Below, one piece after another: positions 1-64,000 of a DNA stretch of 64,000 bases. How positions within the stretch are numbered: position 1 is the stretch's first letter; the number at the start of each line of letters is the position of its first letter. Source of the DNA: an uncultured bacterium (lineage in GTDB: Bacteria; Patescibacteriota; Saccharimonadia; UBA4664). Location of the stretch: assembly GCA_963720265.1 (NCBI GenBank), contig CAVRET010000001.1, forward strand, positions 69,916 to 133,915, written 5' to 3'. The position numbers and the translations under genes are program-made. The notes under the pieces were generated by a model that was given only the letters and a program-made list of their open reading frames with translations, had not been told where the DNA came from and made no database searches.

Positions 1-554
1 AGGCGTATTCGGGCCAGCCGTGGTACACCGGCGATACGTACAACATCGCGGTGGGGCAAGGTGATTTGTTGGTGAGCCCCTTGCAGATGGCGATGGCGAT
101 CGCGGCGGTCGGCAACGGTGGCACATTATACAAGCCGGAGCTGGTGAGCGAAATTACCAACGCGGCCGGCAAGGTGGTGAGACGGATTGAGCCACAGGTC
201 GTGCGCAAGAATATTGCGAGTCCCTCGACGCTCGCGACCGTGAAGCAGGGGATGGAGCTGGCAGTAACCGAGCCGCAGGGCACGGCCTGCTGCTTTATTA
301 GGGTGCAGGTGCCGGTGCCGGTGGCAGCCAAGACCGGTACGGCTGAAACTGTGGTGCACGATACCGGCGCAAACCCCGACCAGCAGAGCAAGCCGGACGC
401 GTGGTTTGAGGCGTTTGCGCCGGCTGACAACCCAACCATCGCGATCGTGATCTTGCTCGAGAATTCCGGTGAAGGGGCGTCGTTTGCGGCGCCGGCGGCC
501 CGCGAGACCCTAGCCTGGTACTTTACGCAAGGGGCTGGAGCTGCGCAGCACTAG
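1..554 (+). CDS. Class B penicillin-binding protein (PBP2-like transpeptidase), C-terminal fragment; the 5' end lies outside the window
   Basis: The frame is open from position 3. It contains GDTYNIAVGQG and KTGTAE transpeptidase motifs, and the stop is at 552-554. Confidence 0.7.
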   Translation, partial: AYSGQPWYTGDTYNIAVGQGDLLVSPLQMAMAIAAVGNGGTLYKPELVSEITNAAGKVVRRIEPQVVRKNIASPSTLATVKQGMELAVTEPQGTACCFIRVQVPVPVAAKTGTAETVVHDTGANPDQQSKPDAWFEAFAPADNPTIAIVILLENSGEGASFAAPAARETLAWYFTQGAGAAQH

Positions 555-705
555 GCTCGAAGTTTTCCACATGCCGATGTGAAAGCGTTTTGTTTGTCAT
601 TGCGATATTTTGCCATTTTGAAGCCACTTATTTTTGTCTGACAATAATAACTATTGACGCTTTTTAGACCTAAGAGCATCATTGGAAAGCACAAATTACT
701 ACCTA

Positions 706-730
706 CTCGGGGCCCCCCGAGGATTTTTTT
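706..730 (+). terminator. Rho-independent terminator downstream of the PBP gene
   Basis: The stem ctcgggg / ccccgag has a 2-nt loop and is followed by gattttttt. Confidence 0.6.
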
Positions 731-772
731 CACCCTTTACACAACGCTTACGTTTAGACAAGGAGTAACACT

Positions 773-1240
773 ATGAATGCAACTAAAAATGAATTTCATC
801 TGACAGCTGACGGTCTGCAGGCGCTTAAAGACGAACTGCAGGAACTCACAACAAAGAAGCGGGGCGAGATTGCTGAGCGGCTGAAAGAGGCCAAGGCCGA
901 TGGTGACCTGAGCGAGAACGCGATGTATGATGCGGCGCGCGATGAGCAGAGCTTTGTTGAGGGACGGATTGCGGAGATTGAGCACATTTTGAAGCACGCA
1001 ACGGTTATCACCAGTAAGGGCAAGGGGACTGTGTCGCTGGGCTCGAAGGTGAAGCTCGAACTTGAGGACGGCGAGCAGGAATACGTTATCGTGGGCCCGA
1101 CCGAGGCTAATCCGGACAGGGGTTTCATCTCCGACCAGTCGCCGATCGGCAAAGCGTTGCTTGGCAAGAAGCAAGGTGATGAAGTGACGGTGGACGTGCC
1201 GTCCGGGACCATGACGTACAAGATTAAGCACGTGGCGTAA
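773..1240 (+). CDS. greA: Transcription elongation factor GreA
   Basis: A 155-aa protein with an N-terminal coiled-coil and a C-terminal FKBP-like GreA domain. It contains DLSENAMYDAARDEQ and a C-terminal GxxxxSPIGxALLGKKxGDxV motif. An AGGAG-like RBS lies upstream. Confidence 0.9.
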   Translation: MNATKNEFHLTADGLQALKDELQELTTKKRGEIAERLKEAKADGDLSENAMYDAARDEQSFVEGRIAEIEHILKHATVITSKGKGTVSLGSKVKLELEDGEQEYVIVGPTEANPDRGFISDQSPIGKALLGKKQGDEVTVDVPSGTMTYKIKHVA

Positions 1241-1295
1241 TTCGCTGCTACGGCGTGCGAATGCCTTGCGCTCCATCCGAGGCTTGAACACTAGG

Positions 1296-1309
1296 TACAT
1301 TCGAATGTA
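1296..1309 (+). promoter_or_regulatory. Perfect 14-bp palindrome (tacattcgaatgta) overlapping the putative -35/-10 region of the lysK promoter; candidate operator
   Basis: Seen directly. TTGAAC at 1284 and a taataat -10-like element flank the palindrome. Confidence 0.3.
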
Positions 1310-1405
1310 ATAATCGCTCGTAGTCGCGACTAGCATCCACACATCTGTGCAGCGGGGCGCCACATCGGCTTTAATCGTTAGCCTCAGGGAGAGAATTCAG
1401 GTAGA

Positions 1406-2977
1406 ATGGGCGGCATGAGTCGACCCGCAAGTAATTATTGGCTGGATCAGATCGTTGCGCAGATTATGGAGGCGCGGCCGGACGGCGAGATTGTGGTCGA
1501 GAGCGGGCACGCGCCTTCGGGCTATTATACCGTTGGAACGCTGCGCGAAGTGCTAACGGCCAGCGCCATTGCGTTGAGGCTCAACCAGTTGGGCCGAAAG
1601 GCCAAACACATCGATTTTGTGGACGATTTTGACGCTTTTCGCAAGGTACCGGCAGGTGTACCCGAGGAATGGAAACAATACATCGGCATGCCGCTGTACC
1701 TGGTGCCAGATCCGACCGGCAAGCATGGGTCGTGGGCAGAATGGCTGACAGGCGAATTTTATGGTGCGCTTGAGCAGATGGGACTCGATGCTGAAATCCG
1801 GTGGGCGCATGAGGAATATCCGGCTGGGAGGTTTACGAAACACATTGAGTTGGCACTGGAACAGATGGACAAAGGGCGGCAGATCATTACTGATTTGAGT
1901 AAACGAGAGCTGCCGGAGAATTGGTCGCCGGTGCAGATTTTGAGTGACGCTAATAATCTGCGTGAATGGGAGTTTGCGGGTTGGGACAAGGCCCGCCAGG
2001 TGGTGAAATGGCGCGACCAGGGCGGCAAAACCGGCGAGGTGCCGTATGATACCGGCCGAGTGAAGCTGGATTGGCGGTTTGACTGGCCGGCGCGGTGGGA
2101 CGCGCTGGGGGTAGATGTGGAGCCGTTTGGACGAGATCATGCTTCGAGCGGCGGCTCATATGACACGGGTGCGGCGATTGTGAAGCAGATTTTTGGCGGA
2201 GAGGCGCCGATTCCGGTACCTTATGACTTTATTAACCAGGTGGGGGAGACGAAAAAAATTAGCAAGTCAGCCGGCAATGCCATGACGGCGGCGGGCGTAC
2301 TGGAGATTATGCCGGGCGAAATTGTGCGCTATTTTATCTTGAAGTCATTGCCAGGCCGGCAATTGGTGTTTGATTCGGGACTCGGACTATACCGGCTGAT
2401 AGACGAGTATGCCAAGGTGCAGCAAGAAGTAGCCGCTGGTGGCCATCCGGAGTTGGAAGAGGCCTACCGGGTGGCGGCCGCTCAGACCGATCAGCAAACA
2501 ATTTCCAGCGTGCCGTTTGGGCACTTGGTGCAGTGCTACCAGGCGGCTGGAGGCGACATGGCGAAGACGCTTATGATCCTTACGCGAACCGGCTATGGTG
2601 AAGTGGTGCAGCGCGAACGGGCTGTTATTGAGCGCGAGCTTGGACTTGTGGCCAATTGGCTTGATAAGTACGCGCCTGAGAGCGTGAAGTTTAGTTTGCA
2701 GACTGAGCTGCCAAAGGTGGAGCTAACGGATGTGCAGCGAGTGTTTCTCGGTAAACTGGCGGATACATTGGAGCATGAGCCGGCGAAGAACGGCCAGGCG
2801 ATGCATGATGCTATTTATGCGGCCGCAACAGCGGCTGAGTGTAAGCCGACAGCGGCTTTTGTGGCTCTGTATAGAGTGATTATTGGCAAAGATGCGGGAC
2901 CAAAAGCCGGTTGGTTTTTGGCTGAGCTGGACCATGACTGGCTGATTGCGCGGTTACGTGCTGGTGTGAAAGCGTAG
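1406..2977 (+). CDS. lysK: Lysyl-tRNA synthetase, class I (archaeal-type)
   Basis: The protein is 523 aa and contains VESGxxPSGYxxVGxxRE, DDFDxFRKVP, PDP and a KISKS (KMSKS-like) motif. Its C-terminus reads LYRVIIGKDAGPK...LIARLR. It is colinear with Pyrococcus/Borrelia class I LysRS. Confidence 0.85.
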   Translation: MGGMSRPASNYWLDQIVAQIMEARPDGEIVVESGHAPSGYYTVGTLREVLTASAIALRLNQLGRKAKHIDFVDDFDAFRKVPAGVPEEWKQYIGMPLYLVPDPTGKHGSWAEWLTGEFYGALEQMGLDAEIRWAHEEYPAGRFTKHIELALEQMDKGRQIITDLSKRELPENWSPVQILSDANNLREWEFAGWDKARQVVKWRDQGGKTGEVPYDTGRVKLDWRFDWPARWDALGVDVEPFGRDHASSGGSYDTGAAIVKQIFGGEAPIPVPYDFINQVGETKKISKSAGNAMTAAGVLEIMPGEIVRYFILKSLPGRQLVFDSGLGLYRLIDEYAKVQQEVAAGGHPELEEAYRVAAAQTDQQTISSVPFGHLVQCYQAAGGDMAKTLMILTRTGYGEVVQRERAVIERELGLVANWLDKYAPESVKFSLQTELPKVELTDVQRVFLGKLADTLEHEPAKNGQAMHDAIYAAATAAECKPTAAFVALYRVIIGKDAGPKAGWFLAELDHDWLIARLRAGVKA

Positions 2978-3073
2978 AGTCCGGGCCAGGCGCTTGACCT
3001 TACACCCCCAGGTAGGGTATGAAATGTAGACTGGCGCCGGCCAGTTTTTGCTCGAGTGGTCGAGTAGGCCGAA

Positions 3074-3331
3074 ATGGACCTTAACATTCTGTTGGAGAGC
3101 AGTGCAGTGATCGTTGACGGCGAGCTGGTGCTCATCTATAGCCAGCTGATTGCCGCCAGTCTGGGCCATACTATTGTGGTGCCCCAGTATGGTCTGATGT
3201 ACCCCTGTTACCATTGCCAGTTTGCTACCCCGAACCGACTTGTGTGGCCGGGGCCGGTTGTACGATACGTCGAGGCGTTTTGCAGGCTCTGCTTTAAAGA
3301 GCTGTTGCGGGTAGGACCGAGAAGTGGCTAG
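3074..3331 (+). CDS. Hypothetical small protein (85 aa)
   Basis: ORF only. It lies in the 0.9-kb lysK-serS spacer and has no recognisable domain. Confidence 0.2.
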   Translation: MDLNILLESSAVIVDGELVLIYSQLIAASLGHTIVVPQYGLMYPCYHCQFATPNRLVWPGPVVRYVEAFCRLCFKELLRVGPRSG

Positions 3332-3355
3332 CGCGACCAGGTACTTGAGAAGGTA

Positions 3356-3667
3356 ATGCGTTCCCGTGCCATCCCGCACCGCCGTACGTTTACGGGTGTG
3401 CAGCAGGATGCAGAGCGGGCTCGGGATCGCCGCGAGCATCAGTTTGAGCTCGTCGTGGCTCGTTTGCGGCCGCAGCTTCCGGCTGAGCCGCCGTCGGTTG
3501 CCGAGTTGCAGTCTGCGCAGCCTGAAGGTGTTGCACAGCCATCTGAGCCGGCGGCTCCTGTCCCGACGGCCAGCCAGGTGGCCGCCAGGCTGGCGGTGGG
3601 TGCGGCTGAGCTAGCTGCAGCCGCACTGGACGGTATCGGGTCCGTAGAGGGGGTAAAGAAGGAGTGA
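3356..3667 (+). CDS. Hypothetical small Ala/Pro-rich protein (103 aa)
   Basis: The ORF ends 5 nt before a strong hairpin terminator (3673-3719). It has a weak GAAGG RBS and no recognisable domain. Confidence 0.3.
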   Translation: MRSRAIPHRRTFTGVQQDAERARDRREHQFELVVARLRPQLPAEPPSVAELQSAQPEGVAQPSEPAAPVPTASQVAARLAVGAAELAAAALDGIGSVEGVKKE

Positions 3668-3672
3668 GCAGA

Positions 3673-3719
3673 GTCCGGGCTGCGCGCGGTATGCGTGCGG
3701 CCCGGACCCCCGGTTTTTG
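3673..3719 (+). terminator. Hairpin terminator-like element
   Basis: An 8-bp stem gtccgggc / gcccggac has an 18-nt loop and is followed by ccccggttttt. Confidence 0.45.
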
Positions 3720-3875
3720 AGGTATACTTGAGGCACAATGTTGGAAGTGCGAACGCATTCGAAGAGTGAGTGGATTAAGGTTGGTACGGCCGGGGCCTTA
3801 CCGGTGTCGCCTGCGGGCGTGGTATAGTCATTTTTCTTAAGCCCGTTTGACACATCAGATAAGAAGGAAACGGTC

Positions 3876-5180
3876 ATGATTGATATTAAATTCTTGCGGG
3901 AGCATCCGGATGAGGTGAAAGCTGCTGCCAGAAACAAGAATGCCGAGGTCGGTGACAAAGATATTGATAAGCTCCTGGAACTGGATTCACAGCGGCGGGA
4001 GCTTTTGGGTGAAATTGAAGATGTGCGCCGAGAGCGCAATGCGCTCGCTGACAGTCTGAAAAAGGCTAAACCGAGCGAGGAGCAAATTGCGCGGGGCAAG
4101 AAGTTGCGGTTTGATTTGGGCAGCCTCGAAGACAAGTACGCCAAAATTGATGGTGAATATCTGGCAATTTTGAAGCTTGTGCCGAACATTCCGACCGCGG
4201 ACGTGCCGATTGGTAAGAGTGAAGACGAGAACGTGGTGTCGAAAACAGTGGGGGAGGTGCCAAAGTTTGATTTCGAGCCCAAGAACCACTGGGAGCTGGC
4301 CGAAGCACACGGCTGGATGGACAAGGAGCGGGCGGCCAAGGTGACGGGTGCGCGGTTCGTTTATTTGAAGGGGAGCTTGGTGCGGCTACAGTTTGCGCTG
4401 ATGCAGTTTGTGTTAGATACGCTTACTAATGAGGGAACGCTGAAGAAGCTTGCGGCCGATAATAAGCTCAATGTGAGCCCGAAGCCGTTTGTGCCGGTGT
4501 TGCCGCCGTTTATGATCCGGACCGAATTGTACGAAGCCATGGACCGGCTGGAGCCGCGCGACGACCGCTACAAGATCGAGGATGAAGATTTGTGGCTGCA
4601 GGGCAGTGCCGAGCACGTGTTGGGTCCGATGCACGCCGGCGAGATTTTTGATGAGGCGGATTTGCCACTGCGGTACTTGGGTTATGCCACGAGCTTCCGG
4701 CGCGAGGCCGGCACCTATGGCAAGGATACCGAAGGCATGTTCCGCATGCACCAATTTGACAAAATGGAGATGGAGAGCTTTACAACCCCGGAGCAGTCAT
4801 TGGATGAGCACTTATTTTTCATTGCCATCCAAGAGTACTTAATGCAAACGCTTGAAATTCCGTATCATGTGCTGATGAAATGTACGGCTGATATTGGTAA
4901 ACCTAATGCCAGGGGTGTGGATATTGAGGCGTGGCTGCCGGGCCAAAACAAGTATCGCGAGACCCATACGGCCGATTATATGACGGACTACCAGACTCGG
5001 CGGCTCGGTGTGCGAGTGCGGCGCGCGAACGGTGAGCTGGTGCTCGCCCACACCAACGATGCGACGGCCTTTGCGATGAGCCGCACGCCGATTGCCATTC
5101 TCGAAAATTACCAGCAGGCCGACGGTACGGTGCGCGTGCCAAAGGCGCTCGTTAAATATTATGGAGGCGAAACGTTATGA
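3876..5180 (+). CDS. serS: Seryl-tRNA synthetase
   Basis: A 434-aa protein with an N-terminal coiled-coil arm and class II core motifs (FRREAG, HQFDKMEMESF). A GAAGGAAAC RBS is present. Confidence 0.92.
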   Translation: MIDIKFLREHPDEVKAAARNKNAEVGDKDIDKLLELDSQRRELLGEIEDVRRERNALADSLKKAKPSEEQIARGKKLRFDLGSLEDKYAKIDGEYLAILKLVPNIPTADVPIGKSEDENVVSKTVGEVPKFDFEPKNHWELAEAHGWMDKERAAKVTGARFVYLKGSLVRLQFALMQFVLDTLTNEGTLKKLAADNKLNVSPKPFVPVLPPFMIRTELYEAMDRLEPRDDRYKIEDEDLWLQGSAEHVLGPMHAGEIFDEADLPLRYLGYATSFRREAGTYGKDTEGMFRMHQFDKMEMESFTTPEQSLDEHLFFIAIQEYLMQTLEIPYHVLMKCTADIGKPNARGVDIEAWLPGQNKYRETHTADYMTDYQTRRLGVRVRRANGELVLAHTNDATAFAMSRTPIAILENYQQADGTVRVPKALVKYYGGETL

Positions 5181-5590
5181 TCCGATTTGACGTATCCGGC
5201 CGAAATTATGAGGTGGATGAGAAGCTACGAGACTATATTGACGAAAAGCTGGGTGGACTGGAACGTTATGTGCCCAGGGGCGTGCGGGCATCGGTGCGGG
5301 GCGAAGTAGTGCTCGAAGACGATGCTAGCGGCCGCGAGGATAATCGCTACGTATGTGAGGCGATCGTGATGATACGAGGCGACCGGCTGATGAGCCGCGA
5401 GGGCACACTCAATATGTACGCGGCGATCGACATTGTTGAGGAAAAATTAAAAGCCCAGCTGGTTAAATATAAGGAAAAGCACAGTTTTGGGCCGCGGCGG
5501 GAGCGGATGTTGTCACGTTTCCTGGGGCGGCGCAGTGAGGCCGAGGCGGGCGAGCCAGGCGCAACGGAAGAGGCTGAAGAAGCGGCCTGA
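5177..5590 (+). CDS. hpf: Ribosome hibernation promoting factor / ribosome-associated inhibitor A family
   Basis: A 137-aa protein with the YfiA/HPF fold signature (MIRFDVSGRNYEVDEKLRDYIDEKL). Its ATGA start overlaps the serS stop. Confidence 0.85.
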   Translation: MIRFDVSGRNYEVDEKLRDYIDEKLGGLERYVPRGVRASVRGEVVLEDDASGREDNRYVCEAIVMIRGDRLMSREGTLNMYAAIDIVEEKLKAQLVKYKEKHSFGPRRERMLSRFLGRRSEAEAGEPGATEEAEEAA

Positions 5591-5675
5591 CCGGCGAGAA
5601 GTCTAGCTTTTGCGCTCCTCTATGATCTGATATGATGCTGACACTCGGTCCATCCACACAATGGAAGGAGCCCAT

Positions 5676-6257
5676 ATGGCTGCTCAGCCTGGGGCGGGCG
5701 GCGACCAGCCTGTAGATGTTCTACCACAACTCGAAGCACTAGCGTTGGCTTGTGCGTCTGGTTCGCCAGAGCGAGAGAGGCTCGAGGAGGTGCTGGCCTT
5801 CGCGCGAGAGCTCCAAGGCCGCTCCCCAAGTCTCTCTCAAGTGGCCGAAACCCGAGGCACGTCCGTGTCGAGACTGCTTGCTGGGGCGTTTGGCCGCATG
5901 GGGGTCAAAAGGCCGGTGCCGCCGATCGCAGAACCTATGCCGCTCCCCGCGGGGGGAACCCATCAGTTTGGGCTCATCGCGATGAAAGTAGATCGGCGTC
6001 TCTGCTTGGTGAATGGTATTCCGACGCAGCGGCTTACCCCAATAGAGTTCTCTGTTTTGTTGCTGCTCGTGGCAGCACGAGGGCTCGTTGTAACTCGAGA
6101 GCAGATTTGTTCGACGATTTGGGGGCGGCCGGAGCACGAAATGGGTCCGAGTCTCAATCAGAGCGTCACGCAAATTCGTCGCAAGCTCGAACGATATGCG
6201 GGACTGCTCGGGAGCGACCCAAGGGTGGGATACTATGTGAAGGAGACGCTCGAGTAG
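5676..6257 (+). CDS. Orphan OmpR/PhoB-type winged-helix transcriptional regulator (C-terminal Trans_reg_C domain, no receiver domain)
   Basis: The C-terminal segment LTPIEFSVLLLLVAARGLVVTREQICSTIWG...SLNQSVTQIRRKLE...GYYV matches the OmpR DNA-binding domain. The N-terminal 100 aa lacks receiver Asp residues. The second ATG at 5676 has a GGAAGGAG RBS 5 nt upstream; the tracker start is 5661. Confidence 0.6.
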   Translation: MAAQPGAGGDQPVDVLPQLEALALACASGSPERERLEEVLAFARELQGRSPSLSQVAETRGTSVSRLLAGAFGRMGVKRPVPPIAEPMPLPAGGTHQFGLIAMKVDRRLCLVNGIPTQRLTPIEFSVLLLLVAARGLVVTREQICSTIWGRPEHEMGPSLNQSVTQIRRKLERYAGLLGSDPRVGYYVKETLE

Positions 6258-6482
6258 CCATTCTGTGGTCGGCCCCAAGGCTGACCAATGCTGTTGCTGC
6301 AGTTTCGGAAACCCGGTCGGGCCGGAGGCGCTCGGCCGGGTTGAGGCGTTTTTCAGGCTAAGAGGAGTAGCTTTTTTACGATGGTGCCGGTGTATCGTTC
6401 CGGTAGATAGCCTGTTCAGATTCAAGAATTTTGGTATTATTGGTGTCATTCCATTCACAAGGCCGGAAGGGCGGGATGATAC

Positions 6483-7050
6483 GTGACCGGAACGGACGGA
6501 ATAGACACGGACGCGGTTCGTGCCGCGACGGGGCTGTTCGCCGAATTTGCTCAAGCCCAATCAGATCTCCACGAAGATGCAAGTGTATCTCAAGAACTGT
6601 GGTTGTCGGCAGGGTTGGTGGCATCTCATTACGAACGGCTCAATGAGCTAGCTAAATCCCTGGGCGTGACAGTGTCGGATTTGCTCCAGCTGTTGCTCAA
6701 TGATGCGAAGGAGTGGGCGAGGAAGCGCGCCGAGGCAGCAGACCAGGTGTACCGAGTGGGACCGTTCGAGATCGACGTGCGTCATAACACCATCAAGATT
6801 GATGGTGTTATGTTCACCGGAGTAACGCCGATGGAGTTTGAGCTTCTGCTGGCTTTGGTGGAAGAAGGCGGTAGGTCCTGCGCTCGCGACTGGCTACTGG
6901 AGCGCGTTTGGGGGGAGTCAACATTACGACAGGGGCACTCTCACGGTCCATGTGAACCGTCTTCGGGACAAGCTTGGAGCACAGGGCTTTTCGCGCAATC
7001 TGATTCTGACCGAGGTGGGGTTCGGCTACAAATGTGCGCTCGAGGCGTGA
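6483..7050 (+). pseudogene. Paralogous OmpR-type winged-helix regulator disrupted, or phase-shifted, by a frameshift in a G6 homopolymer
   Basis: Frame 0 (6483...) encodes VTPMEFELLLALVEEGGRSCARDWLLERVWGES. The remainder of the domain (TLTVHVNRLRDKLGAQGFSRNLILTEVGFGYK) continues in the -1 frame from the gggggg tract at 6910-6915. Removing one G restores a full trans_reg_C domain. Confidence 0.55.
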
Positions 7051-7199
7051 GCCGAGGCCGGCTCGGAGATCCTGGCGATGTTCATGGCGAGTGCGATTCG
7101 GCCGGCCGTGAGGTCGGCCGAATCGCTGGGTAGTTTGGAGTAGCAGTGGCTCGGTGCTAAACTAACGGGGTAGGGCCGGAAGGGGGCCTTTCTTTTACG

Positions 7200-9833
7200 A
7201 TGTCACAATATGCATGGCTGAATAAGGTTATTGGTGACCCGAATGTGCGCGAGGTGAAGCGCGCGCGGGTGCTGGTGGCGAGAGTTAACGCGTTCGAGGA
7301 TAAGGTTAAGGCGCTGTCGGACGAACAGCTGCGGGAGCAAACGGCAAAGCTCAAAGAACGACTGGGTAAGCGTGAATCGCTTGACGATATTTTGCCTGAG
7401 GCATTTGCGACCGTGCGCGAGGCGGCCAGCCGGACGATAGGCCAGCGACATTTCGATGTGCAGCTGGTAGGCGGAATTGTGCTGCATGAAGGTAAGATCG
7501 CCGAGATGCGGACGGGTGAGGGCAAGACGCTGGTGGCCACGGCGCCAAGTTATTTGAATGCGCTGACCGGTAAGGGCGTGCACGTAGTGACAGTGAATGA
7601 TTATCTCGCTAGTTTGCATGGTGGCTGGATGGGCAAGATCTATGGCAGTCTGGGGATGAGCACCGGCGTGATTGTGCACGATGCGGCGTTTGTGTACGAT
7701 CCTGAGTTTGATAGCCATGAGCATCCGGACGACCGGCTCAACCATCTGAGACCGGCCACTCGGGCAGAGGCCTATCAGGCCGATATTACCTATGGCACTA
7801 ATAATGAATTTGGTTTTGATTATTTGCGCGATAATATGGTCGATGATCTAGCCAAAATGGTGCAGCGGCCACTGCATTACGCAATTGTGGACGAGGTGGA
7901 CTCGATCTTGGTTGATGAGGCGAGGACGCCTCTTATTATTAGCGCGCCGGCCAATGAGGCAACGGACAAGTACTACGAATTCGCCAAACTGGCGGCGACG
8001 CTGCAGCAGGAGCGTGATTATACGCTCGACGAAAAGCTCAAAGCCGTGAGCCTCACGGATGAGGGCGTGGAGCGCGTGGAGCGGGCCTTGGGCGTGGACA
8101 ATGTGTACGAGGCCGGCCGGATTGATGAGGTGCACCACATTGAACAGGCGGTGCGGGCGCAAGCGCTGTATTTACGCGACCGGGACTATGTGGTGCGCGA
8201 CGGCGAGATTATTATTGTGGACGAGTTTACCGGACGGCTGATGCCGGGCCGGCGGTGGAGCGAAGGCCTGCACCAGGCGGTGGAGGCAAAAGAAGGCGTG
8301 CAGATTCAGCAGGAGTCACTGACGCTGGCTACGATTACGTTCCAGAATTACTTTAGGCTGTTTGAGAAGCTGGCCGGCATGACGGGCACGGCCAAGACTG
8401 AGGAAGAGGAATTCCACAAGATTTATGATCTCGATGTGGTGACGATTCCAACGCACCGACCAATGATCCGGGCCGATTTACCTGACCGGATTTATAAGAC
8501 CGAGGATGGCAAGTTTAGGGCTGTGGCCAAGGAAGTAGCGGTGATGCATGCAAAGGGCCAGCCGGTGCTGCTCGGTACCGTGAGCATTGCCAAAAATGAG
8601 CTGTTGAGCCGATATTTGACTGAACTGAAGGTGCCGCATCAGGTGCTCAATGCCAAGAACAACGAGGCTGAGGCCGGCACGATTGCGGCGGCCGGAGTTG
8701 CTGGGGCGGTAACGCTGGCTACGAATATCGCCGGCCGCGGAACCGACATTATGCTAGCCGACGGCGTATCGGAGCTGGGCGGCCTGCATGTGCTCGGTAC
8801 CGAACGGCACGAGAGCCGACGGATTGATAACCAGTTGCGTGGTCGCTCCGGGCGGCAAGGCGATCCAGGATCGAGCCAATTTTACGTGAGTTTGGAAGAT
8901 GATTTGATGCGCATTTTTGGCGGCGAGCGCATTCAGGCCATGATGAGTACACTCGGCCTTGATGATGAGACACCGATCGAGAATAAACTGGTGTCGCGTA
9001 GTCTCGAAGGGGCGCAGAAGAAGGTGGAGGGCCACAATTTTGATACCCGCAAGCAGCTGGTAGAATACGACGACGTAATGAACAAACACCGCGAAGCGGT
9101 GTATGCCAGGAGGCGGCGAGCGCTGGAGGCGGAGCGGCTGCGCGACGACATCATGGAGATGGTCGAGACGCAAGCGAAGGCTATGGTAACGGCGCATACC
9201 AACGCGCGCACCGGCGAGGTAGATTTTGAGGCACTGAAAGAAGCAGTGAGTAGCATGTTACCGGTGTCGACTGAATTGTCCGAAAAGTTTAGTAAGGCGC
9301 ATCCAAGCGAGTTGGCAGACTTGATTGTGGGCGAGGCAGAAACGTTGTATACAGCCCGGGAAGAGGCGTTTACACCGGATCTGATGCGCCTGGTGGAGCG
9401 CTTTACCTATGTGACTGCGCTTGATCGGCTGTGGATCGAACACCTGGAGGCGATGGATGCGCTACGGGGCGGTATTGGCTTACGGGCGATTGGGCAGCGC
9501 GATCCGTTGGTCGAGTACAAGCGCGAGGGCTTTAGGATGTTTAAACAGCTGTTGGGCCTGCTCGATGCCGAAGTGGCGACTACGATATTCAAGATGCAAA
9601 TAGCGAGGAATGACGGACCAGCTCCGAGTGCCGGAGTGAAAACGGCACTGACCCGGGCGGCGGCGACGGCGCGTACCAACGCAGCGGCAATTGAGACTGG
9701 AGCGGTAACCGCTACGGGCGGAGACGAGGCGACGGGCAGTGGTTCACGGGCCGAGCGCCGGGCCCGGGCACATGCTGCCACTACCGGTGGGGGCACGAGT
9801 AAGCCGGCTAAGAAGCGCAAGAAGCGCCGTTAA
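7200..9833 (+). CDS. secA: Preprotein translocase ATPase SecA
   Basis: An 877-aa protein with a Walker A motif (MRTGEGKTLVAT), a DEAD-like motor and preprotein cross-linking and helical scaffold domains. Its basic C-tail has no zinc finger. Confidence 0.95.
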   Translation: MSQYAWLNKVIGDPNVREVKRARVLVARVNAFEDKVKALSDEQLREQTAKLKERLGKRESLDDILPEAFATVREAASRTIGQRHFDVQLVGGIVLHEGKIAEMRTGEGKTLVATAPSYLNALTGKGVHVVTVNDYLASLHGGWMGKIYGSLGMSTGVIVHDAAFVYDPEFDSHEHPDDRLNHLRPATRAEAYQADITYGTNNEFGFDYLRDNMVDDLAKMVQRPLHYAIVDEVDSILVDEARTPLIISAPANEATDKYYEFAKLAATLQQERDYTLDEKLKAVSLTDEGVERVERALGVDNVYEAGRIDEVHHIEQAVRAQALYLRDRDYVVRDGEIIIVDEFTGRLMPGRRWSEGLHQAVEAKEGVQIQQESLTLATITFQNYFRLFEKLAGMTGTAKTEEEEFHKIYDLDVVTIPTHRPMIRADLPDRIYKTEDGKFRAVAKEVAVMHAKGQPVLLGTVSIAKNELLSRYLTELKVPHQVLNAKNNEAEAGTIAAAGVAGAVTLATNIAGRGTDIMLADGVSELGGLHVLGTERHESRRIDNQLRGRSGRQGDPGSSQFYVSLEDDLMRIFGGERIQAMMSTLGLDDETPIENKLVSRSLEGAQKKVEGHNFDTRKQLVEYDDVMNKHREAVYARRRRALEAERLRDDIMEMVETQAKAMVTAHTNARTGEVDFEALKEAVSSMLPVSTELSEKFSKAHPSELADLIVGEAETLYTAREEAFTPDLMRLVERFTYVTALDRLWIEHLEAMDALRGGIGLRAIGQRDPLVEYKREGFRMFKQLLGLLDAEVATTIFKMQIARNDGPAPSAGVKTALTRAAATARTNAAAIETGAVTATGGDEATGSGSRAERRARAHAATTGGGTSKPAKKRKKRR

Positions 9834-9855
9834 ATCGACCAACGGAGGGATCACG

Positions 9856-11142
9856 ATGAAGCATACCGTCCATGAGCATACCTTGGCGGGCGGTGCGCGC
9901 GGGCTGGTGATTGATGTGCCCGGCAGCGCCGTGGTGAGTTTGCAGGTCCGGTTTAACTCGGGGTATCAGTTTGCACCCCATAGCGCGTATGAGATTCCGC
10001 ACGTCATGGAGCATCTTTTAGCAACGGTATCAAAGGGCCATCCGGAGCCAAATGCATTTCATATCGCGGCTACCAAGAACGGTGCTTATGTAAACGCCCA
10101 CACGACCTCGGTGCGGAACGGTTATGATTATGAGTTTGCGGTGTTTGAACAGGATCGGATGCTTGATTTGCTTGCGGAGCAACTGACGGCGCCGCTGATT
10201 GCCGAGGCGCCGCTGATTGCCGAAGCCAGTAACGTGCGTGAGGAGCTATCGGGTAACATTACCCAGCATGGTTCGGTATGCGGCGTGCAGCTGGGGGCGG
10301 CGGCATTTCCGGAGCTAGTGCTGGGGTATGAGGAGCGTATCGCGCAGTTGCCAAGCCTCACTACTGAGCAAGCTCAGGCACATTACGAGCGGACGCATAC
10401 GGCTGCCAATGCTCGGTTTGTGGTAGCGGGGCCGTTTGCTGATAGGGGAGTGCAGATCGCCGAGCGGCTGGGCCGAATATTCGCCCAGCTGTCGGCGGGC
10501 GAACGCTTGGAGCCGAGCAAAGCCATAGGGAAAAATTTGCGGCGGCCGGTAGTAACTGAGCGTGAGATTGCGCAAATTTTCTATCAGGTGCTGATGTATT
10601 TCGGCGAACTCGACGAGGCTGAACGGCGAGCTTTGTGGATGCTCAGAGTGATAGAGACCGGTGGCATGGGATCGCGTATTTATGGCGCGGCTAGGCGCCA
10701 AGGCTGGGCCTATCACGTGGCCGGGCTGGCTCAGGCGGAACCTGGTAAGAGTACGTTTGGACTAGCCGGATATGTGACGCCCGAGCATGCGCGGCCATTG
10801 TTTGAATTGTTCGCGGGTGAGCTGGCTGCCATTCGGACCGACATGGTAGGGGAGCCGGAACTCGCGGCGGCCAAGGATCTGATCGTGGGCACGGTTCAGC
10901 GTTCAATCCAGACACCTGGTGATCTGTTGGGCTGGTACATTGACCGATACGATGAGACGGGTGAAGTTGTGAGTTTGGACGAAACGCTTGAGCTGCTGAG
11001 AGGGGTGCAGCCGAAGGAAGTACAGGCAGTGGCGCGCAAAGCGGCGGCGGCACGGCGGGCCGGCATTAGTTTGGTTGGGCCGGTGAGTGCGGAGCGAGCG
11101 GGGGAGTATGCCGATGTTCTAGCGCCAATATGGCAAAAGTAG
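9856..11142 (+). CDS. M16 (pitrilysin/insulinase) family zinc peptidase
   Basis: An inverted zinc-binding motif HVMEHLL (HxxEH) is near the N-terminus and the length is typical. The start was chosen at an ATG preceded by a GGAGGG RBS; the tracker's longer ORF overlaps secA. Confidence 0.75.
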   Translation: MKHTVHEHTLAGGARGLVIDVPGSAVVSLQVRFNSGYQFAPHSAYEIPHVMEHLLATVSKGHPEPNAFHIAATKNGAYVNAHTTSVRNGYDYEFAVFEQDRMLDLLAEQLTAPLIAEAPLIAEASNVREELSGNITQHGSVCGVQLGAAAFPELVLGYEERIAQLPSLTTEQAQAHYERTHTAANARFVVAGPFADRGVQIAERLGRIFAQLSAGERLEPSKAIGKNLRRPVVTEREIAQIFYQVLMYFGELDEAERRALWMLRVIETGGMGSRIYGAARRQGWAYHVAGLAQAEPGKSTFGLAGYVTPEHARPLFELFAGELAAIRTDMVGEPELAAAKDLIVGTVQRSIQTPGDLLGWYIDRYDETGEVVSLDETLELLRGVQPKEVQAVARKAAAARRAGISLVGPVSAERAGEYADVLAPIWQK

Positions 11143-11171
11143 TTGACATAGCAATTCTTTTGTGTTAATAT
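11143..11171 (+). promoter_or_regulatory. Strong sigma-70-type promoter (TTGACA-17-TAATAT with an extended -10 TG)
   Basis: The -35 TTGACA is at 11143-11148. A 17-nt spacer and a TGtTAATAT -10 at 11163-11171 follow. This lies upstream of the LPXTG protein gene. Confidence 0.6.
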
Positions 11172-11200
11172 CCTGAACTATCAGTGGTAAATGAACTCGT

Positions 11201-11252
11201 CAGGGTTCCGCCGGTTGACATATGCCGCCCATGTGTCGCCGGTGGAACCCTG
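11201..11252 (+). ncRNA. Structured 5' leader hairpin (14-bp stem, 24-nt loop) in the LPXTG gene leader; candidate cis-regulatory RNA
   Basis: cagggttccgccgg pairs with ccggtggaaccctg (one G-U). It sits ~25 nt downstream of the predicted TSS in a ~185-nt leader. Confidence 0.3.
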
Positions 11253-11363
11253 ATTAGTTTATGATCACACGGCTATGCTTGCATAGTTCGCATGATAATT
11301 TCATACTGCCAATAAGGTGTGGCATTTTGCATAAGCATTATGCATGAAGAGGAGAACTCGACC

Positions 11364-12500
11364 ATGAATATTATGAATCGTTTGCGTCGTTTGACGAATG
11401 GCCAGCTTAAAGCTGCGGCTGCCGTTATGGTGGCGTTGGCTATTATTGTGCCAACCTTGTCAGTGGCGGCCAGTACCGACAATGCCAACAACATTTTGTG
11501 GAACGGCTGCGGTTCACTGAGCTCCTGCCAGTACGATATGGAACACGGTGACGGCCACAATAGCGCATCGAACATTACTGCGATCTACAACTACTTTGGT
11601 ATCAATTCGAGCAACATTACGTCGATGGTGCCAGTAAATGTGTATAGCAATGGTAATGTGACCATCAGCGAGAACGACGGTACGTGGAAGAGCGGTAACA
11701 CGATCGCGACCGGCGCTGAGAGCGTTGGCCGCCAAGATATCGATGGTAGCTCTTCGCACTATATTTCTGGCATTGGTGTGTGGGAGCGGTCAACAAGCGT
11801 GTCGTTTGTCTCTAGCCCCTTAAGCGGTTGGGCTCTGATGCAAAACGGCCAGTTTAAGGCGTTCATCTTGAGCTCGTGTGGTAATGCCGGCACAGCTAGC
11901 CCTAAGACGCCCCCGGCCGCACCTGCAAAGCAGCCACAACCGCAGCAACCTCAGCCTCAACAGAACTGTGGTTGTGAGCAGCCTCAGCAACCTGTTCAGC
12001 CGGAGCAACCGGCTCAGCCCGAAGGTTTTGTGACCTGTGTGGCACTGACTCCGTCAAACAATGGTAATGACACCTACAATTTCATGATCCAGTCTCAGGT
12101 GTCGGGTAACGCCGAGATCACCGGCTACCAGTTTACGACGATCGAGAACGGTGGCCAGCCAATGCAATGGTCGCCGCAAAGTTCGCCGACGTTAACAAAC
12201 CAATCCGTGCCTTCGGGTACCAGCCTGACGGTGGAGGGCCAAGTGCTCTCGAGCGCCGGTGATACCAATATCACAAACACCTGTAGCGCAACGGTTAGCA
12301 CGCCGGCTGAAGAGACGGCTGTGGTTACACCTGCTACTCCGACCCCGACCCCCGCTCCGGCTCCGGCCCCGCTGCCGCAGACCGGACCGGAAAGCGCCCT
12401 CGGTGGTGCTGCCGGGCTTACTGGCATTGGCGTGGCCGGCCGAGCCTACCTGCGCTCGCGCAAGTCGTTGCTCGCATCACTGCGCAACATAAAGCGCTAA
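11364..12500 (+). CDS. LPXTG-anchored cell-surface protein (sortase substrate) with a Pro/Gln-rich linker
   Basis: The N-terminal signal/TM segment reads MNIMNRLRRL...AAAAVMVALAIIVPTLSVAAS. The C-terminus has LPQTG, a hydrophobic stretch and an RSRKS tail. An internal PQPQQPQPQQ linker is present. GAGGAG lies 9 nt upstream of the ATG. Confidence 0.75.
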   Translation: MNIMNRLRRLTNGQLKAAAAVMVALAIIVPTLSVAASTDNANNILWNGCGSLSSCQYDMEHGDGHNSASNITAIYNYFGINSSNITSMVPVNVYSNGNVTISENDGTWKSGNTIATGAESVGRQDIDGSSSHYISGIGVWERSTSVSFVSSPLSGWALMQNGQFKAFILSSCGNAGTASPKTPPAAPAKQPQPQQPQPQQNCGCEQPQQPVQPEQPAQPEGFVTCVALTPSNNGNDTYNFMIQSQVSGNAEITGYQFTTIENGGQPMQWSPQSSPTLTNQSVPSGTSLTVEGQVLSSAGDTNITNTCSATVSTPAEETAVVTPATPTPTPAPAPAPLPQTGPESALGGAAGLTGIGVAGRAYLRSRKSLLASLRNIKR

Positions 12501-12559
12501 GCCCTGCCACGGGGCCTCGGCCCCGTAACGTGTAATTGGCGCTGAGTCGCCAGACTCGC

Positions 12560-12595
12560 ATACAAACAGCCCCTGCTAGCAGGGGCTGTTTGTAT
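12560..12595. terminator. Perfect 36-bp palindrome (atacaaacagcccctgctagcaggggctgtttgtat); bidirectional terminator-like hairpin
   Basis: Seen directly. It is followed by tttcgg on the + strand and lies downstream of the LPXTG gene. Confidence 0.5.
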
Positions 12596-12700
12596 TTCGG
12601 ATATCGAGGTTGTGGAAAACTAATGGGGCTCTGGCATCAACGAGCCCTGGGCGATGATCATATGCGAGAGGGTTGTCCTGAATGGGTGTGGTTTTTGTCT

Positions 12701-12768
12701 GTGGATAACTTTGTGGTAGACAGTGGGTAAACGTGGGTACTATACTGGCTTCAGTGGGTTGCAGTGGG
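12701..12768 (+). promoter_or_regulatory. Array of six GTGG(G/A/T) direct repeats at ~10-bp phasing around a TATACT -10; candidate MraZ operator/promoter of the dcw cluster
   Basis: The repeats sit at 12701, 12713, 12723, 12733, 12754 and 12764. MraZ proteins are known to bind phased GTGGG-type direct repeats upstream of mraZ. Confidence 0.5.
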
Positions 12769-12801
12769 TAGCACTTCACCACCGTAGAGATTACACAATA
12801 C

Positions 12802-13158
12802 ATGGACTTCTTCGAACGAAAACTTGACGACAAGAACCGGCTGACAATTCCGGCCGAACTCCGTCACGAATTCGAAGGAGGCCGAGTAATCATTACACGG
12901 GGATTTGGCAAGTACCTGCATCTGTACACTGAAAAAGTTTGGAACGAAGACATGGAACCGGCGCTCAAAGGAGATATTCTCGATGAGCGAACCGCTGACC
13001 TCAACGTTCAATTTCGTATGGGTAAATCGGCCGGAGCCATGGATGCCAAGCAGGGCCGGATTACCATAGAGCAGCACCTTCTGGATCACGCGAGCATTAA
13101 AAAGGAGGTGGCGGCGGTGCGGGCCGGCAAATATTGGCGCCTGTCTGCAAGCGAATAA
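12802..13158 (+). CDS. mraZ: Transcriptional regulator MraZ (short, 118 aa)
   Basis: It contains two DxxxR MraZ/SpoVT-AbrB-like motifs (DDKNRLTIP and DAKQGRITI). It is the first gene of the dcw cluster. Confidence 0.8.
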   Translation: MDFFERKLDDKNRLTIPAELRHEFEGGRVIITRGFGKYLHLYTEKVWNEDMEPALKGDILDERTADLNVQFRMGKSAGAMDAKQGRITIEQHLLDHASIKKEVAAVRAGKYWRLSASE

Positions 13159-13432
13159 TTTCGATTTTCCTTAAGAAACGATCTTTAAAAACCAAAACAA
13201 ACATTTTAAAGGCAGCTATTTGGCAGTCAGCAAACGGCTCATAGGCTCTCCGTTTAACAGAGCCTCGAACCTAAATCTCGTAAACTCCACCTCACAACAC
13301 ACTCTTTAAGGAATTATTCGTTTTCAACGATGATTCCTTACCACACAACACTCCAATGGTTCGCACGCTCGTGCGAACAAACACAAAAACGTCTAAAATC
13401 AAAAAGCTGGCTGCTGAATAGGTGACTTGAAA

Positions 13433-14359
13433 ATGAAAACTCCACATACTCCAGTATTAATAGATCAGGTTGTGAGGGTGCTGGCGCCCCGAGCAGGGGA
13501 GTCGTATCTCGATGGTACGGCCGGCTATGGTGGGCATGCGGAAACGATTGTCCGCCTGATTGGGCCGGATAGCAGAGTAATATTGGTAGACCGTGATGCC
13601 GAAGCGATTCACGCGCTGGCAAAGCGGTTTAGTGAGACGGCGGAGATCATCCACGCGGACTATCTGGATGCAGCCAAGCGGCTGCTTGAGGACGGCTCGC
13701 TAGTGGATATGATCTTGCTGGATTTGGGAGTTTCGTCACCACAGTTTGACAACCGAGAGCGGGGATTTAGTTTTTCCGGGGACGGGCCGCTTGATATGCG
13801 CATGGATCAGACGCAGCGTTTGACCGCGGCCGATGTGGTTAACACTCGGCCTACGCGCGAGCTGGAGCGGATCATTCGCGAGTATGGCGAAGAGCCGCGG
13901 GCTCGGGCAGTGGCGCGGGCGATTGTGGCCGAGCGGCCATTTGCGACCACGGGGCAGCTTGCGGGCGTTGTACGTAAGGCTGCGGCCAGCACGACCGGCA
14001 TCGATGCAGCTACGCGTACATTTCAAGGCCTACGGATAGAAGTTAACGCTGAGCTGGAACTTCTACAATCTGCGCTGCCGGTGCTAACAAAATTATTAGC
14101 ACCAGGCGGGAGGTTTGCGGTCATCAGCTTCCATTCGCTGGAAGATAGGATCGTGAAGCAGTACTTCGACCGTGAATCGCGCGATTGTGTATGTCCACCG
14201 AAACAACCGGTATGCACTTGCGATCATGTGGCAAGTGTGCGTAAACTAACCATAAGGCCGATTACCGCTTCGGCTTCTGAGATTGATTCCAACCCGCGCG
14301 CCAGGAGTGCAAAGCTCAGGGCCGCCGAAAAGATAAACAAAAACAAAAGGAGGGACTAA
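13433..14359 (+). CDS. rsmH: 16S rRNA (cytosine1402-N4)-methyltransferase RsmH (MraW)
   Basis: The sequence is HTPVLIDQVV...LDGTAGYGGHAE...ISFHSLEDRIVK. The tracker start is a TTG at 13427; the ATG at 13433 is preferred. Confidence 0.9.
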   Translation: MKTPHTPVLIDQVVRVLAPRAGESYLDGTAGYGGHAETIVRLIGPDSRVILVDRDAEAIHALAKRFSETAEIIHADYLDAAKRLLEDGSLVDMILLDLGVSSPQFDNRERGFSFSGDGPLDMRMDQTQRLTAADVVNTRPTRELERIIREYGEEPRARAVARAIVAERPFATTGQLAGVVRKAAASTTGIDAATRTFQGLRIEVNAELELLQSALPVLTKLLAPGGRFAVISFHSLEDRIVKQYFDRESRDCVCPPKQPVCTCDHVASVRKLTIRPITASASEIDSNPRARSAKLRAAEKINKNKRRD

Positions 14360-14434
14360 ATGACAGTCTCGATCAAGAACGAGTCGCCACGTCGCAAACG
14401 CGTGACGATTCGTGTTGCCGCCGACAAGAAATAA
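14360..14434 (+). CDS. Putative 24-aa basic micro-ORF (MTVSIKNESPRRKRVTIRVAADKK), translationally coupled to rsmH
   Basis: Its ATG directly abuts the rsmH TAA. A strong AAGGAGGG SD lies 5 nt upstream. No homology can be assessed. Confidence 0.25.
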   Translation: MTVSIKNESPRRKRVTIRVAADKK

Positions 14435-14550
14435 CCGGCTGACCGGGACCGGTTCGCGGATTTGGGACGCGAGCCGGTCCACCAAAAAATCTTCAAAAAA
14501 GTCTGACAAAATAATAAAACCAAAAAACAAAACAGGAGAGATATTGCGCC

Positions 14551-14871
14551 ATGACGACAGCAACCCTGACGGCGCGCCGTAACCAAAATTTGTATCGTCA
14601 GCCCACGACGCTCACGATGGGTTCGAATTCGGCCACCTTTGTGGTGATCGCCATCATTAGTGTTTTGGCGCTGCTGTACTTAAACCAAATCACGAAGACT
14701 GGTGCGATTGGCTATCAGGTGACGGATTTGACGGCCCAGCGTGACCAGCTCGTGAGTGATGAACAGACCTTAAATGTGGAGGCGGCGCGCCTGGAGTCGA
14801 TTCAGACGATCCAAAATTCGAAAACGGTAGCCGGTATGGTACCGACGACCCAAGTAACGTACGCCAAATAA
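14551..14871 (+). CDS. ftsL: Cell division protein FtsL/DivIC-like (single TM plus a coiled coil)
   Basis: The protein is 106 aa. A TM helix (FVVIAIISVLALLYL) is followed by a heptad-rich segment. It lies between rsmH and ftsI, and a CAGGAGAG RBS is present. Confidence 0.6.
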   Translation: MTTATLTARRNQNLYRQPTTLTMGSNSATFVVIAIISVLALLYLNQITKTGAIGYQVTDLTAQRDQLVSDEQTLNVEAARLESIQTIQNSKTVAGMVPTTQVTYAK

Positions 14872-14877
14872 ATAGCT

Positions 14878-16659
14878 GTGATTTCCGCCAGCGATACCTT
14901 AGAGCAACGGCGACGTTTGCGTTTTCTGACGGGCGCGTTATTCGTGTCCGGAGCTTTATTGGTCTTTCGTCTCGGTTATATCCAGATAGGGCAGCATGCC
15001 AGGTATTTGGCTGATGCGACCAGTGAGCAGACCCGGAAGTTTGAGATTCCAGCGGCCCGCGGGCAATTATTTGTGCAGGACGGTGACGGTACGACATCGC
15101 CGATTGCCATGGACCAGACGTTGGATATTGTGTACGCTGACCCGCGCTATGTGATGGACAAAGCCACAACAGCGAGTAGGCTGGCAGCAGCGATCGGCGG
15201 CTCGGCTAGCCAGTATGAAACTGAACTCAATAACGGGATCGACTACGTCGAACTGGCGACCCGCGTGCCACTGACAACCGGCGCCCAAATCGAGCACTTG
15301 GGACTGCCTGGCATTGGGCTGACGCAGCAGAGCTATCGGATTTATCCGGAAGGATCACTGGCGGCGCAGGTGCTGGGGTTCGTGAATACTAACGGCGTTG
15401 GCCAATACGGTTTGGAACAATATCTGAATAAGCAACTGTCGGGTACTCCGGGACGGCTAGCTGCTAAGACTGACACGTACGGCATTCCGATTGCCACGGC
15501 TGATAATGTTGAGCAGCCGGCGGTGAACGGCACGAGTTATGTGCTCACCATTGACCGCAATATTCAGGCTGAAGCAGAAAAGGAGATTGCGGCCCAGGTG
15601 CAAAAAGTGCATGCCAAGTCCGGTAGCATTGTGATTACGAACCCGAATAATGGTGATGTGCTGGCGATGGCGACATACCCGACGTTCGATCCCAATAATT
15701 ACGGCCAGGTGTCGGATTACGACGTGTTTTTGGACCAGCCGGCAGCTGAAGCATTTGAGCCGGGCTCGGGAATGAAGGTGTTCACCATGGCGGCGGGGCT
15801 GGACCAGGGCAAGGTTACGCCTAATACCACCTACAATGACCCAGGCTGTTATACGGTTGACTCGCGGCAGATCTGCAACGCGGCCGGGGATAAAGCAGGT
15901 CCGAATAAGACGATGACTGTGGTGCTGCGTGACTCGCTCAACACAGGTGCGATGTTCGTGCTTAGGATGCTGTCTGGGAATCCCAATGGTTTTACACTGG
16001 CCGGCAAGCAATTATTGTACAGTTACCTCACCAAGCACTTCGGCTTTGGCACAGCGACCGGGGTGGCGCAGTCGGATGAAGCGGCCGGGTTTGTACCCAA
16101 GGCCAGCAATGTCGCCGGCAACAATTCGACGTACGCTACTATGACCTTTGGCCAGGGTATGACTGTAACCATGCTGCAAATGGTGGATGCGATTGGTGCG
16201 GTTGCCAACGGCGGCACGCTATACGCGCCACAGCTGATCGCTCAGCAACTCAACCCCGACGGCTCGACGCAAAACGTTCAGCCCAAGGTGTTGGGGCGGC
16301 ATATAATGAGCCCTAGTGCGATTTCGCAGCTCAATCAGATGCTCCAAGTGGTGGTGCAACATGGCTCCGGATATCTGGCAGCGGACGAAAACCCCGGGTA
16401 CGCGATCGCCGGCAAGACCGGTACTGCCCAGGTCTCAAACCCAAACGGCACCGGCTATCTTACGGGCGTGAATATCGGCTCGTTTTTGGGCTATGCACCG
16501 GCTTCTGATCCAAAGTTTGCGATGATGGTGCGTATTAATGACCCGAGTGTGCAGTGCGATACGGCTGAGTGCGGATATGCGGAGTACACGACCGTGCCGG
16601 TGTTTGGCGACATGTGCAAATGGCTGTTCAAGTATTATGGGATTCCACCGACGTCATGA
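14878..16659 (+). CDS. ftsI: Class B penicillin-binding protein / peptidoglycan D,D-transpeptidase FtsI
   Basis: An N-terminal TM and a PBP dimerisation domain precede the motifs SGMK (SxxK), SLN (SxN) and KTGTAQ. The segment SIVITNPNNGDVLAMATYPTFDPN is present. The start is a GTG. Confidence 0.85.
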   Translation: MISASDTLEQRRRLRFLTGALFVSGALLVFRLGYIQIGQHARYLADATSEQTRKFEIPAARGQLFVQDGDGTTSPIAMDQTLDIVYADPRYVMDKATTASRLAAAIGGSASQYETELNNGIDYVELATRVPLTTGAQIEHLGLPGIGLTQQSYRIYPEGSLAAQVLGFVNTNGVGQYGLEQYLNKQLSGTPGRLAAKTDTYGIPIATADNVEQPAVNGTSYVLTIDRNIQAEAEKEIAAQVQKVHAKSGSIVITNPNNGDVLAMATYPTFDPNNYGQVSDYDVFLDQPAAEAFEPGSGMKVFTMAAGLDQGKVTPNTTYNDPGCYTVDSRQICNAAGDKAGPNKTMTVVLRDSLNTGAMFVLRMLSGNPNGFTLAGKQLLYSYLTKHFGFGTATGVAQSDEAAGFVPKASNVAGNNSTYATMTFGQGMTVTMLQMVDAIGAVANGGTLYAPQLIAQQLNPDGSTQNVQPKVLGRHIMSPSAISQLNQMLQVVVQHGSGYLAADENPGYAIAGKTGTAQVSNPNGTGYLTGVNIGSFLGYAPASDPKFAMMVRINDPSVQCDTAECGYAEYTTVPVFGDMCKWLFKYYGIPPTS

Positions 16660-16704
16660 TGGGGGTAACGCCCAGATATGATAAAATAACCGGCAAAAGC
16701 ACTT

Positions 16705-17754
16705 ATGGCACTCTTACCAACCATCCATTTCATTCACGCTAAGGAAATCACGTCGCTGTCGCGAATCGCGACCCTGGCCTTTGGCAGCTTCGTATTGTCG
16801 ATGGTACTCGTGCCGCTGTATACGAAGTACGCGTTTAAGTACAAGCTGTGGAAACAACCTCGCGAGACTGCGGTGACCGGTGAGCAAGCGCCGATTTACC
16901 ATCAGCTCCACGCGGCCAAGCACAAGCGCAATATCCCGACCATGGGCGGAGTGGTAATGATAGTGACCGTAGCCGTCATAACGCTCTTGTTTAACTGGTC
17001 GCGCAATCAGACCTATTTGCCGCTGGCGATTTTGCTCGCGGCCGGGGCCGTAGGGTTGTTTGACGACTATCTCAATATCAACTCGCACGGCAGCGGTATG
17101 GCCGGCATGCGGGCGAAGCTCAAGTTTAGCCTGATACTCGGCATTGCAGTGCTTGGTGCGCTCTATTTTTCACTCAAACTCGGATACAGCATGATCCATG
17201 TGCCGGCAGTCGGGGACTTTAATATCGGATGGCTGTACATTCCGCTGTTTATCCTGGTGGTGGTGTCGACGGCCAATGCGGTTAACATTACTGATGGGTT
17301 GGACGGTTTGGCCGGTGGCTTGCTTACAACTGCGTTCGCGGTTTATGCAGCGATTGCGTATTTCCAGCACAACTTTGGCATTGCGGCGTTTTGTGCGGTG
17401 ATAGTAGGTTCGATGCTAACGTACACGTGGTTTAGCATTTATCCAATCCGGTTTTTTATGGGGGATACGGGCGCGTTTGCGTTTGGCACCACGCTGGGCG
17501 TGATAGCAATGCTCACGAATACGGTGTTTGTGCTGCCGATTATTGGGGCCGTGTTTGTGGTGGAAGCGGGCTCGAGTGCGTTGCAGATAGCATCGAAGAA
17601 ATTGTTTAAGCGCAAAATTTTCTTGAGCGCGCCGCTGCACCACCACCTGGAGGCGATTGGCTGGCCGGAACCCAAGGTGACGATGCGCCTGTGGGTGATT
17701 GGGCAAGTTGTCGGTGCGGTTGGGCTGGTGCTTGCTTTGATTGGGAACAAGTAA
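16705..17754 (+). CDS. mraY: Phospho-N-acetylmuramoyl-pentapeptide transferase MraY
   Basis: The protein is polytopic and contains the signatures NAVNITDGLDGLA and DTGAFAFG. Confidence 0.9.
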   Translation: MALLPTIHFIHAKEITSLSRIATLAFGSFVLSMVLVPLYTKYAFKYKLWKQPRETAVTGEQAPIYHQLHAAKHKRNIPTMGGVVMIVTVAVITLLFNWSRNQTYLPLAILLAAGAVGLFDDYLNINSHGSGMAGMRAKLKFSLILGIAVLGALYFSLKLGYSMIHVPAVGDFNIGWLYIPLFILVVVSTANAVNITDGLDGLAGGLLTTAFAVYAAIAYFQHNFGIAAFCAVIVGSMLTYTWFSIYPIRFFMGDTGAFAFGTTLGVIAMLTNTVFVLPIIGAVFVVEAGSSALQIASKKLFKRKIFLSAPLHHHLEAIGWPEPKVTMRLWVIGQVVGAVGLVLALIGNK

Positions 17755-17756
17755 AC

Positions 17757-19013
17757 ATGGCCAGAGGTGAGACCATGAATCCGCGCGCTCAGGCCAACTT
17801 GCAACGGCCGCACCACCCCGATTATGGCATTGCGGTGATTGTGACTATTCTGCTCGCTATCGGGCTCGTTATTATGTACTCGATTAGCCCGATTTTGAGC
17901 CACAAACTGTCGGCCAAGACGCCTGCCAGCTACTATTTTGTAAACCAGCTGCGGTACGTGATCTTAGGAGTAGTCTTGTGGATTGCGGCAACAGCGGTTC
18001 CGTATGTGCGGTGGCGCGAGTGGGCGCCGAAATTATTGGGGGTGGCCGTTATTCTGGTGGTGGCGTTGGTGGTACCCGGTATTGCACGCAGCTCGAATGG
18101 TGCAACGCGCTGGTTGCAGATTGGGCCGCTGACGATCCAGCCGGCCGAGATCCTGAAAGTGGCGCTCATTTTGTATTTGGCGGCGTGGTTTGAAAAGCGG
18201 GGTCGCGATCTGCAAAGTTTGTCGGCCGGAGTGACGCCGTTTCTGATTATGGTGGGGGTGGCCCTGTTTGCCGTAGTGGTATTGCAAAAAGATTTTGGCA
18301 CGGCCGTGGTGATTGCAGTGGCCATGATTGCGATGTATTTCACGGCCGGGCTGCGCTGGAGCCATTTTGCCGGCATCGTGATTGTAGCCGTAGTGGCCGG
18401 CGTTTTGACCGTGCTTCCGTTTGCACACCGGATGCAGCGTATCAACACCTTTTTGCATCTATCGTGTGACAACCTAGCGCAGCTTGCGACCAGCCCCGAT
18501 TATCATACCTGTCAGGCGCTGATCGCGGCCGGCTCGGGCGGTTTGTTTGGTCTGGGTCTCGGGCACAGTATTCAGGTCTATGGGTACTTGCCGGAGGCGG
18601 CTAATGACTCGATCTTTGCCATCATTGCCGAGGAGTTTGGCCTGTTTGGGTCGCTCGTGATTGTGGCGCTGTTTGGCCTTTTAGTATGGCGCGGTTTGCA
18701 AGTCGCAAGGACGGCGCCGGATATGTTTAGCCGGCTGGTAGCGACCGGGATTAGTATTTGGATGCTAGTGCAGGCACTGATTAACATTGCCGCCATGATT
18801 TCGCTTATCCCGCTAACGGGTATCCCGCTACCGTTTATTTCGTATGGGGGTACCAGTTTGGTCGTATCATTGTTTGGGATGGGTATTCTGCTTAACATTT
18901 CAAAATACACAGTAAGTGAGGCGTACGATGCGAATAGTCGTCAGCGGAGGGGGGACAGCCGGTCATATCTCGCCGGTCCTGGCAACCTGCGACGCGTTAA
19001 AATCGCTCGATAG
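17757..19013 (+). CDS. ftsW: SEDS-family peptidoglycan glycosyltransferase FtsW
   Basis: A ten-TM protein that matches the SEDS family (RWLQIGPLTIQPAEILKVALILY...PLPFISYGGTSL). The tracker start at 17691 overlaps mraY; the ATG at 17757 is preferred. Confidence 0.85.
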   Translation: MARGETMNPRAQANLQRPHHPDYGIAVIVTILLAIGLVIMYSISPILSHKLSAKTPASYYFVNQLRYVILGVVLWIAATAVPYVRWREWAPKLLGVAVILVVALVVPGIARSSNGATRWLQIGPLTIQPAEILKVALILYLAAWFEKRGRDLQSLSAGVTPFLIMVGVALFAVVVLQKDFGTAVVIAVAMIAMYFTAGLRWSHFAGIVIVAVVAGVLTVLPFAHRMQRINTFLHLSCDNLAQLATSPDYHTCQALIAAGSGGLFGLGLGHSIQVYGYLPEAANDSIFAIIAEEFGLFGSLVIVALFGLLVWRGLQVARTAPDMFSRLVATGISIWMLVQALINIAAMISLIPLTGIPLPFISYGGTSLVVSLFGMGILLNISKYTVSEAYDANSRQRRGDSRSYLAGPGNLRRVKIAR

Positions 19014-20124
19014 CTCAGCCGAGATCTTGTACGTCGGCCAGGGCGGGGGCATGGAAGTGCGCATTGTCACGACGGCGGGGTTGAAGTTTGCACCGATTAC
19101 GGCTGGCAAGTTCCGGCGCAACCAGGCCGATAGCAAGATTGCCAAGCTGCTCAACCCAGCGACGCTGGGCCCGAACGTGCGTGACATTGGTCGGACTGTG
19201 CAGGGGCTAGCGGGTGCTATGCGGATCTTGCATAAGTTTAAGCCGGATGTGGTATTGGCCAAGGGCGGGTTCGTGGCCTTTCCGGTCGGACTGGCGGCGC
19301 ACTACCTGCGCATCCCATTCGTGATTCACGAATCGGACGTCACGCCGGGGCTGGGTAGCCGGGTGTTGGGCAAATGGGCGGATAAAATCGCAGTGGGGTT
19401 TCCCGTGGCGAGCTATCACGATTTTGATCGCAGCCGGCTTGTGTTTACCGGCAATCCAGTGCGGCCGGAGCTGCTTACGGCACACCGGCTCGAAGGCATG
19501 ACGAAATTCAAGCTGGAAGAGAAGCTCCCGGTGGTTTTTGTGACCGGTGGTTCCGGCGGGGCGCGCCAAATTAATGAGGTCTTGGTGCGAGCATTGCCGC
19601 AGCTACTGGAGTTTTGCCAGGTTATACATCTGACCGGGGATCGCGATTACGAGCGGGTGCGGTTTGATTTATCGCGCTTGGACAAATTAAAGCATGCCGA
19701 GCGTTATCATCCCTATGGATTTTTGATGGCAGAAATGGGAATGGCCTTTGCTGCCGCTGATATTGTGATTGCGCGGGCTGGGGCAACGACGATTTCTGAG
19801 TTGGCAGCGCTGAGGAAGCCAACCGTACTAATACCGAACTACGAAATGGCCGGACATCAGGTTATGAACGCACGCCTATTAGCCAGAAGGGGAGCGGTGC
19901 GGGTGCTGGATGGTTCGAAATTGACTCCACAGATTTTGGCCGGGGAAGTGAAGCGTCTAGTAGGGGACGAAGACGAACAAAAACGCCTCAGCAAGGCAAT
20001 AGGAGAGTTGGCCAAGCCGGAGGCTGCCCGTGAGCTGGCCGAATTGGTACTCAAGGTTGGCAGTCATTCGACGAATGGGGCAGGGGAACGGGCGGAGGAT
20101 AGGCCCGAAGGAGTGGAGTCTTGA
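18928..20124 (+). CDS. murG: UDP-GlcNAc:undecaprenyl-PP-MurNAc-pentapeptide GlcNAc transferase MurG
   Basis: The N-terminal GGGTAGHISP motif and a GT28 C-terminal domain are present. The ATG at 18928 follows a GTGAGG RBS and overlaps the ftsW 3' end. Confidence 0.85.
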   Translation: MRIVVSGGGTAGHISPVLATCDALKSLDSSAEILYVGQGGGMEVRIVTTAGLKFAPITAGKFRRNQADSKIAKLLNPATLGPNVRDIGRTVQGLAGAMRILHKFKPDVVLAKGGFVAFPVGLAAHYLRIPFVIHESDVTPGLGSRVLGKWADKIAVGFPVASYHDFDRSRLVFTGNPVRPELLTAHRLEGMTKFKLEEKLPVVFVTGGSGGARQINEVLVRALPQLLEFCQVIHLTGDRDYERVRFDLSRLDKLKHAERYHPYGFLMAEMGMAFAAADIVIARAGATTISELAALRKPTVLIPNYEMAGHQVMNARLLARRGAVRVLDGSKLTPQILAGEVKRLVGDEDEQKRLSKAIGELAKPEAARELAELVLKVGSHSTNGAGERAEDRPEGVES

Positions 20125-20924
20125 ACGAGCGGAGAGTGCGGTCGGGTGGGCGCCAAATTTATACTACGCGGCCGCAGCCGGCAATGCGTCCGAGGCGGCA
20201 GAGCAGTAGGCCGAAGCTGAGCCGGATGCAATGGCGCGTGGTTGTGCTTATGGTGTTCGTGTTGTTGGTGCTGTTTGGTTTGTCGCAGGCATTTGCGGTA
20301 CGTAAGGTGACAGTACAGGCGCCCGGTAATGCAGCGAGCGTTCAGGCGACCGCGCAGAGCATTGTGCAGTCATCATTTTGGTCAGATAATTTGCTGACAT
20401 TTAACAGTGGGGCATTGTCGTCAAAGTTACAACAGGACGATCCGGCGATTAAAGCCGTGGTAGTCCGGCGCCAGTGGCCGCATGCGTTGGTGGTGGCCGT
20501 TACGATGCAGCTGCCGAGCCTTGGCTGGTCAACGGATGGACAAGAATACCTGCTCGACCGCGACGGAAGCGTGATTGGGCCGCTGCCCGGCGGTTCCACG
20601 TTGCCGGTCGTGACTGATAATAGTAACCTGCCCGTAACCGACGGCAAAGAGGTCGTGTCAGCGGTGTTCGTGGCCTTTGTGCAGGCGTTAGTGCCGGCCC
20701 TTTCGGCCAACGGCTACCAGGTGCAGGGCATGAGCATCCAGGATACGACATACGACCTGACGGTTAAGACAAATAAGGGCTACAATCTCATCTTTGACAC
20801 AACTCGCGGCGTGAGTAGTGAGATAGCGGACCTGCAGGCGGTGCAAAAGGTGCTGGTAGCGCAGAAGCAGACGCCGGCGAGTTATATCGACCTGAGGATT
20901 GCAGGCAAGGCGTACTATGAATGA
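20121..20924 (+). CDS. ftsQ: Cell division protein FtsQ/DivIB-like (TM plus POTRA)
   Basis: A basic N-terminus and a TM helix (VVVLMVFVLLVLFGL) precede a periplasmic POTRA-like domain. The start is uncertain: a TTG overlaps the murG stop, and an alternative ATG is at 20184. Confidence 0.6.
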   Translation: MNERRVRSGGRQIYTTRPQPAMRPRRQSSRPKLSRMQWRVVVLMVFVLLVLFGLSQAFAVRKVTVQAPGNAASVQATAQSIVQSSFWSDNLLTFNSGALSSKLQQDDPAIKAVVVRRQWPHALVVAVTMQLPSLGWSTDGQEYLLDRDGSVIGPLPGGSTLPVVTDNSNLPVTDGKEVVSAVFVAFVQALVPALSANGYQVQGMSIQDTTYDLTVKTNKGYNLIFDTTRGVSSEIADLQAVQKVLVAQKQTPASYIDLRIAGKAYYE

Positions 20925-20931
20925 TCACTTC

Positions 20932-20977
20932 CCTGTTCTAAGTTCGGTTTTTGTTTATTTAAAAACAGGTATTTTTG
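20932..20977 (+). terminator. Terminator-like hairpin plus T-run at the end of the dcw operon
   Basis: cctgtt pairs with aacagg, with internal ttttt/aaaaa pairing, and is followed by tatttttgtg. Confidence 0.4.
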
Positions 20978-21120
20978 TGAATTGTGCTTCCGTCCGGAAT
21001 TTTTCCGGCAGCGAGGAAGGGTGAAAAATAGGGGAATAGTGCGAAAAATAGTGAGCTAAATTTGATCCTTGAATTTGGCCTAGATTGATGGTTTTAGCGG
21101 TTTTTAGGAGGTTTGTGGCG

Positions 21121-21147
21121 TAAAATATACATTGTGCGACACAATGT
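21121..21147 (-). terminator. Hairpin (acattgtg-cga-cacaatgt) followed by a T-run on the - strand, downstream of the T4SS-like ATPase gene
   Basis: The 8-bp stem is seen directly. The - strand continues atatttta. Confidence 0.35.
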
Positions 21148-21239
21148 CGTTGTGCTTCTGGCCGACCTACGTATCGACTTTGTGCTAATTTGGACGTTCT
21201 ATGAGCGCTGGCGTGCTCTAACCGTGCTGTTTTGCGCTG

Positions 21240-24035
21240 TTAGCGAAAACTAATTGCTTCCCCCGGCGCAACCGTAGCCGTCTGGTGATGCGTAGCTGGT
21301 TGTGGCGGTTGTTGTACAGCGGTAGGCTGCGTGGCTTGGGCGGGTACAGCGGGTACAGCGGGTACAGCGGGTACAGCGGGTACAGCGGGCGTTGCGGCTG
21401 GTGTGCGGGCCGGGAACGGTCCAGCCGAAGCGGACGGGGGAATGTGCGCCTGTCCCCCGTTTCCTCTCCGTGCTTCTCCCCTGCTTGCGTTTTCGTGGCG
21501 CGAGTGGTCGCCGCCCGCCCTGCTTCCTTGTCGATCTCCTCCACTTCTATTGGCATTCCCCCGCTGCATGGTGGGTGGCAGGCCGGGATTTTTAAGACTA
21601 CCTAAAAATTCTTTGTTCGGGTTTTGTGTGCGTTCGGCGACTGCTTCAGCTTGAGCCTCTTCCTGTGTGGCAGTGCGTGAACGGATGTCGGCTTCAACCG
21701 CGTCGCGATGAGAGGCGTAATGTGCGCGCGACATTTCGATAATCTGAGGCGTGCGATCGTATTCGGGGTCGGGCATACGTAAGGTCGTGGCCGAGAACGG
21801 TGCGGCTTTTTCGCCATTGATAATCATGGAGATGAAAATGTTCTGGTTGTGGAGCTTGGTAAGGTCGGCAGCCTCGAATGTGGGCTCGTAGTATTTGCCC
21901 AGCACAACCGCATCGCCCGGTCCGATACGGAACGTGATCATGGTACCGACGTTACCAAAAACGGCGTCGCGCACGACTTCGGGCATCTGAGCGACGTACT
22001 GGTTGGCGACGGTCAGGTTAAGGCCATACTTGCGGGCCTCGGACAGGATAACGGCGAACGAATCGGTGGCGAAGTTTTGGAACTCATCGACGTACAAGTA
22101 GAAGGGCCGGCGTTGATCGAGTGGCATGTCTGCGCGGGACATGGCGGCGAGCTGGATCTTGGTGACCATAAGGGCGCCCAAAATAGCAGCGTTGTCCTCC
22201 CCCACTTGACCGCGGCTGAGGTTGACGATAAGGATTTTGCCTTGGTCCATGATTTCGCGAATGTTGAAGGCAGATTCTTTTTGGCCGATGATGTTGCGGA
22301 TGAGCGGGTTGGCCACAAAGGCGCCGACCTTGTTCAGTACAGGAGCGACCGCCTCAGAGGCGAACTTTTCGTTCCAGGAGGCAAATTCGGTGACCCAGAA
22401 GCTGCGCACCACCGGGTCTTGAATGTGGGCTATCACGCGCTTACGGAAGGCCTTTTCGTTGAGCAGGCGTGGAATGTCGATCATGGTGGCGCCGGGGAAA
22501 TCGAGCAAGGCGAGCGCGGTGTAGCGCAGGATGTACTCGAGACGCGGGCCCCAGGAGTTTTCGAACATACGCTTGAGCACGCCTACGAGCTCAGACGCGA
22601 TATGGTTTTTAACATCTTCATCAACGACTTCGAGCGGGTTGAAGGCCATGGGAAAGTTGCGATCGGTGGCGTTGAAGTAGACGACATCCTGGAGTCGATG
22701 CTCGGGGATATATTTCATGACATCGGTGGCGAGGTCGCCGTGAGGGTCGACAATGGCGAAGCCCTCGTCGTGATAAATGTCGGATAGTGTGAGGAGTTGG
22801 AGCAAAAACGATTTGCCGGCGCCGGTTTGACCAACGACGTACATGTGGCGGCCACGGTCGGACCGCTTGATGCCAAATTTGAGCTGACGGCCGCGGAAAT
22901 TGGACAACCCAAAAAGGCTCAGGGCGTCGGGCTCGGTGAGGCCCTCGGTCGGCACGTTAGCCGGTGGCTCGGAGGTTTTGGCCGTGGTCCAGGCCATGTT
23001 GGGCGTTTCGACAGATTTGTGCGGTAAGTGATAGAGCGAGGCCAGCTCCTCGATGTTTAAGGTGTAGCCGCGATCAAAGAACAGCCGGGCCTGATAATCT
23101 TGTAAAAATTCCGGAGAATTGTACATTTTGGCATTGGTGAAGCCATTTAAGTTGGTGGTGTTGAACTGCTTAAAGCCACCGACGAGAGCCTGCAGGCGCT
23201 GCCGGGCGGTGGCTTCATCCGGCCCCAGATAGGCGATGCGGATTTTTACTTGGTAGCCGAGTTTGGTCATTTTTTCCTCAACCGCCTTAATAACGGTTTG
23301 TTGGCCGGTTGAAAGCTCTACTTTGGGCGTTTCCTTTTTGGCTGCGTTGGCACTCGGCGGTGTGGCTAAGGCCTTAAACGCATTGGACAGGATATAAATC
23401 GGGATCTGAAGCATGATGTCCATGAAGCGCTTGGTCATATCGGGTGTACCACCGCCCTTAACACCCTCAATGTAGCGCTTGCCGTCGTCTTGCCATGAGT
23501 CGTCAACCGGCCGGGCCAAAATTTGGATCCACGCCTCCTCCCCCATTTGCTCGAGCTTGGCGAGCACGCCGGTAATGCCGGCGAGAGGATCGACCTCGAA
23601 GCTAGCGAAGGTCTTGATGGGTGTTACGGCGTCTTTGGTGAGGCCGAGTTCCGTGCCGTAAATCGTGCGGCCGGCCACATCGACCTGTGAGTAGTCGTCA
23701 GGGTTTTCCTTGATTTGGACTGTGGGATACTGAGCGTAAATTTGGCTCTCAACAAAGTCTTTGAGATGAGTTGGGGTCCAGACGTAAAACTGGATGGCGC
23801 CTTTTCTCGATACGATTTCGAACGAAACGTGCTCCTGGATGGCGCCCTCGCGCTGCAGCTCAGAATGCGGGCGCAAAATACCGTGCAAGGAGGCAAACAT
23901 CTGCTCGGCCGAAAGCTCTTTTTTCTCGTTGTCGCGTGGGACTTCGATGAGTAGTAGCACGTTGTCGACAGTCTCGACCCAGTGCTCACGGCGGCGGTTT
24001 TGCCAGACCAAATAACCAAGCACCGCCACCACCAC
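21240..24035 (-). CDS. Membrane-anchored FtsK/HerA-superfamily P-loop ATPase of the type IV secretion / conjugation type (VirB4/VirD4-TraD-like, DUF87 AAA-like domain) with a disordered Pro/Ala-rich C-terminal tail
   Basis: The protein is 931 aa with an N-terminal TM. It carries a Walker A motif (VVGQTGAGKSF) and a Walker B-like motif (FYLYVDEFQNF). The C-terminus has five PAV repeats encoded by a 9-bp tandem repeat. Confidence 0.55.
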   Translation of the reverse strand: MVVAVLGYLVWQNRRREHWVETVDNVLLLIEVPRDNEKKELSAEQMFASLHGILRPHSELQREGAIQEHVSFEIVSRKGAIQFYVWTPTHLKDFVESQIYAQYPTVQIKENPDDYSQVDVAGRTIYGTELGLTKDAVTPIKTFASFEVDPLAGITGVLAKLEQMGEEAWIQILARPVDDSWQDDGKRYIEGVKGGGTPDMTKRFMDIMLQIPIYILSNAFKALATPPSANAAKKETPKVELSTGQQTVIKAVEEKMTKLGYQVKIRIAYLGPDEATARQRLQALVGGFKQFNTTNLNGFTNAKMYNSPEFLQDYQARLFFDRGYTLNIEELASLYHLPHKSVETPNMAWTTAKTSEPPANVPTEGLTEPDALSLFGLSNFRGRQLKFGIKRSDRGRHMYVVGQTGAGKSFLLQLLTLSDIYHDEGFAIVDPHGDLATDVMKYIPEHRLQDVVYFNATDRNFPMAFNPLEVVDEDVKNHIASELVGVLKRMFENSWGPRLEYILRYTALALLDFPGATMIDIPRLLNEKAFRKRVIAHIQDPVVRSFWVTEFASWNEKFASEAVAPVLNKVGAFVANPLIRNIIGQKESAFNIREIMDQGKILIVNLSRGQVGEDNAAILGALMVTKIQLAAMSRADMPLDQRRPFYLYVDEFQNFATDSFAVILSEARKYGLNLTVANQYVAQMPEVVRDAVFGNVGTMITFRIGPGDAVVLGKYYEPTFEAADLTKLHNQNIFISMIINGEKAAPFSATTLRMPDPEYDRTPQIIEMSRAHYASHRDAVEADIRSRTATQEEAQAEAVAERTQNPNKEFLGSLKNPGLPPTMQRGNANRSGGDRQGSRAGGDHSRHENASRGEARRGNGGQAHIPPSASAGPFPARTPAATPAVPAVPAVPAVPAVPAQATQPTAVQQPPQPATHHQTATVAPGEAISFR
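21342..21386. repeat. Perfect 9-bp tandem repeat (gggtacagc x5) inside the 3' end of the ATPase gene, encoding (PAV)n
   Basis: Seen directly. A partial sixth copy lies upstream at 21314-21322. Confidence 0.9.
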
Positions 24036-24167
24036 GACCCAACCGTTGAATCGGAATAAAATGAGGCCGATAAGATCAAGGATAGCCGTAACTGGGCTCA
24101 GGAGACTTGAGATATTCGTAGTTGCCCTCCTCTGTGCGCTGTTATGTGGCGACTAAGTGGTACGCGA

Positions 24168-25211
24168 TTAGTCTTCTTTTAGTTTATACGTTGCTTTGGC
24201 CGTGCGCTGGAATTGGTCTTTTTCTTGCAGGTTGAGAATGATGGTGGTGGTTTTGACCTGGCGCTTAGCTAGCACGCGGCGGACGATCTCGTCCTTGTGC
24301 AGTGGCTGCTCACCACGAAGGATGTCAACAATGATGTCAGCTACGGTGCCGGGTGTGTAGCCCCATTCGGCAAGGGCGTAGATGCCGCGGCCGATAAGAA
24401 TAAAGCGCTGGTCTTTGATGAGCTCGTTGTGGACGGCCTGGACTGTCACATTGCGCTTGGTAGTGCCAAGGCCGCGCACGTGGGTCGCGATGTCGGAAAA
24501 GTGCAGCGGTCGGCCGTGACGTGACAGTACTAGGTAGGTCTTGTCACGGATGCTCTTGGGGTTGACCTCAGGCCAGCTTGTAAGCCCCCACTTGCCGTCA
24601 AAGTGGGCCAGGTGCTTAGAGGCACGCATGAGCTGCTCAAGCGTGATACTTTCAAGCTCGGACGGCAGTTTGGCTTTGAGCTTAGCGAGCGTCGGCGGTT
24701 TGCCGTAGTCTTTGATGGTTTTGATAATCTCGGCCAGCAGAGCCATAACGTTGGCGCGCGAGTAAATTGGGGCCAAAGTGATGGCTTGGCGAATGTCGTC
24801 GTCTTCTTCGATGAGCTCAACGCCTGGGGCTAGGAGCGCCAAGAATACGAGGTATGGGGTGTCGTTTGCCGGTGCGCCGACGGCGGCCGCCACGTCACTC
24901 GTGAGGGCTACACCGCCGGTCCCTGCTACGATGTCACGCAATAAAGCGTCGGCCCGAGCAATTTCGGCCGATTCGCTGGCCCGCATTTTGGCAATGGCGG
25001 CCTTTTCGATCTGGCGCACACGTTCGCGGGTGATATCAAAGTCGCTGCCGATCTTTTCGAGCGTTTGGCGACGGGTCAAACCAAAGCCAAACCGCCGCGC
25101 AATAATTTGGCGGTCACGATCCCTGCGCAACTCGGCCAGGATCTGGTTGGCGCTGGCTTTGTAGTCGTAGGTGGTGTTGGGTTTGGCTGTAGTTTCGTTT
25201 GTCATACTCAA
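24168..25211 (-). CDS. Putative transcriptional regulator with an N-terminal sigma-70 region-4-like HTH and a C-terminal winged-helix-like domain
   Basis: The N-terminal RRFGFGLTRRQTLEKIGSDFDITRERVRQIEKAAIAKMR matches sigma-70 region 4.2. No region 2 is present. The C-terminal HFSDIATHVRGLG...VTVQAVHNELIKDQRFILIGRGIYAL is wHTH-like. Confidence 0.5.
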   Translation of the reverse strand: MSMTNETTAKPNTTYDYKASANQILAELRRDRDRQIIARRFGFGLTRRQTLEKIGSDFDITRERVRQIEKAAIAKMRASESAEIARADALLRDIVAGTGGVALTSDVAAAVGAPANDTPYLVFLALLAPGVELIEEDDDIRQAITLAPIYSRANVMALLAEIIKTIKDYGKPPTLAKLKAKLPSELESITLEQLMRASKHLAHFDGKWGLTSWPEVNPKSIRDKTYLVLSRHGRPLHFSDIATHVRGLGTTKRNVTVQAVHNELIKDQRFILIGRGIYALAEWGYTPGTVADIIVDILRGEQPLHKDEIVRRVLAKRQVKTTTIILNLQEKDQFQRTAKATYKLKED

Positions 25212-25295
25212 AAAGTATAAAACATTATAGGAATAGTGTCAACAATATTGTGTACTCTTCACTCCCCCGCCCTATTGTTGTCTTGTGATGTAATA

Positions 25296-26168
25296 TTATA
25301 ACAAACCCGGCCGATTGTAAATGGCCTCGAGTTCTGGGCGCGCACTAGCTACAACACGGTTGGCATTGAGCCAACCCGCGACACTGCCTGAGTCGAGATA
25401 CTGTCCGTGGGCGCGCTGCACTACGACATCATGTTCCTTGGCGGCAGCTAATACACCGTCGGTAATTAAAAACTCTCTGGATTTCGGGTCGGTCTTTATA
25501 CGCGTAATATAGGGAATCATATCCGGCGACATAATGTATTTCGAAATGTTAATAACATTGGAGGGCTCGTCGCCGGGGGCTGGCTTTTCGACAAGGTCGC
25601 TGAGATAATCTACCCCTTCGTGCTCCCTAATGCCAAAGACACCGTATCTATGCAACTCGGCGACAGGACGTTCGAGGCCCATGAGGGCACCAAAGGCATT
25701 AGAACCGGTGAATGCTTCGACTAACACTTTCATATCTGAGCCGCCGTCAGCACGCCACAAGAAGTCATCCCCGGCGCAGACGACAATAGCTTCGTTTTTG
25801 GGCAGGTGCGGAATTGCTACACGGAGCGGGACGCCGCTGCCATAACCAGCACTCTCGGGCTGCTCCACGAACGTATAGGTAGCTTGTTCGTGAATGACCT
25901 TGAGTTTTGCCAGGGTGTCGTGTTTACCAAATCGCTCCAAGTGGCTCTCTAGGACTGTATTTCCGACGTAATAGTCTTGCAGACCGTGTGAGTTGGGGCG
26001 GATAACGAAGATAAAGTTATTGATGCCAGCTGCCAGACAGTCGCCTACCACATAGTCAATGACGGGACGGTCCAGTATGGGCAGCAGCTCTTTTTGAACC
26101 GCAGCCGTGACTGGCAACATGCGGCTGCCAAAACCGGAGGCAAAGATGACAGCGGTGGTTACTTTCAT
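25296..26168 (-). CDS. galU: UTP--glucose-1-phosphate uridylyltransferase (GalU-like)
   Basis: AVIFASGFGSRMLPVTAAVQKELLPILDRPVIDYVV corresponds to the GalU N-terminus. The VEKP and LITD motifs are present. The protein is 290 aa. Confidence 0.75.
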   Translation of the reverse strand: MKVTTAVIFASGFGSRMLPVTAAVQKELLPILDRPVIDYVVGDCLAAGINNFIFVIRPNSHGLQDYYVGNTVLESHLERFGKHDTLAKLKVIHEQATYTFVEQPESAGYGSGVPLRVAIPHLPKNEAIVVCAGDDFLWRADGGSDMKVLVEAFTGSNAFGALMGLERPVAELHRYGVFGIREHEGVDYLSDLVEKPAPGDEPSNVINISKYIMSPDMIPYITRIKTDPKSREFLITDGVLAAAKEHDVVVQRAHGQYLDSGSVAGWLNANRVVASARPELEAIYNRPGLL

Positions 26169-26182
26169 GGTAGGATCTCCTC

Positions 26183-27202
26183 TTAACTAAAATAAATTCG
26201 CATGATGAGCCTGGCAAGTTTATCAGGGTCATGACGGATGAATGTGCGTGGGATACGCTGCTCGACGGCCGAGAGCTTCGGGATGGTGTCGGAGACGAGA
26301 TCGGCGCCGATAGCCTGGTAGTGGGCTGCTTTTAGGGCTTTTGCGTCATAACCAACAGCATATTCCCCTGCTGTAGCATATTTTTCAAGTAGGGCTCGGC
26401 TCGGCCGGTTGGTGTTGAATATTAGGAAATCGAGTCGGCCGGCGCCGATAAAGCGCTCAATCTCGCGAGCAAAATCATGGGCCTTAAAGCCGTCTGTTTG
26501 GCCGGCCTTGGTAACAAGGTTGGAGACATAGATAACTTTGGCCCGGCTGGCAGCTAGAGTTTCGGTGGCTCCGGGCACAATCAGTGTGGGCGCGAGTGAC
26601 GTATAGAGGTTGCCTGGCGCAATGATCACGAGATCGGCTTCGGTGAGTGCAGTTTTCGCCTCAGGGTTGAGTTTGGCGGGCGGATCGAGCGACAGTTTTG
26701 GCTGAGCTTTGGCGAGCACATATTGTTGGATTTCGTACTGGCCGCGGATGACCCGACCGTCTGATTCGGTTAATACGAGATGTGTATCGCTGAGCGTGAC
26801 CGGTACAACACGGCCGGTAATGGCGAGCATCCGGCTGGCAGCTGTAACCGCTTCGGCGAAGCTGCCGGTGGTTTTTTCAAGCGCGGTGAGAAATAAGTTG
26901 CCAAACGAGTGGCCCTCAAGCGCGCCGGCCTCGAAGCGGTAGTTGAAGAGTCCGCGCATTGAGCTGTCGGCTTCGGATAGCGCGACCAGACACTGGCGGA
27001 CGTCGCCGGGCGGTAAGGCGCCGAGCTCGTCACGTAGTGCGCCGGTGGAGCCGCCGTTATCTGACATGTTTACAATGGCCGTAATGTCCCGGGCGTAGGC
27101 TTTGAGACCTGAAAGTACTGCAAACGAGCCGGTGCCGCCGCCGATGACCACGACTTTGGGGCCGCTATGGGATTGGGTTGTCCTGTCTTGGTTTTTTGAC
27201 AT
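26183..27202 (-). CDS. YvcK/CofD (UPF0052) family protein; gluconeogenesis factor or 2-phospho-L-lactate transferase-like
   Basis: The N-terminal VVVIGGGTGSFAVLSGLK and the MSDNGGSTG motif are typical of the YvcK/CofD family. The protein is 339 aa. Confidence 0.7.
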   Translation of the reverse strand: MSKNQDRTTQSHSGPKVVVIGGGTGSFAVLSGLKAYARDITAIVNMSDNGGSTGALRDELGALPPGDVRQCLVALSEADSSMRGLFNYRFEAGALEGHSFGNLFLTALEKTTGSFAEAVTAASRMLAITGRVVPVTLSDTHLVLTESDGRVIRGQYEIQQYVLAKAQPKLSLDPPAKLNPEAKTALTEADLVIIAPGNLYTSLAPTLIVPGATETLAASRAKVIYVSNLVTKAGQTDGFKAHDFAREIERFIGAGRLDFLIFNTNRPSRALLEKYATAGEYAVGYDAKALKAAHYQAIGADLVSDTIPKLSAVEQRIPRTFIRHDPDKLARLIMRIYFS

Positions 27203-28591
27203 TTAAAATGAGGTGAGCTGCTTGGCTAGGACTTCCCCTAGCTTAGCGATTTTGACACGAGTTTGCTTCATGGTGTCGCGGTGGCGGATGGTGACGGATT
27301 GGTCTTCGAGCGAGTCAAAATCCACAACCACGCACAGCGGCGTGCCGATTTCGTCTTGGCGGCGGTAGCGTTTGCCGATGTTGCCGTTGTCGTCGTAGGC
27401 TACGGCGCCGAATTTTGCCTTGGTGTCGGTAAAAACCTCGCGTGCCAGCTTTACGAGTTCGGGCTTGTTACGCAAGAGCGGTGAGACAGCGATCTTGACC
27501 GGTGCCAGTTCCGGCTTGAGGTGCAAGACCACTCGGGTGTCACTCTCCCCTATTTGCTCTTCTTCATAGGCTGCCGCCAATACGGCCAGCACATGGCGGT
27601 CGAGGCCAAAGGTGGGTTCGACCACATGAGGAATGAATTTTTTGCCGGCCTCGTCGGTGTAGCTAAGGTCGGTGCCGGAGTGCTTGGTATGGTTTGAGAG
27701 GTCGAAGTCGGTTCGGTAGGCCATGCCGGCAATTTCTTTGACGCCAAACGGGAATCTGTACTCAAAGTCGATGGTTTTTTTAGAGTAGTGCGCGCGATCG
27801 GCAGCCGGGACGTTGAGCTCATGGATATCGGATGCTGCGAGGCCAATCCGGTTAAACCAGGCGTGAGCAAGTTTTTGCATGTCGGCGAATGTTTGCTCCC
27901 AGATGTCAGGGTCAATGAAGTACTCAAACTCCATGATGTCGAATTCGCGCACACGGAAGATAAAATCTTTGGGTGTGATTTCGTTACGGAAGTTTTTGCC
28001 GATTTGGGCGAGGCCAAACGGCAGCTTGGGGTGCAGCGAGTCGAGCACGTTTTTGAAGTTTACAAACATGCCTTGGGCGGTTTCGCCGCGCAGATATGCG
28101 ATTGAGGTCGAATCTTCGGTGCTGCCAATGCGGACTGGGAACATAAGGTTGAACTGGCGGGCCGACGTGAGCTCGTTACCGGCCGGGCTTTTGATTTTTA
28201 GCTCTATAATTTTGGCGTCCATCTCCGGGACAGTGAGGCTCGCGGCATCGTCCACGCCGTTGTCTTCGAGCAAATGGTCTGCCCGGTAGCGCACGTGTGT
28301 GACTTTGTCTTCTACGAGCGGGTCGGCAAATCCGGCGCCGGTGTGGCCGCTGGCTTCCCAGACTTTAGCATTCATGAGGATTGCGGTATCGAGGCCAAAC
28401 ATGTCCTCGCGTTCGGTCACGAAGTGCTGCCACCATAGGTTCTTGATGTTGTTTTTGAGTAAAACACCGTATGGACCGTAATCCCAGGTGCCGGCTAGAC
28501 CGCCGTAGATCTCGGAGCCCTGAAAAATAAAACCACGCCGCTTGGCGAGTGATACGAGTGTTTCTAACGTTATTTCAGGGGTTTTGGGCAT
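27203..28591 (-). CDS. glyQS: Glycyl-tRNA synthetase, alpha2 homodimeric type
   Basis: A 462-aa protein with GLAGTWDYGPYGV, class II motifs and an anticodon-binding C-terminus. Confidence 0.9.
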   Translation of the reverse strand: MPKTPEITLETLVSLAKRRGFIFQGSEIYGGLAGTWDYGPYGVLLKNNIKNLWWQHFVTEREDMFGLDTAILMNAKVWEASGHTGAGFADPLVEDKVTHVRYRADHLLEDNGVDDAASLTVPEMDAKIIELKIKSPAGNELTSARQFNLMFPVRIGSTEDSTSIAYLRGETAQGMFVNFKNVLDSLHPKLPFGLAQIGKNFRNEITPKDFIFRVREFDIMEFEYFIDPDIWEQTFADMQKLAHAWFNRIGLAASDIHELNVPAADRAHYSKKTIDFEYRFPFGVKEIAGMAYRTDFDLSNHTKHSGTDLSYTDEAGKKFIPHVVEPTFGLDRHVLAVLAAAYEEEQIGESDTRVVLHLKPELAPVKIAVSPLLRNKPELVKLAREVFTDTKAKFGAVAYDDNGNIGKRYRRQDEIGTPLCVVVDFDSLEDQSVTIRHRDTMKQTRVKIAKLGEVLAKQLTSF

Positions 28592-28600
28592 GATGGTTCC

Positions 28601-28906
28601 TTAAAAATGTAAATTGTCCGGTGAAGTGAGGTCATTATAGTCATCTTCGCCGAGCGAGCCAACCTCAAGCAGGTAGGCCAGGTCGGCGAGGTAGCTGTCG
28701 GTAACTTCTGCTAGGCGCGGTGACTTGCGGTCGGCCAGGATGCGCAGGGTGGCGATGGAATCTCTTATGAATTCCTCGACTTCATCGGCTGTCATCATCT
28801 CGCCCTCGGTGAGCTCGGGGTTTGATACACAGCGGGCCGGCGGCTCAACACCATTGGCTTCAAAATCCGCCAGTCGCCAGGCGAGTTCAGATGCAGGACG
28901 GTTCAT
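28601..28906 (-). CDS. Small acidic protein, paralogue family A (N-terminal SELAWxLAxFxAxGVEPPxxCVxN motif)
   Basis: A 101-aa ORF that ends 9 nt upstream of glyQS. Its N-terminal 30 aa are shared with 29243-29563. Confidence 0.45.
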   Translation of the reverse strand: MNRPASELAWRLADFEANGVEPPARCVSNPELTEGEMMTADEVEEFIRDSIATLRILADRKSPRLAEVTDSYLADLAYLLEVGSLGEDDYNDLTSPDNLHF

Positions 28907-29045
28907 TGGGTTATTTTAGCAGATCATTCCAGGCTAAATTGAGCTGCTACTCCCAGGCGGTCGGCGCGCGGCCGCCTGGGAGTAGCTCGCAATGGGACTG
29001 GTGGTGGCTGGTGAGCCGCCGTGGTGACCGGATGGATGAGCCCGT

Positions 29046-29336
29046 TCAGGCCGCCTGGATGCCCGAAACCAACGTGAGCCGGGCGGTGACAGTGCTGTTG
29101 TCGGCCATGAATCGCCGAACAGCCGACTCCGGAATGCGGATATTGCATCCGATACGGATATTGCATCCGATGCTGTAATGCCCGATCTCGCGCCTTGCGC
29201 ACAGGCGGTGGACCGTCGTGGCGCTGACACGCAAAAACGCGGCTAGCTCGTCAGATGTCCACAGGGGCCCGATCGTGTCAACGGTGTGCTCGTCCATTTC
29301 TCCCGCTGTGAGCAGGTGCTCATTGTCGCCGTCCAT
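29046..29336 (-). CDS. BldC/Xis-type (MerR-superfamily excisionase-fold) HTH protein containing an in-frame 18-bp tandem duplication
   Basis: DNEHLLTAGE...DELAAFLRVSATTVHRLCARREI...IPESAVRRFM resembles BldC. The IGCNIR segment is duplicated. The start is ambiguous and overlaps the neighbouring ORF. Confidence 0.45.
   Translation of the reverse strand: MDGDNEHLLTAGEMDEHTVDTIGPLWTSDELAAFLRVSATTVHRLCARREIGHYSIGCNIRIGCNIRIPESAVRRFMADNSTVTARLTLVSGIQAA
29137..29172. repeat. 18-bp tandem duplication (cggatattgcatccgat a/g) x2 within the HTH gene
   Basis: Seen directly. It encodes IGCNIR-IGCNIR. Confidence 0.85.
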
Positions 29337-29563
29337 GCGTTGCCTCTTCCTGATCTTGGCCGTGCGGCCTGATGTGAAGCGCAGGCCAAGCCGGCCCAGC
29401 CTTCGAGGAGGGTTTCCTCATTTATTACCTTGGCACAGATACGAATCGTGTCAATGCTTGAGTGCCAGATGGTGCTCGTAGAATTTGTCACACAGCCGGT
29501 TGGCGGCTCAACGCCGGCGGCGCGGAAGCCAGCCAGTTTCCAAGCTAATTCCGAGTGTGTCAT
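29243..29563 (-). CDS. Small protein, paralogue family B (shares the SELAWKLAGFRAAGVEPPTGCVTN N-terminus with 28601-28906); diverged C-terminus
   Basis: The start is placed at the internal Met of the tracker ORF 29243-29692. It overlaps the start of 29046-29336 in another frame. Confidence 0.35.
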   Translation of the reverse strand: MTHSELAWKLAGFRAAGVEPPTGCVTNSTSTIWHSSIDTIRICAKVINEETLLEGWAGLACASHQAARPRSGRGNAWTATMSTCSQREKWTSTPLTRSGPCGHLTS

Positions 29564-29630
29564 GCGGGTATTGTAACGAATGATTTGTGGCAGCTGGCGC
29601 GCGGGATGGGTTGCGGCCCATCCCGCGGCG

Positions 29631-30191
29631 TCAACGTTGGGCTCGCTCGGCGGCGAGCTCCCGGATGTAGCTTTCCGAAAAGCGTGGGTCACCTTGCTGA
29701 ACGACCCCAGTTGTTGGAAGACGTATCGCAGTTATCCTCCTCTTGCCCAGGGCAATGAAGACTGCGTACGGTGTGATGCCCAGAATTTCGGCGGCCTCTT
29801 TAAGGGTTAGAAGCCGTTTCAGCCGTCCCTCCTCCTGGCCGATTAGTTGCCGAATGTGGTACTCCGGGAAGCGCCATACCGTTCTTGGCGAGGATGTGGC
29901 CTTAACGGCCACTAGCAGTCCCTCAGACGCGAATCGCCTGACGGTCTGCGGGTTGATCCTCATCAAGTCAGCGACTTCTTCAGCAAACAGGATTCGCTCG
30001 TACATGAGCGAGCATCCTGCCGGTAGTCGCAGTACGGCTCTGATCATGTCTTCAGTTGTGCGGCCCTGTTCGCGGTCGGCGGCGGTCCGGGCCAATAGGC
30101 CGCCGGTTGCGAGCATTTGCCGACCAATCGACTGCCCGACACGAAAGATTAGGCAGACCTTTTGTAGGTCGTGGTTAGGTCGGGGCATCAC
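29631..30191 (-). CDS. Tandem triple BldC-like HTH protein (three Xis/MerR-type HTH_17 repeats)
   Basis: The repeats are VCLIFRVGQSIGRQ..., ILFAEEVADLMRINPQTVRRFASEGLL...WRFPEYHIRQLI and LLTLKEAAEILGITPYAVFIALGKRRITAIRLP...FSESYIRELA. Confidence 0.6.
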   Translation of the reverse strand: MMPRPNHDLQKVCLIFRVGQSIGRQMLATGGLLARTAADREQGRTTEDMIRAVLRLPAGCSLMYERILFAEEVADLMRINPQTVRRFASEGLLVAVKATSSPRTVWRFPEYHIRQLIGQEEGRLKRLLTLKEAAEILGITPYAVFIALGKRRITAIRLPTTGVVQQGDPRFSESYIRELAAERAQR

Positions 30192-30757
30192 TCTCCCCTC
30201 GTGGCTCGGAGGAGCCTCATGGTTCGAAGCAGCGCTTCTACGGAACTGGTGCGGAACAACCTGCTCCGACCGCTCGGCGTTCGGATTGACTCAAGCTTGC
30301 CGGTTCTACCCCACAGGTTGACGGTTTCCTTGCTACGGCCCAGTCGGTGGGACGTTTCACTGGCGGTCATGAAAGGATCGTCGAAGAGATCGCCATACGG
30401 TTGTCCGATGTATACTCGCACGAGCCGTTCATTGGCTAGATGGTCTCCGCCCGGTGTTCGGACAGCGCCGAACAGTCCCTCGTCGCACCATCTAGCGGCA
30501 GTGGTGATGTCTACCCTGAATAGCTGGTGGAGCTCGTTGGTAGTGAGCCAAGCCAGCTCCATCTCCTCGTTTTCGCGCAGCCTGAGGTGTCGGCGGAGGA
30601 CGCTTTCGCGGAACAGGCGGCCTCGACCACTGACGAATTCCGACTCGATGAGCCCTGCGGTGATCCACCGGTGAACGGTGGTGTTCGTGTCCACCCGGAA
30701 TAGCCGTGCGACTTCCCTTATGCGGTAGTAGGTTACGCCCCCAATGCGTGTGGGCAT
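30188..30757 (-). CDS. Tandem triple BldC-like HTH protein
   Basis: The repeats are YYRIREVARLFRVDTNTTVHRWITAGLI..., WLTTNELHQLFRVDITTAARWCDEGLFGAVRTPGGDH... and FMTASETSHRLGRSKETVNLWGRTGKLESIRTPSGRSRLFRTSSVEALL. The start is at an internal Met with a GGAAGGGA RBS; the tracker ORF extends to 30829. Confidence 0.6.
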   Translation of the reverse strand: MPTRIGGVTYYRIREVARLFRVDTNTTVHRWITAGLIESEFVSGRGRLFRESVLRRHLRLRENEEMELAWLTTNELHQLFRVDITTAARWCDEGLFGAVRTPGGDHLANERLVRVYIGQPYGDLFDDPFMTASETSHRLGRSKETVNLWGRTGKLESIRTPSGRSRLFRTSSVEALLRTMRLLRATRGE

Positions 30758-30840
30758 GGCGCTCGTCCCTTCCAGTAGGTACCGCTTATACCACGATGAT
30801 AGATTGCAAATTTTATAGATTGATGTCAATACATGTGTAT
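30758..30840 (-). promoter_or_regulatory. AT-rich internal promoter-like region inside the island (TTGACA / TTGCAA and TATAAA / TATAAG elements)
   Basis: The local GC drops sharply. On the - strand the sequence tattgacatcaatctataaaatttgcaatctatcatcgtggtataagc precedes the RBS of 30188-30757. Confidence 0.35.
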
Positions 30841-30933
30841 GGCGTTAGTTGGCAAGCCAGGGGCGACGCGGGTGCGCCGTCCCTGGCTTCCGGCATCGGG
30901 TTGGTGGCCAGCGGCTCCGTATGGCCGGCCCGG

Positions 30934-31182
30934 TTACGGCCGATGACCGTTTGGACCTTGAGCATCCGGGCCTGGCCCATCGCCTCGGAGCAGGGCGCGA
31001 ATTTCACCTTCGCGGAACCGGCGGTGACCGCCGGGCGTCCGTATTGAGGTGATGCGGCCGGAAGCCGCCCAGCGCGTGACGGTCTTAGGGTCAACCCTGA
31101 ACAGCGCGGCTACTTCGCCGGGTGTAAGCAGGTGCTCGTCGTTTCCAGTGAGGATGCCCCCGCCTGTCGTGACTTCAGACAT
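30934..31182 (-). CDS. bldC: BldC homologue (small MerR/Xis-family developmental-regulator-like HTH protein)
   Basis: The 82-aa ORF is nearly collinear with Streptomyces BldC: LLTPGEVAALFRVDPKTVTRWAASGRITSIRTPGGHRRFREGEIRALL. Confidence 0.7.
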   Translation of the reverse strand: MSEVTTGGGILTGNDEHLLTPGEVAALFRVDPKTVTRWAASGRITSIRTPGGHRRFREGEIRALLRGDGPGPDAQGPNGHRP

Positions 31183-31293
31183 CGTTCACCTCTCTTTCGG
31201 CCAACTGGCCTTGCGGGAACTGTGGCCAGATATGGCCCTGATGAGTGGTTACCTCTCTTACTGTGTCACAGTTGATGAACGCGTCAAGGCTCG

Positions 31294-31848
31294 TTACGAG
31301 GGCTGTGACCTTTGGATGGCCTCGACCTCAGAGGTGCGGAATCGGCGCGTGCCCTGGCCTCCGGTTGGCGTGTGGATCACCGTGAGCTTCCTCTTGGCGA
31401 CGAGCCTGTTAACCCCGTTCTTGTTGATACCTAGGCGGTCTATGACCGTCCGAATGCTCACCAGGGGGTCATCAGCGAGGGGGCCCGTGGGATTGCCCAT
31501 GACCTGCCGGATTGTGGATTCGCGGAATCTGAGCTTGCCGCACCTTACGGCAGGGGTGCGGACGTGCGGCAAGCCGCTCTCTCGTACCCATCGGCCGATT
31601 GTGCGGCCGTTAATGTCGAGCAGCACCGTGATTTCATTGGGTTTGAGGAGTCCGTCTGCGAAGAGATCACCTCCTAGCTGGTCCAGGTAGGTTCTGATCT
31701 CGGCTTCCGGGATGCCTTTCCCTCCCTCTGGAGTCTCTGCGGTGGTGAAGAGGCTGTCATCGATCCAGGTGGGGACGGTATTTGGCGAGACGCGAAAAAG
31801 TTTGGCCACGTCATCTATGGGCATTACCGTCTGGGTTGGGGTTGTCAA
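31294..31848 (-). CDS. Tandem triple BldC-like HTH protein
   Basis: The repeats are PIDDVAKLFRVSPNTVPTWI..., KPNEITVLLDINGRTIGRWVRESGLPHVRTPAVRCGKLRFRESTIRQVM and SIRTVIDRLGINKNGVNRLVAKRKLTVIHTPTGGQGTRRFRTSEVEAIQ. Confidence 0.6.
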   Translation of the reverse strand: MTTPTQTVMPIDDVAKLFRVSPNTVPTWIDDSLFTTAETPEGGKGIPEAEIRTYLDQLGGDLFADGLLKPNEITVLLDINGRTIGRWVRESGLPHVRTPAVRCGKLRFRESTIRQVMGNPTGPLADDPLVSIRTVIDRLGINKNGVNRLVAKRKLTVIHTPTGGQGTRRFRTSEVEAIQRSQPS

Positions 31849-31919
31849 AGCGATGCCTTTCTCTCGGGCGTGCTGGACTGTTTTCCCGACCCAGACTTTG
31901 ATATATCAGGCGAGAATTG

Positions 31920-32633
31920 TCAACTTTTGAGCATAGCTTGGCCAAGATGGTGTTCATAGAATCCATCACATAGCGCCAGGGTAGATTCAGCCAGGCTTGG
32001 CGCGCCGCTAATGCGGGCGATTGTGGCGTAGGGATAGTCGCAGAGCAGGCGCCAGAGCTTGATGGCTTCGGTGCTAATGGGCTGCCCAGCGGCCGTAGCG
32101 TCGGCGGCGCACACGAGCCCGCCGCGAGCGGCGTCAAAGACGTAGGCGGTTGGTGCGTTGATGCCGCAGATGAGACAGCGGCCGAGTTCCGGCCGGTAGC
32201 CGATGAGGTTCAGGAGGCGGAGTTTAAACCAGAGTTCGGTGAGCTCACCGCCGGCGCCGTTGTTTACGACTCCCAATGCTTCGGCGAGATGGGCAAATAA
32301 TTCCGGCTGGGGCGTCTGCTCCGGTGCGGTGCGGTCAATGAGCCGGGCAAACAAATAGGCTAGATTCACCTGCTCGTAGGAACTCGTAAGCTCATGCGGA
32401 TACCATCGTAGGCGCGCTGACGTAATAACATCGAGGTTGCGGCCGGTGGCGAGTGAAAGTTGAGTATTGGCAAACAGCTCAAGGTGGCCGCCGAGGCGGC
32501 TCTTAATTTTGCGCACGCCTTTAGCCACGGCACTGAGCTTGCCGTGCTCGGGTGTGAGCAGGCGGATAATGCGGTCAGCCTCGCCAAAATTAGTGCGGCC
32601 AATAACGATGCCTTCGGTTTGATAAGTAGGCAT
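31920..32633 (-). CDS. recO: DNA repair protein RecO
   Basis: The N-terminal OB fold is EGIVIGRTNFGEADRIIRLLTPEHGKLSAVAKGVRKIKSRL. A C-terminal CxxC zinc motif (CLICG) is present. The protein is 237 aa. Confidence 0.85.
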   Translation of the reverse strand: MPTYQTEGIVIGRTNFGEADRIIRLLTPEHGKLSAVAKGVRKIKSRLGGHLELFANTQLSLATGRNLDVITSARLRWYPHELTSSYEQVNLAYLFARLIDRTAPEQTPQPELFAHLAEALGVVNNGAGGELTELWFKLRLLNLIGYRPELGRCLICGINAPTAYVFDAARGGLVCAADATAAGQPISTEAIKLWRLLCDYPYATIARISGAPSLAESTLALCDGFYEHHLGQAMLKS

Positions 32634-32660
32634 AATTTAATTATAGATGCCTGACCGGAG

Positions 32661-33062
32661 CTATTTCGCGGCGGATTTACCGCCGGAACTTCTGAGCACT
32701 TTCACGGCTTTTTGCACGACTTCGTCCGGCGTATGGTGGCTTTTTATGAGGTAATCGTTGACACCTAAGGCCTTGGCCAGCTCTTGGTTCATGTCAACTT
32801 CGGCCTGGCCCAAGTTGGTCAGCAGAATGATTGGGATTTGGCGCAGCTCGGGTTGTTTCTTGATCTCTTTAAGCACATGAAAGCCGTTTAGCTTGGGCAT
32901 CAGGATATCGAGCAGAATAAGCTCCGGCCTATAGGTTTTGAGGAGCGCTAGGCACTCCTCGCCATTAGTGGAAACGCGTACTTCGTGGCCTTCGAGCTCA
33001 AACTTGGCTTGGTACATCTCGACCAAAATGGTGTCGTCTTCAACAAGTAAAATCTTGGACAT
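32661..33062 (-). CDS. Stand-alone response-regulator receiver (CheY-like)
   Basis: The protein is 133 aa and contains ILLVEDD, a phospho-acceptor D in LILLDILMP, and T and K residues. It has no output domain. Confidence 0.8.
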   Translation of the reverse strand: MSKILLVEDDTILVEMYQAKFELEGHEVRVSTNGEECLALLKTYRPELILLDILMPKLNGFHVLKEIKKQPELRQIPIILLTNLGQAEVDMNQELAKALGVNDYLIKSHHTPDEVVQKAVKVLRSSGGKSAAK

Positions 33063-33123
33063 TAACTTCTCCCATGTCTCATGTTATCAGATCGGTGCAA
33101 GGCTATGCTAGCACCGATGTAGG

Positions 33124-36100
33124 TTACTCTAGTAGCGGTAATTGTTTGGCTATGGGGAGCGAAAAATGGAATTTCGATCCCTTGCCCTCACCCGATGTCA
33201 CCCAGATGCGGCCGCCGTGTGATTCAACCAGGTTTTTGACAATGTAGAGGCCCAAACCCGTGCCGCCGGCTTGGATTGATAGCGGATTGAAAATGCGCCC
33301 GAATTTAGTGAACAGGCGGTTGATTTGATGCTTGGAAATGCCGACGCCGTGATCCGAAATGATAGTGATGAGGTTGTCGCCCTGGATTTTGAAGTCAATG
33401 TCAACCTCGGTGTCGGGGTGTGAGTATTTGATGGCGTTGTCGACGAGGTTGAGCACGATCTGATGGAGCCGGGTTTCGTCGGCCAGAACCAGTGGCAGGC
33501 GCTGGCGACGGCGAACATTGAGCATCACCTGTCCGGCTGCTCCCTTTCCGGCCAGTTCGGACACGACCTCGGAAATAACATTTTCCATGGCAACCGGGCC
33601 GATATTAAGGTTAATTTTACCCGATTCAATATAGGTAGCGTCCATCAGATCTTCGACCAGGTCGATCATGCGCTGATTGGATTGATAAACGCGGCTTAGA
33701 TAGTGGTACTGTTTTTCGGAGAGGGCGCCGAAATCGGACTTGAGCGTCATGGAGAGAAAGCCCTTGATGGCGGTGAGCGGCGTGCGGAGTTCGTGCGAGA
33801 CGATTGAGATGAAATCGCTCTTAATCTCTTCCACCTCGCGATCGCGGGTAGTGTTGCGAATAATGGCGAGCCCTGAGGTAACGCGGCCGGCGTCATCGAA
33901 GATTGGTGAGTAGCTGATCTCGGTCCAGACCTTGCTGCCGGAGCTGTTTTCGAGCAGTTGCTCGTTTTTGGCGATGGTGACTCCTTCTGCAAGCACTCGC
34001 TGGAGCGCCGACATGGCGCCCTGGGCACCGGTTTCGCCGACAGTTCTAACGATGCGGCCGAACGGCTGGCCGAGTGCCTCAGTAGCATGGAACTGCGTGA
34101 TTTCAGTAGCAGCCGGATTGAAGCCAACGATGATACCTGAGCGGTCAAAGATAATAATGCCTTCATCAGTGAAGCGAAAGACGGCTTCCCAGCGCTCGCG
34201 GCGCGCGTTGACGTCGTGGTAGAGGTTGGCGTTTTCGATCAGGACGGCCAGCCTGGTACCGACGAGCTGGGCCAACTTGGCCTCATGGTCGGTCAGCGGG
34301 CGGTCAGGTCGGCCCACGAGTAGGACGCCCAGCGTCTTGGAGTGGTGCGTGATCGGCAGGGCCAGCTGGTGAAGGCTTGAGCCACTGCCGGGACTTGAGG
34401 TGGTGGCCCGGCGGCCGGCAAAGGCGACGGCCACCGGGTGCTCGGTGCCGAGCTCGAGTGCGGGCAGATCGGTGGGGCCGGGGCTGAGCGCATCATGGCG
34501 TTCGAGTCGCTGCTTACCGGCGTTGTACAGATAGATGGCGACCGACGGTACGCCTAAGAGCCCGGCCGTCTTGGTGAGGTACTTCTTGTAAATATTGGCC
34601 ATGTTGAACCCGACGATGCCGGATAACTCGGCCAGGCCCGAAAGCTCTCGCAAGTGCCGCTGGGCCTTGGCCGCCATTTCGTTGGCCTCAACGGTTTTTT
34701 CAATAAGCGGGGTAATATCTCTGGCAACCGCGACCGCACCGGTGACGCGCTCGCCGACAATGATCGGACTGATGTTGACTTGAAGATGGCGGCCGGTGCT
34801 GCGGCTGTGGCCGTAGCAAATGCAGCGCTTACCGCGCAGAACCTCGTCTACCATTTCCGGCATATCGGCGTCGAAAGTGAAGTCGCTTTGATTGCCGATA
34901 ATGCTAAAGAATGGCCGGCCGGAGGTGTCATCAGGGCAGTTGAATAGGCGATTCCATTCAGCATTCTGCTCAACTGTACGGCCCTCGGTGTCGACCATGA
35001 TGAGGCCGTCGGCGATGCTATTTTGGATTGAACGAAGCTTGTCTTTTTCCTGATACAGAGACGTGATGTCACGGATATTGATCAGTACGCCCACGAGCCC
35101 GCCTTTGCTATCGCGGTAAGGCGCGTAGACCGCTTCAAAATAGCTCGGCTCGGCTCGGTCCGGCTCGATCGAGAAGCCGGTGGAAGCCAGGTGGCCGTCA
35201 AGTGCGCTGGAAATAGCGGCCTGGACGGCCTTACGGTCGAGCTTGAGGCCCGGTACTGACAGCTGCGTGCCGGGGGGAAATTTGTGCTGGAGCTGGGTCG
35301 CTTTGAGGCCCAAAAGTCCGCCGACAGCGGCGTTGTAGTAGCGCAAGCGGCGTTCGAGATCGAGCACTAGCAGGCCGTCACGCATGAGGTTGCGGGTTTG
35401 CTCGATTTCGTTGGTCACCTTGAGCATGCTGTCGTGCAGATTGGCGTTGGCAAAGGCAATACCCGCCTGCTCGGCCAAGCTTTGGCTGAAGCGCAATTCG
35501 GAATAATCAAACTGGCGCGGTCGTTTGGAGATGAGCGCCAGCGCTCCAACCGGCTGGCCGCCGGAAAAGATGGGCGCCAGTAGCACCGACTTGATCCCCT
35601 CTTTGGCCACTAGCTCGGGATCGCCGGTCAGCGGTGCGGTAGAGGTATCGTTGATTTGAACCGGTTTGGCGCTGGTGAGCAGCTTGCGTACAATATTTGA
35701 CCGGGCCGTTGCCCTCACACTAGCAATATATTCGTCAGATAGCCCAATGGCTTGGTCAATGTAAAACTCGAGCTGCGACTTTTCGGGATGCGCCAGCGCC
35801 AGCGCTACCGCCTCCACCTGGAAGAGCTTTTTGGCATGCCGGAGCAGAGTTGAGCCGACTTGGTCGAAATCGAGCGACCGTGTAATGGCCTGTGTAATTC
35901 GTTGTAAGGCCATGGTTTGGGCGAGATTGGTTTTGACCTCGTGGGATAGTCGGAGTCGCCATAGCGTACTGGCGGCAGTGCGGAGGATGAGGTCAATCGT
36001 GACTGCCAGTTCTGAACCGGCGGCTGGCGCGCTCCATAGCCCGACACCACCAAGTTTGTGCTCAGGCGTAACTAGGAGTTGCAATATCGGTGGTTCGGCA

Positions 36101-36429
36101 TGCAGCCGCCGGCTGGCGGTACGTACATCCGGCCTGGCCGCCCAGGAGGCGATATCCGGCTCCAGCGATTCCTCGGCCGATAGCAGCGGATAGGTTAGCT
36201 TGCCACGGAGTTCAGTTGGCAACATATGCTCTTCGATGACGTCGTGGCCGCCGGTCGGACCCCAGATGAACGCCACTACCAGTTGTCCGGTCAATTTGGC
36301 CAATGTGCTAGTAAGCAAATTCAGCAGGCGGCTGGGAGTTTCGACTTTGGCAACAGCGGTTAACCAGTCATCGAGACTGGTAAGTGCCGGAGTTACCGTT
36401 TCAATCAGCTCCGCATTGGGTTCCGCCAT
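33124..36429 (-). CDS. Multi-domain sensor histidine kinase (GAF and PAS repeats, HisKA, HATPase_c), 1101 aa
   Basis: The C-terminus has an H-box (SHELRTPL) and G1/G2 boxes (GGTGLGLYIVK). Several PAS/GAF-like segments lie upstream. No TM helix is evident. Confidence 0.85.
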   Translation of the reverse strand: MAEPNAELIETVTPALTSLDDWLTAVAKVETPSRLLNLLTSTLAKLTGQLVVAFIWGPTGGHDVIEEHMLPTELRGKLTYPLLSAEESLEPDIASWAARPDVRTASRRLHAEPPILQLLVTPEHKLGGVGLWSAPAAGSELAVTIDLILRTAASTLWRLRLSHEVKTNLAQTMALQRITQAITRSLDFDQVGSTLLRHAKKLFQVEAVALALAHPEKSQLEFYIDQAIGLSDEYIASVRATARSNIVRKLLTSAKPVQINDTSTAPLTGDPELVAKEGIKSVLLAPIFSGGQPVGALALISKRPRQFDYSELRFSQSLAEQAGIAFANANLHDSMLKVTNEIEQTRNLMRDGLLVLDLERRLRYYNAAVGGLLGLKATQLQHKFPPGTQLSVPGLKLDRKAVQAAISSALDGHLASTGFSIEPDRAEPSYFEAVYAPYRDSKGGLVGVLINIRDITSLYQEKDKLRSIQNSIADGLIMVDTEGRTVEQNAEWNRLFNCPDDTSGRPFFSIIGNQSDFTFDADMPEMVDEVLRGKRCICYGHSRSTGRHLQVNISPIIVGERVTGAVAVARDITPLIEKTVEANEMAAKAQRHLRELSGLAELSGIVGFNMANIYKKYLTKTAGLLGVPSVAIYLYNAGKQRLERHDALSPGPTDLPALELGTEHPVAVAFAGRRATTSSPGSGSSLHQLALPITHHSKTLGVLLVGRPDRPLTDHEAKLAQLVGTRLAVLIENANLYHDVNARRERWEAVFRFTDEGIIIFDRSGIIVGFNPAATEITQFHATEALGQPFGRIVRTVGETGAQGAMSALQRVLAEGVTIAKNEQLLENSSGSKVWTEISYSPIFDDAGRVTSGLAIIRNTTRDREVEEIKSDFISIVSHELRTPLTAIKGFLSMTLKSDFGALSEKQYHYLSRVYQSNQRMIDLVEDLMDATYIESGKINLNIGPVAMENVISEVVSELAGKGAAGQVMLNVRRRQRLPLVLADETRLHQIVLNLVDNAIKYSHPDTEVDIDFKIQGDNLITIISDHGVGISKHQINRLFTKFGRIFNPLSIQAGGTGLGLYIVKNLVESHGGRIWVTSGEGKGSKFHFSLPIAKQLPLLE

Positions 36430-36514
36430 GCCGATTCTCGCACCGCCTTTCTGTCATTAACGGTAGCATTCGGCGGCATGCTGACTCAAGCATGAGACGG
36501 ATGTGGGTCTTGGG

Positions 36515-37201
36515 CTATGGATTGATTTTGGCTTGCGCGAGGATTTCGTCAAATTGAGTTGCGTAGGTACTATTTTCGTTATCAAATACCAGCACCTTGT
36601 CGCGTACCGGCACGACCACTTCGCGGACGCTACGCTGATTGGGAAATTGGCCGGTGAAATTGTAGGCCGGCTGGCCGTCAACCGTGAGGCTGCTTTGCTT
36701 CATGGTACCTTCGCTAATCTCGCCGGAGTAATTGCTAATAAATTGCGTCCCAGTTTCCTCTTGGAGTGTGACTTTGGTAGCTGCGAGCCCCGGAATTTCG
36801 TTGGTAACCGTAACCGAGCCTGGGTTCACAATGAGGGTGACCTGGGTGCCGGCTTGCTCTTCGTCAACCCATGACGCCCAATCTTTGGGATACTTGATGA
36901 CAAATGAGCCATAGGCGTCGGGTGCGACAAATTGGCTAAACGGCGACTCATTGGCAATAGAATCGGCGAGCGCATCCTTGGTTTTTTGGTCAGCCGCTCC
37001 GGCAACGGCGGCCGTCGTCTTCTGTTGGCCTAGGGTTTTGGTGGCGGTAGTTGCATCGTTGTAGAAATGGAGGCTCAGGTATGCAAAAATGCCCATGCCA
37101 ACGAATAACACAAACACGAGTGCGAGCATAAGCGGACCGCCGAGCAAACTGGAATTGCCCGTTGGGCCTGACGGCGCAGTAGGTACCGGCGAATCGTACA
37201 T
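36515..37201 (-). CDS. Membrane-anchored extracytoplasmic protein of unknown function
   Basis: A single N-terminal TM (LMLALVFVLFVGMGIFAYL) precedes a soluble domain. No motif was recognised. Confidence 0.4.
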   Translation of the reverse strand: MYDSPVPTAPSGPTGNSSLLGGPLMLALVFVLFVGMGIFAYLSLHFYNDATTATKTLGQQKTTAAVAGAADQKTKDALADSIANESPFSQFVAPDAYGSFVIKYPKDWASWVDEEQAGTQVTLIVNPGSVTVTNEIPGLAATKVTLQEETGTQFISNYSGEISEGTMKQSSLTVDGQPAYNFTGQFPNQRSVREVVVPVRDKVLVFDNENSTYATQFDEILAQAKINP

Positions 37202-37241
37202 GTTAGTGCTTATGCTAACGCGGGGCCGGATAGATTACAAG

Positions 37242-37736
37242 CTAAGGCTGCCGGCCATATTCGTAGACGTAGGTGTTGCGGGTGCGACGGACCGGCTTCT
37301 TGCCTGGGAGCTCAAAGACATATGACACAACTGTCGTCGGCTGCGTCAGTTCGGCTTCAAATTTGCGCGTGAGTCGGGCGGTGTGACGGTCGAGGATAAA
37401 AACATATACAGCATCGGCCGGCGGCAGCTTGGTGTGCCAGAAATCGGCGGTGTGAATGGTGACGAGCTTTCGGTAGCGCCAGCAGACAATGCGCGAAATG
37501 AATACAAGGAAGGGATTGACCTCGTAACCGATGCCGCGAATACCGCGGCCGGCGGCAGTACGAAGCAAGCGACCGTCGCCGGATCCGAGGTCGACGAGGG
37601 TTTGGCCCGGTTTTAGCTCCGCCAGGTCGAGGGCCTTCTTGCGGTCGCGCACGAGAATCGGTACGTAGGGTGCACCAATAATGCCGCCGATGGCGAACGG
37701 CAATGTGACGGCCAGGAGGATGAGTGTGATAAGCAT
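37242..37736 (-). CDS. Membrane-anchored class I SAM-dependent methyltransferase
   Basis: An N-terminal TM helix is followed by motif I (LVDLGSGDGRLL). The protein is 164 aa. Confidence 0.5.
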   Translation of the reverse strand: MLITLILLAVTLPFAIGGIIGAPYVPILVRDRKKALDLAELKPGQTLVDLGSGDGRLLRTAAGRGIRGIGYEVNPFLVFISRIVCWRYRKLVTIHTADFWHTKLPPADAVYVFILDRHTARLTRKFEAELTQPTTVVSYVFELPGKKPVRRTRNTYVYEYGRQP

Positions 37737-38017
37737 TAAAACAAGCCGGTTTGGTCCGTGTCGGGCACCGGCGGCTCGGTCGGCACGGATTCGGCTGGAG
37801 CACTGGCAGCGGGTTCAGCGAAGCGGCGCTTGATCTTTTCGATTCGGTTCTCGACTTCGGCCAAGTGGGTCTTGAGTTGACTCGCCAGATCCATGCCGCG
37901 CTCAAATTTAGCCAGGCCGGCGTCGAGATCGATGTCAGCCTGCTCAAACCATTGGGTAATCTCCTCAAGCTCCTTGAGGGCGCGGTCGAATTCAAATGGT
38001 TTGGCAGAGGTGGTCAT
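37736..38017 (-). CDS. xseB: Exodeoxyribonuclease VII small subunit
   Basis: The protein is 93 aa and contains FEQALKELEEIxxxLExxxxxLD-like coiled-coil signature residues. Confidence 0.8.
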   Translation of the reverse strand: MTTSAKPFEFDRALKELEEITQWFEQADIDLDAGLAKFERGMDLASQLKTHLAEVENRIEKIKRRFAEPAASAPAESVPTEPPVPDTDQTGLF

Positions 38018-38113
38018 AGCAGAAATTGTATCATGATGACGTGTGTAGCTGGCCCCGGAAGAGCGCCCTCCGGGGCCAGCTGGTCTTTCCGGATCCGCGC
38101 CCTCGCGAGTGGA

Positions 38114-38716
38114 TTATCGCGAAGCCGCGGTAAGGGGTAGAAGCTCAAGTTGGCGGAAGACCGCGCTTACCGCGACGGCCAGTTGTAGCCCGGCGTCTCG
38201 GTGCTGATGGTCATGCGGGAGCGGTATGCCGAGGCCCAACAGAAGTGACAGCCGATTGAGGCAGGCGGCTTCGCTGAGCTCGCCCTCCAACTGGGCCCGT
38301 ATGACCAGCCCGAGTATTTGCTTGATCGCATTGGATGACGCAAGTAGCCCCCTGATGCATCTTCCGAGAGCTTCCGGGTTGATGTCGGATAGGTTAATAG
38401 TGCGACCGGTTGTGGGCAGGCGGAGGTTGGCAACGAGATCCGCGACCAATTGCCAGGCGGCGGCGCGGATTGCTTCATCTTCATCGCACAGCAGCACTGA
38501 GGCTCTTGTCCTCGTTAGACTGCGGCCCGGGATCAGCAGCGCGTCGATGAGTTGCATGGCGGCGGCGTGAACGTTTAGCCAAGGTAGTTCTTGCTCGCCA
38601 TTTCCGACGATATCTCCGAGGCGCCAGGACAGCGCCCTAAGACTCAGTCTTAGTTCGTCGTCGTCTCGCGCTCCGAGTGTGAGGACGACGGGTGTCGGGT
38701 CGTGGTTGGTTGTCAT
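38114..38716 (-). CDS. Hypothetical Leu/Ala-rich protein inserted between xseA and xseB
   Basis: A 200-aa ORF with protein-like composition and no recognisable motif. Its GC (~60%) is higher than that of its neighbours. Confidence 0.35.
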   Translation of the reverse strand: MTTNHDPTPVVLTLGARDDDELRLSLRALSWRLGDIVGNGEQELPWLNVHAAAMQLIDALLIPGRSLTRTRASVLLCDEDEAIRAAAWQLVADLVANLRLPTTGRTINLSDINPEALGRCIRGLLASSNAIKQILGLVIRAQLEGELSEAACLNRLSLLLGLGIPLPHDHQHRDAGLQLAVAVSAVFRQLELLPLTAASR

Positions 38717-38802
38717 GGAGCTCCTACTCGCGATCGTTGGTGTTACGAACCGCTTGCGAGCTGGCAGGCGTATTAATAATTATCTTGTTTAGGCTTTGAT
38801 AA

Positions 38803-39978
38803 TCAAGGTTTAGTAACTTTGGCAGCAAGCGCTCCTTTAGCGAGTTGGATGGCAATGGGCTGGCCGGATTTGGTGGCGGCTGGGTCGCGCAGAATGTGGC
38901 CGGATTCGTTACGCACAATGGCATAGCCGCGGTTTAGCACAGCGGCGGGATCGAGACCACGAAGGATACGCTCGAGAGCGTCAGTGCGGGTAGCGATGAG
39001 GGCGCTCCTGGCGCTTACGCGATCGAGCCCGCGCCAGAGCGCAGCTGTCTGAGCCGCCAGTTGCTCTCTGGGCTGGCGCAGACCGGCTTCAAGCTGGTTC
39101 ATGGCCCGGTCGGCGCGTCGGCTACGGGCGGTGACAGTGGCGCGCAAGGCGGCTTCAGCCTGGGCTGTGAGGTGGTCTACGCGGGCTGCCACTTCGCGGC
39201 GGTCCGGCACCACTAGTCTGGCGGCGTCGGTGGGTGTAGCGGCGCGCAGGTCGGCGGCGTAGTCGGCTAGCGAGAAGTCCACTTCATGGCCCACGCCCAC
39301 TACAATTGGCGTGCGGCTGGCGGCTACACTTCGTGCGACCGGCTCGGTTGAGAAAGCCGCTAAATCCTCGAGCGACCCGCCGCCGCGGATGAGCACAAGT
39401 ACATCGGGCGGGTCGGCTAGGTGGTTAAAATATTCGAGCGCGCCGACGATTTCATCCGGAGCTTTCAGGCCCTGTACGGCCACGTCGGCCACCAGTATCT
39501 CCACCCCGCCCCATCTGGCGGCCAGGATTTTCGTGAAATCGGCGTAGGCGGCTGAGGCGGCTGAGGTAATTAGTCCGATGCGGCGCGGAAATTGCGGGAT
39601 CGGTCGTTTGCGGGCTGGATCAAATAGCCCCTCCCCTTCCAGTTTTTTGCGCAACAGCTCGAGAGCGCGTTTTAGCTCCCCTTCTCCGGCCAACTCGTAT
39701 TCGCGCACGGTGAGGCTGAATTTCGAAAATTTCGTGACTTTGGGCGATCCGGTAACGCGCACTTTCATGCCGTCCTCGAGCGGTAACTTGAGCTGGTGGA
39801 TCATCATGAAACACGCCAGGGTGTTGCCCTCGTCTTTGAGATCAAAGAACACGAATTTGCCACGGTTGACGTTAAAGCCGGAGATCTCGCCTTCAACCGT
39901 AACCTGGGGATACGCGAAGCCGAGCGTCTCGTTGATAATGTCAACGAATTCGGTAACCGAGATGACCTGCGGGTTCAT
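38803..39978 (-). CDS. xseA: Exodeoxyribonuclease VII large subunit
   Basis: An OB-fold N-terminus (VTVEGEISGFNVNRGKFVFFDLKD) precedes the catalytic domain and a coiled-coil C-terminus. Confidence 0.85.
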   Translation of the reverse strand: MNPQVISVTEFVDIINETLGFAYPQVTVEGEISGFNVNRGKFVFFDLKDEGNTLACFMMIHQLKLPLEDGMKVRVTGSPKVTKFSKFSLTVREYELAGEGELKRALELLRKKLEGEGLFDPARKRPIPQFPRRIGLITSAASAAYADFTKILAARWGGVEILVADVAVQGLKAPDEIVGALEYFNHLADPPDVLVLIRGGGSLEDLAAFSTEPVARSVAASRTPIVVGVGHEVDFSLADYAADLRAATPTDAARLVVPDRREVAARVDHLTAQAEAALRATVTARSRRADRAMNQLEAGLRQPREQLAAQTAALWRGLDRVSARSALIATRTDALERILRGLDPAAVLNRGYAIVRNESGHILRDPAATKSGQPIAIQLAKGALAAKVTKP

Positions 39979-40018
39979 GACCTTATCTTACGCTATAGAA
40001 CTCTGGTGCCAAAAATAG

Positions 40019-40543
40019 CTAAAGTTCAAAATGGCTGATGATGGTTTTTGCAGCATCAGACGGAGATAGTTTTGTATTGTCGATTTGGAGGTTGTGGCTG
40101 TATGGCACCGGGCCATACAGCTGATGCTCCTTTAGGACATCGTGGAGCGTGTCGACATCTTTAATCTTGGAGAAGTTTTTACGCGACCGTAGCCCTACTC
40201 GCTTTTCTAACTCCTCAGGCGGTGGCGTAAGCTGGACGAAACAGACTGCACCGCCGCTACGTTCGACGCCGGTGACAATCTCTGCCACATATTCGTCGTC
40301 GACTTCTTGGCCGTAAACCATGGTGAATATGGGGCTGACATCGGCACGTGCAGCGGCTTCAATCACGTCGAGGCGCAGTTTTTCGACGACCTCCTCACGG
40401 ATTTTTCGATCCTCGAATATCTCGCGAGCGAGTTCGATGGTTAGGTGGTTGTGAAACAGGCGGAAACCGGTTTGCTCGGCGATTTCTTGACCAACGGTGA
40501 GTTTGCCGGCCGCGGGAGGTCCATAGATAAATACTAGCTTCAT
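40019..40543 (-). CDS. P-loop NTPase / small-molecule kinase-like protein (AAA_33-like)
   Basis: The Walker A motif is GPPAAGKLT. The protein is 174 aa. Its specificity cannot be determined. Confidence 0.45.
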   Translation of the reverse strand: MKLVFIYGPPAAGKLTVGQEIAEQTGFRLFHNHLTIELAREIFEDRKIREEVVEKLRLDVIEAAARADVSPIFTMVYGQEVDDEYVAEIVTGVERSGGAVCFVQLTPPPEELEKRVGLRSRKNFSKIKDVDTLHDVLKEHQLYGPVPYSHNLQIDNTKLSPSDAAKTIISHFEL

Positions 40544-40553
40544 TCTTTCTTTA

Positions 40554-41564
40554 CTAAGCGGCCTCTTCTAAATGTTTGCGGTAATAGTGCAGGCCCGGGG
40601 GCAGGAAGAGCACGAAATTTAGTACGCGATAGACGAGCACGACGTCGAAGGCTAGGGCGAACGGTACGCCAAGGGCGGCAAACGCGCCGATCATACCGGC
40701 TTCGTAGACGCCAAGGCCGTTAATCAAAAAGCCGCCAACGCTGGCGGCGATGGCGAGCGTATAGGCCACGATAACAACGCCTGGATTCACCCAATGACCA
40801 AAGCCGATGAACACGGCATACACCGTAGCGACCTCGGCCAGGTTGCCGCCAAGCGACCACCACAGCAACGCCGGCCAGTGGCGCTTGTGACTGATAATCT
40901 CGTGATAGCCGCGGTAGAATTCGGTGAGGAAGCGGTCGAGCCGGGCGGCGCTCACGAGCGGTTTGCGGCGGCGCAACATGCGGCGGCCGGCAGCGTTGAG
41001 CAGATTAATGGCCGGCTTTACTATTACCTCAAGCCGGGAGCGTTCCGAGAACACGGCCAGCAGTACAAAGCCGGCGATCAGTGCCGCGACCACAATGAGC
41101 ATCACGATGCGGACCGACAGCTTATTGAGGTCGTTGCTAAATAAAAGCGTTAGAAAGCCAAAAGCTAGCACGACGAAATATGACGCAAAGGTGAAAATGT
41201 AGCGGCCAATCTGCGCCAAGGTGGCCTGGCTTGGCGGCACACCGTATTCTTTAACAGCCTGGGTGAGATAGGTGGTGCTGGCGACACCACCGGAGGGAAT
41301 CGCCTGGCCGGCGAAGTTGATGGCAAGTGAGGCTTCGTAAAGCCGGCGCAGGCCGACCTTACGGTCAAATATGGCGAAAAACGCTCGGTAATACCCGGCG
41401 TTGAAGTAGTAACTGGCAAGTTGGGCCGCGATCACCAGCGGAACAACGTACCAACGGACGCGTTCAAACGTAGAGATAATGTTGGCCGGATTGCCGAAGC
41501 TGGAAAAGATAAGGACAATCACGCCCAGCGTGCCGGCAAGAATGAGCAGGCGGCGCATGTTCAT
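40554..41564 (-). CDS. Polytopic membrane protein, lysylphosphatidylglycerol-synthase-TM / flippase-like (UPF0104) family
   Basis: It has about eight TM helices, and the length and topology are typical of the family. The start is at an internal Met. Confidence 0.45.
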   Translation of the reverse strand: MNMRRLLILAGTLGVIVLIFSSFGNPANIISTFERVRWYVVPLVIAAQLASYYFNAGYYRAFFAIFDRKVGLRRLYEASLAINFAGQAIPSGGVASTTYLTQAVKEYGVPPSQATLAQIGRYIFTFASYFVVLAFGFLTLLFSNDLNKLSVRIVMLIVVAALIAGFVLLAVFSERSRLEVIVKPAINLLNAAGRRMLRRRKPLVSAARLDRFLTEFYRGYHEIISHKRHWPALLWWSLGGNLAEVATVYAVFIGFGHWVNPGVVIVAYTLAIAASVGGFLINGLGVYEAGMIGAFAALGVPFALAFDVVLVYRVLNFVLFLPPGLHYYRKHLEEAA

Positions 41565-41567
41565 ATG

Positions 41568-41581
41568 TGCATTATAATGCA
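41568..41581. promoter_or_regulatory. Perfect palindrome tgcattataatgca, centred on TATAAT, in the divergent promoter region between 40554-41564 (-) and 41588-42733 (+)
   Basis: Seen directly. It causes both divergent tracker ORFs to begin with MHYNA. Confidence 0.4.
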
Positions 41582-41587
41582 AGGACT

Positions 41588-42733
41588 ATGGTAACGCTTT
41601 CAAACCTCGCAATTTTGGGCCGGCAGCCAGAACTAGGGTTGGTTGAACTAGAGTCGGTAATGGGCGCCGACGGGGTCGCGTCACTGGGGCCGGCGGCGCT
41701 AGTGGGGGCTGAGATTGAGATTAACCGGCTGGGCGGTGTGGTGAAGTTCGGCCGCGTATTGTATGACGGACCGCCGGTGGATCTGCAAGCGCTGCCGGTT
41801 CAGACTGACGAATTACCAATGACCGATGCCAAAACGCCGTTTGCGGTGAGCCTGTACGGCGCCGGAGCAACTAGAGGCCGGGCCCAGGCGGTGGGGCTGG
41901 CGCTTAAGAAACGCTTGCGCGCACGGGGCTCGGTGCGGCTCGTGATGCCGGCGAGCGGTACCGCTGTGTCGGCAGCCGGCCTGACCCATAACCAGGTGCT
42001 TGAGCATGGGTTTGAGCTGCTGATAGTAACAACGGCCGGGCGCATGGTGATCGCGAAAACACTAGGGGTTCAAGATGTGGATTGGTACTCAAGGCGCGAT
42101 TATGGCCGGCCGGCCCGGAGTGCTAAGGTTGGCATGTTGCCGCCCAAGTTGGCCCAGGTGCTGGTGAATACTACCCATACTGGGACGGTCGCTGACCCGT
42201 TTTGTGGTAGCGGCGTCGTGTTAGCCGAGGCACTGCTCGCGAACCGGGTAGCATATGGCTCTGATACGGCGTCCGAGATGGTGGCTGCGGCGCGGGCCAA
42301 CTTGACTTGGCTGACGTCTGAAGTGTCGGCCCGGATGCCGGACTTGGTACTTCCGGCCTGGAATATAGATTTGGCCGATGCTAGAAGCGTGAAACTCCCA
42401 ACAGATGCGGCTGTGGTGAGTGAAGGCTATCTTGGTACCCCATTGGTGCGCTCCCCTCCCCCGCCTGAGCTCGATAAGCTCCGGCGGGAATTGCGCGAGT
42501 TGTACATTGACGCTTTGGCTAATTGGGCCGGGCAGCTCCCGAGTGGCGCTGAGGTGAGCCTGTGCGTACCCGCTTGGCGCGTCGGTCGCCACTGGACGTC
42601 ACTCGATCTGGTTGACGATCTTGCCAGATTAGGGTACACTCAGAAGGTTTTTAAGCATGCTGCTACTCCCCTATTATATGCCAGAGAGGATCAGCTAGTC
42701 GGGCGGCAACTATTATTTTTGCGTAAAGGATAG
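41588..42733 (+). CDS. Putative RNA methyltransferase of the UPF0020 (RlmL/Trm11-like) class
   Basis: Motif [14 protein letters not shown] is characteristic of UPF0020 N-methyltransferases. Motif IV is degenerate (SEGYLG). Confidence 0.5.
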
Positions 42734-42738
42734 CGCTC

Positions 42739-43020
42739 ATGGCCCACACAAAAGCCGGTGGCTCATCAAAAAACCTCCACGACAGTCCGGGTCAACGCCT
42801 GGGCGTGAAGTTGTTTGGCGGTCAGTTTGTACGTACTGGTGGTGTCTTGGTGCGCCAGCGCGGTATGCGCATCGAGGCCGGCCCGGGCGTAGGCGCCGGG
42901 GTTGACCAAACGTTATTTGCTCTGCGTGACGGTGTGGTTAAGTTCTCAACCAAGCGCATTCAAAAGTTTACCGGAACCAAAGTCCGCCGCACGATAGTGT
43001 CGGTAGTCGGCGAAAAATAA
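42739..43020 (+). CDS. rpmA: 50S ribosomal protein L27
   Basis: [12 protein letters not shown]...[10 protein letters not shown]...[14 protein letters not shown] is present. No rplU lies upstream. Confidence 0.85.
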
Positions 43021-43030
43021 TTATGCTTAA

Positions 43031-43423
43031 TCAGGCCGGCTCTTTGAGCCCTAGATGGTACCTGATGCGTTTCATGACGTCGGCAATAATTGCTTGGGAT
43101 TTAACCAGGAACTCGTCGGCGCCAAGTTCCTTAGCACGCTGTTTATCCGCGGGCTGAGATAAGGCGGTTAGGATAATGATTTTAGTGTGGGCGGTTTCTT
43201 TGGTGTTGCGCAAAATATCGAGCACATCGAATCCTGACACTTTCGGCATCATAATATCGAGCAGAATCAGATCGGGATGGTATTCGAGAGCAGTTTGGAG
43301 GGCCTTTTCACCGTCGGGACAGTCGCGAACGTCGAACCCTTCGGCCTCCATCCGGGTTTTGTAAGCAGTGGCCAGTGCCTTATCATCTTCAACCAGCAAA
43401 ATGTGCGGTTTGGGCCGGTCCAT
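43031..43423 (-). CDS. Stand-alone response-regulator receiver (CheY-like); paralogue of 32661-33062
   Basis: ILLVEDD, DLILLDIMMPKVSGFDVL and a conserved Lys are present. The start is at the internal Met (MDRPKPH). Confidence 0.8.
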   Translation of the reverse strand: MDRPKPHILLVEDDKALATAYKTRMEAEGFDVRDCPDGEKALQTALEYHPDLILLDIMMPKVSGFDVLDILRNTKETAHTKIIILTALSQPADKQRAKELGADEFLVKSQAIIADVMKRIRYHLGLKEPA

Positions 43424-43440
43424 GGCTCTACTATACACCC

Positions 43441-45111
43441 CTACCGAGTGGTTTTGGTTGCACGCGTACGCGCAGTAGGTGCAGCTCGTTCCTGCTTGGC
43501 CCCTAGGGCGGCTTGGATAAAGGCTGCGAACAGCGGATGCGGCCGGCCCGGCCGCGATTTGAACTCGGGGTGGAATTGGCTGGCGGCGAAGAATGGGTGG
43601 CCAACGGCTTCGATAATCTCTACCAGATGATTATCCGGACTCAGGCCCACGGCCCGAATGCCCCAGGCCTCGTATTGGTCGCGGAAGTCGTTGTTGCACT
43701 CGCCGCGATGACGGTGACGTTCCACTATTTTGGTTGCACCGTAGGCCCTTGCCACTTTGGAATCGGCTGCGATTACACAAGGATAGTCGCCGAGGCGCAT
43801 AGTGCCGCCGGTGTTTTCCTTGCCCTTTTGGTCGTTCATAGTGGTAATGACCTGTAGTTTGGCATTTGGGTCGAGTTCGAAGCTAGTGGCACTTCCAAGT
43901 CCGGCATTGCGGGCGGCGGCAACCACAGCCATCTGCAGGCCAAGACAAAGCCCGAGGTAGGGCTTGTTATGCGTTAATGCAAAGCTTGCAGCCTTTATTT
44001 TGCCCTCGAGGCCGCGTTTGCCAAAGCCACCGGGCACTAGTAGTCCATCGTAGTTATCGAGAATGTCTACATTTTGTCGCTCAAGCTCCTCGGCATCAAC
44101 CCAGCCGATGTCAGGGCTGACCTGGTTGGCCCAGCCGGCTGCCTTGAGGGCCTCGAACACGCTGAGATAGGTGTCTTCGTTGTCCATATATTTGGCAACC
44201 ACACCGATGCGCAGAGTGCGGTGTTCAGGATGTTTAATGAGCTTCACTAGCCGTTGCCAGTCGCCGAGTTTGGCCGTGCGCTCTGGAAGGCTCAGATGAC
44301 GGGTGATGTAGTCGCCGAGGCCGGCTGATTCCAGGACGAGCGGCACCTCGTACACGCTGTCAGCCGTGGGCACTGGTACAATGCCGCCTTCATCAACATC
44401 CACAAACAAACCTAGTTTGGCTACGATATGTCCGGCGATCGGCCGGTCGGCCCGGGCAATCACGACATCAGGCTGCAGGCCCGCTTCACGCAAATCGCGC
44501 ACCGAATTTTGGGCCGGCTTGGTTTTAAGCTCACCCGAAGCCTGCAGGAACGGCAGGTACACAACGTGAATGAAGAATGTATGGCCGCTTCCCAGCTTGC
44601 GGCGCATTTGCCGGGCGGCTTCGAGCGTGGCCAGCGACTCGATATCGCCCACTGTGCCACCAATTTCGACGATGTGGAAGTCGTGGCCGGCGCCGGCGTT
44701 TAAGATCTGCTCCTGAATCTCGTTGGTGATATGAGGGATGATCTGGATGGTTTTGCCGAGATATTTGCCGGTGCGCTCATCGGAAATAACCTTGGCATAA
44801 ATGCGGCCGTTCATGACCGAGCTGGTGGCGGTGAGCTCCTCGTCGAGGAAGCGCTCATAGTGGCCGAGATCGAGGTCGGTTTCGGCGCCGTCTTTGGTGA
44901 CAAAGACCTCGCCGTGCTCAGCCGGGTTGAGCGTGCCGGCGTCGGTGTTGAAGTAGGGGTCGAGTTTTTGGATATTAACTGAAAAACCGCGGGCCTTTAA
45001 GATGGTGCCTAAAGAAGCCGCGGTGATGCCTTTTCCGAGCCCGGAGAGAACGCCTCCGGTTACAAAGATATAATTCGTTGGATTCGATTTCGCCAACCCT
45101 TCTCCTTTCAA
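43441..45111 (-). CDS. pyrG: CTP synthase
   Basis: YIFVTGGVLSGLGKG marks the N-terminal synthetase domain. A C-terminal glutamine amidotransferase domain is present (GLCLGLQ, HPEF). Confidence 0.9.
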   Translation of the reverse strand: MKGEGLAKSNPTNYIFVTGGVLSGLGKGITAASLGTILKARGFSVNIQKLDPYFNTDAGTLNPAEHGEVFVTKDGAETDLDLGHYERFLDEELTATSSVMNGRIYAKVISDERTGKYLGKTIQIIPHITNEIQEQILNAGAGHDFHIVEIGGTVGDIESLATLEAARQMRRKLGSGHTFFIHVVYLPFLQASGELKTKPAQNSVRDLREAGLQPDVVIARADRPIAGHIVAKLGLFVDVDEGGIVPVPTADSVYEVPLVLESAGLGDYITRHLSLPERTAKLGDWQRLVKLIKHPEHRTLRIGVVAKYMDNEDTYLSVFEALKAAGWANQVSPDIGWVDAEELERQNVDILDNYDGLLVPGGFGKRGLEGKIKAASFALTHNKPYLGLCLGLQMAVVAAARNAGLGSATSFELDPNAKLQVITTMNDQKGKENTGGTMRLGDYPCVIAADSKVARAYGATKIVERHRHRGECNNDFRDQYEAWGIRAVGLSPDNHLVEIIEAVGHPFFAASQFHPEFKSRPGRPHPLFAAFIQAALGAKQERAAPTARTRATKTTR

Positions 45112-45216
45112 CAGGCATTAGCCAAACAACACAAACAACTCAACACACACCCCCTGCACACTCCAAACTTGGAACTATCATACCGGCCGTTTGCAAACAA
45201 GGCAAGTTAATCTGCG

Positions 45217-46425
45217 CTATTGCTGTTCGAGCAGTTGGATGGCTCTGTCCAGCTGTGGATCGTTGCCGGCAGTGTAGTCGGCAGTGGTGAGCTGGACGAC
45301 GTAGTCCGGAGTGATGCCTTTCTTGTTGATGTTGATGCCGGCCGGGGTGTACCAGTGCGCGACTGTGACTTTGAGCTCCGCACCGCCGGCCAGGTTCTTA
45401 ATTTCTTGTACACTGCCCTTGCCAAAGGTCTGGGTGCCGAGGAGCTTGGCCGCACCATTGTCGTGGAGGGCGCCGGAAACAATTTCCGAGGCACTGGCCG
45501 AGCCGCCGTTGACAAGCACGATAGTTGGCACGCCCACGAGCTGGCCGCCGCCGGTCGAGGTTTGGGCGCAGGGTGTGTCGATGCAAGGCTTTTCGCTCAC
45601 GATCGTCTTGCCTTCGGGCAGGAACTGGCTGGCCACGGACACTCCGGCGTCGAGGTAGCCGCCGGGGTTGTCGCGCAGGTCAAGGATAATCTTGGTGGCA
45701 CCCTGTGATTTGAGCTGGGTGGCGGCCTTGGTCATGAGATCGGCGGTGTCAGTGCTAAATTGTGAGATATCAATATAGCCGATGTTGCCGTTTTTAATGC
45801 TCCAGGTAACAGTTGGGACTGAAATGTTGGCGCGCGTAATCGTGACCTTGAAAGCTTGGGGCGTACCGGCACGATCGATAGTAAGCGTAACCTTGGTGCC
45901 AGCCGGACCGCGGATCTCGCTAACGGCAGTATCGATGTCCATGTTTGTCGTGTCCTGGTTGTTGATGTCGGCAATCACATCACCGGCCTGGAGCCCTGCG
46001 GCGGCCGCTGGGGTGCCTGCAACGGGCGCGATAATGGTGAGAGCGCCACCTTTTACTCCGAGCTCTGCGCCAATGCCAGACAGTGAGGCGCTGAGCTCAC
46101 TATTGAGGGCCTTGGCTTGGGTTGGGTTGAAGTATTCGGTGTAGGGGTCACCAGTGGATGCAACTAAGCCGGCTTTTGCGCCGTCGAGTGCCTGCTGCGA
46201 TGTAACGGTGCCGTCGTAGTTGCGCTGCAGCAGCGTGTAGAGCGAAGACAGGCTGGAAAAATCTGGTTGGTGGGAGAATTTGAGCCCTGGCACCGGAACG
46301 ACGCCGCTGAGTACATCGCCGGCGTAGAAGGCGCCGATCATGAGCACAATTGTCACTGGGACGGTAACAATAAGCCGGCTTTTTTGCTGTGGCCAGGTAC
46401 GAATCGATTGCCAGATCTTGTTCAA
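45217..46425 (-). CDS. ctpA: C-terminal processing (tail-specific) S41 peptidase with a PDZ domain
   Basis: An N-terminal TM is followed by a PDZ domain and the S41 catalytic region (GASASASEIVSGAL, KGSVQE). Confidence 0.8.
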   Translation of the reverse strand: MNKIWQSIRTWPQQKSRLIVTVPVTIVLMIGAFYAGDVLSGVVPVPGLKFSHQPDFSSLSSLYTLLQRNYDGTVTSQQALDGAKAGLVASTGDPYTEYFNPTQAKALNSELSASLSGIGAELGVKGGALTIIAPVAGTPAAAAGLQAGDVIADINNQDTTNMDIDTAVSEIRGPAGTKVTLTIDRAGTPQAFKVTITRANISVPTVTWSIKNGNIGYIDISQFSTDTADLMTKAATQLKSQGATKIILDLRDNPGGYLDAGVSVASQFLPEGKTIVSEKPCIDTPCAQTSTGGGQLVGVPTIVLVNGGSASASEIVSGALHDNGAAKLLGTQTFGKGSVQEIKNLAGGAELKVTVAHWYTPAGININKKGITPDYVVQLTTADYTAGNDPQLDRAIQLLEQQ

Positions 46426-46578
46426 ATAACGTTCCTTTCACGAAACTGCTTATGCCACGATGGGCCGCTTTTTATTGTAACCGAAGTTGCTGTGTATGCG
46501 CTGAAACTGAGAGTCTGGTAAGCCGCACATGTCAAAACAGATACCAGGAGCTTATTCGTCGACTAGAGCGGCATCGGA

Positions 46579-47691
46579 TTAGTGGAAGTGGATAAATACG
46601 AGTCCGGGTACGACCTTCACGTCCATCTCGCTGTACAGACCGTAGGGGCCGTTTTCAGTGGGCCACCAGTTGTATTGGCTGACGTGAACCCAGCCGTCAC
46701 TTTCGATCGATTCAACATACATGGCATGACCTACCCCGCCGATCATGGAAGCAGGGGCGATGAGAACGTCGCCGACATGCGGCGTATTGTCCTCCGGGAT
46801 ACCGGCAGAAGCGGCGTCGGCCGGCCACTGATAGGCGTCGCCGGAGCCGCCCCAGTTGGGCATATTGCGCCCGGATGAGGCGACGCGATAGGCGGCGTAT
46901 GATACACATTCGCGGTTCAGCATGCCCCAGGAATCAACCGTTGAGTCGGTTGGCGAGTTGCACAGGTAGCCGGGGTATCCGCCACCGCATTGGCCGCCAA
47001 AGCTTAGATTGCGGAACGTAAAGTCTCCAAGTCCCCCGCTGGTGGCGCCTGCCAGCTTGGCAAACATGGCGGCTTGTTGTGCGCGTAAGTTTGAGATCTG
47101 GGAATTGGCAGAGGCCACCTGGGCGTTGGCGGCGGCGGCATTTTGCTCGGCTAGGGCGAGCAACTGGTTGGCCTGGGACTGGGCGGTGGCAAGCTGGCCT
47201 TGCTGTGCGTGCTCAGTATTAAGGATAAGGGTGAGTTGGTTTTGCTGAGCCTCCAGTTTTGATTTGAGGGCCTCTATGCTCGACATTGCGCCTTCAATCT
47301 TGCCCCGGATCGTGTCTTGATATTGCTGCTCATTAAAGAAATCGCTGAGGTTTTTGGAAGATGCAATCATTTCGAGCGGCGTCACGCTGGAGGCGAGGTA
47401 CATGGCCTTAATGTCGGCGCCGAGGTCGGTTTTGGCGGTTGCCAACTGAGCCTCGTTGGCGGCGATGTCACTTGAAACCTTGGTATATTGGAGCTGGTTG
47501 AGCTGTATTTGCGAATTGAGGGCGCTAATCTGCGCATTAAGCTGGGCGAGTTTGCCCTGGTAGTTGGTAATTTGAGTGGCATCGGCGTTGGCCTGGGATT
47601 GGGCGGCAGCGGCCTGTTGGCTCAGGGCGCTAATCTGATCGTCGTAGGAATCGGCCCAGGCTGGAGATGCCACCAACGCGCCTACTGCCAC
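46579..47691 (-). CDS. PcsB-like peptidoglycan hydrolase (N-terminal coiled coil plus C-terminal CHAP domain), partner of FtsEX
   Basis: Long heptad-repeat Gln/Ala-rich coiled coils precede a CHAP domain with a catalytic Cys (CVSYAAYRV) and a His (GHAMYVE). It lies immediately upstream of ftsX and ftsE. The GTG start gives a weak signal peptide, and an in-frame ATT at 47748 has an ideal SD. Confidence 0.7.
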   Translation of the reverse strand: MAVGALVASPAWADSYDDQISALSQQAAAAQSQANADATQITNYQGKLAQLNAQISALNSQIQLNQLQYTKVSSDIAANEAQLATAKTDLGADIKAMYLASSVTPLEMIASSKNLSDFFNEQQYQDTIRGKIEGAMSSIEALKSKLEAQQNQLTLILNTEHAQQGQLATAQSQANQLLALAEQNAAAANAQVASANSQISNLRAQQAAMFAKLAGATSGGLGDFTFRNLSFGGQCGGGYPGYLCNSPTDSTVDSWGMLNRECVSYAAYRVASSGRNMPNWGGSGDAYQWPADAASAGIPEDNTPHVGDVLIAPASMIGGVGHAMYVESIESDGWVHVSQYNWWPTENGPYGLYSEMDVKVVPGLVFIHFH

Positions 47692-47815
47692 TGCCAGCAG
47701 TAGTTTTGTGAGAGGAGTCTTGAGCCGATCGATGCTTATTTTAGTAATTGGTTTGCCCCCTCCAAGGTAGCTTTATGGTATCTGGTGCTGCCGTCCAGTG
47801 TCAAATTGGCCGAGC

Positions 47816-48736
47816 TTAGAGTTTAAGATAGCGGCTGAGCGCCAGCATGGACGAAAAAGCGCCGATGAAGATACCCACCACCAGCTCGCCGAACATGACG
47901 AGCACCGGATAGGTACGGAAGAAATTGATAGTTGACTGCACATCGATGTAGCTGCCTAGTTTGGGGCCGCCTCCAAGCAGTACGACGTAGCTTAAGCACA
48001 CCGCGATGATGGCCGCAATAATGCCATACATGGCGGCTTCAAAGATAAACGGCCCGCGGATAAACCACTTCGTGGCGCCGACCAGCTTCATGATTTCGAT
48101 CTCCTCACGGCGAGTGAAGATAGCCATGCGGATGGTGTTGAAAATAATCAGCGTGGAGATGATGACAAAGATGAGGCTGGCGACAAACTCCGAGCGTTTA
48201 AAGAAGTTGGATACGCTCACAATTCGATTAATGGTGTCTTTATTTTGGCCTGAATAACTAGGCGGAGCAGTGGGATCGAGCAGGGCATTGTACTGAGGCT
48301 CTTTGGTAACGGCGATGATTGAGCTGAGGTTTTTGGGGTCTTTGGCCTTTACCTGGAGACTGGCCGGGAGCGGATTGCCGGCCAGCTGCAAACCTTCGAG
48401 GAGTTGCTTGTTTCCCGCTATCGTGCGCTGGTATTGAGTAAGGGCATCAGCTTTGGAAAGATAGCTGACTGAGGCAACATTGGGGTTGGCCGAAAGGGCG
48501 GCCTCAAAGGTCTGGAGCTGCGCCGGCGTGACCGAATCGGTGAGGTAGATCGAAACATCGATTTTATCGGTTACGCCCTTAATGGTGGACGACAGCGCAG
48601 AGTTAGAGATAAACGAAATCACGATGATCGTGAGCGTGATGGTCATCACCGCGGTAGCGGCAGTCGACAACCAAGCATTGCGCAAGAAATTACGGGCACC
48701 GGCGTGCACGACGCGCCAAAATTGGAGCCACATCAT
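47816..48736 (-). CDS. ftsX: Cell division permease FtsX
   Basis: The protein has four TM helices and a large extracellular loop. Its 4-bp start overlap with the ftsE stop is typical. Confidence 0.85.
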   Translation of the reverse strand: MMWLQFWRVVHAGARNFLRNAWLSTAATAVMTITLTIIVISFISNSALSSTIKGVTDKIDVSIYLTDSVTPAQLQTFEAALSANPNVASVSYLSKADALTQYQRTIAGNKQLLEGLQLAGNPLPASLQVKAKDPKNLSSIIAVTKEPQYNALLDPTAPPSYSGQNKDTINRIVSVSNFFKRSEFVASLIFVIISTLIIFNTIRMAIFTRREEIEIMKLVGATKWFIRGPFIFEAAMYGIIAAIIAVCLSYVVLLGGGPKLGSYIDVQSTINFFRTYPVLVMFGELVVGIFIGAFSSMLALSRYLKL

Positions 48737-49428
48737 CCCTTGCCTCCTTCGAGTGAGTAGCGGCCCTGCTCCTCGTCTTTGATGATTTTGCCCTTGTTAA
48801 TGGTAATAACGCGGCGCTTCAAGGCGTTGACAATCTCCTTGTTGTGAGTGGTGAGCAGCACGGTAGTGCCAAAGCGGTTAATTTTGAGTAGGAGCTCGAT
48901 GATTTCCCAGGCGTTTTTGGGGTCGAGGTTGCCGGTCGGCTCGTCGGCAATGAGGATCTTGGGCTGGCGGATGAGCGCTCTGGCTATGGCAACTCTCTGG
49001 CGTTCACCACCGGACAGCTCATCCGGGAAGCTCTTTTCCTTGGAGCCCAGGCCGACGAGTGTGAGCATCTTTGGTACGGCGCGCTTAATTTCACGGCCGC
49101 GTGCGCCTGAGACCTCGAGTGCAAAAGCGACATTCTCCCCCACTCTACGACCAGGCAGCAGCTTGAAATCTTGAAATACGACACCAATGCGGCGGCGCAC
49201 GAGCGGCACATCTTTGGGCCGGATGGTGTCATAGTCGAGTCCGCCAACGATGATTTTACCAGATGTGTGCACTTCTTCGCGCGTGAGCAGTTTGATGAGT
49301 GTGGATTTGCCGGCGCCAGACGAGCCCACAATGGTCACGAACTCCTTGGGTTGGATATGCAGATTAAGACCGCTGAGTGCGATCTGCTGGTTTGGATAAA
49401 TTTTGGTGACGCGGTCCAGGAGAATCAC
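48733..49428 (-). CDS. ftsE: Cell division ATP-binding protein FtsE
   Basis: It carries ABC ATPase motifs (GSSGAGKST, LSGGERQRVAIARAL, ILIADEPTGNLD). The start is a GTG. Confidence 0.9.
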   Translation of the reverse strand: MILLDRVTKIYPNQQIALSGLNLHIQPKEFVTIVGSSGAGKSTLIKLLTREEVHTSGKIIVGGLDYDTIRPKDVPLVRRRIGVVFQDFKLLPGRRVGENVAFALEVSGARGREIKRAVPKMLTLVGLGSKEKSFPDELSGGERQRVAIARALIRQPKILIADEPTGNLDPKNAWEIIELLLKINRFGTTVLLTTHNKEIVNALKRRVITINKGKIIKDEEQGRYSLEGGKG

Positions 49429-49506
49429 GTTCTCAGTGTAGCATAGCTGCCGGGTTCGACGCGGCTGGGGCGGCCTAGTTTTGGAAGAATAGCTATTGCG
49501 CTTGGA

Positions 49507-50130
49507 TTAAAAGTCTATGCTTTCATTTAAGCCGACAAGGTAAACCGACTTCGTTCGACTCGTACGAATCCAAGGCAGGAAGTACGCAACCTTAAATTTT
49601 AGCTTGTTATCAATGTAAATGTTTTCGAGCTCGTATGGTCCAAATTCAGCCAGTGTTTCAAGAGTGACGTGCTTCGGGACACGCGCGATTATGTCGGATG
49701 TAACTCGCCTGCGGGTCAGAAGGATCATTTGTCGCATACTTGGCTGCATGTCGTCTATGTCTAACGCGTGGGCGGACTTATCATTTCCTTTTATTGACCA
49801 GTCTGGATCGAGTATCGCGACTTCGGCAGTAATAGAGCTCAGTAGTCTTTCGTCGAGCACATCCCCAACCATGAACTTTGTGTTGTCTTCGACACCGTAG
49901 GTTTTGGCGTTATGTTTGGCGTCTTTTATTCTTCGAGGGTTAATGTCTATCCCGTAAACCATGGGCATGACTCGAGCGATATGAATTGCCATTGCGCCTA
50001 CGGCCGTACACAGTTCGACGCAGGTGCGATATTGCCTGAGGCGTTCAGCGATATGGATTGCGGCAACTTCCGGAATGCTCATGGAGAGTGCTTCGTTATC
50101 ACCTTGGAGGGGTTTGGAAAATTTATCCAT
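49507..50130 (-). CDS. Putative small SAM-dependent amino-/RNA-methyltransferase (DPxW motif); lower GC than its neighbours
   Basis: There is a motif I-like glycine-poor loop (VELCTAVGAMAIHIA) and a motif IV-like ILDPDWS. The GC is about 47%. It starts 3 nt after the prfB stop. Confidence 0.4.
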   Translation of the reverse strand: MDKFSKPLQGDNEALSMSIPEVAAIHIAERLRQYRTCVELCTAVGAMAIHIARVMPMVYGIDINPRRIKDAKHNAKTYGVEDNTKFMVGDVLDERLLSSITAEVAILDPDWSIKGNDKSAHALDIDDMQPSMRQMILLTRRRVTSDIIARVPKHVTLETLAEFGPYELENIYIDNKLKFKVAYFLPWIRTSRTKSVYLVGLNESIDF

Positions 50131-50133
50131 GGG

Positions 50134-51246
50134 CTAAGAGCCGATTTGGGAATTCAGATAGGCGTCGATGAAGGGGTCGAGGGCGCCGTCTAGCACACCG
50201 GCCGCATCGGCGGTTTCGGCTCCCGTGCGCACGTCTTTGACTTTGGTGTAAGGGTGGAGCACGTAATTGCGGATTTGCTGGCCCCATTCGGCGGATTTGT
50301 CTGAGGCGCGTAGCTCGGTAATGCTGGCTTTGTGTTCGGCCTCGAGCTGGGCGGCCAGGCGGGATTTAAGCACGGCCATGGCCTTTTCGCGGTTTTGGAG
50401 TTGCGAGCGTTCGTTTTGAATCGCCACAACCAGACCGGTGGGAAGATGCGTGATGCGCACGGCGGAATCGGTGGTGTTAACCGACTGGCCGCCGTGGCCG
50501 GAACTGCGATAAACATCGATGCGCAGGTCGGCTGGGTTGATGTCGATATAGGTTTGGGCCTCAATTTGGGGCAAAACTTCGACCAGAGCGAACGAGGTTT
50601 GACGCAAATTATCGGCGTTAAATGGGCTCAGGCGGACGAGCCGGTGGACGCCGGCCTCGCCTTTGAGCCGGCCGTAGGCATAGTCGCCGTTAATCTCAAA
50701 GGTCGTGCTTTTAATTCCGGCTTCGTCGCCGGGGCTTGCGGACAGAATCTCAGTGGTGTAGCCGCCTGCAGTGGCCCAGCGTAGGTACATACGTTGCAGC
50801 ATGCCGGCCCAATCCTGTGCATCGGTGCCACCGGTGCCGGCGTGGATTTCAACAATAGCGTTTGTGCGGTCGTGGAGGCCGGAAAGTTTGAGTTCAAATT
50901 GACGCTGGTCGAAGTCGGATCGGACGCGGCTGAAAAGGTCGCTGATTTGGCGAACGGTGCCGTCATCCTGACTGCCGGATGTTTGCTCTAGGCGGGCGAG
51001 CTCGAGTGCTTCCGCCACCTCTGTTTCGAGGTTATCCCAAGTTTCAAGCCTCCGCTCCAGCCCAGTGAGCTGTTTGGACACGGCCGTTGCAGACTGCGGG
51101 TCGGACCAAAAATCTGGCGCTTCGGTACGGCGCCGTAGTACCTCAAGTTGACGGCGGTCGGCATCGAGGTTTAATTTCGCCATGGCTTCTTGCACTTCGG
51201 CCTTTAGTGCTTCCAAGTCGCGGATGAGCTCTTTGAGTTCTTGCAT
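50134..51246 (-). CDS. prfB: Peptide chain release factor 2 (single continuous ORF, no programmed +1 frameshift)
   Basis: The SPF tripeptide (LVRLSPFNADNLRQTSF) and the GGQ motif (YRSSGHGGQSVN) are present. The 370-aa ORF is unbroken from the N-terminus. Confidence 0.9.
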   Translation of the reverse strand: MQELKELIRDLEALKAEVQEAMAKLNLDADRRQLEVLRRRTEAPDFWSDPQSATAVSKQLTGLERRLETWDNLETEVAEALELARLEQTSGSQDDGTVRQISDLFSRVRSDFDQRQFELKLSGLHDRTNAIVEIHAGTGGTDAQDWAGMLQRMYLRWATAGGYTTEILSASPGDEAGIKSTTFEINGDYAYGRLKGEAGVHRLVRLSPFNADNLRQTSFALVEVLPQIEAQTYIDINPADLRIDVYRSSGHGGQSVNTTDSAVRITHLPTGLVVAIQNERSQLQNREKAMAVLKSRLAAQLEAEHKASITELRASDKSAEWGQQIRNYVLHPYTKVKDVRTGAETADAAGVLDGALDPFIDAYLNSQIGS

Positions 51247-51278
51247 GCGGATATTTTATACTGGCGCGCGACTGATAT

Positions 51279-52244
51279 CTAATTTCCGGCCGCGCCCTGA
51301 ACCTGGGCTGTCGAAATCTGGGAAACCGGTTGCGTGCCGTCATATTCGGTAACAAGTGCGTTGTACTGCGTAATAAGCTGGTTGTACTGGCTGATCGTAT
51401 TATTCTCAACCGCGATCTCGCGCGTGTAGAGATTGTAATAGTAATTGTCTTCGGCGGCATTGCCGTCGTGTGCCCAGCTCACGCTTTGGTTATAGCTGGC
51501 GTCCGCCATACTGCTTTGCTGGGTAATGAGGCCCTTAAGCTGGGCGAGTTGGGACTGATCGTTGTTAAACCGGGCTTGAACTGCGGTGTTGCCGGCAATA
51601 TTGGCCGCCAGATTGGTGAAATACTGGCTGTAGTAGGCCGCCAGGTCAGATGACAGATCGCTGTATTCGGTGCCGAGGAGCGAGAACAATTCGAGATCGC
51701 GGTCGCCCGGTTCGGTTTTGGCAAAATTACTCACCTGCGTGTCGAGGTCTTGGTCATGGAGGCGGGCATAATTGGCTTCAATGGCCTGGTTGAGGGCAGA
51801 GCCATTGCCGCTTTGAGTGTTTTGAAGGTATACGATATGGAGCATTTCATAAGCGGCGGTGGTGGCCTCGAGTTCTTGCAGGTCTTGGGGCATCCGGCGC
51901 AGGTAGATGCGGCCGGTTTCGGGGTTGTAGCAGCCTTGCTCAATAAAGCCGTTCGAGTTAGCCGCGGCCGCTGGGCAATTGATCTCCATTTGAGGGTCGC
52001 TGTCGAGCTCAGGCTGGGCTTTGAGAAACAATAATTCCCCGGTTTTGCTCATGCCGGCCTGGGTCGCGAGTGCGGCCATCACAGGATTGGCGTGACGCAG
52101 AATTAGCTGGTTGGCGACGGGCTGGTAGGCCCAAGCGCTTGCGACAATAAAAACCACCACCAGCCAAAAGACTAGACGCCGGAGCATTCGATTGGTAGTA
52201 GAGGCAGTTGGTGGCATAGCTGGGGCGGGTGAAACTAGCGCCAA
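51279..52244 (-). CDS. Membrane-anchored extracytoplasmic protein of unknown function
   Basis: An N-terminal TM (LVFWLVVVFIVASAWA) precedes a 290-aa Gln/Asn/Tyr-rich soluble domain. Confidence 0.4.
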   Translation of the reverse strand: MALVSPAPAMPPTASTTNRMLRRLVFWLVVVFIVASAWAYQPVANQLILRHANPVMAALATQAGMSKTGELLFLKAQPELDSDPQMEINCPAAAANSNGFIEQGCYNPETGRIYLRRMPQDLQELEATTAAYEMLHIVYLQNTQSGNGSALNQAIEANYARLHDQDLDTQVSNFAKTEPGDRDLELFSLLGTEYSDLSSDLAAYYSQYFTNLAANIAGNTAVQARFNNDQSQLAQLKGLITQQSSMADASYNQSVSWAHDGNAAEDNYYYNLYTREIAVENNTISQYNQLITQYNALVTEYDGTQPVSQISTAQVQGAAGN

Positions 52245-52283
52245 TATAGTAATTATGGCGTATTTTGTCGAGCCTGTATGCGC

Positions 52284-54878
52284 CTAGAAGTGGTTATGCC
52301 CGCCATGATTGTCATGCCCGGGCCGGGCTTGATCAATGGGCGGTGGTGATGCGAGCGGCAATCCCGGCGGCGGCGTCGGCGGGGCTGCTGGTGCGGCAGT
52401 GGGTAAGGTGGAGCCGTCGGAGAGGTCAGAGGTGCCGCACTGACGAGTAGGCAGATTTGATGTCATGAACGCTTCTTGGTAGGAGCCGGGGCTGCCAGGT
52501 GCAGACAGGCCGCCGTCTTGGCAAACCGTGAGCATTGAGATACCGGCGGGCTGGGTGAAGTTTTCGATTGGCTGGCCGTTTAGGGCCATCTCCATGTATT
52601 GATGCCAGATAGGGGCGGCGCCGGTGATGCCGTCAACGTTTTGCATGGGCGTGTGATTGGCATTCCCCACCCAGACGGCGGTGACGATTTGCGGGGTGTA
52701 GCCGATGGTCCAGTTGTCGTCAAAATCGTTGGTGGTGCCGGTTTTGGCGGCCGCCGGGCGACCGTTTGAAAGCTCAAGCGGGCCGTTCAACGGGAACTCT
52801 GGCAATCTGGCGCTATTGTCTTGCATGATGTTTGTGAGCATGTAGGCGATGCGGGGGTCAAGTACTTGTTGCGGTGCGGCCTGCGTATCTTTGGTGATGT
52901 CTTTGCCGTCGCGGTTGGTGACCTTGAGAATGGCACGGGGTTCGATCTTGACACCGTTGTTGTCGAGCGTCTCGTAGACCGTGGCCATATCGAGCGGGGT
53001 GACGTCTCCCCCGCCGAGTACCAGGCTGAGACCGTACTGGCTAGAGTCGTTTAAGGTGGTGATACCCATGGCGTGGGCGGTGACAAGCGTGGCCGGAATG
53101 GTGGCAAACTGCAGCACTTTGACGGCTGGGATGTTGAGCGAGTTATCGAGCGCGTGGCGCAGGGTGACGACACCGTGGAATTTGAGGTCGTAGTTTTGTG
53201 GGGTGTAGACTGAGCCGCCGGCACCTGTGAACGTGACCGGTGCATCGAGCACCTGGGTGGCGCCGGTCCAGCCTTTTTCAAAGGCGGTGGCGTAGGCGAT
53301 GGGTTTGAAGCTGGAGCCGGGCTGGAGCTGGCTGAGCGTAGCGTTAACATTGCCAAAGCCAGCGGCGTCGTAATTAACGCTTCCCACCATGCTCAAGATG
53401 TCGCCGGTTTTGGGGTCGAGCGAAACGAGTGCGCCGTCTGTGACATTGTGTGAGGCTAGGTTGTTTATCTGGTTTTGAATGATTTTTTCAGCAGCTTGTT
53501 CCTTATCAAGATCAAGAGTGGTTTTTACCGTGATGCCCCCTTGCTCGACCATGTCGTCGCCGTATTCGGCCCGCAGTTGGTCGAGCACGTAGAACACAAA
53601 CCACGGCGCTTGGATATTGACGGTCTTTGAATATACCAGCATGGGCTGGCTTCCGGCTTGCGCAGTAACCGGCGCGCCGGTGGCGGCAAGTTGCATGGGC
53701 TGCGCCTCGGCGGCCGCGGCTTGGGCCCCGGTTATCATGTGCAGGTCGGCCATGCGCCCGAGCACATAATTGCGGCGGCCAGTGGCGGCACCGGTGTCAA
53801 AGTTTGGATCAAACCGACTGGGACCGAGCGGCAGCCCGGCCAGCAACGCTGATTCGCCCAGCGTGAGCTGTGAGACCGGCTTGTGGAAGTAGGTCTGCGC
53901 TGCGACCTGGACACCGGTTGAGCCCTGGCCGTAATAGATGGCATTAAGGTACATATCGAGAATTTGGCCTTTGGTGTAGCGGTGTGCCAGCTCGATTGAA
54001 AGCAAAAGCTCCTGATATTTGCGTTGCAAGGTCTTGTTGGAATTAAGGAGGGCGTTTTTCACGAGTTGCTGCGTGATAGTAGAGCCGCCCTCCATGGTGC
54101 TGGTATGCGTAACATCGATAACCGCGGCCCGGGCTAGGCCTTTAACTGAGAAACCGGGATTGGTATAGAACGTCGGATCCTCGGCGGCAACGGTCGCGTT
54201 CTTGAGGCTGGATGGGATATCGCTCAGCGCCACCGGCTGAGCGGCCTGTGCGCCGTAGCCTTCAAACAGTACTTTGCCGTTGCGGTCGAGAATGACGGTG
54301 CCGGTTTTTTTGACCGCCATGAGTGCGGCTGGGCTGGAGATGTCATAGGCGTAGGTTTTGATGGTTTTGAGCGCTACCATGGTGCCAATCGTGCCGGCAG
54401 TGGCGAGACCGGTAACAACGAGGAGCAAGTAGATGCGACGAGCCGGCCGGCTGAGGGCGGCACGGCGGCTGCGCCGGGCAGCGGTGCGGACATCGGCGGC
54501 GAGCGGCGGTGTATACCCAAAAGCGGCTTGTGTGCCGTAAGTGGCGGCGTAGCGCAGGCGCCGCCTGCTGTAGGTCAGTTGCTCCGTGGCGCAGAAACTG
54601 ATCATTAGCAGCCAGCCGGTTACCCGCCCGCCGAAGCGTTGCAGGGCAGGCCACAATGGGCGCTGGCGGATTCGGCCGATATGTACAATTCGGCGCCAGT
54701 GGCCACCTTTGAACCAGCGTGCGAGCCGGCGGCCGGACTCACCAAAGATGCCGGCTCCGGTGGAGAGGTGCTCAGACAGTTCCGGCCAGGCCGCAGGCGG
54801 CATTACCGCTATCGGCAGCGATTCGTAGAAAGTCGGCTCGCGCCGAGGTTTTGGTTGGGATCGTTTTGGTTTGGCCAT
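52284..54878 (-). CDS. Class A bifunctional penicillin-binding protein (GT51 transglycosylase plus transpeptidase) with a ~190-aa basic cytoplasmic N-terminal extension
   Basis: The GT51 domain has EDPTFYTNPGFS and GGSTITQQLVKN. The TPase domain has SSFKP (SxxK) and KTGTT. The TM is at aa ~175. Confidence 0.85.
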   Translation of the reverse strand: MAKPKRSQPKPRREPTFYESLPIAVMPPAAWPELSEHLSTGAGIFGESGRRLARWFKGGHWRRIVHIGRIRQRPLWPALQRFGGRVTGWLLMISFCATEQLTYSRRRLRYAATYGTQAAFGYTPPLAADVRTAARRSRRAALSRPARRIYLLLVVTGLATAGTIGTMVALKTIKTYAYDISSPAALMAVKKTGTVILDRNGKVLFEGYGAQAAQPVALSDIPSSLKNATVAAEDPTFYTNPGFSVKGLARAAVIDVTHTSTMEGGSTITQQLVKNALLNSNKTLQRKYQELLLSIELAHRYTKGQILDMYLNAIYYGQGSTGVQVAAQTYFHKPVSQLTLGESALLAGLPLGPSRFDPNFDTGAATGRRNYVLGRMADLHMITGAQAAAAEAQPMQLAATGAPVTAQAGSQPMLVYSKTVNIQAPWFVFYVLDQLRAEYGDDMVEQGGITVKTTLDLDKEQAAEKIIQNQINNLASHNVTDGALVSLDPKTGDILSMVGSVNYDAAGFGNVNATLSQLQPGSSFKPIAYATAFEKGWTGATQVLDAPVTFTGAGGSVYTPQNYDLKFHGVVTLRHALDNSLNIPAVKVLQFATIPATLVTAHAMGITTLNDSSQYGLSLVLGGGDVTPLDMATVYETLDNNGVKIEPRAILKVTNRDGKDITKDTQAAPQQVLDPRIAYMLTNIMQDNSARLPEFPLNGPLELSNGRPAAAKTGTTNDFDDNWTIGYTPQIVTAVWVGNANHTPMQNVDGITGAAPIWHQYMEMALNGQPIENFTQPAGISMLTVCQDGGLSAPGSPGSYQEAFMTSNLPTRQCGTSDLSDGSTLPTAAPAAPPTPPPGLPLASPPPIDQARPGHDNHGGHNHF

Positions 54879-55003
54879 GATACGCCCACAGATGATGAAT
54901 TGATTGATTGGTGACAGATGAATATCGTCACATTTACCAATTATCGTAGAGCGCCTTGGCTGATATTACAATGTAAAAATACCCTAAATGGCAGCCGGTG
55001 GTG

Positions 55004-57319
55004 CTAATTGCTGCGTCGGCGGCTACGGCTGCGGCGACTGCGCACCGGAGCGGCGGACAATAGCTCTTGGGCAGCCGCGAGGTCGAGGGATTTCGGGTCA
55101 GTGCCCTTGGGGACCTTGGCATTTTTGGTGCCGTCGGTAACGTAGGGTCCAAAACGACCGTTCAGTACAGCGATGTTTGTGCCGTCGAAGGCCGTGATGT
55201 GTTTGGCCGCGTCGGCGGCTTGTTTTTCTTTAATGAGCTCACGGGCACGCTCGAGCGTGATGGTAAATGGGTCGTCGGGCTTGATCGAGGCGTAGGTACT
55301 ACCCCATTTAATGTAAGGTCCGAAGCGGCCAAAGTTGGTGGTGATGTCCTGGCCGGATTCGGTTTGACCCAAGGTGCGCGGTAGTTTGAGTAGCTCCAGT
55401 GCTTCCTCGAGCGTAATCTCGTCGAGCCGCCGACCGGGTGGGATGGGTGCAAACCTGGGCTTCTCTTCTTGCTCTTCCGCCTCGCCGAGCTGAAGCATAG
55501 GGCCGTAGCGGCCGAGCCGAGCAATAATGGGCTTGCCAGTGGCGGGATCGGTGCCTAGCTCGCGGGCCCCGGCGGCTTCTTGGCGGCTAAGGGAGTCGGC
55601 GGCCTCAACGGTTTCGTGGAAGGGGCCATAGAATTCGGCGATCATGGCGTTCCATTTTTGCTTGCCGTCTTCAATGTCGTCGAATTCTTCCTCGACCTTT
55701 TTGGTGAAGTCATAATCGACCACGGCCGGGAAGTTCTTAACCAGAAAATCAGTAACGAGCATGCCAACCGAGGTGGGCAGGAGTTTGTTGCGGTCAGCCC
55801 CGTAGGTTTCTACGGTGTCGGTTTCAGTAACGGCACCCTCTTTGAGCTCGAAGCGCTTCACCGGCCGCTCCTTGCCCTCGAGGTCGCCTTTTTCGACGTA
55901 CTGGCGGTCCTGAATAGTGGAAATGGTGGGCGCGTAGGTACTTGGCCTGCCGATGCCCATTTCTTCCATGCGCTTTACGAGCGAGGCCTCGGTGTAGCGC
56001 GGCTTCGGGCGTTCGTAGGTCTGGACGGCTTGCATGAGTCCTAGCGGCAGGGTTTGGCCGGTTGTGAGCGGGGGCAAAATCCCCTCTTCTTCCGGGTCCT
56101 CATCGGACTCGTGTGCCAGATAGAGCGTGAGGAAGCCGTCGAATTTTACGACCTCGCCCTTGGCCTGCAAGGTTTCCGGTCGGGTGGAGACGGCAACCGT
56201 GGCGGTGGTACGTTCGAGCTGGGCCTCGGCCATTTGCGAGGCCACGGTGCGTTTCCAGATGAGTTCATAGAGCTTGGCCTGACCGGACTCGGCTGCAATG
56301 GTGGGGTGCTCGAAGTTGGTGGGGCGGATCGCCTCGTGAGCCTCTTGGGCGCCGGCGGTTTTGGTGGTGAATTGGCGTTGCTTGTGGTAATTAGCACCAT
56401 ATTTCGCCTTAATTTCAGCTGCGGCGCCGGAGAGCGCTTGGTCAGAAAGATGGACCGAATCAGTACGCATGTAGGTAATGTGCCCGGCTTCGTACAGGCG
56501 CTGGGCCAGCGTCATTGTTTGGCGGACGCTAAAATAGAGCTTGCGGCTAGCTTCTTGCTGAAGCGTAGAAGTGGTAAACGGCGGTGCCGGAGCACGGGTA
56601 GCCGGTTTGGTTTCGATATCCGCAACCGTGAAGGTGGCGTTTATGCAATCTTCGAGGAATTTCCTAGCTTCGGCGTCGGTTTTGAAGCGCGTGGGCAGTT
56701 CGGCCTTAAACGGTTCGCCGTCAGCCGTAAATTCGGCTGTGATTTTGTAACTGGCACCGCCGGCAAAGTCTTGGATTTCGCGCTCGCGTTCGACGATCAG
56801 GCGAACGGCTACACTTTGCACCCGGCCGGCGCTTAAGCCGGTTTGGATTTTCTTCCATAGCACGGGCGAAAGCTCGTATCCTACGAGCCGGTCTAGTACG
56901 CGGCGGGCCTGTTGGGCATCCACTAACCCCAGGTCAACGTGGCGCGGGTGTTCGATGGCACGTTCAATGGCTGGTTTCGTGATTTCATGGAACGCAATGC
57001 GCTTGGTGGTTTTAACATCAAGGCCGAGCGCCTGGCACAAATGCCAACTAATGGCCTCGCCTTCACGGTCTTCATCAGTGGCTAGCCAAGTCGTGTTGGC
57101 GGCTTTGGCGAATTTTTTAAGTTCAGCAACGCGTTTTTTTTGGTCCGGTGTTACCTCGTAGGTGGGCACAAAATCGTGCTCAATATCAATGCTCATGCCG
57201 GATTTTGGCAAGTCACGAACGTGGCCATACGAAGCCTCAACCTGGTAGTCCTTACCAAGAAACTGGCCAATGGTTTTGGCCTTGGCCGGGCTTTCAACTA
57301 TGACAAGATTTTTACTCAT
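55004..57319 (-). CDS. topA: DNA topoisomerase I (type IA) with an actinobacterial-type C-terminal repeat domain and a basic tail
   Basis: The TOPRIM N-terminus is MSKNLVIVESPAKAKTIGQFLG. The active-site region and C-terminal GRFGPY repeats (Topo_C_Rpt) are present, with no zinc ribbons. The start is at an internal Met; the tracker ORF extends to 57469. Confidence 0.9.
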   Translation of the reverse strand: MSKNLVIVESPAKAKTIGQFLGKDYQVEASYGHVRDLPKSGMSIDIEHDFVPTYEVTPDQKKRVAELKKFAKAANTTWLATDEDREGEAISWHLCQALGLDVKTTKRIAFHEITKPAIERAIEHPRHVDLGLVDAQQARRVLDRLVGYELSPVLWKKIQTGLSAGRVQSVAVRLIVEREREIQDFAGGASYKITAEFTADGEPFKAELPTRFKTDAEARKFLEDCINATFTVADIETKPATRAPAPPFTTSTLQQEASRKLYFSVRQTMTLAQRLYEAGHITYMRTDSVHLSDQALSGAAAEIKAKYGANYHKQRQFTTKTAGAQEAHEAIRPTNFEHPTIAAESGQAKLYELIWKRTVASQMAEAQLERTTATVAVSTRPETLQAKGEVVKFDGFLTLYLAHESDEDPEEEGILPPLTTGQTLPLGLMQAVQTYERPKPRYTEASLVKRMEEMGIGRPSTYAPTISTIQDRQYVEKGDLEGKERPVKRFELKEGAVTETDTVETYGADRNKLLPTSVGMLVTDFLVKNFPAVVDYDFTKKVEEEFDDIEDGKQKWNAMIAEFYGPFHETVEAADSLSRQEAAGARELGTDPATGKPIIARLGRYGPMLQLGEAEEQEEKPRFAPIPPGRRLDEITLEEALELLKLPRTLGQTESGQDITTNFGRFGPYIKWGSTYASIKPDDPFTITLERARELIKEKQAADAAKHITAFDGTNIAVLNGRFGPYVTDGTKNAKVPKGTDPKSLDLAAAQELLSAAPVRSRRSRSRRRSN

Positions 57320-57445
57320 GACGCTTACGGTAGCAGCTCTTAGGCTTTGTGGTCTAGTGGAAAATTTGGCCGGATGGGCCTGGCCACCGAAGACCGACGT
57401 TAGCAAATTTTTCTGCCGGCCGTCAATGGGTAAACACGAACGAAG

Positions 57446-57484
57446 CCCCGGATCGGACGCGCGGGGCATTCGTCCGATCCGGGG
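57446..57484 (-). terminator. 14-bp perfect stem-loop between the hypothetical gene and topA
   Basis: ccccggatcggacg pairs with cgtccgatccgggg across an 11-nt loop. It lies in the topA leader or upstream-gene trailer. Confidence 0.35.
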
Positions 57485-57496
57485 CGGTCTCGTCTG

Positions 57497-58147
57497 CTAG
57501 AAGGGAAATGTCCCCCTGGCTTGGGCCAGCGGACGAATTATCTCGCCGGCCCTGGCTGTGAGCGCTGCCGGATGGCAGGCCACGGTTACACCGGGGGTTT
57601 CGCTGAGCTCCGCGAGGGCCTCGGTGTTGTCGGAGGTGATGATCATTGGTCCGCCGTAGCCCCAGCCCACGAGTGTGTGAGTAAAGGCGGCCATGTTGTC
57701 CTCCGCGTAAGCGATGACTAGGTCGTATGTTTCCGGCCCATCGGCGTCCAGCTCGGCCCGTGCGATTGCGAGGTCTGGTACGAGCTTGAAAACGACGATC
57801 GAGTTGCCGTACGAGTACAGCAGCCCACCCAGAGTGCTCGAATCGAGTTCGCCGGTGGCTACCAGTACATGGACCAGCCCCGTTGACAGCCGGATCCGTA
57901 GAGCCCACGTGAGCATCTCGGAAAGCTCGGCTTCCGGGCTCCGCAGACTCGCGCCGAGCACTGCTCCGAGCGTGAAAGTTCGGTTGCCGTACGGGGTTCG
58001 TTCGACCGGAGTCGGCAGCAATATGCCTTTTGCCAGCAGCTCGTCGATGAGGGCCTCAAACGTGTGGCACTGGAAATCCGTTCCCCCACCCTCGATCGCT
58101 GCGCTGTAGTGGCCCGGGTCATAACTTACCGCAACGCGGGGATTCAT
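57497..58147 (-). CDS. Hypothetical protein (216 aa)
   Basis: An internal ATG has a strong GAGGAGG RBS 7 nt upstream. No motif was recognised, and the GC is about 62%. Confidence 0.4.
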   Translation of the reverse strand: MNPRVAVSYDPGHYSAAIEGGGTDFQCHTFEALIDELLAKGILLPTPVERTPYGNRTFTLGAVLGASLRSPEAELSEMLTWALRIRLSTGLVHVLVATGELDSSTLGGLLYSYGNSIVVFKLVPDLAIARAELDADGPETYDLVIAYAEDNMAAFTHTLVGWGYGGPMIITSDNTEALAELSETPGVTVACHPAALTARAGEIIRPLAQARGTFPF

Positions 58148-58341
58148 AGCCCGCCTCCTCTGCCTGTCGGTTGGAGCTTGCCGCATAATTGTGAGTATTT
58201 TGTGCTTTTTTGTCAATAATTGGACAGATCAAAGCTTTTGTGCTATATTACGAACAATTGTTGATCGTGAATCCCGCGGCTCTTGGTAGAAACTGACTCG
58301 CACGATTTGCGAAACAGTTTCAACTAAATAAGGAGCCTTTT

Positions 58342-59622
58342 TTGTATCCACAAAGTTCACTTTCAGGGCGCGGCCGACGAGGTGGCCGGCCGATGTTTTC
58401 GTCGCGCAACCGGCGTACACCCAAAGTCACAACAATTGATCCGGAGCGATTTGTTAATAAGGCGGTTGAGCCGACCGAGGATGCGGCGGTGTTTGTGCCA
58501 GCCCATCATTTTCGTGATTTTGGCTTTGACAAGCGCCTGCAGTTTAATATTGACGCTCACGGCTATGAGCTGCCGACTCCGATTCAGGATGGCGCCATAG
58601 AGCCCGTGTTGGGCGGCCGTGACCTGATTGGCCTGGCCAATACCGGGACAGGCAAGACCGCTGCGTTTTTGCTTCCTACTGTTCAGCGCATGCTTGAGGG
58701 CAAGGCCAAGCGTTGTCTCATCCTAATCCCAACGCGCGAACTAGCGATCCAGATTGAGGAAGAATTTAGGCTGTTTACGAAAGGCCTGAGCATGTATGCG
58801 GCACTGGTGGTGGGTGGTGCTTCAATAAATCGGCAACTGGAATTACTGAGACGGCGGCCGCAATTTATTATTGCCACACCCGGTCGACTCAAAGATTTGC
58901 TTGAGAATTATGGCCAGCGGCTTGAAGATTTCGATGTGCTCGTGCTGGACGAGGCTGACCGCATGCTTGACATGGGCTTTATTCGCGATATCCGGGCGAT
59001 TTTGAGCCATGTGCAAGACGAGCGGCAGACGTTGTTTCTTTCGGCCACGATTACGCCTGATATCGAGCAGTTGATCACCACGATTTTGAAGGATCCGGTG
59101 AAAGTGAGTGTTCGTACGCGTGAGACCAGTGAGCTGGTGGACCAAGACGTGGTGCGAATTGAGGGTGGGCGTGAGGCCAAAGAAGAAAAGTTAGCCGAAC
59201 TGCTGAGCGATCCGGAATTTACCAAAGTGTTGGTGTTTGGCGAGACCAAATGGGGTGTCCAGCGTTTGGCCGATAAGATGATCAGGCGCGGCTTTAAGGT
59301 GGCAGCTATTCACGGCAACAAGAGCCAGCCGCAGCGGCAGCGGGCACTGGCCGATTTTAAGGCTGAAAAAGTGCAGGCGTTGATTGCGACCGATGTAGCA
59401 GCGCGGGGGCTCGATATCTCTGGTGTGAGCCACGTGATTAACTACGACCCGCCTAAGCAATATGAAGACTACGTGCACCGTATTGGCCGTACGGGACGGG
59501 CCGGAGCGACCGGCAAAGCGCTGACGTTCGTATTAGTAGGGCCGGCTAGCTTTAGCGTGCCGAGCGGGCGACCGGCCGGCGGTGGGCAGCGTAGTGGCAA
59601 CGGTGGTCGCGGCCGGCGTTAG
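58342..59622 (+). CDS. DEAD-box ATP-dependent RNA helicase with an Arg/Gly-rich C-tail
   Basis: The Q-motif region, Walker A (ANTGTGKTAAF), PTRELA, DEAD (LVLDEADRMLDMGF), SAT and HRIGRTGRAG are all present. The TTG start has an AGGAG RBS. Confidence 0.85.
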   Translation: MYPQSSLSGRGRRGGRPMFSSRNRRTPKVTTIDPERFVNKAVEPTEDAAVFVPAHHFRDFGFDKRLQFNIDAHGYELPTPIQDGAIEPVLGGRDLIGLANTGTGKTAAFLLPTVQRMLEGKAKRCLILIPTRELAIQIEEEFRLFTKGLSMYAALVVGGASINRQLELLRRRPQFIIATPGRLKDLLENYGQRLEDFDVLVLDEADRMLDMGFIRDIRAILSHVQDERQTLFLSATITPDIEQLITTILKDPVKVSVRTRETSELVDQDVVRIEGGREAKEEKLAELLSDPEFTKVLVFGETKWGVQRLADKMIRRGFKVAAIHGNKSQPQRQRALADFKAEKVQALIATDVAARGLDISGVSHVINYDPPKQYEDYVHRIGRTGRAGATGKALTFVLVGPASFSVPSGRPAGGGQRSGNGGRGRR

Positions 59623-59648
59623 GTGGCTTCGTTTTTTTAATCGGCGGA

Positions 59649-60086
59649 CTACAGGTGGGCCGGCTGCAACCATCTCACAATGGCGCCGGCGACAATGCCC
59701 AGTACAATGAGCGCGATGAGAGCCGGCCAATCGATGAAGCTGCCGGTGGCTGCGCTGTACACACCAAAGAGGATCTGAAACGGCCTGACCATCCAGTTGG
59801 TTAGCGCATTAACGATCGAGCTGAGAAGACTTTGGTTGTAACCCCCAAACAAGTTAATAATGAACCGCAACCCGAGCAGTATACCAAGAATGCTGGCAGC
59901 CAGGCGGACGATGCGCTCCGCCAGCGAGGGCTGTTCGATGGCACCAAGGGGCGTACCGCTGCGGTAGGTTTGGGTGGGCGCGGTTGGGACCAGAGTTTCG
60001 TAGAACTCATCTGTCTCCGTTTCGTCAATGTCGGAGCCGGGCGCAAAGCGTCGTTGAGCATCAGGATTTTTCATGCGTGACCTCAC
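59649..60086 (-). CDS. Small membrane protein of unknown function (possibly YggT-like)
   Basis: An acidic N-terminus is followed by two or three TM helices. The assignment is weak. Confidence 0.35.
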   Translation of the reverse strand: MRSRMKNPDAQRRFAPGSDIDETETDEFYETLVPTAPTQTYRSGTPLGAIEQPSLAERIVRLAASILGILLGLRFIINLFGGYNQSLLSSIVNALTNWMVRPFQILFGVYSAATGSFIDWPALIALIVLGIVAGAIVRWLQPAHL

Positions 60087-60156
60087 AGGTTATGTGCAAG
60101 CATCATCTGGCTGAGCTTAGTGATATCGCAATGTGAGAAATGACAAAAATGCTAGG

Positions 60157-62670
60157 TTAGCCGCGGGGGTCATTTGGTGGCGGCGGAGGCGGTGCGGCTA
60201 AGGGCGCAGCAGGCTCGGGCGGCGGCACAAGATTTGAGCCGTCTAAGGTAATAACATCGCCGGGGTGGGCGGCGCCGCGTAAAATCATGTCAGCGACCGT
60301 GTCTTCGACGCGGCGCTGAACCATGCGCCGCATCGGCCGGGCACCGAGGCGCGGGTCATAGCCGACAGCGACGAGCTCGGCCGCGGCTGTGTCGGTGATG
60401 CGAACCGAGATCTTTTGCGGTTCGAGTGTGCGATTCACCTCTGCTACCATGAGCTGTACGACTTGGCCGAGTTCGGCTTGATTGAGTGGGCGGAAGAGCA
60501 CGATTTCGTCGAAGCGGTTTAAGAGTTCGGGTTTGAAGATGCCGGAGTCGATGAGCCCGTTGGTAAACTCTTCTTCGAAGTCCTCGAGTTTTTGGCCGGC
60601 TTCAATGCGTTCGCGGATAACGTCCGCGCCGGCGTTTGAGGTGGCGATGATGATCGTGTCTTTGAATGAGGCTGGGTGGCCGTCGGTGTCGGTCAGACTA
60701 CCTTCATCAAGGAGCTGTAGAAACAAATTTAAGATGTTGGGATGGGCTTTTTCGATTTCGTCGAATAGCACAACACTAAACGGAGTCCCGCGAACTTGTG
60801 ACAGTAAACCTGCGGAGTCGACTTCGGCCGGAGCTAGTATGCGGTCAACGTCCGGCACTTGCTGGTACTCGCTCATATCGAGCCGGATCATACTGGTTTC
60901 GGCGCCAAAATAGGTGGCGGCGAGGCTGCGGGCAAGCTCGGTTTTGCCAACACCGGTGGGTCCTAAGAACAGGAACGAGCCGATTGGCCGCTTGGGGTTG
61001 GACACGCCTGCGCGGGCCCGGCGCAATGCGGCTGATACCACGCTGACGGCTCTGGTTTGGTTAATCATTCGTTGATGAATTCGCTCTTCAAGATGGAGCA
61101 GGGCGTCGGACTCACTGGCTGTGGCGGTTTGGGTCTTCACGCCAAACTGGCTTTCAATGGCCTGCTCAATCGAGCGCTCACTCACGAATTGACTGTCTGG
61201 ATAGTTAAATCCGGCCTCGAGCAGCTTGAGCGCACGGCCCGGGTAGGCCTCATCCTGAAAATAGCGGCCGGATAGTCGGTAGGCCTCTTGCACTGCTCTC
61301 CAGGTGGTGATGAGCCGGCCGCCTTCGAGCTCGAGACCGTGGTCGGCGGTGAGGCGCAAGGTCGTGACCTCATCGGCTTCAGTTAACACGAGCGGGGTGA
61401 GCAAGCTCGACATGGCCGGGTTCGTGGCGCGGAGCCGCTGCCAGTCGCCAGGTGTTACCGCCAGTACGAGTTTGAGGCTGTGGGCTTGGAGAATTGGAAG
61501 CAATATTTGGCTGAGGTTAACAGCGCCGGTGCCGGAGCCGAAAAACAGCTGGGCTTCATCGAGCGCGATGACTATATTGCCGGCTCGGACGGCTTCGTTA
61601 AAAAGGCCTAGAACAATGCTTTCGATTTCGCCCTGGGCTTGGGCGTTGGCTAGAATTACCGAGGCGTTGAGGGCAATGATCTGGTGATGTGCAAGTGAGC
61701 CGTGCTCACCGGCGAGTAAGTGATCGGCTAGGGCGGTGAGCAGCGCGGTTTTGCCAATACCCGGCTCTCCGACCAAGACAACGCTGCCGGTGCCGGATTC
61801 GAGGCCGGTGGCCAGGGTATCGAGGCCAACGGTGCGTTCCGGCAGTTGGTAGCGGCTGTATTCAACCTGCTGGCTCAAGTTGGTGCCAAAGCGGGCCAGC
61901 AGTGGCGTGAAACCAGATGCCCAGTCCCTAGCGATGCCACCGTAAAACGGACGGTGGTATCGGTTGCGTTCGCGCAGGCGGGCAACCCAAAGCGCGCCCT
62001 CGATTAGGTCGGCGGTAGTGAGTTTGGCAGTGGTGAGCTGGTTTTGTAACGCAGGACTGAGGTTTACGAGTGCGCAAATAATGAGCGCTGGTGTGAGTAG
62101 TGGTTGTTTCAATTCGGTCGCAAGCTGAGCGGTTTCACCAAACAATGCACTGTGGTCGAGCGGCTGCCCGGCCAGAGCCGCGGCGACGGCGGCGGGATCG
62201 AGACCGAATCGGCTGACCAAAAAACCAGCGTCTGGGGTGGCGGCAAGTATGGCCCACAGCTGTTCGGCATTCAAATCCGCCCGATAGCCGACAGCGACGT
62301 GCGACGGTAGTAGTTGATCGAGCCGGGTTGTGCTGCCAAGCGGTGCGGGTGGCAGGTACAGGAGGTCGCGGCTCAGCCAGGTGCCAAGGACAGCCAGGAT
62401 TACTCCTACGCCGCACAGGCTTAGGCCTGCGTGTAGGCCGAGCAGTGTAAGTGCGAGTCCCAATATTATTCCAAGTACGCCGAGCATGCCAAACAGGCTG
62501 CCCAGGTTTGGATTAAGGCGGGCGCCGATGTGGATTTTGGTTAAGCGTTCGGCGTGAGGATCGAAGCTAAATTGATTCACAATAGCCCCGCTACGATTAA
62601 GGCCGGCCCGAGGAGCGGGAGAAGCGGCCATGTAATGAGAACAATGCCACCAAACGCGGTGTATATGCAT
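60157..62670 (-). CDS. ClpB/ClpC-like two-ring AAA+ ATPase with an N-terminal membrane anchor
   Basis: D1 carries GEPGIGKTALL and D2 carries FLFLGPTGVGKTELARSLA with Walker B VVLFDEIEKAH. Clp_N-like repeats are present. The N-terminal ~90 aa contain two hydrophobic helices. No ClpP-docking (I/L)GF loop was seen, and there is a Pro-rich C-tail. Confidence 0.8.
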   Translation of the reverse strand: MHIHRVWWHCSHYMAASPAPRAGLNRSGAIVNQFSFDPHAERLTKIHIGARLNPNLGSLFGMLGVLGIILGLALTLLGLHAGLSLCGVGVILAVLGTWLSRDLLYLPPAPLGSTTRLDQLLPSHVAVGYRADLNAEQLWAILAATPDAGFLVSRFGLDPAAVAAALAGQPLDHSALFGETAQLATELKQPLLTPALIICALVNLSPALQNQLTTAKLTTADLIEGALWVARLRERNRYHRPFYGGIARDWASGFTPLLARFGTNLSQQVEYSRYQLPERTVGLDTLATGLESGTGSVVLVGEPGIGKTALLTALADHLLAGEHGSLAHHQIIALNASVILANAQAQGEIESIVLGLFNEAVRAGNIVIALDEAQLFFGSGTGAVNLSQILLPILQAHSLKLVLAVTPGDWQRLRATNPAMSSLLTPLVLTEADEVTTLRLTADHGLELEGGRLITTWRAVQEAYRLSGRYFQDEAYPGRALKLLEAGFNYPDSQFVSERSIEQAIESQFGVKTQTATASESDALLHLEERIHQRMINQTRAVSVVSAALRRARAGVSNPKRPIGSFLFLGPTGVGKTELARSLAATYFGAETSMIRLDMSEYQQVPDVDRILAPAEVDSAGLLSQVRGTPFSVVLFDEIEKAHPNILNLFLQLLDEGSLTDTDGHPASFKDTIIIATSNAGADVIRERIEAGQKLEDFEEEFTNGLIDSGIFKPELLNRFDEIVLFRPLNQAELGQVVQLMVAEVNRTLEPQKISVRITDTAAAELVAVGYDPRLGARPMRRMVQRRVEDTVADMILRGAAHPGDVITLDGSNLVPPPEPAAPLAAPPPPPPNDPRG

Positions 62671-62987
62671 AGCAGCAGAAAGCCCACGATCAGTGTGACT
62701 AATCGCATCATAAAGCCAACAAGTCGTGACACGGCGTTATCGCCAAGGGCACGCACGCGTTCATCAAGACTGCCACCCGGCGGCGTTACGATGCGGCGCC
62801 AGGGCGCGAACAATGTTTGCAGCAAAATCGGGATCGAAAAGGTCTGATAGGTAGAACGCAAGCGGCTTTCGAGACGACCGGCAGTATCGCGCCAGCCCGG
62901 CCCATACCACCACTGGATAAACGCCACCACAAGCATAAGAATATTGTAGCAGGATTGTGGGCAGGTCGGGAGATAGATAAAAAGCAA
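62577..62987 (-). CDS. Small polytopic membrane protein, overlapping the 5' end of the Clp-like gene in another frame
   Basis: The 136-aa ORF has three or four hydrophobic helices. It overlaps the Clp ORF by 94 nt. Confidence 0.35.
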   Translation of the reverse strand: MLFIYLPTCPQSCYNILMLVVAFIQWWYGPGWRDTAGRLESRLRSTYQTFSIPILLQTLFAPWRRIVTPPGGSLDERVRALGDNAVSRLVGFMMRLVTLIVGFLLLCIYTAFGGIVLITWPLLPLLGPALIVAGLL

Positions 62988-63030
62988 CAGTCCCGATCGG
63001 GACTGTGCCTAATCGGGAGCAATGGGGGTT

Positions 63031-63612
63031 CTAGCGTGGCTCAAGGAACCGGCCGTTTGGTCCGGCCCAGAGCTGGAACGTCAAGTGATCAGGCGGCACA
63101 CCTTGCCAGTCACGCACGAGTTCGGGCATGCGCTCGAGCCAGTTGTAGCCCACTATTACGGGCTCGCCGACGTCCGGTTGTCGCATTATTCCAGGCCAGC
63201 CGCCGCCCATCCTGACCGTAATCCAGAAGTGGAGCCAATTCCTAAACCCGAGGAGCTCGAGGGTGAGCTCAGTGCGGGTTTGGGTGTGAACTGAACCAAA
63301 GGGGCTCGTAATGACTTTCGGCCGCGCGAGCCGCTGCCTGTAGCGTATGGCCATAGTCGGATGGCCGATCACAAGGAGCTGGTACCACGGAGACAACTGT
63401 TCGCCAAGCCGGATGACATGGACCGCATGTGCCTGCGGCGAGGATATGAGCCCATAGGCCAGGGGTGAGAGACGCCGCAAGGCATTGGTATCCCACGCGA
63501 ATACGTTCACCGTCGCTCCCTTCCGGTTGTGTGAGCTGTCAGCATGTTGACCGGTTATTTGTATCCCATTTCCCCTCGTTTGTCGACGGGTGTGGCATAA
63601 AAGTATTGACAA
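63031..63612 (-). CDS. Hypothetical protein (193 aa)
   Basis: ORF with protein-like composition (His/Trp-rich). No motif was recognised. Confidence 0.35.
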   Translation of the reverse strand: MSILLCHTRRQTRGNGIQITGQHADSSHNRKGATVNVFAWDTNALRRLSPLAYGLISSPQAHAVHVIRLGEQLSPWYQLLVIGHPTMAIRYRQRLARPKVITSPFGSVHTQTRTELTLELLGFRNWLHFWITVRMGGGWPGIMRQPDVGEPVIVGYNWLERMPELVRDWQGVPPDHLTFQLWAGPNGRFLEPR

Positions 63613-63634
63613 TTATTAGCAAAAGGGGTATACT
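63606..63634 (+). promoter_or_regulatory. Consensus sigma-70 promoter TTGACA-17-TATACT
   Basis: Seen directly. It lies upstream of the secreted-protein ORF starting at 63731. Confidence 0.55.
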
Positions 63635-63730
63635 GCTTCTCGTCCGCTGGAACGGCCTTGGAAACGAGGTCTTTTTTAGTAGGCGAATCGTAACTGAAAG
63701 GTATAAGAGTCCCGAGTTTTCGTGGCCCCT

Positions 63731-64000
63731 ATGCGTAACATTACAAAGCTGGGAGTGCTGCTTGCACTCTTTGCTACTCAGGTCAATGTGCCAAGCCTCG
63801 GCTTTGGCAATTCGGCCGCCGCGGACACGAGTACTACTACTCAGACCGTGAGTGTCTACGAGGTGAAATTGAATACCGGCAGCAGCACGCCCGTGCAGCT
63901 GGTGGCTGGGCCTACAGGCGACTACAACACGCAAGTGTTGGCCCCGCTTGAGTCCGACCAAGCTGCTGAGGCGGCCGCCAAAGCCAAAGCGGCTGCAATT
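63731..64000 (+). CDS. Secreted/exported protein, N-terminal fragment; continues beyond the window
   Basis: The ATG opens a frame to the window end. The signal peptide is MRNITKLGVLLALFATQVNVPSLGFGNSAAA. The RBS is weak. Confidence 0.4.
   Translation, partial: MRNITKLGVLLALFATQVNVPSLGFGNSAAADTSTTTQTVSVYEVKLNTGSSTPVQLVAGPTGDYNTQVLAPLESDQAAEAAAKAKAAAI

What the first reader, a model, noticed from the sequence alone, without database searches (positions are those of the whole stretch)
21240..24035. Orphan type IV secretion / conjugation-type P-loop ATPase in place of ftsA-ftsZ after ftsQ
A 931-aa membrane-anchored ATPase sits convergently right after the dcw cluster. It has Walker A GQTGAGKS and Walker B LYVDEFQ and is VirB4/VirD4/TraD-like. 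No other T4SS components (VirB6/8, relaxase, pilins) are within 20 kb on either side. Its C-terminus is a long disordered Gly/Arg/Pro tail.

It may be a remnant, a component of a dispersed secretion or DNA-uptake system, or an ATPase repurposed for another process.
Basis: partly seen in the sequence, partly recalled or inferred. Interest (0 to 1): 0.55.

Follow-up and report, generated by a model that had tools for sequence, protein, structure and literature searches.

The report
Conserved Saccharibacteria type IV coupling ATPase
The "orphan" ATPase is a strongly conserved Saccharibacteria gene for a VirD4/TrwB-type type IV coupling ATPase that always travels with a DNA-binding partner gene; relatives on Gram-positive plasmids sit inside conjugation gene clusters, so it is probably the separately encoded motor of the phylum's type IV secretion system.

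Summary
The ORF, its Walker motifs, its basic disordered tail and the lack of T4SS genes within 20 kb are all confirmed. It is neither a remnant nor a stand-in for ftsA-ftsZ. The ATPase half belongs to the VirD4/TrwB coupling-protein (T4CP) family by sequence and predicted fold, not to FtsK, HerA or VirB4. The N-terminal 360 residues are Pfam DUF8128, whose predicted fold matches only the VirB4 N-terminal domain in the PDB. The gene occurs in at least 565 Saccharimonadia species and is under strong purifying selection (dN/dS about 0.06). A sigma70-region-4/HARE-HTH gene lies directly upstream in 73 of 77 loci. In Parcubacteria the same module is three genes: HARE-HTH, DUF8128 and ATPase. On Bacillaceae and Embleya plasmids the full-length architecture sits beside VirB4-like, TcpC/D/E or PrgI and replication-relaxation genes, which is where a coupling protein belongs. 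Published work already reports that patescibacterial T4CP homologues lie far from virB4, and that the Southlakia orthologue is non-essential while its partner is essential. The best reading is a domesticated coupling ATPase of a dispersed T4SS. Its substrate and the partner's role are inferred, not shown.

The parts
21240..24119 (-). Whole gene for the DUF8128 + VirD4/TrwB-type ATPase. As called it runs 21240..24035 (931 aa); the probable true start is at ACG 24119..24117 or ATC 24113..24111 (about 957-959 aa).
24125..24131 (-). Shine-Dalgarno-like AGGAGGG, 5 nt upstream of the ACG codon that aligns with the ATG of homologues.
   Evidence: the same arrangement occurs in L164/L165
24003..24113 (-). 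N-terminal hydrophobic segment (extended residues 1-37, interrupted by R21). It is modelled as two helices and is the presumed two-helix membrane anchor, followed by the basic stretch QNRRRE.
22956..23963 (-). DUF8128 (PF26449) alpha/beta domain, extended residues 51-386. The predicted fold matches the VirB4 N-terminal domain. It is a separate gene in Parcubacteria and haloarchaeal plasmids.
21714..22955 (-). VirD4/TrwB-type nucleotide-binding domain (extended residues 387-800).
22809..22832 (-). Walker A motif, GQTGAGKS.
22083..22100 (-). Walker B motif, YLYVDE(FQ).
22287..22619 (-). All-helical insertion in the ATPase domain (model residues 499-609), the counterpart of the TrwB all-alpha domain.
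   Evidence: secondary structure; TrwB aligned over ~415 of ~420 residues
21240..21713 (-). Basic, Pro/Ala/Gly/Arg-rich, low-confidence C-terminal tail (pI 10.5). It is the fastest-evolving part of the protein.
21340..21389 (.). Perfect 9-bp tandem repeat, 5.6 copies, encoding (PAV)5 within the tail.
24168..25211 (-). Partner gene (347 aa): sigma70 region 4 (residues ~11-87) plus a HARE-HTH domain (222-283). It lies directly upstream on the same strand. The orthologue is essential in Southlakia.
25214..25242 (-). Promoter-like site TTGACA-17-TATACT (11 of 12 matches) directly upstream of the partner gene. No promoter-like or terminator-like site was found between the two genes.
   Evidence: consensus scan only
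21129..21147 (.). 8-bp-stem palindromic hairpin between the convergent ATPase and ftsQ genes. It looks like a terminator on both strands.
   Evidence: consensus scan only

Best explanation
The gene encodes the Saccharimonadia form of a Patescibacteria-wide coupling-protein module.

Shown:
- The protein has four parts: a short two-helix membrane anchor, a cytoplasmic DUF8128 domain, a VirD4/TrwB-type ATPase with an all-alpha insertion, and a basic disordered tail.
- DUF8128 and the ATPase are separate adjacent genes in Parcubacteria and are fused here.
- A sigma70-region-4/HARE-HTH gene precedes them in both classes.
- Proteins with the same full-length architecture sit inside conjugative T4SS gene clusters on Bacillaceae and Embleya plasmids, next to VirB4-like and replication-relaxation genes.

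Inferred:
- The protein forms a membrane-bound hexamer that acts as the substrate receptor and motor (T4CP) of the chromosomal, monoderm-type T4SS, which Saccharibacteria encode elsewhere (near dnaA in Southlakia).
- DUF8128, whose predicted fold resembles the VirB4 N-terminal domain, docks the motor onto the VirB4/VirB3/VirB8-like base. In R388, VirB4 subunits dimerise purely through that domain.
- The HTH partner, or the basic tail, supplies or recognises a nucleic-acid or nucleoprotein substrate, taking the genomic place that the DNA-processing gene holds beside the T4CP on plasmids.
- As with VirD4 in Agrobacterium (my own knowledge), the motor would be dispensable for pilus or adhesion functions. 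That would explain why the T4SS is essential in co-culture while this gene is not.
For: - Family: Pfam TrwB_AAD_bind is above threshold in 30 of 30 family members, TraG-D_C matches at E<=0.01 in 30 of 30 (21.7 bits against a cutoff of 22 in the window protein), and T4SS-DNA_transf matches at E<=0.01 in 20 of 30. The best NCBIfam hit is the monoderm VirD4-like CD1115 family.
- PDB sequence and profile searches return only TrwB and DotL.
- The AF2 model (pLDDT 83) superposes on TrwB with TM 0.65-0.68 and rmsd ~4 A over ~415 columns.
- The DUF8128-only model gives VirB4/TrwK chains as its top 13 PDB hits (E 4e-6 to 3e-4, probability 1.0) and nothing else credible.
- The VirB4 N-domain mediates VirB4 dimerisation and binds VirB3 and VirB8 (PMC9259494).
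- Split versus fused forms and module linkage. In Parcubacteria-type loci, HARE-HTH is upstream in 50 of 61, the ATPase downstream in 52 of 63, and all three genes are present in 37 of 51. In Saccharimonadia, HARE-HTH is upstream in 73 of 77.
- Plasmid homologues: B. subtilis plasmid protein, 25% identity over 751 columns, E 5e-49, DUF8128 profile probability 97.8%. Embleya plasmid protein, 28% identity over 761 columns, E 3e-81, DUF8128 probability 90.8%. Their neighbours are Replic_Relax, TcpC, TcpD/E, an AAA_10 VirB4-like ATPase and PrgI. No other T4CP candidate is annotated on the 31.5 kb Shouchella plasmid.
- Selection: dN/dS 0.059 overall and 0.025 in the ATPase.
- Literature: 5,713 VirD4-type homologues in 2,918 of 3,035 patescibacterial genomes, only 148 near virB4; the patescibacterial VirB4 clade is nested in monoderm MPF-FATA (PMC12102498). 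The Southlakia T4SS cluster lacks a coupling protein (PMC10633639).
Against: - No T4SS gene lies in the 64 kb window or within 10 kb in any of 81 Saccharimonadia loci, so the link to the T4SS is indirect.
- The Southlakia orthologue SEML1_0293 is called non-essential although the T4SS is essential. Its reads fall only about 4-fold (5817 to 1372) over the passages.
- T4CP homologues occur in more genomes (2,918) than VirB4 (2,417), which hints at T4SS-independent use, although MAG incompleteness could explain it.
- No relaxase accompanies the module.
- The partner is essential and looks RNA-polymerase-related (sigma region 4, delta-like HARE-HTH), so it may simply be a co-transcribed regulator.
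- The VirB4-N-domain likeness rests on a moderate model (pLDDT 73) with TM only 0.35-0.40 and has no sequence support: Pfam CagE_TrbE_VirB matches 0 of 30, and hhalign against TrsD/TrsE is negative.
- The tail is basic, unlike the acidic tails of TraD and VirD4.
- A second DUF8128-ATPase paralogue exists elsewhere in these genomes.
Confidence: 0.5

Rival explanations
1. A T4SS-independent, membrane-anchored nucleic-acid translocase. The DUF8128-ATPase hexamer works with the sigma4/HARE-HTH protein as its DNA- or RNA-polymerase-recognition subunit, much as the FtsK gamma domain or the Streptomyces TraB winged helix guide their motors. It acts on chromosomal DNA (segregation, export or exchange) without the VirB4 machine.
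For: - The module is more widespread than VirB4 (2,918 versus 2,417 of 3,035 genomes).
- It is never next to T4SS genes in 161 patescibacterial loci.
- Its linkage to a multi-HTH protein is conserved.
- It lies next to the dcw cluster in most Saccharimonadia and to parA-parB in Nanosynbacter.
- It is non-essential while the T4SS is essential.
- Phage homologues lie beside partition and integrase genes.
Against: - Full-length homologues outside the phylum sit inside T4SS clusters.
- Neighbours other than the HARE-HTH gene are not conserved between classes.
- A complete, essential FtsK already exists in Southlakia.
- The partner's essentiality is not shared by the ATPase.
Confidence: 0.27
2. A divergent VirB4-type assembly ATPase (VirB3-VirB4 fusion-like: TM helices + VirB4 N-domain + ATPase) rather than a coupling protein.
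For: Full-length VirB4/TrwK chains give the best Foldseek E-values for the whole model. They are also the only credible hits for DUF8128 alone.
Against: - No sequence signal for VirB4: CagE_TrbE_VirB matches 0 of 30, AAA_10 scores 16 bits against a cutoff of 27.5, and no VirB4 chain appears in the PDB sequence or profile searches.
- A TrwB-like all-alpha insertion is present.
- On plasmids and in phage G, a separate VirB4-like ATPase is encoded right beside the homologue.
- Saccharibacteria have their own VirB4.
Confidence: 0.08
3. A decaying remnant of an integrated conjugative element.
For: No T4SS or relaxase genes lie nearby. In this sublineage the start codon is non-canonical.
Against: - dN/dS is about 0.06 and the Walker motifs are invariant.
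- The gene holds the same syntenic position in at least 565 species (synteny checked in the 81 fetched loci).
- G+C is uniform and no integrase or repeats flank it.
- It is a 'core family' in Wang et al. Table S1.
Confidence: 0.02
4. An FtsK/SpoIIIE-like division or segregation translocase, or a HerA-type ATPase of an anti-phage defence system.
For: - It sits next to the dcw cluster.
- There is a weak DUF87 match.
- PADLOC matches mad8 at 56 bits and HerA at 33 bits.
Against: - FtsK_SpoIIIE is below threshold, and no 4TM, alpha or gamma domains are present.
- A separate essential FtsK exists in Southlakia.
- The mad8 profile was built from HHpred/PDB alignments and is generic.
- No methylase, nuclease, Sir2 or NurA partner lies nearby.
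Confidence: 0.04

Closest known systems
TrwB (R388) / VirD4-family type IV coupling proteins, including the monoderm 'VirD4-like CD1115' family (e.g. pGO1 TrsK)
   Same: - N-terminal membrane anchor.
- FtsK/HerA-superfamily ATPase with Walker A and B motifs.
- An all-alpha domain insertion, and a conserved ARKYGL...NQY segment that aligns to TrwB GRKAGL...LQS.
- Pfam TrwB_AAD_bind above its cutoff, TraG-D_C just below its cutoff (21.7 bits against 22).
- Fold TM 0.65-0.68 to TrwB.
   Different: - About 335 extra residues (DUF8128) lie between the anchor and the ATPase.
- The tail is basic rather than acidic.
- The gene is chromosomal, vertically inherited and far from any T4SS or relaxase gene.
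- It is paired with a sigma4/HARE-HTH gene.
- It scores far below the NCBIfam equivalog cutoffs (52 against 250).
DUF8128-containing T4CP-like proteins of Bacillaceae plasmids (B. subtilis NRS6116_2, Shouchella clausii) and of an Embleya plasmid
   Same: The full-length architecture is the same and alignment runs end to end (25-28% identity, E 5e-49 and 3e-81). The DUF8128 profile matches at 91-98% probability.
   Different: The plasmid proteins lie within conjugation clusters (Replic_Relax, TcpC/D/E or PrgI, VirB4-like ATPase, cell-wall hydrolase) and have no HARE-HTH neighbour.
VirB4 / TrwK (R388 T4SS inner-membrane complex)
   Same: Two-domain layout. The DUF8128 model matches only VirB4 chains in the PDB. 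TM helices precede it, as in VirB3-VirB4 arrangements.
   Different: No sequence similarity to the VirB4 N- or C-domain profiles. The protein has an all-alpha insertion, and separate VirB4 genes coexist with it.
SEML1_0293 / SEML1_0294 of Southlakia epibionticum ML1 (Wang et al. 2023)
   Same: An orthologous adjacent pair with the same domain positions (PF10412 at 402-719; Sigma70_r4 + HARE-HTH).
   Different: In ML1 the downstream neighbours are a GNAT gene and CRISPR-Cas9, not the dcw cluster. That study left the N-terminal domain unassigned and described the T4SS as lacking a coupling protein.
FtsK/SpoIIIE and Streptomyces TraB DNA translocases
   Same: The same ATPase superfamily, membrane anchorage, and the recurring theme of a motor combined with a winged-helix DNA reader.
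   Different: The Pfam FtsK model is below threshold. There is no gamma domain, and the HTH protein is a separate gene product. A genuine FtsK exists in the lineage.

Membership tests
Type IV coupling protein (VirD4/TrwB) | FtsK/HerA-superfamily nucleotide-binding domain with intact Walker A and Walker B motifs | tested here: met
   GQTGAGKS and YLYVDE are present. G, K, S, D and E are invariant across 30 and across 106 homologues.
Type IV coupling protein (VirD4/TrwB) | Sequence match to curated T4CP models above threshold | tested here: met
   Pfam TrwB_AAD_bind scores 32.2 bits against a cutoff of 20.5 and matches 30 of 30 members; T4SS-DNA_transf matches 20 of 30. NCBIfam equivalog cutoffs are not reached (CD1115: 52.5 against 250).
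Type IV coupling protein (VirD4/TrwB) | All-alpha domain inserted in the ATPase fold | tested here: met
   Model helices 499-609 form the insertion. TrwB-deltaN70 aligns over ~415 of ~420 residues with TM 0.65-0.68. This rests on a predicted structure only.
Type IV coupling protein (VirD4/TrwB) | N-terminal transmembrane anchor | tested here: met
   A 37-residue hydrophobic N-terminus, modelled as two helices, appears once the start is corrected. Topology was not tested experimentally.
Type IV coupling protein (VirD4/TrwB) | Encoded with a T4SS and/or a relaxase | tested here: not met
   None is found in the window or in 81 Saccharimonadia loci. The feature is met for full-length homologues on plasmids. 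Published data show this is the norm in Patescibacteria.
Type IV coupling protein (VirD4/TrwB) | Recruits substrates to a T4SS channel | not testable with these tools
   This needs genetics or biochemistry. The Southlakia orthologue is non-essential in Tn-seq.
VirB4 | Match to VirB4 sequence models (CagE_TrbE_VirB, AAA_10) | tested here: not met
   CagE_TrbE_VirB matches 0 of 30. AAA_10 scores 16.3 bits against a cutoff of 27.5. No VirB4 chain appears in the PDB profile search at E<=1.
VirB4 | VirB4-type N-terminal domain fold | tested here: inconclusive
FtsK/SpoIIIE | FtsK_SpoIIIE motor domain above threshold, plus 4TM, alpha and gamma domains | tested here: not met
   FtsK_SpoIIIE scores 13.8 bits against a cutoff of 24 and gives only weak matches in 4 of 30 members. 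The other FtsK domains are absent. Southlakia has a complete FtsK, SEML1_0096.
HerA-type helicase / defence ATPases (SIR2-HerA, MADS Mad8) | HerA architecture with a partner nuclease or effector, or the MADS gene set | tested here: not met
   DUF87 is only marginal (25.0 bits against 23.2) and HerA_C matches 1 of 30. The PADLOC mad8 and HerA hits cover only the P-loop core, and the mad8 profile is generic. No partner genes lie nearby.
DUF8128 (PF26449) family | Match to the family across the N-terminal ~360 residues | tested here: met
   PF26449 is precomputed for all 120 listed homologues. phmmer with the domain alone finds 2,547 cluster representatives. The local Pfam copy lacks this model.

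The most novel reading that the evidence does not exclude
The trio of sigma4/HARE-HTH protein, DUF8128 adaptor and VirD4-like motor is a self-contained, phylum-wide machine. It would be an evolutionary intermediate between VirB4 and VirD4, keeping a VirB4-type N-domain while having a VirD4-type all-alpha domain. It would link the nucleoid or RNA polymerase to a membrane translocase and move nucleic acid between the epibiont and its host, either independently of the classical T4SS channel or as its long-sought substrate-selection step.
Probability: 0.15. Interest if true: 0.8.

Novelty: new variant of a known kind. Interest (0 to 1): 0.5.

Why it matters
Patescibacteria depend on host bacteria. 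Their T4SS is essential in the one species tested, yet nobody knows what it transports, and its gene cluster seems to lack a coupling protein. This analysis gives three concrete handles on that question:

1. The widespread "orphan" T4CP homologue has the same architecture as the coupling proteins found inside Gram-positive plasmid T4SS clusters.
2. Its extra N-terminal domain, DUF8128, is predicted to resemble the VirB4 domain that mediates docking at the T4SS base.
3. It is genetically tied, across classes, to an essential sigma-region-4/HARE-HTH protein. That points to a nucleic-acid or RNA-polymerase-linked substrate or regulator.

Southlakia is genetically tractable and the ATPase is non-essential there, so all three points can be tested directly. 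As far as the paper library searched here shows, neither DUF8128 nor the three-gene module has been described.

Tried and rejected
- FtsK replacement: rejected. The Pfam model is below threshold, and Southlakia has a complete essential FtsK.
- Remnant or pseudogene: rejected by dN/dS and conservation.
- Defence system: the PADLOC mad8 and HerA hits (ATPase) and the MzaA hit (partner) cover only generic P-loop or sigma-region-4 segments. The mad8 HMM derives from HHpred/PDB alignments.
- pLS20 assumption: I first took the Bacillus plasmids to be pLS20-family with a RelLS20 relaxase. The papers show that pLS20 gene 48 (T4CP) and gene 58 (MobL) are organised differently and that Replic_Relax is another family, so I withdrew this.
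- hhalign of DUF8128 and of the whole family against single pGO1 TrsD, TrsE and TrsK sequences: uninformative.
- Profile search of DUF8128 against PDB sequences: no hit in that region.
- Exact-sequence look-up of the window protein: not on record.
- Pfam tally on the 106-sequence alignment: too large, so it was redone on 30 sequences.
- Second T4CP-like copy near the gene: none in the window or in any fetched locus.
- Similarity between the HARE-HTH partner and the genes flanking the plasmid homologues: none.
- The Sulfitobacter plasmid hit (43.7% identity) is an ATPase-only fragment beside transposases and gives no functional clue.


Full report
**1. Observation**

The window holds an open reading frame at 21240..24035 on the minus strand. 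It encodes 931 aa with GQTGAGKS and YLYVDEFQ motifs. It is convergent with ftsQ at the end of an mraW-ftsI-mraY-ftsW-murG-ftsQ block.

The last ~155 residues are Ala/Pro/Gly/Arg-rich with pI 10.5 and low model confidence. They contain a perfect 9-bp x 5.6 tandem repeat encoding (PAV)5.

Every ORF of at least 150 aa in the window was scanned with Pfam and/or NCBIfam. All are housekeeping genes: aminoacyl-tRNA synthetases, SecA, the dcw genes, UGPase, CofD, RecO, ExoVII, CTP synthase, FtsEX, a release factor, PBP1, TopA and Clp. The small ORFs in intergenic gaps within 20 kb on either side include no pilin- or VirB3-like two-TM protein. G+C is uniform. The observation therefore stands.

Two details needed correcting.

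- The mechanically called GTG start lies inside the hydrophobic anchor. The frame stays open upstream, and the 26 preceding codons match the N-termini of homologues. They are conserved as protein through many synonymous changes in the closest relative. Translation must therefore begin near 24113-24119, behind an AGGAGGG motif, at ACG (where relatives have ATG) or at ATC two codons later.
- 'In place of ftsA-ftsZ' is not a replacement. In Southlakia epibionticum, ftsA-ftsZ (SEML1_0174-0175) lie about 100 genes from murG-ftsQ (SEML1_0275).

**2. What the protein is**

The ATPase half belongs to the VirD4/TrwB coupling-protein family.

- Pfam TrwB_AAD_bind scores 32.2 bits (cutoff 20.5) over residues 394-702.
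- DUF87 is marginal, and FtsK_SpoIIIE (13.8 against 24) and AAA_10 are below threshold.
- Across 30 family members, TrwB_AAD_bind and TraG-D_C match 30 of 30, T4SS-DNA_transf 20 of 30, FtsK 4 of 30 weakly, and the VirB4 N-domain model none.
- The best NCBIfam hit is the monoderm 'VirD4-like, CD1115' family, far below its equivalog cutoff.
- Against PDB sequences, both the single sequence and the family profiles find only TrwB (about 2e-6) and DotL.
- An AlphaFold2 model built from 106 homologues (pLDDT 83) superposes on TrwB-deltaN70 over essentially its whole length (TM 0.65-0.68, rmsd ~4 A). This includes an all-helical insertion at model residues 499-609.

The N-terminal ~360 residues are Pfam DUF8128 (PF26449). 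This is precomputed for all listed homologues, but the model is missing from the local Pfam copy.

- A separate model of this region, built from a cross-class alignment, has pLDDT 73 and pTM 0.67. Its top 13 PDB matches are 13 chains of one protein, TrwK/VirB4 of R388 (E 4e-6 to 3e-4, probability 1.0, TM 0.35-0.40). Only low-probability noise follows.
- TrwB, HerA and FtsK share the VirB4 C-domain fold but do not appear among these hits. The match must therefore be to the VirB4 N-terminal domain.
- This similarity is structural only. No profile-sequence signal was found, and the more sensitive fold libraries were unavailable. I rate it as moderately supported.

**3. Conservation and context**

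- More than 7,800 database proteins match, and the named ones are Saccharimonadia/Patescibacteria.
- A scan of GTDB species genomes found at least 565 species with a relative. The best 80 are all Saccharimonadia.
- Against an 87-89%-identical relative, dN/dS is 0.059 overall: ATPase 0.025, DUF8128 0.042, tail 0.156. dS is near saturation, so the ratios are approximate.
- The dcw cluster is convergent downstream in 52 of 64 loci with enough flank.
- The tighter linkage is upstream. A 347-aa gene (window 24168..25211) encoding sigma70 region 4 plus a HARE-HTH domain lies on the same strand within 2 kb in 73 of 77 loci.
- A near-consensus promoter precedes that gene. No promoter-like or terminator-like site separates the pair. 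A palindromic hairpin follows the ATPase gene (consensus scans only).

**4. Fused here, split elsewhere**

A phmmer search of 1.84 billion representatives with DUF8128 alone found 2,547 proteins in two forms.

- Fused proteins of 800-1,100 aa, like the window protein.
- Stand-alone proteins of 410-520 aa that end exactly where the ATPase begins. These come from Parcubacteria such as Candidatus Azambacteria.

In Parcubacteria the gene order is sigma4/HARE-HTH, then DUF8128, then a ~530-aa TrwB-type ATPase. The flanking genes (SecDF, EF-P, RNR) are entirely different from those in Saccharimonadia.

In 80 diverse metagenomic loci:

| Arrangement | Loci with it / loci with enough flank |
|---|---|
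| HARE-HTH gene directly upstream | 50 / 61 |
| ATPase gene directly downstream | 52 / 63 |
| All three genes together | 37 / 51 |

Cross-class identities are 34-35% for the partner, 36% for DUF8128 and 46-48% for the ATPase. This is a three-component module conserved across patescibacterial classes, with two components fused in Saccharimonadia.

**5. Homologues outside the phylum**

tblastn with DUF8128 hits 50 plasmids (Bacillaceae and haloarchaea) and three phages.

- On a B. subtilis plasmid and a 31.5 kb Shouchella clausii plasmid, an 883-913-aa protein aligns end to end with the window protein (25% identity, E 5e-49; DUF8128 profile probability 97.8%). It sits immediately upstream of a Replic_Relax gene and of TcpC, TcpD, TcpE and an ~850-aa AAA_10 VirB4-type ATPase. 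No other T4CP candidate is annotated on the small plasmid.
- On an Embleya plasmid, an 812-aa homologue (28% identity, E 3e-81; DUF8128 probability 90.8%) lies between a VirB4-like ATPase (preceded by PrgI) and a replication-relaxation gene.
- In Bacillus phage G, the homologue gp156 directly follows a VirB4-like protein, gp155.
- In a haloarchaeal plasmid, DUF8128 is again a separate gene overlapping the start of a 913-aa gene that gives only a weak, P-loop-region TrwB_AAD_bind match (21.5 bits).

So the DUF8128 + TrwB-type ATPase architecture is the coupling-protein slot of monoderm conjugation systems.

**6. Literature**

- Quinonero-Coronel et al. 2025 (PMC12102498) found VirB4 in 2,417 of 3,035 patescibacterial genomes. 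They found 5,713 VirD4-type homologues in 2,918 genomes, only 148 of them near virB4. They suggested possible exaptation. They place the patescibacterial VirB4 clade within the monoderm MPF-FATA class.
- Wang et al. 2023 (PMC10633639) described the essential Southlakia T4SS (SEML1_0006-0019) as lacking a recognisable coupling protein.
- Their tables show the orthologous pair. SEML1_0293 is a core, Patescibacteria-enriched family called non-essential. Its normalised reads fall from 5817 to 2940 to 1372 while its neighbours stay flat. SEML1_0294 (Sigma70_r4 + HARE-HTH) is essential. A complete essential FtsK is also present.
- Mace et al. 2022 (PMC9259494) show that in R388 the VirB4 N-domain alone mediates the central-outside VirB4 dimer and binds VirB3 and the VirB8 tails.
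- No paper in the library mentions DUF8128 or links HARE-HTH to Patescibacteria.

**7. Mechanism**

Shown: the architecture, family membership of the motor, the module, the fused and split forms, the plasmid contexts and purifying selection.

Inferred:
- A membrane-anchored hexameric T4CP serves the T4SS encoded elsewhere.
- DUF8128 acts as a VirB4-N-domain-like docking adaptor.
- The HTH partner and/or the basic tail is involved in selecting a nucleic-acid or nucleoprotein substrate, or the partner simply regulates.
- The gene is non-essential because pilus or adhesion functions of the T4SS do not need the coupling protein. The analogy is VirD4 in Agrobacterium (my own knowledge).

I put about 0.5 on this. 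The main rival, at about 0.27, is a T4SS-independent translocase that works with the HTH partner. It is favoured by the module being more widespread than VirB4 and never adjacent to T4SS genes in the phylum. A divergent VirB4, a remnant, an FtsK-like role and a defence role are all unlikely.

**8. Verdict**

That such genes sit far from virB4 in Patescibacteria is already published, and the gene is an ordinary member of a very large family.

What appears to be new:
- DUF8128 is predicted to resemble the VirB4 N-domain.
- The module linkage to an essential sigma4/HARE-HTH gene holds across classes.
- The same architecture sits in plasmid T4SS clusters.

I class it as a new variant of a known kind, of moderate interest.

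Noticed in passing
window 24111-24131 (-); L164/L165 about 5920-6000: The gene seems to start at a non-canonical codon. ACG sits where relatives have ATG, 5 nt after AGGAGGG, and ATC follows two codons later. The closest relative has the same arrangement, and gene callers truncate both proteins at an internal GTG. This may mean weak or regulated initiation.
   Followed up: partly
window 21340-21389: A perfect 9-bp tandem repeat (5.6 copies) encodes (PAV)5 in the basic tail. The tail is the fastest-evolving part of the protein (dN/dS 0.16) and its length varies among homologues.
   Followed up: partly
window 25205-25242 (-): A near-consensus promoter (TTGACA-17-TATACT) ends only ~3 nt before the first start codon of the sigma4/HARE-HTH gene. 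This suggests a leaderless or very short-leader transcript.
   Followed up: no
window 1-64000 (GC skew); genes at 21-57 kb: GC skew on the + strand is positive across the whole window. Yet from ~21 kb to ~57 kb nearly all genes lie on the - strand, including aminoacyl-tRNA synthetases, a release factor, TopA and PBP1. A long block of core genes thus appears to be encoded against the skew.
   Followed up: no
window 28600-30830: A cluster of small ORFs includes two paralogous ORFs (28601-28906 and 29243-29692) and several HTH_17/excisionase-like ORFs (29046-29336, 29631-30191, 30188-30829) between an aminoacyl-tRNA synthetase gene and recO. An HTH_17 gene occupies the same position in L164.
   Followed up: no
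L167/L168 10001-12562 (P0151): Saccharibacteria carry a second, shorter DUF8128-ATPase paralogue (853 aa) on the same contig as the orthologue. It lies next to a LytR_C-domain gene, YebC and RuvC, with no HARE-HTH or T4SS genes. This fits the ~2 T4CP homologues per genome reported in the literature.
   Followed up: partly
L169/L170 10001-12460 (P0404): In one Saccharibacteria lineage, the gene in the orthologous position (HARE-HTH upstream, dcw downstream) has diverged so far that Pfam no longer detects the TrwB domain.
   Followed up: partly
L038 9944-14781 (Nanosynbacter): In oral Nanosynbacter-type genomes the gene has lost the HARE-HTH neighbour and sits directly upstream of parA-parB.
   Followed up: partly
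L082 9288-10916; L083 9266-10837: The separate Parcubacteria ATPase ends in a Cys-rich zinc-finger (Pfam zf_Tbcl_2) instead of the basic Pro/Ala/Gly tail seen in Saccharimonadia.
   Followed up: no
L175 3276-7418 (Bacillus phage G gp155-gp156); L173 7785-10043 (phage D6E ORF23): Phages also carry DUF8128-ATPase proteins. In jumbo phage G the gene follows a VirB4-like gene. In temperate phage D6E it lies between a partition gene and an integrase.
   Followed up: partly
L177 7935-9122 (Sulfitobacter mediterraneus plasmid): A 395-aa ATPase-only protein is 43.7% identical to the window ATPase half, closer than any other plasmid hit. It sits beside transposases on an alphaproteobacterial plasmid and may be a horizontally acquired fragment.
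   Followed up: no
window 24168-25211 (-): The partner protein combines a genuine sigma70 region 4 (E 2e-11 to E. coli RpoD 534-609) with a HARE-HTH resembling the RNA polymerase delta subunit, but it has no sigma region 2. Its Southlakia orthologue is essential and annotated 'RpoS'. Its own function is an open question.
   Followed up: partly

Follow-up and report, generated by a model that had tools for sequence, protein, structure and literature searches.

The window, by which we mean the whole 64,000-nucleotide stretch of DNA analyzed, comes from an ultra-small Patescibacteria bacterium from soil and carries a cluster of BldC-like genes on its minus strand, flanked by recO, glyS, cofD, a sigma factor gene and a two-component system. 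Around a true single-unit bldC ortholog (30934-31182), the gene T3 (31294-31848) lies on one side, and T2 (30188-30757) and T1 (29631-30191) on the other. An earlier note on this DNA had read the latter three open reading frames as candidate covalently linked BldC trimers, and all three are present on the minus strand at these positions.

The same strand encodes two smaller genes. S (29046-29336) encodes a 96 aa protein with one HTH_17 unit (41 bits), an N-terminal 13-aa BldC-like remnant (DNEHLLTAGE; residues 3-15 match BldC residues 13-25 by phmmer), and an in-frame 18-nt tandem duplication in the wing (29134-29169, repeat D1). p101 (28601-28906) encodes a conserved protein of 99-101 aa and unassigned function, with no match in Pfam or NCBIfam, which is 77% identical and unchanged in position in the related loci L042 and L046 and invariably follows the multi-unit gene and precedes glyS in the loci compared. 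A diverged partial copy of the p101 N-terminus (SELAWKLAGFRAAGVEPPTGCVTN, 29480-29563, minus strand) was read from the sequence and matches p101 weakly at the DNA level; CGTTACAAT (29570-29578, minus strand) precedes it and is similar to the leader that p101 has in the relatives. S is a decayed single-unit gene and the p101 copy a gene fragment, both of them signs of decay within the locus.

Upstream of T2 lies an AT-rich block resembling a promoter or operator (30785-30829, minus strand; TTGACAT...CAATCTAT-N8-CAATCTAT...TGGTATAAG, with an extended -10), which is kept in the ortholog locus L040 despite an identity of only 65% in the coding DNA. A conserved element precedes bldC (31260-31287, minus strand), consisting of TTGACGCG and then the palindrome ACTGTGaCACAGT, and the same element precedes an uncalled bldC ortholog in L046. 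A GC-rich hairpin follows bldC (30854-30889, minus strand), and others like it come after T1 (29600-29627) and S (28946-28986); the three hairpins (inverted repeats I4, I6 and I1), which lack a U-tract, are probable transcript ends. A search of the 28-33 kb region against Rfam gave no match.

The bldC product (82 aa) scores 102.5 bits against the NCBIfam model HTH_BldC (NF033787, cutoff 77), matches the BldC of PDB entry 6ama with an E-value of 2.5e-22, and has a core 72% identical to that of S. venezuelae BldC. The BldC of S. venezuelae and S. coelicolor (6AMA, 6AMK; NF033787) is, like T1-T3, built on a MerR-like winged helix with no coiled-coil or effector domain. It is a 68-aa monomer that forms a head-to-tail filament, oligomerizing on DNA only, through contacts involving F21, W31, L43, G44, E16 and R22; Arg30, His46, Gly44 and Glu16 are contact or interface residues shown by mutation to be needed, with His46 required for DNA binding and the G44E mutant disruptive (PMC5859096). 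The ORF at 30934-31182 encodes a small protein of this kind (about 68 aa, one wHTH only), whereas T1-T3, in whose midst it is encoded, have three units per polypeptide and 184-189 aa. Classical MerR regulators carry a C-terminal coiled-coil dimerization helix and an effector domain, while the length of T1-T3 is fully occupied by wHTH units and their MerR-family Pfam matches are to N-terminal HTH models only.

T3 encodes 184 aa from TTG 31848, with units at about 31669-31842, 31483-31665 and 31297-31479; the public annotation starts it at ATG 31824 (176 aa, P0003), while the TTG start retains the N-terminal strand of unit 1. T2 encodes 189 aa, with units at about 30569-30742, 30392-30565 and 30212-30388. 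T1 most likely starts at ATG 30188, which overlaps the T2 stop codon (TGATG), rather than at GTG 30191, giving 185 aa; its units 2 (29826-30008) and 3 (29637-29828) are clear and its unit 1 (30015-30191) is degenerate. Three clear repeats per protein, as the earlier note had proposed, are therefore found in T2 and T3, while T1 has two and a degenerate first one. Pfam HTH_17 (PF12728, gathering threshold 27 bits) matches all three proteins above threshold, in three stretches of T2 (70.2 bits, E 1.7e-19) and of T3 (59.0 bits, E 5.3e-16) and two of T1 (40.3 bits, E 3.7e-10). HTH_BldC matches three stretches each in T2 (89.4 bits) and T3 (65.9 bits) and one in T1 (29.9 bits); its curated cutoff of 77 bits refers to the whole-protein score and is exceeded by T2 only, there as the sum of three units, with T3 and T1 below it. 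It outscores the 'excisionase family' model TIGR01764, which matches T2 with 51.3 bits and T3 with 32.4 bits. With the single-unit BldC of the window as query, phmmer retrieves three units in T2 (E 1e-7 to 5e-9), in T3 (7e-9, 2e-9 and 6.5e-5) and in T1 (0.16, 3e-7 and 0.002).

The nine units align with BldC. They recur with a tightly clustered period of 59-62 aa (median 59 aa) and are joined in each protein by in-frame, stop-free linkers of 8-14 residues. T1-T3 are basic (pI 9.8-10.6), and include two net acidic units (T3 unit 1, -5; T2 unit 2, -3). The three proteins are paralogous and fast-diverging: they are collinear end to end and share a conserved motif (G.P.G.L.DDP) in the linker between units 2 and 3, and their units are about 28-33% identical at matching positions between paralogs vs about 22% within one protein. 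A 99%-identical copy of T1 is found in another sample (P0152), and a T2 ortholog (P0002) is 58% identical.

AlphaFold2 predicts T2 as a single rigid three-unit body (pLDDT 96.9, pTM 0.87), with three a1-a2-b-b-a3 units and high-confidence linkers. The T1 model is of lower confidence (pLDDT 84, pTM 0.78), and in its unit 1 the helices a1, a2 and a3 are kept while the beta wing gives way to a low-confidence short helix. In the predicted models the units have the wHTH fold a1-a2-b1-b2-a3 superposable on BldC, and their top Foldseek matches in the PDB are the BldC chains of 6ama and 6amk (TM 0.82-0.88, rmsd 0.9-1.4 A over 50 residues); a resemblance to Pukovnik Xis is also seen. In BFVD, the fold search retrieved nothing but phage proteins of two units, which superposed poorly overall. 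The covalent array suggested at the outset is borne out, with three winged-helix units per protein and short in-frame linkers, and the 'fixed register' attributed to it fits the single arrangement modeled for T2, in which no linker is of low confidence. The rigid arrangement between units is a prediction of such modeling.

The units are BldC-like, with BldC crystal chains as their best structural match, but they are not BldC. They do not keep the residue set required in BldC by mutation: His46 is present in none of the nine units, Arg30 in five, Gly44 in two and Glu16 in six, and T3 unit 1 carries at position 44 the Glu that is disruptive in BldC (PMC5859096). The hydrophobic core and the hydrophobic interface positions are largely retained, with F, L or M at position 21 in all nine units and, as in the window's own BldC, Pro at position 43 in six of the nine; Trp31 is retained in five. 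First units of the paralogs retain Phe21, Arg22 and Trp31 and have variable wings, while in the last unit Arg22 is replaced by Gly in T1, T2, T3 and P0002, and Trp31 is also lost in T1 and T3. The residues of the HTH signature ascribed to every repeat differ from unit to unit.

Recognition-helix and wing residues likewise differ among the three units of each protein, and as far as can be judged from these residues, a composite asymmetric site is a more likely target for T1-T3 than three identical repeats. In the local intergenic DNA, repeat finders detected no triple direct repeat with a 9-11 bp period, and AATTnnnnC sites occur there as singles only. The sole local direct repeat is the pair of CAATCTAT copies at 16-nt spacing upstream of T2.

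The gene order recO - bldC - [multi-unit gene] - p101 - glyS recurs in two related soil metagenome lineages, represented by the loci L042-44 and L046, which have in place of the three 3-unit genes one syntenic 4-unit gene each (P0006 and P0008, positional orthologs between recO and glyS). The multi-unit proteins are only 25-31% identical between lineages vs 62-94% for neighboring genes and 89% for the BldC core, compared between the window and L046. BldC-like units were found at none of 39 other Patescibacteria glyS loci, and the locus is therefore clade-specific.

A four-sequence alignment of the tandem proteins contains no block conserved enough to serve as a search query, metagenome scans at JGI, one with T2 and one with a T2 and P0002 alignment, gave no relatives, and a word-indexed protein search returned, apart from the proteins of the window itself, just P0002 and one weak match; an exhaustive HMMER profile search was needed to reveal the wider set of tandem arrays. 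Among its best 150 representatives, 135 have 2-7 tandem units (69 with two, 35 with three, 19 with four, nine with five, two with six and one with seven), with a period of about 55-62 aa. These uncharacterized public arrays resemble T1-T3 in their covalent tandem units and similar period, and differ in that their unit number varies from 2 to 7 while T1-T3 have three. They include near-canonical BldC arrays (P0009, 3 units; P0007, 4 units; HTH_BldC 228-247 bits), which keep nearly all BldC contact residues where T1-T3 are much more diverged, as well as P0012 (4 units), P0024 (7 units) and P0154 (2 units, NCBI MAG GCA_964570005.1). Trp31 is retained in 77-87% of units across the 2-7-unit arrays. 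JGI labels the relatives 'excisionase family DNA binding protein' or 'integrase-resolvase', and a tblastn search of plasmids with a canonical 3-unit BldC returned essentially single-unit bldC genes of Actinomycetota. The architecture is thus common in sequences, while no description of tandem BldC arrays was found in the literature searched (the original bldC paper, Hunt et al. 2005, lay outside its scope).

We consider T1-T3 to be real, expressed-type genes for three-unit BldC-type arrays predicted to be rigid, fast-evolving paralogs whose products probably bind DNA pre-assembled. A different role, which we regard as rather unlikely, is that the tandem proteins modulate the BldC encoded by the adjacent gene, nucleating, capping or phasing its filaments on DNA through head and tail surfaces like those of BldC, with end units that have lost interface residues as chain terminators. 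That bldC adjoins a multi-unit gene in the window and in L046, that BldC oligomerizes on DNA only and through the very positions compared above, and that the last units have lost Arg22 and, in T1 and T3, also Trp31 while the first units keep Phe21, Arg22 and Trp31, would all fit such a role. However, L042-44 have a 4-unit gene with no bldC at the locus, and the fast divergence of the tandem proteins beside a nearly invariant BldC is unexpected for tight partners. In addition, across 398 units of the wider tandem set, first, middle and last units do not differ clearly in BldC interface residues, so the losses in the last units of the window paralogs are a local pattern.

That the ORFs are artefacts, in which single-unit genes were fused by assembly or frameshift errors, or else decaying, non-functional pseudogenes, appears very improbable. 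In its favor is L041, another assembly of this organism, which is 99.985% identical to the window with one 1-nt gap over 6570 nt: an A-run in T3 unit 1 (AAA at 31717-31719, minus strand) is AAAA there, which splits the T3 ORF, leaving unit 1 out of frame with units 2-3 and a called gene of 155 aa. The degenerate T1 unit 1, the remnants S and the p101 fragment, and the very fast divergence of the tandem proteins are further points of this kind. On the other hand, the window frame past the indel restores the expected a3 helix of T3 unit 1 (PEAEIRTYL), the linkers of all three genes are in frame with no stops, and the 3- or 4-unit architecture recurs in independent assemblies and lineages (P0002, P0006 on six contigs, P0008 and P0152). 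We reject the frameshift reading because of the collinearity of the paralogs, their codon usage (log-odds positive only in the annotated frames and negative in antisense ORFs) and the high AlphaFold2 confidence across linkers. The earlier note's own worry about frameshifted single-domain genes is not upheld, given the codon usage, in-frame linkers and paralog collinearity, with the caveat that L041 splits T3.

Least probable of all is that T1-T3 regulate an integrated mobile element or serve as recombination directionality factors of the excisionase type, as the TIGR01764 matches, the JGI names, the resemblance to Pukovnik Xis, the duplications and gene remnants in the locus and the assignment to HTH_17, which is the excisionase family, might suggest; we reject it because of gene context and synteny, as the cluster adjoins no gene for an integrase, a recombinase, a phage function or a conjugation module and no tRNA or att-like repeat was found near it, with housekeeping genes instead as neighbors, 75-94% identical at a chromosomal position shared by three lineages, and with native codon usage and the higher HTH_BldC score also against it. 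The Xis proteins of lambda and Pukovnik, RdfS of integrative elements (ICE) and Gp36 of mycobacteriophage D29 are nevertheless instructive, as their small wHTH units align cooperatively on direct repeats (PMC11963761, PMC12266134). They belong like T1-T3 to Pfam HTH_17, but act as single-unit, non-covalent oligomers in recombination or phage gene control, while the units of T1-T3 are covalently joined and have no integrase or mobile-element context. A looser analogy is offered by c-Myb R1R2R3 and MarA/Rob (two HTHs), natural proteins that recognize an asymmetric site as monomers, with several HTHs of one chain on neighboring subsites; these are of unrelated fold families.

For the favored reading, that of pre-assembled three-unit arrays, we infer DNA binding, a head-to-tail geometry, the length of the site and a regulatory role; the geometry has indirect support from the pTM of 0.87 for T2 and from the conserved unit period. 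Speaking against this reading are the loss or variability of residues essential in BldC, the two net acidic units, the lack of triple direct repeats in the local intergenic DNA, and the decay seen in T1 unit 1, S, the p101 fragment and the T3 indel variant. T1-T3 are paralogs of a multi-unit gene adjoining bldC, between recO and p101-glyS, in a clade of soil Patescibacteria, and in the present genome this gene has expanded into three 3-unit genes and a single-unit gene that decayed. Each T protein would bind DNA as the single-chain equivalent of BldC, Xis and RdfS filaments, spanning roughly three helical-repeat-spaced subsites (about 27-33 bp) with no concentration-dependent cooperativity. 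Since the residues of recognition helix and wing are not the same in its three units, its expected target is a composite, directional site and not a series of three identical AATTnnnnC repeats. Targets would differ among the three paralogs, and the conserved AT-rich blocks upstream of their own genes are plausible candidates to begin with.

A broader proposal, to which we give little credence, is that natural single-chain BldC arrays are a distinct and rapidly diversifying class of 'pre-assembled filament' DNA readers, in which unit number (2-7) sets the length of the footprint and the recognition residues of each unit set a composite directional code, and which may seed or cap the filaments of a co-resident BldC or target the regulon that BldC controls in an actinobacterial host. 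The co-residence with a highly conserved bldC occurs in a Saccharibacteria-like episymbiont lineage, and action on a host regulon may be considered the more speculative of these options.

Among small winged-helix proteins, BldC, Xis and RdfS are the textbook examples of cooperative head-to-tail filament formation on DNA. The tandem array is a real, moderately interesting and unstudied variation on a familiar design. A natural covalent trimer or tetramer would offer a ready test of the filament model, with fixed stoichiometry, register and footprint and no concentration dependence, and tandem arrays would show how unit number and per-unit residues re-program site recognition. Public data contain many such arrays, whose annotation goes no further than 'excisionase family' or 'BldC family', and an entire class of architecture among bacterial DNA-binding proteins is therefore uncharacterized. 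BldC is known as a developmental regulator of actinomycetes, and the reduced genomes of Patescibacteria carry few regulators; a conserved bldC together with an expanding tandem-BldC locus is unexpected in such an ultra-small genome.

The cluster is flanked by recO (31920-32633) and glyS (27203-28591) and is read from the minus strand. In the order of transcription it encodes T3 (31294-31848, 184 aa), a BldC ORF (30934-31182, 82 aa), T2 (30188-30757, 189 aa), T1 (29631-30188/30191, 185/186 aa), whose ATG overlaps the T2 stop codon as TGATG, a p101-like fragment (about 29480-29563, a short diverged copy of the p101 start), S (29046-29336, 96 aa, with one HTH_17 unit) and p101 (28601-28906, 101 aa, without known domain). 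The cluster has eleven BldC-like units within 2.8 kb, and a unit HMM finds none outside it across the 64-kb window. GC-rich hairpins without U-tracts are located directly 3' of bldC (30854-30889), T1 (29600-29627) and S (28946-28986), suggesting three separate transcript ends, for bldC alone, for a translationally coupled T2-T1 pair and for S.

The 82-aa ORF encodes a true ortholog of BldC, scoring 102.5 bits against NF033787 (HTH_BldC, cutoff 77), matching the BldC crystal chain 6ama with E 2.5e-22 and sharing 72% identity with S. venezuelae BldC over the core. The gene (window 30934-31182, minus strand; 2573-2821 in L041, a second assembly (Logan) of the same organism; about 925-1146 in the related contig L046) is highly conserved. 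Automatic gene callers leave it uncalled in L041, where a 74-aa opposite-strand ORF is called in its place, and in L046, where nothing is called. Full-text literature searches found no paper describing BldC in Saccharibacteria.

Three BldC-like units had been proposed for each of T1-T3, which holds for T2 and T3, while the first unit of T1 is degenerate. Pfam HTH_17 matches three stretches in T2 (70.2 bits), three in T3 (59.0 bits) and two in T1 (40.3 bits), and HTH_BldC matches three stretches each in T2 and T3. With the window's own BldC as phmmer query, T2 and T3 each give three significant non-overlapping matches, and T1 gives two together with a very weak first (E 0.16). All nine units align with BldC in a single register, with a period of 59-62 aa. 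From a 20-sequence alignment of 3-unit proteins, AlphaFold2 models T2 as three (b)-a1-a2-b1-b2-a3 units (mean pLDDT 96.9, pTM 0.87) with no low-confidence linker, and the predicted inter-unit arrangement is single and confidently placed, as read from the pTM for a three-domain chain. The best Foldseek matches to the T2 model in the PDB are the BldC chains 6ama and 6amk (TM 0.82-0.88, rmsd 0.9-1.4 A, about 50 residues), followed by RacA, Pukovnik Xis and CarH/MerR HTH domains; none of the solved chains extends beyond a single unit (highest TMq 0.29). The T1 model (pLDDT 84, pTM 0.78) has three helices in unit 1, with the wing lost.

Compared with BldC (residue roles from PMC5859096), the units are alike in fold and core but diverged at DNA-reading positions. 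Position 21 is hydrophobic in 9/9 units, position 43 is Pro in 6/9 (and in the window's own BldC), Glu16 and Arg48 are each present in 6/9, and Trp31 in 5/9. Arg30, which makes a specific base contact (PMC5859096), is present in 5/9, Gly44 in 2/9, and the minor-groove reader His46, whose substitution H46E abolishes binding (PMC5859096), in none of the nine. Position 22 is Gly in the last unit of each protein. T1-T3 are basic (pI 9.8-10.6), T3 unit 1 and T2 unit 2 being net acidic. T1-T3 are thus diverged BldC-like arrays and not linked BldCs, for which the earlier note had them as candidates. The DNA-reading positions also differ among units of one protein, and this, together with the divergence from BldC, argues for composite, non-AATT target sites.

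On the basis of their fold and charge, of how the family behaves and of the rigid arrangement in the prediction, T1-T3 are best read as DNA-binding proteins that would work as ready-assembled, single-chain equivalents of a BldC/Xis-type filament. One such protein would span roughly three neighbouring subsites in a set register and direction, with a different composite specificity for every paralog. Candidate target blocks precede T2 (30785-30829; TTGACAT, then CAATCTAT-N8-CAATCTAT, then the extended -10 TGGTATAAG; conserved in the related contig L040) and bldC (31260-31287; TTGACGCG and the palindrome ACTGTGaCACAGT; conserved in L046). Upstream of bldC (31260-31272, minus strand) there is a perfect palindrome, ACTGTG-a-CACAGT, just 3' of a TTGACG hexamer; the palindrome is conserved in L046 as ATTGTGaCACAGT and is possibly an operator for a dimeric regulator. 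In a plausible but less likely rival reading, T1-T3 would modulate BldC filaments as caps or nucleators.

A reading of the genes as artefacts or pseudogenes draws on the decay visible in parts of the locus, and is rejected for the architecture as a whole. T1, T2 and T3 are collinear end to end; T2 matches T3 at 35% identity across residues 9-179 (E 2e-22), and the linker of units 2 and 3 has a conserved motif, G.P.G.L.DDP. Between paralogs, units in corresponding positions share about 28-33% identity, more than the about 22% among units of a single protein, indicating that a three-unit gene was duplicated, and not that three single-unit genes were joined by mistake. In codon usage, only the annotated frames have positive log-odds, and long antisense ORFs score negative. 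A 3-unit T2 ortholog (P0002, 58% identical) occurs on an independent contig, followed by a T1-like ORF, and T1 itself recurs in another sample at 99% identity; frameshifted single-domain genes, the artefact considered in the earlier note, are therefore not what these ORFs represent. The sole difference between L041 and the window in 6.57 kb is one extra A at 31717-31719 (AAAA vs AAA), either an assembly error or a polymorphism, which puts T3 unit 1 out of frame in L041. The window frame past the A-run encodes the expected a3 helix of this unit (PEAEIRTYL), so the window version of T3 is the coherent one.

Among genome representatives, GlyRS matches reach no more than 62% identity to that of the window; all come from Patescibacteria, and the best are labelled Candidatus Saccharibacteria. 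None of 39 glyS loci of those representatives carries a BldC-like unit. The whole neighbourhood, including a GAF/PAS kinase, response regulator, recO, p101, glyS, nucleotidyl transferase, sigma factor and TrwB-like ATPase, is common to two closer relatives, L042-44 (from three soil samples; GlyRS identity 88%) and L046 (78%), with protein identities of 62-94%. At the cluster position L042-44 have a single 4-unit gene (P0006), and L046 has the uncalled bldC ortholog (core identity 89%) and, after it, one 4-unit gene (P0008). P0006 and P0008 share only 25-31% identity with each other and with T1-T3; the multi-unit proteins diverge far faster than all surrounding genes. The reading as excisionases of a mobile element is rejected on context and synteny: the genes flanking the cluster are housekeeping ones, and neither an integrase nor a phage gene is among them.

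Three paralogs, S and the p101 fragment show expansion and decay of the locus in the window lineage. The S wing contains an in-frame 18-nt tandem duplication (29134-29169, 94% identical) giving IGCNIR-IGCNIR, and S begins with a 13-aa remnant matching the BldC N-terminus. The second, diverged copy of about 28 opening codons of p101 (29480-29578, minus strand) is preceded by CGTTACAAT, which is nearer to the p101 leader of L042 and L046 than the window's real p101 leader is, suggesting that S came in through an old duplication or insertion. The p101 gene itself (window 28601-28906, minus strand; L042 8822-9121; L046 2236-2541) encodes 99-101 aa, sits in every case between glyS and the multi-unit gene, keeps 77% identity from one lineage to another and has no Pfam or NCBIfam match. 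The clade varies in the presence of a CofD-family gene by glyS (26183-27202, minus strand), which the window and L046 have and L042-44 lack at that position. Inside the TrwB-like ATPase ORF (931 aa, 21240-24035, minus strand), near the C-terminus, there is a perfect tandem repeat of 9 nt (GCGGGTACA x 5.6, 21340-21389).

The database search for multi-HTH_17 architectures proposed earlier was run exhaustively, with a profile, over 1.84 billion representatives and gave 2473 hits at E <= 1e-3. The top 150 include proteins with two (69), three (35), four (19), five (9), six (2) and seven (1) units, counts that are not frequencies since the query favours multi-unit proteins. Near-canonical BldC units occur three times in P0009 (HTH_BldC 228.6 bits) and four times in P0007 (247.3 bits) and P0012; P0154 is a 2-unit version from the NCBI MAG GCA_964570005.1, P0160 a 272-aa version amid gas-vesicle genes, and actinophages also carry two-unit proteins. 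Databases name such arrays 'excisionase family DNA binding protein', 'integrase-resolvase' or 'hypothetical'. Full-text literature searches found no paper describing tandem BldC or HTH_17 arrays, and the BldC, RdfS and Gp36 papers treat single-unit proteins only. The architecture taken to be undescribed is accordingly so in the literature searched, but 135 of the top 150 hits have 2-7 units, and public sequence data hold many such tandem arrays, all uncharacterised.

The T1-T3 arrays are real, and the idea of a linked-unit structure is reasonable. What is new is a locus combining bldC with tandem arrays that is conserved in a clade of Patescibacteria, the local expansion and very fast divergence of its arrays, and a confident, predicted model of three rigidly arranged units.
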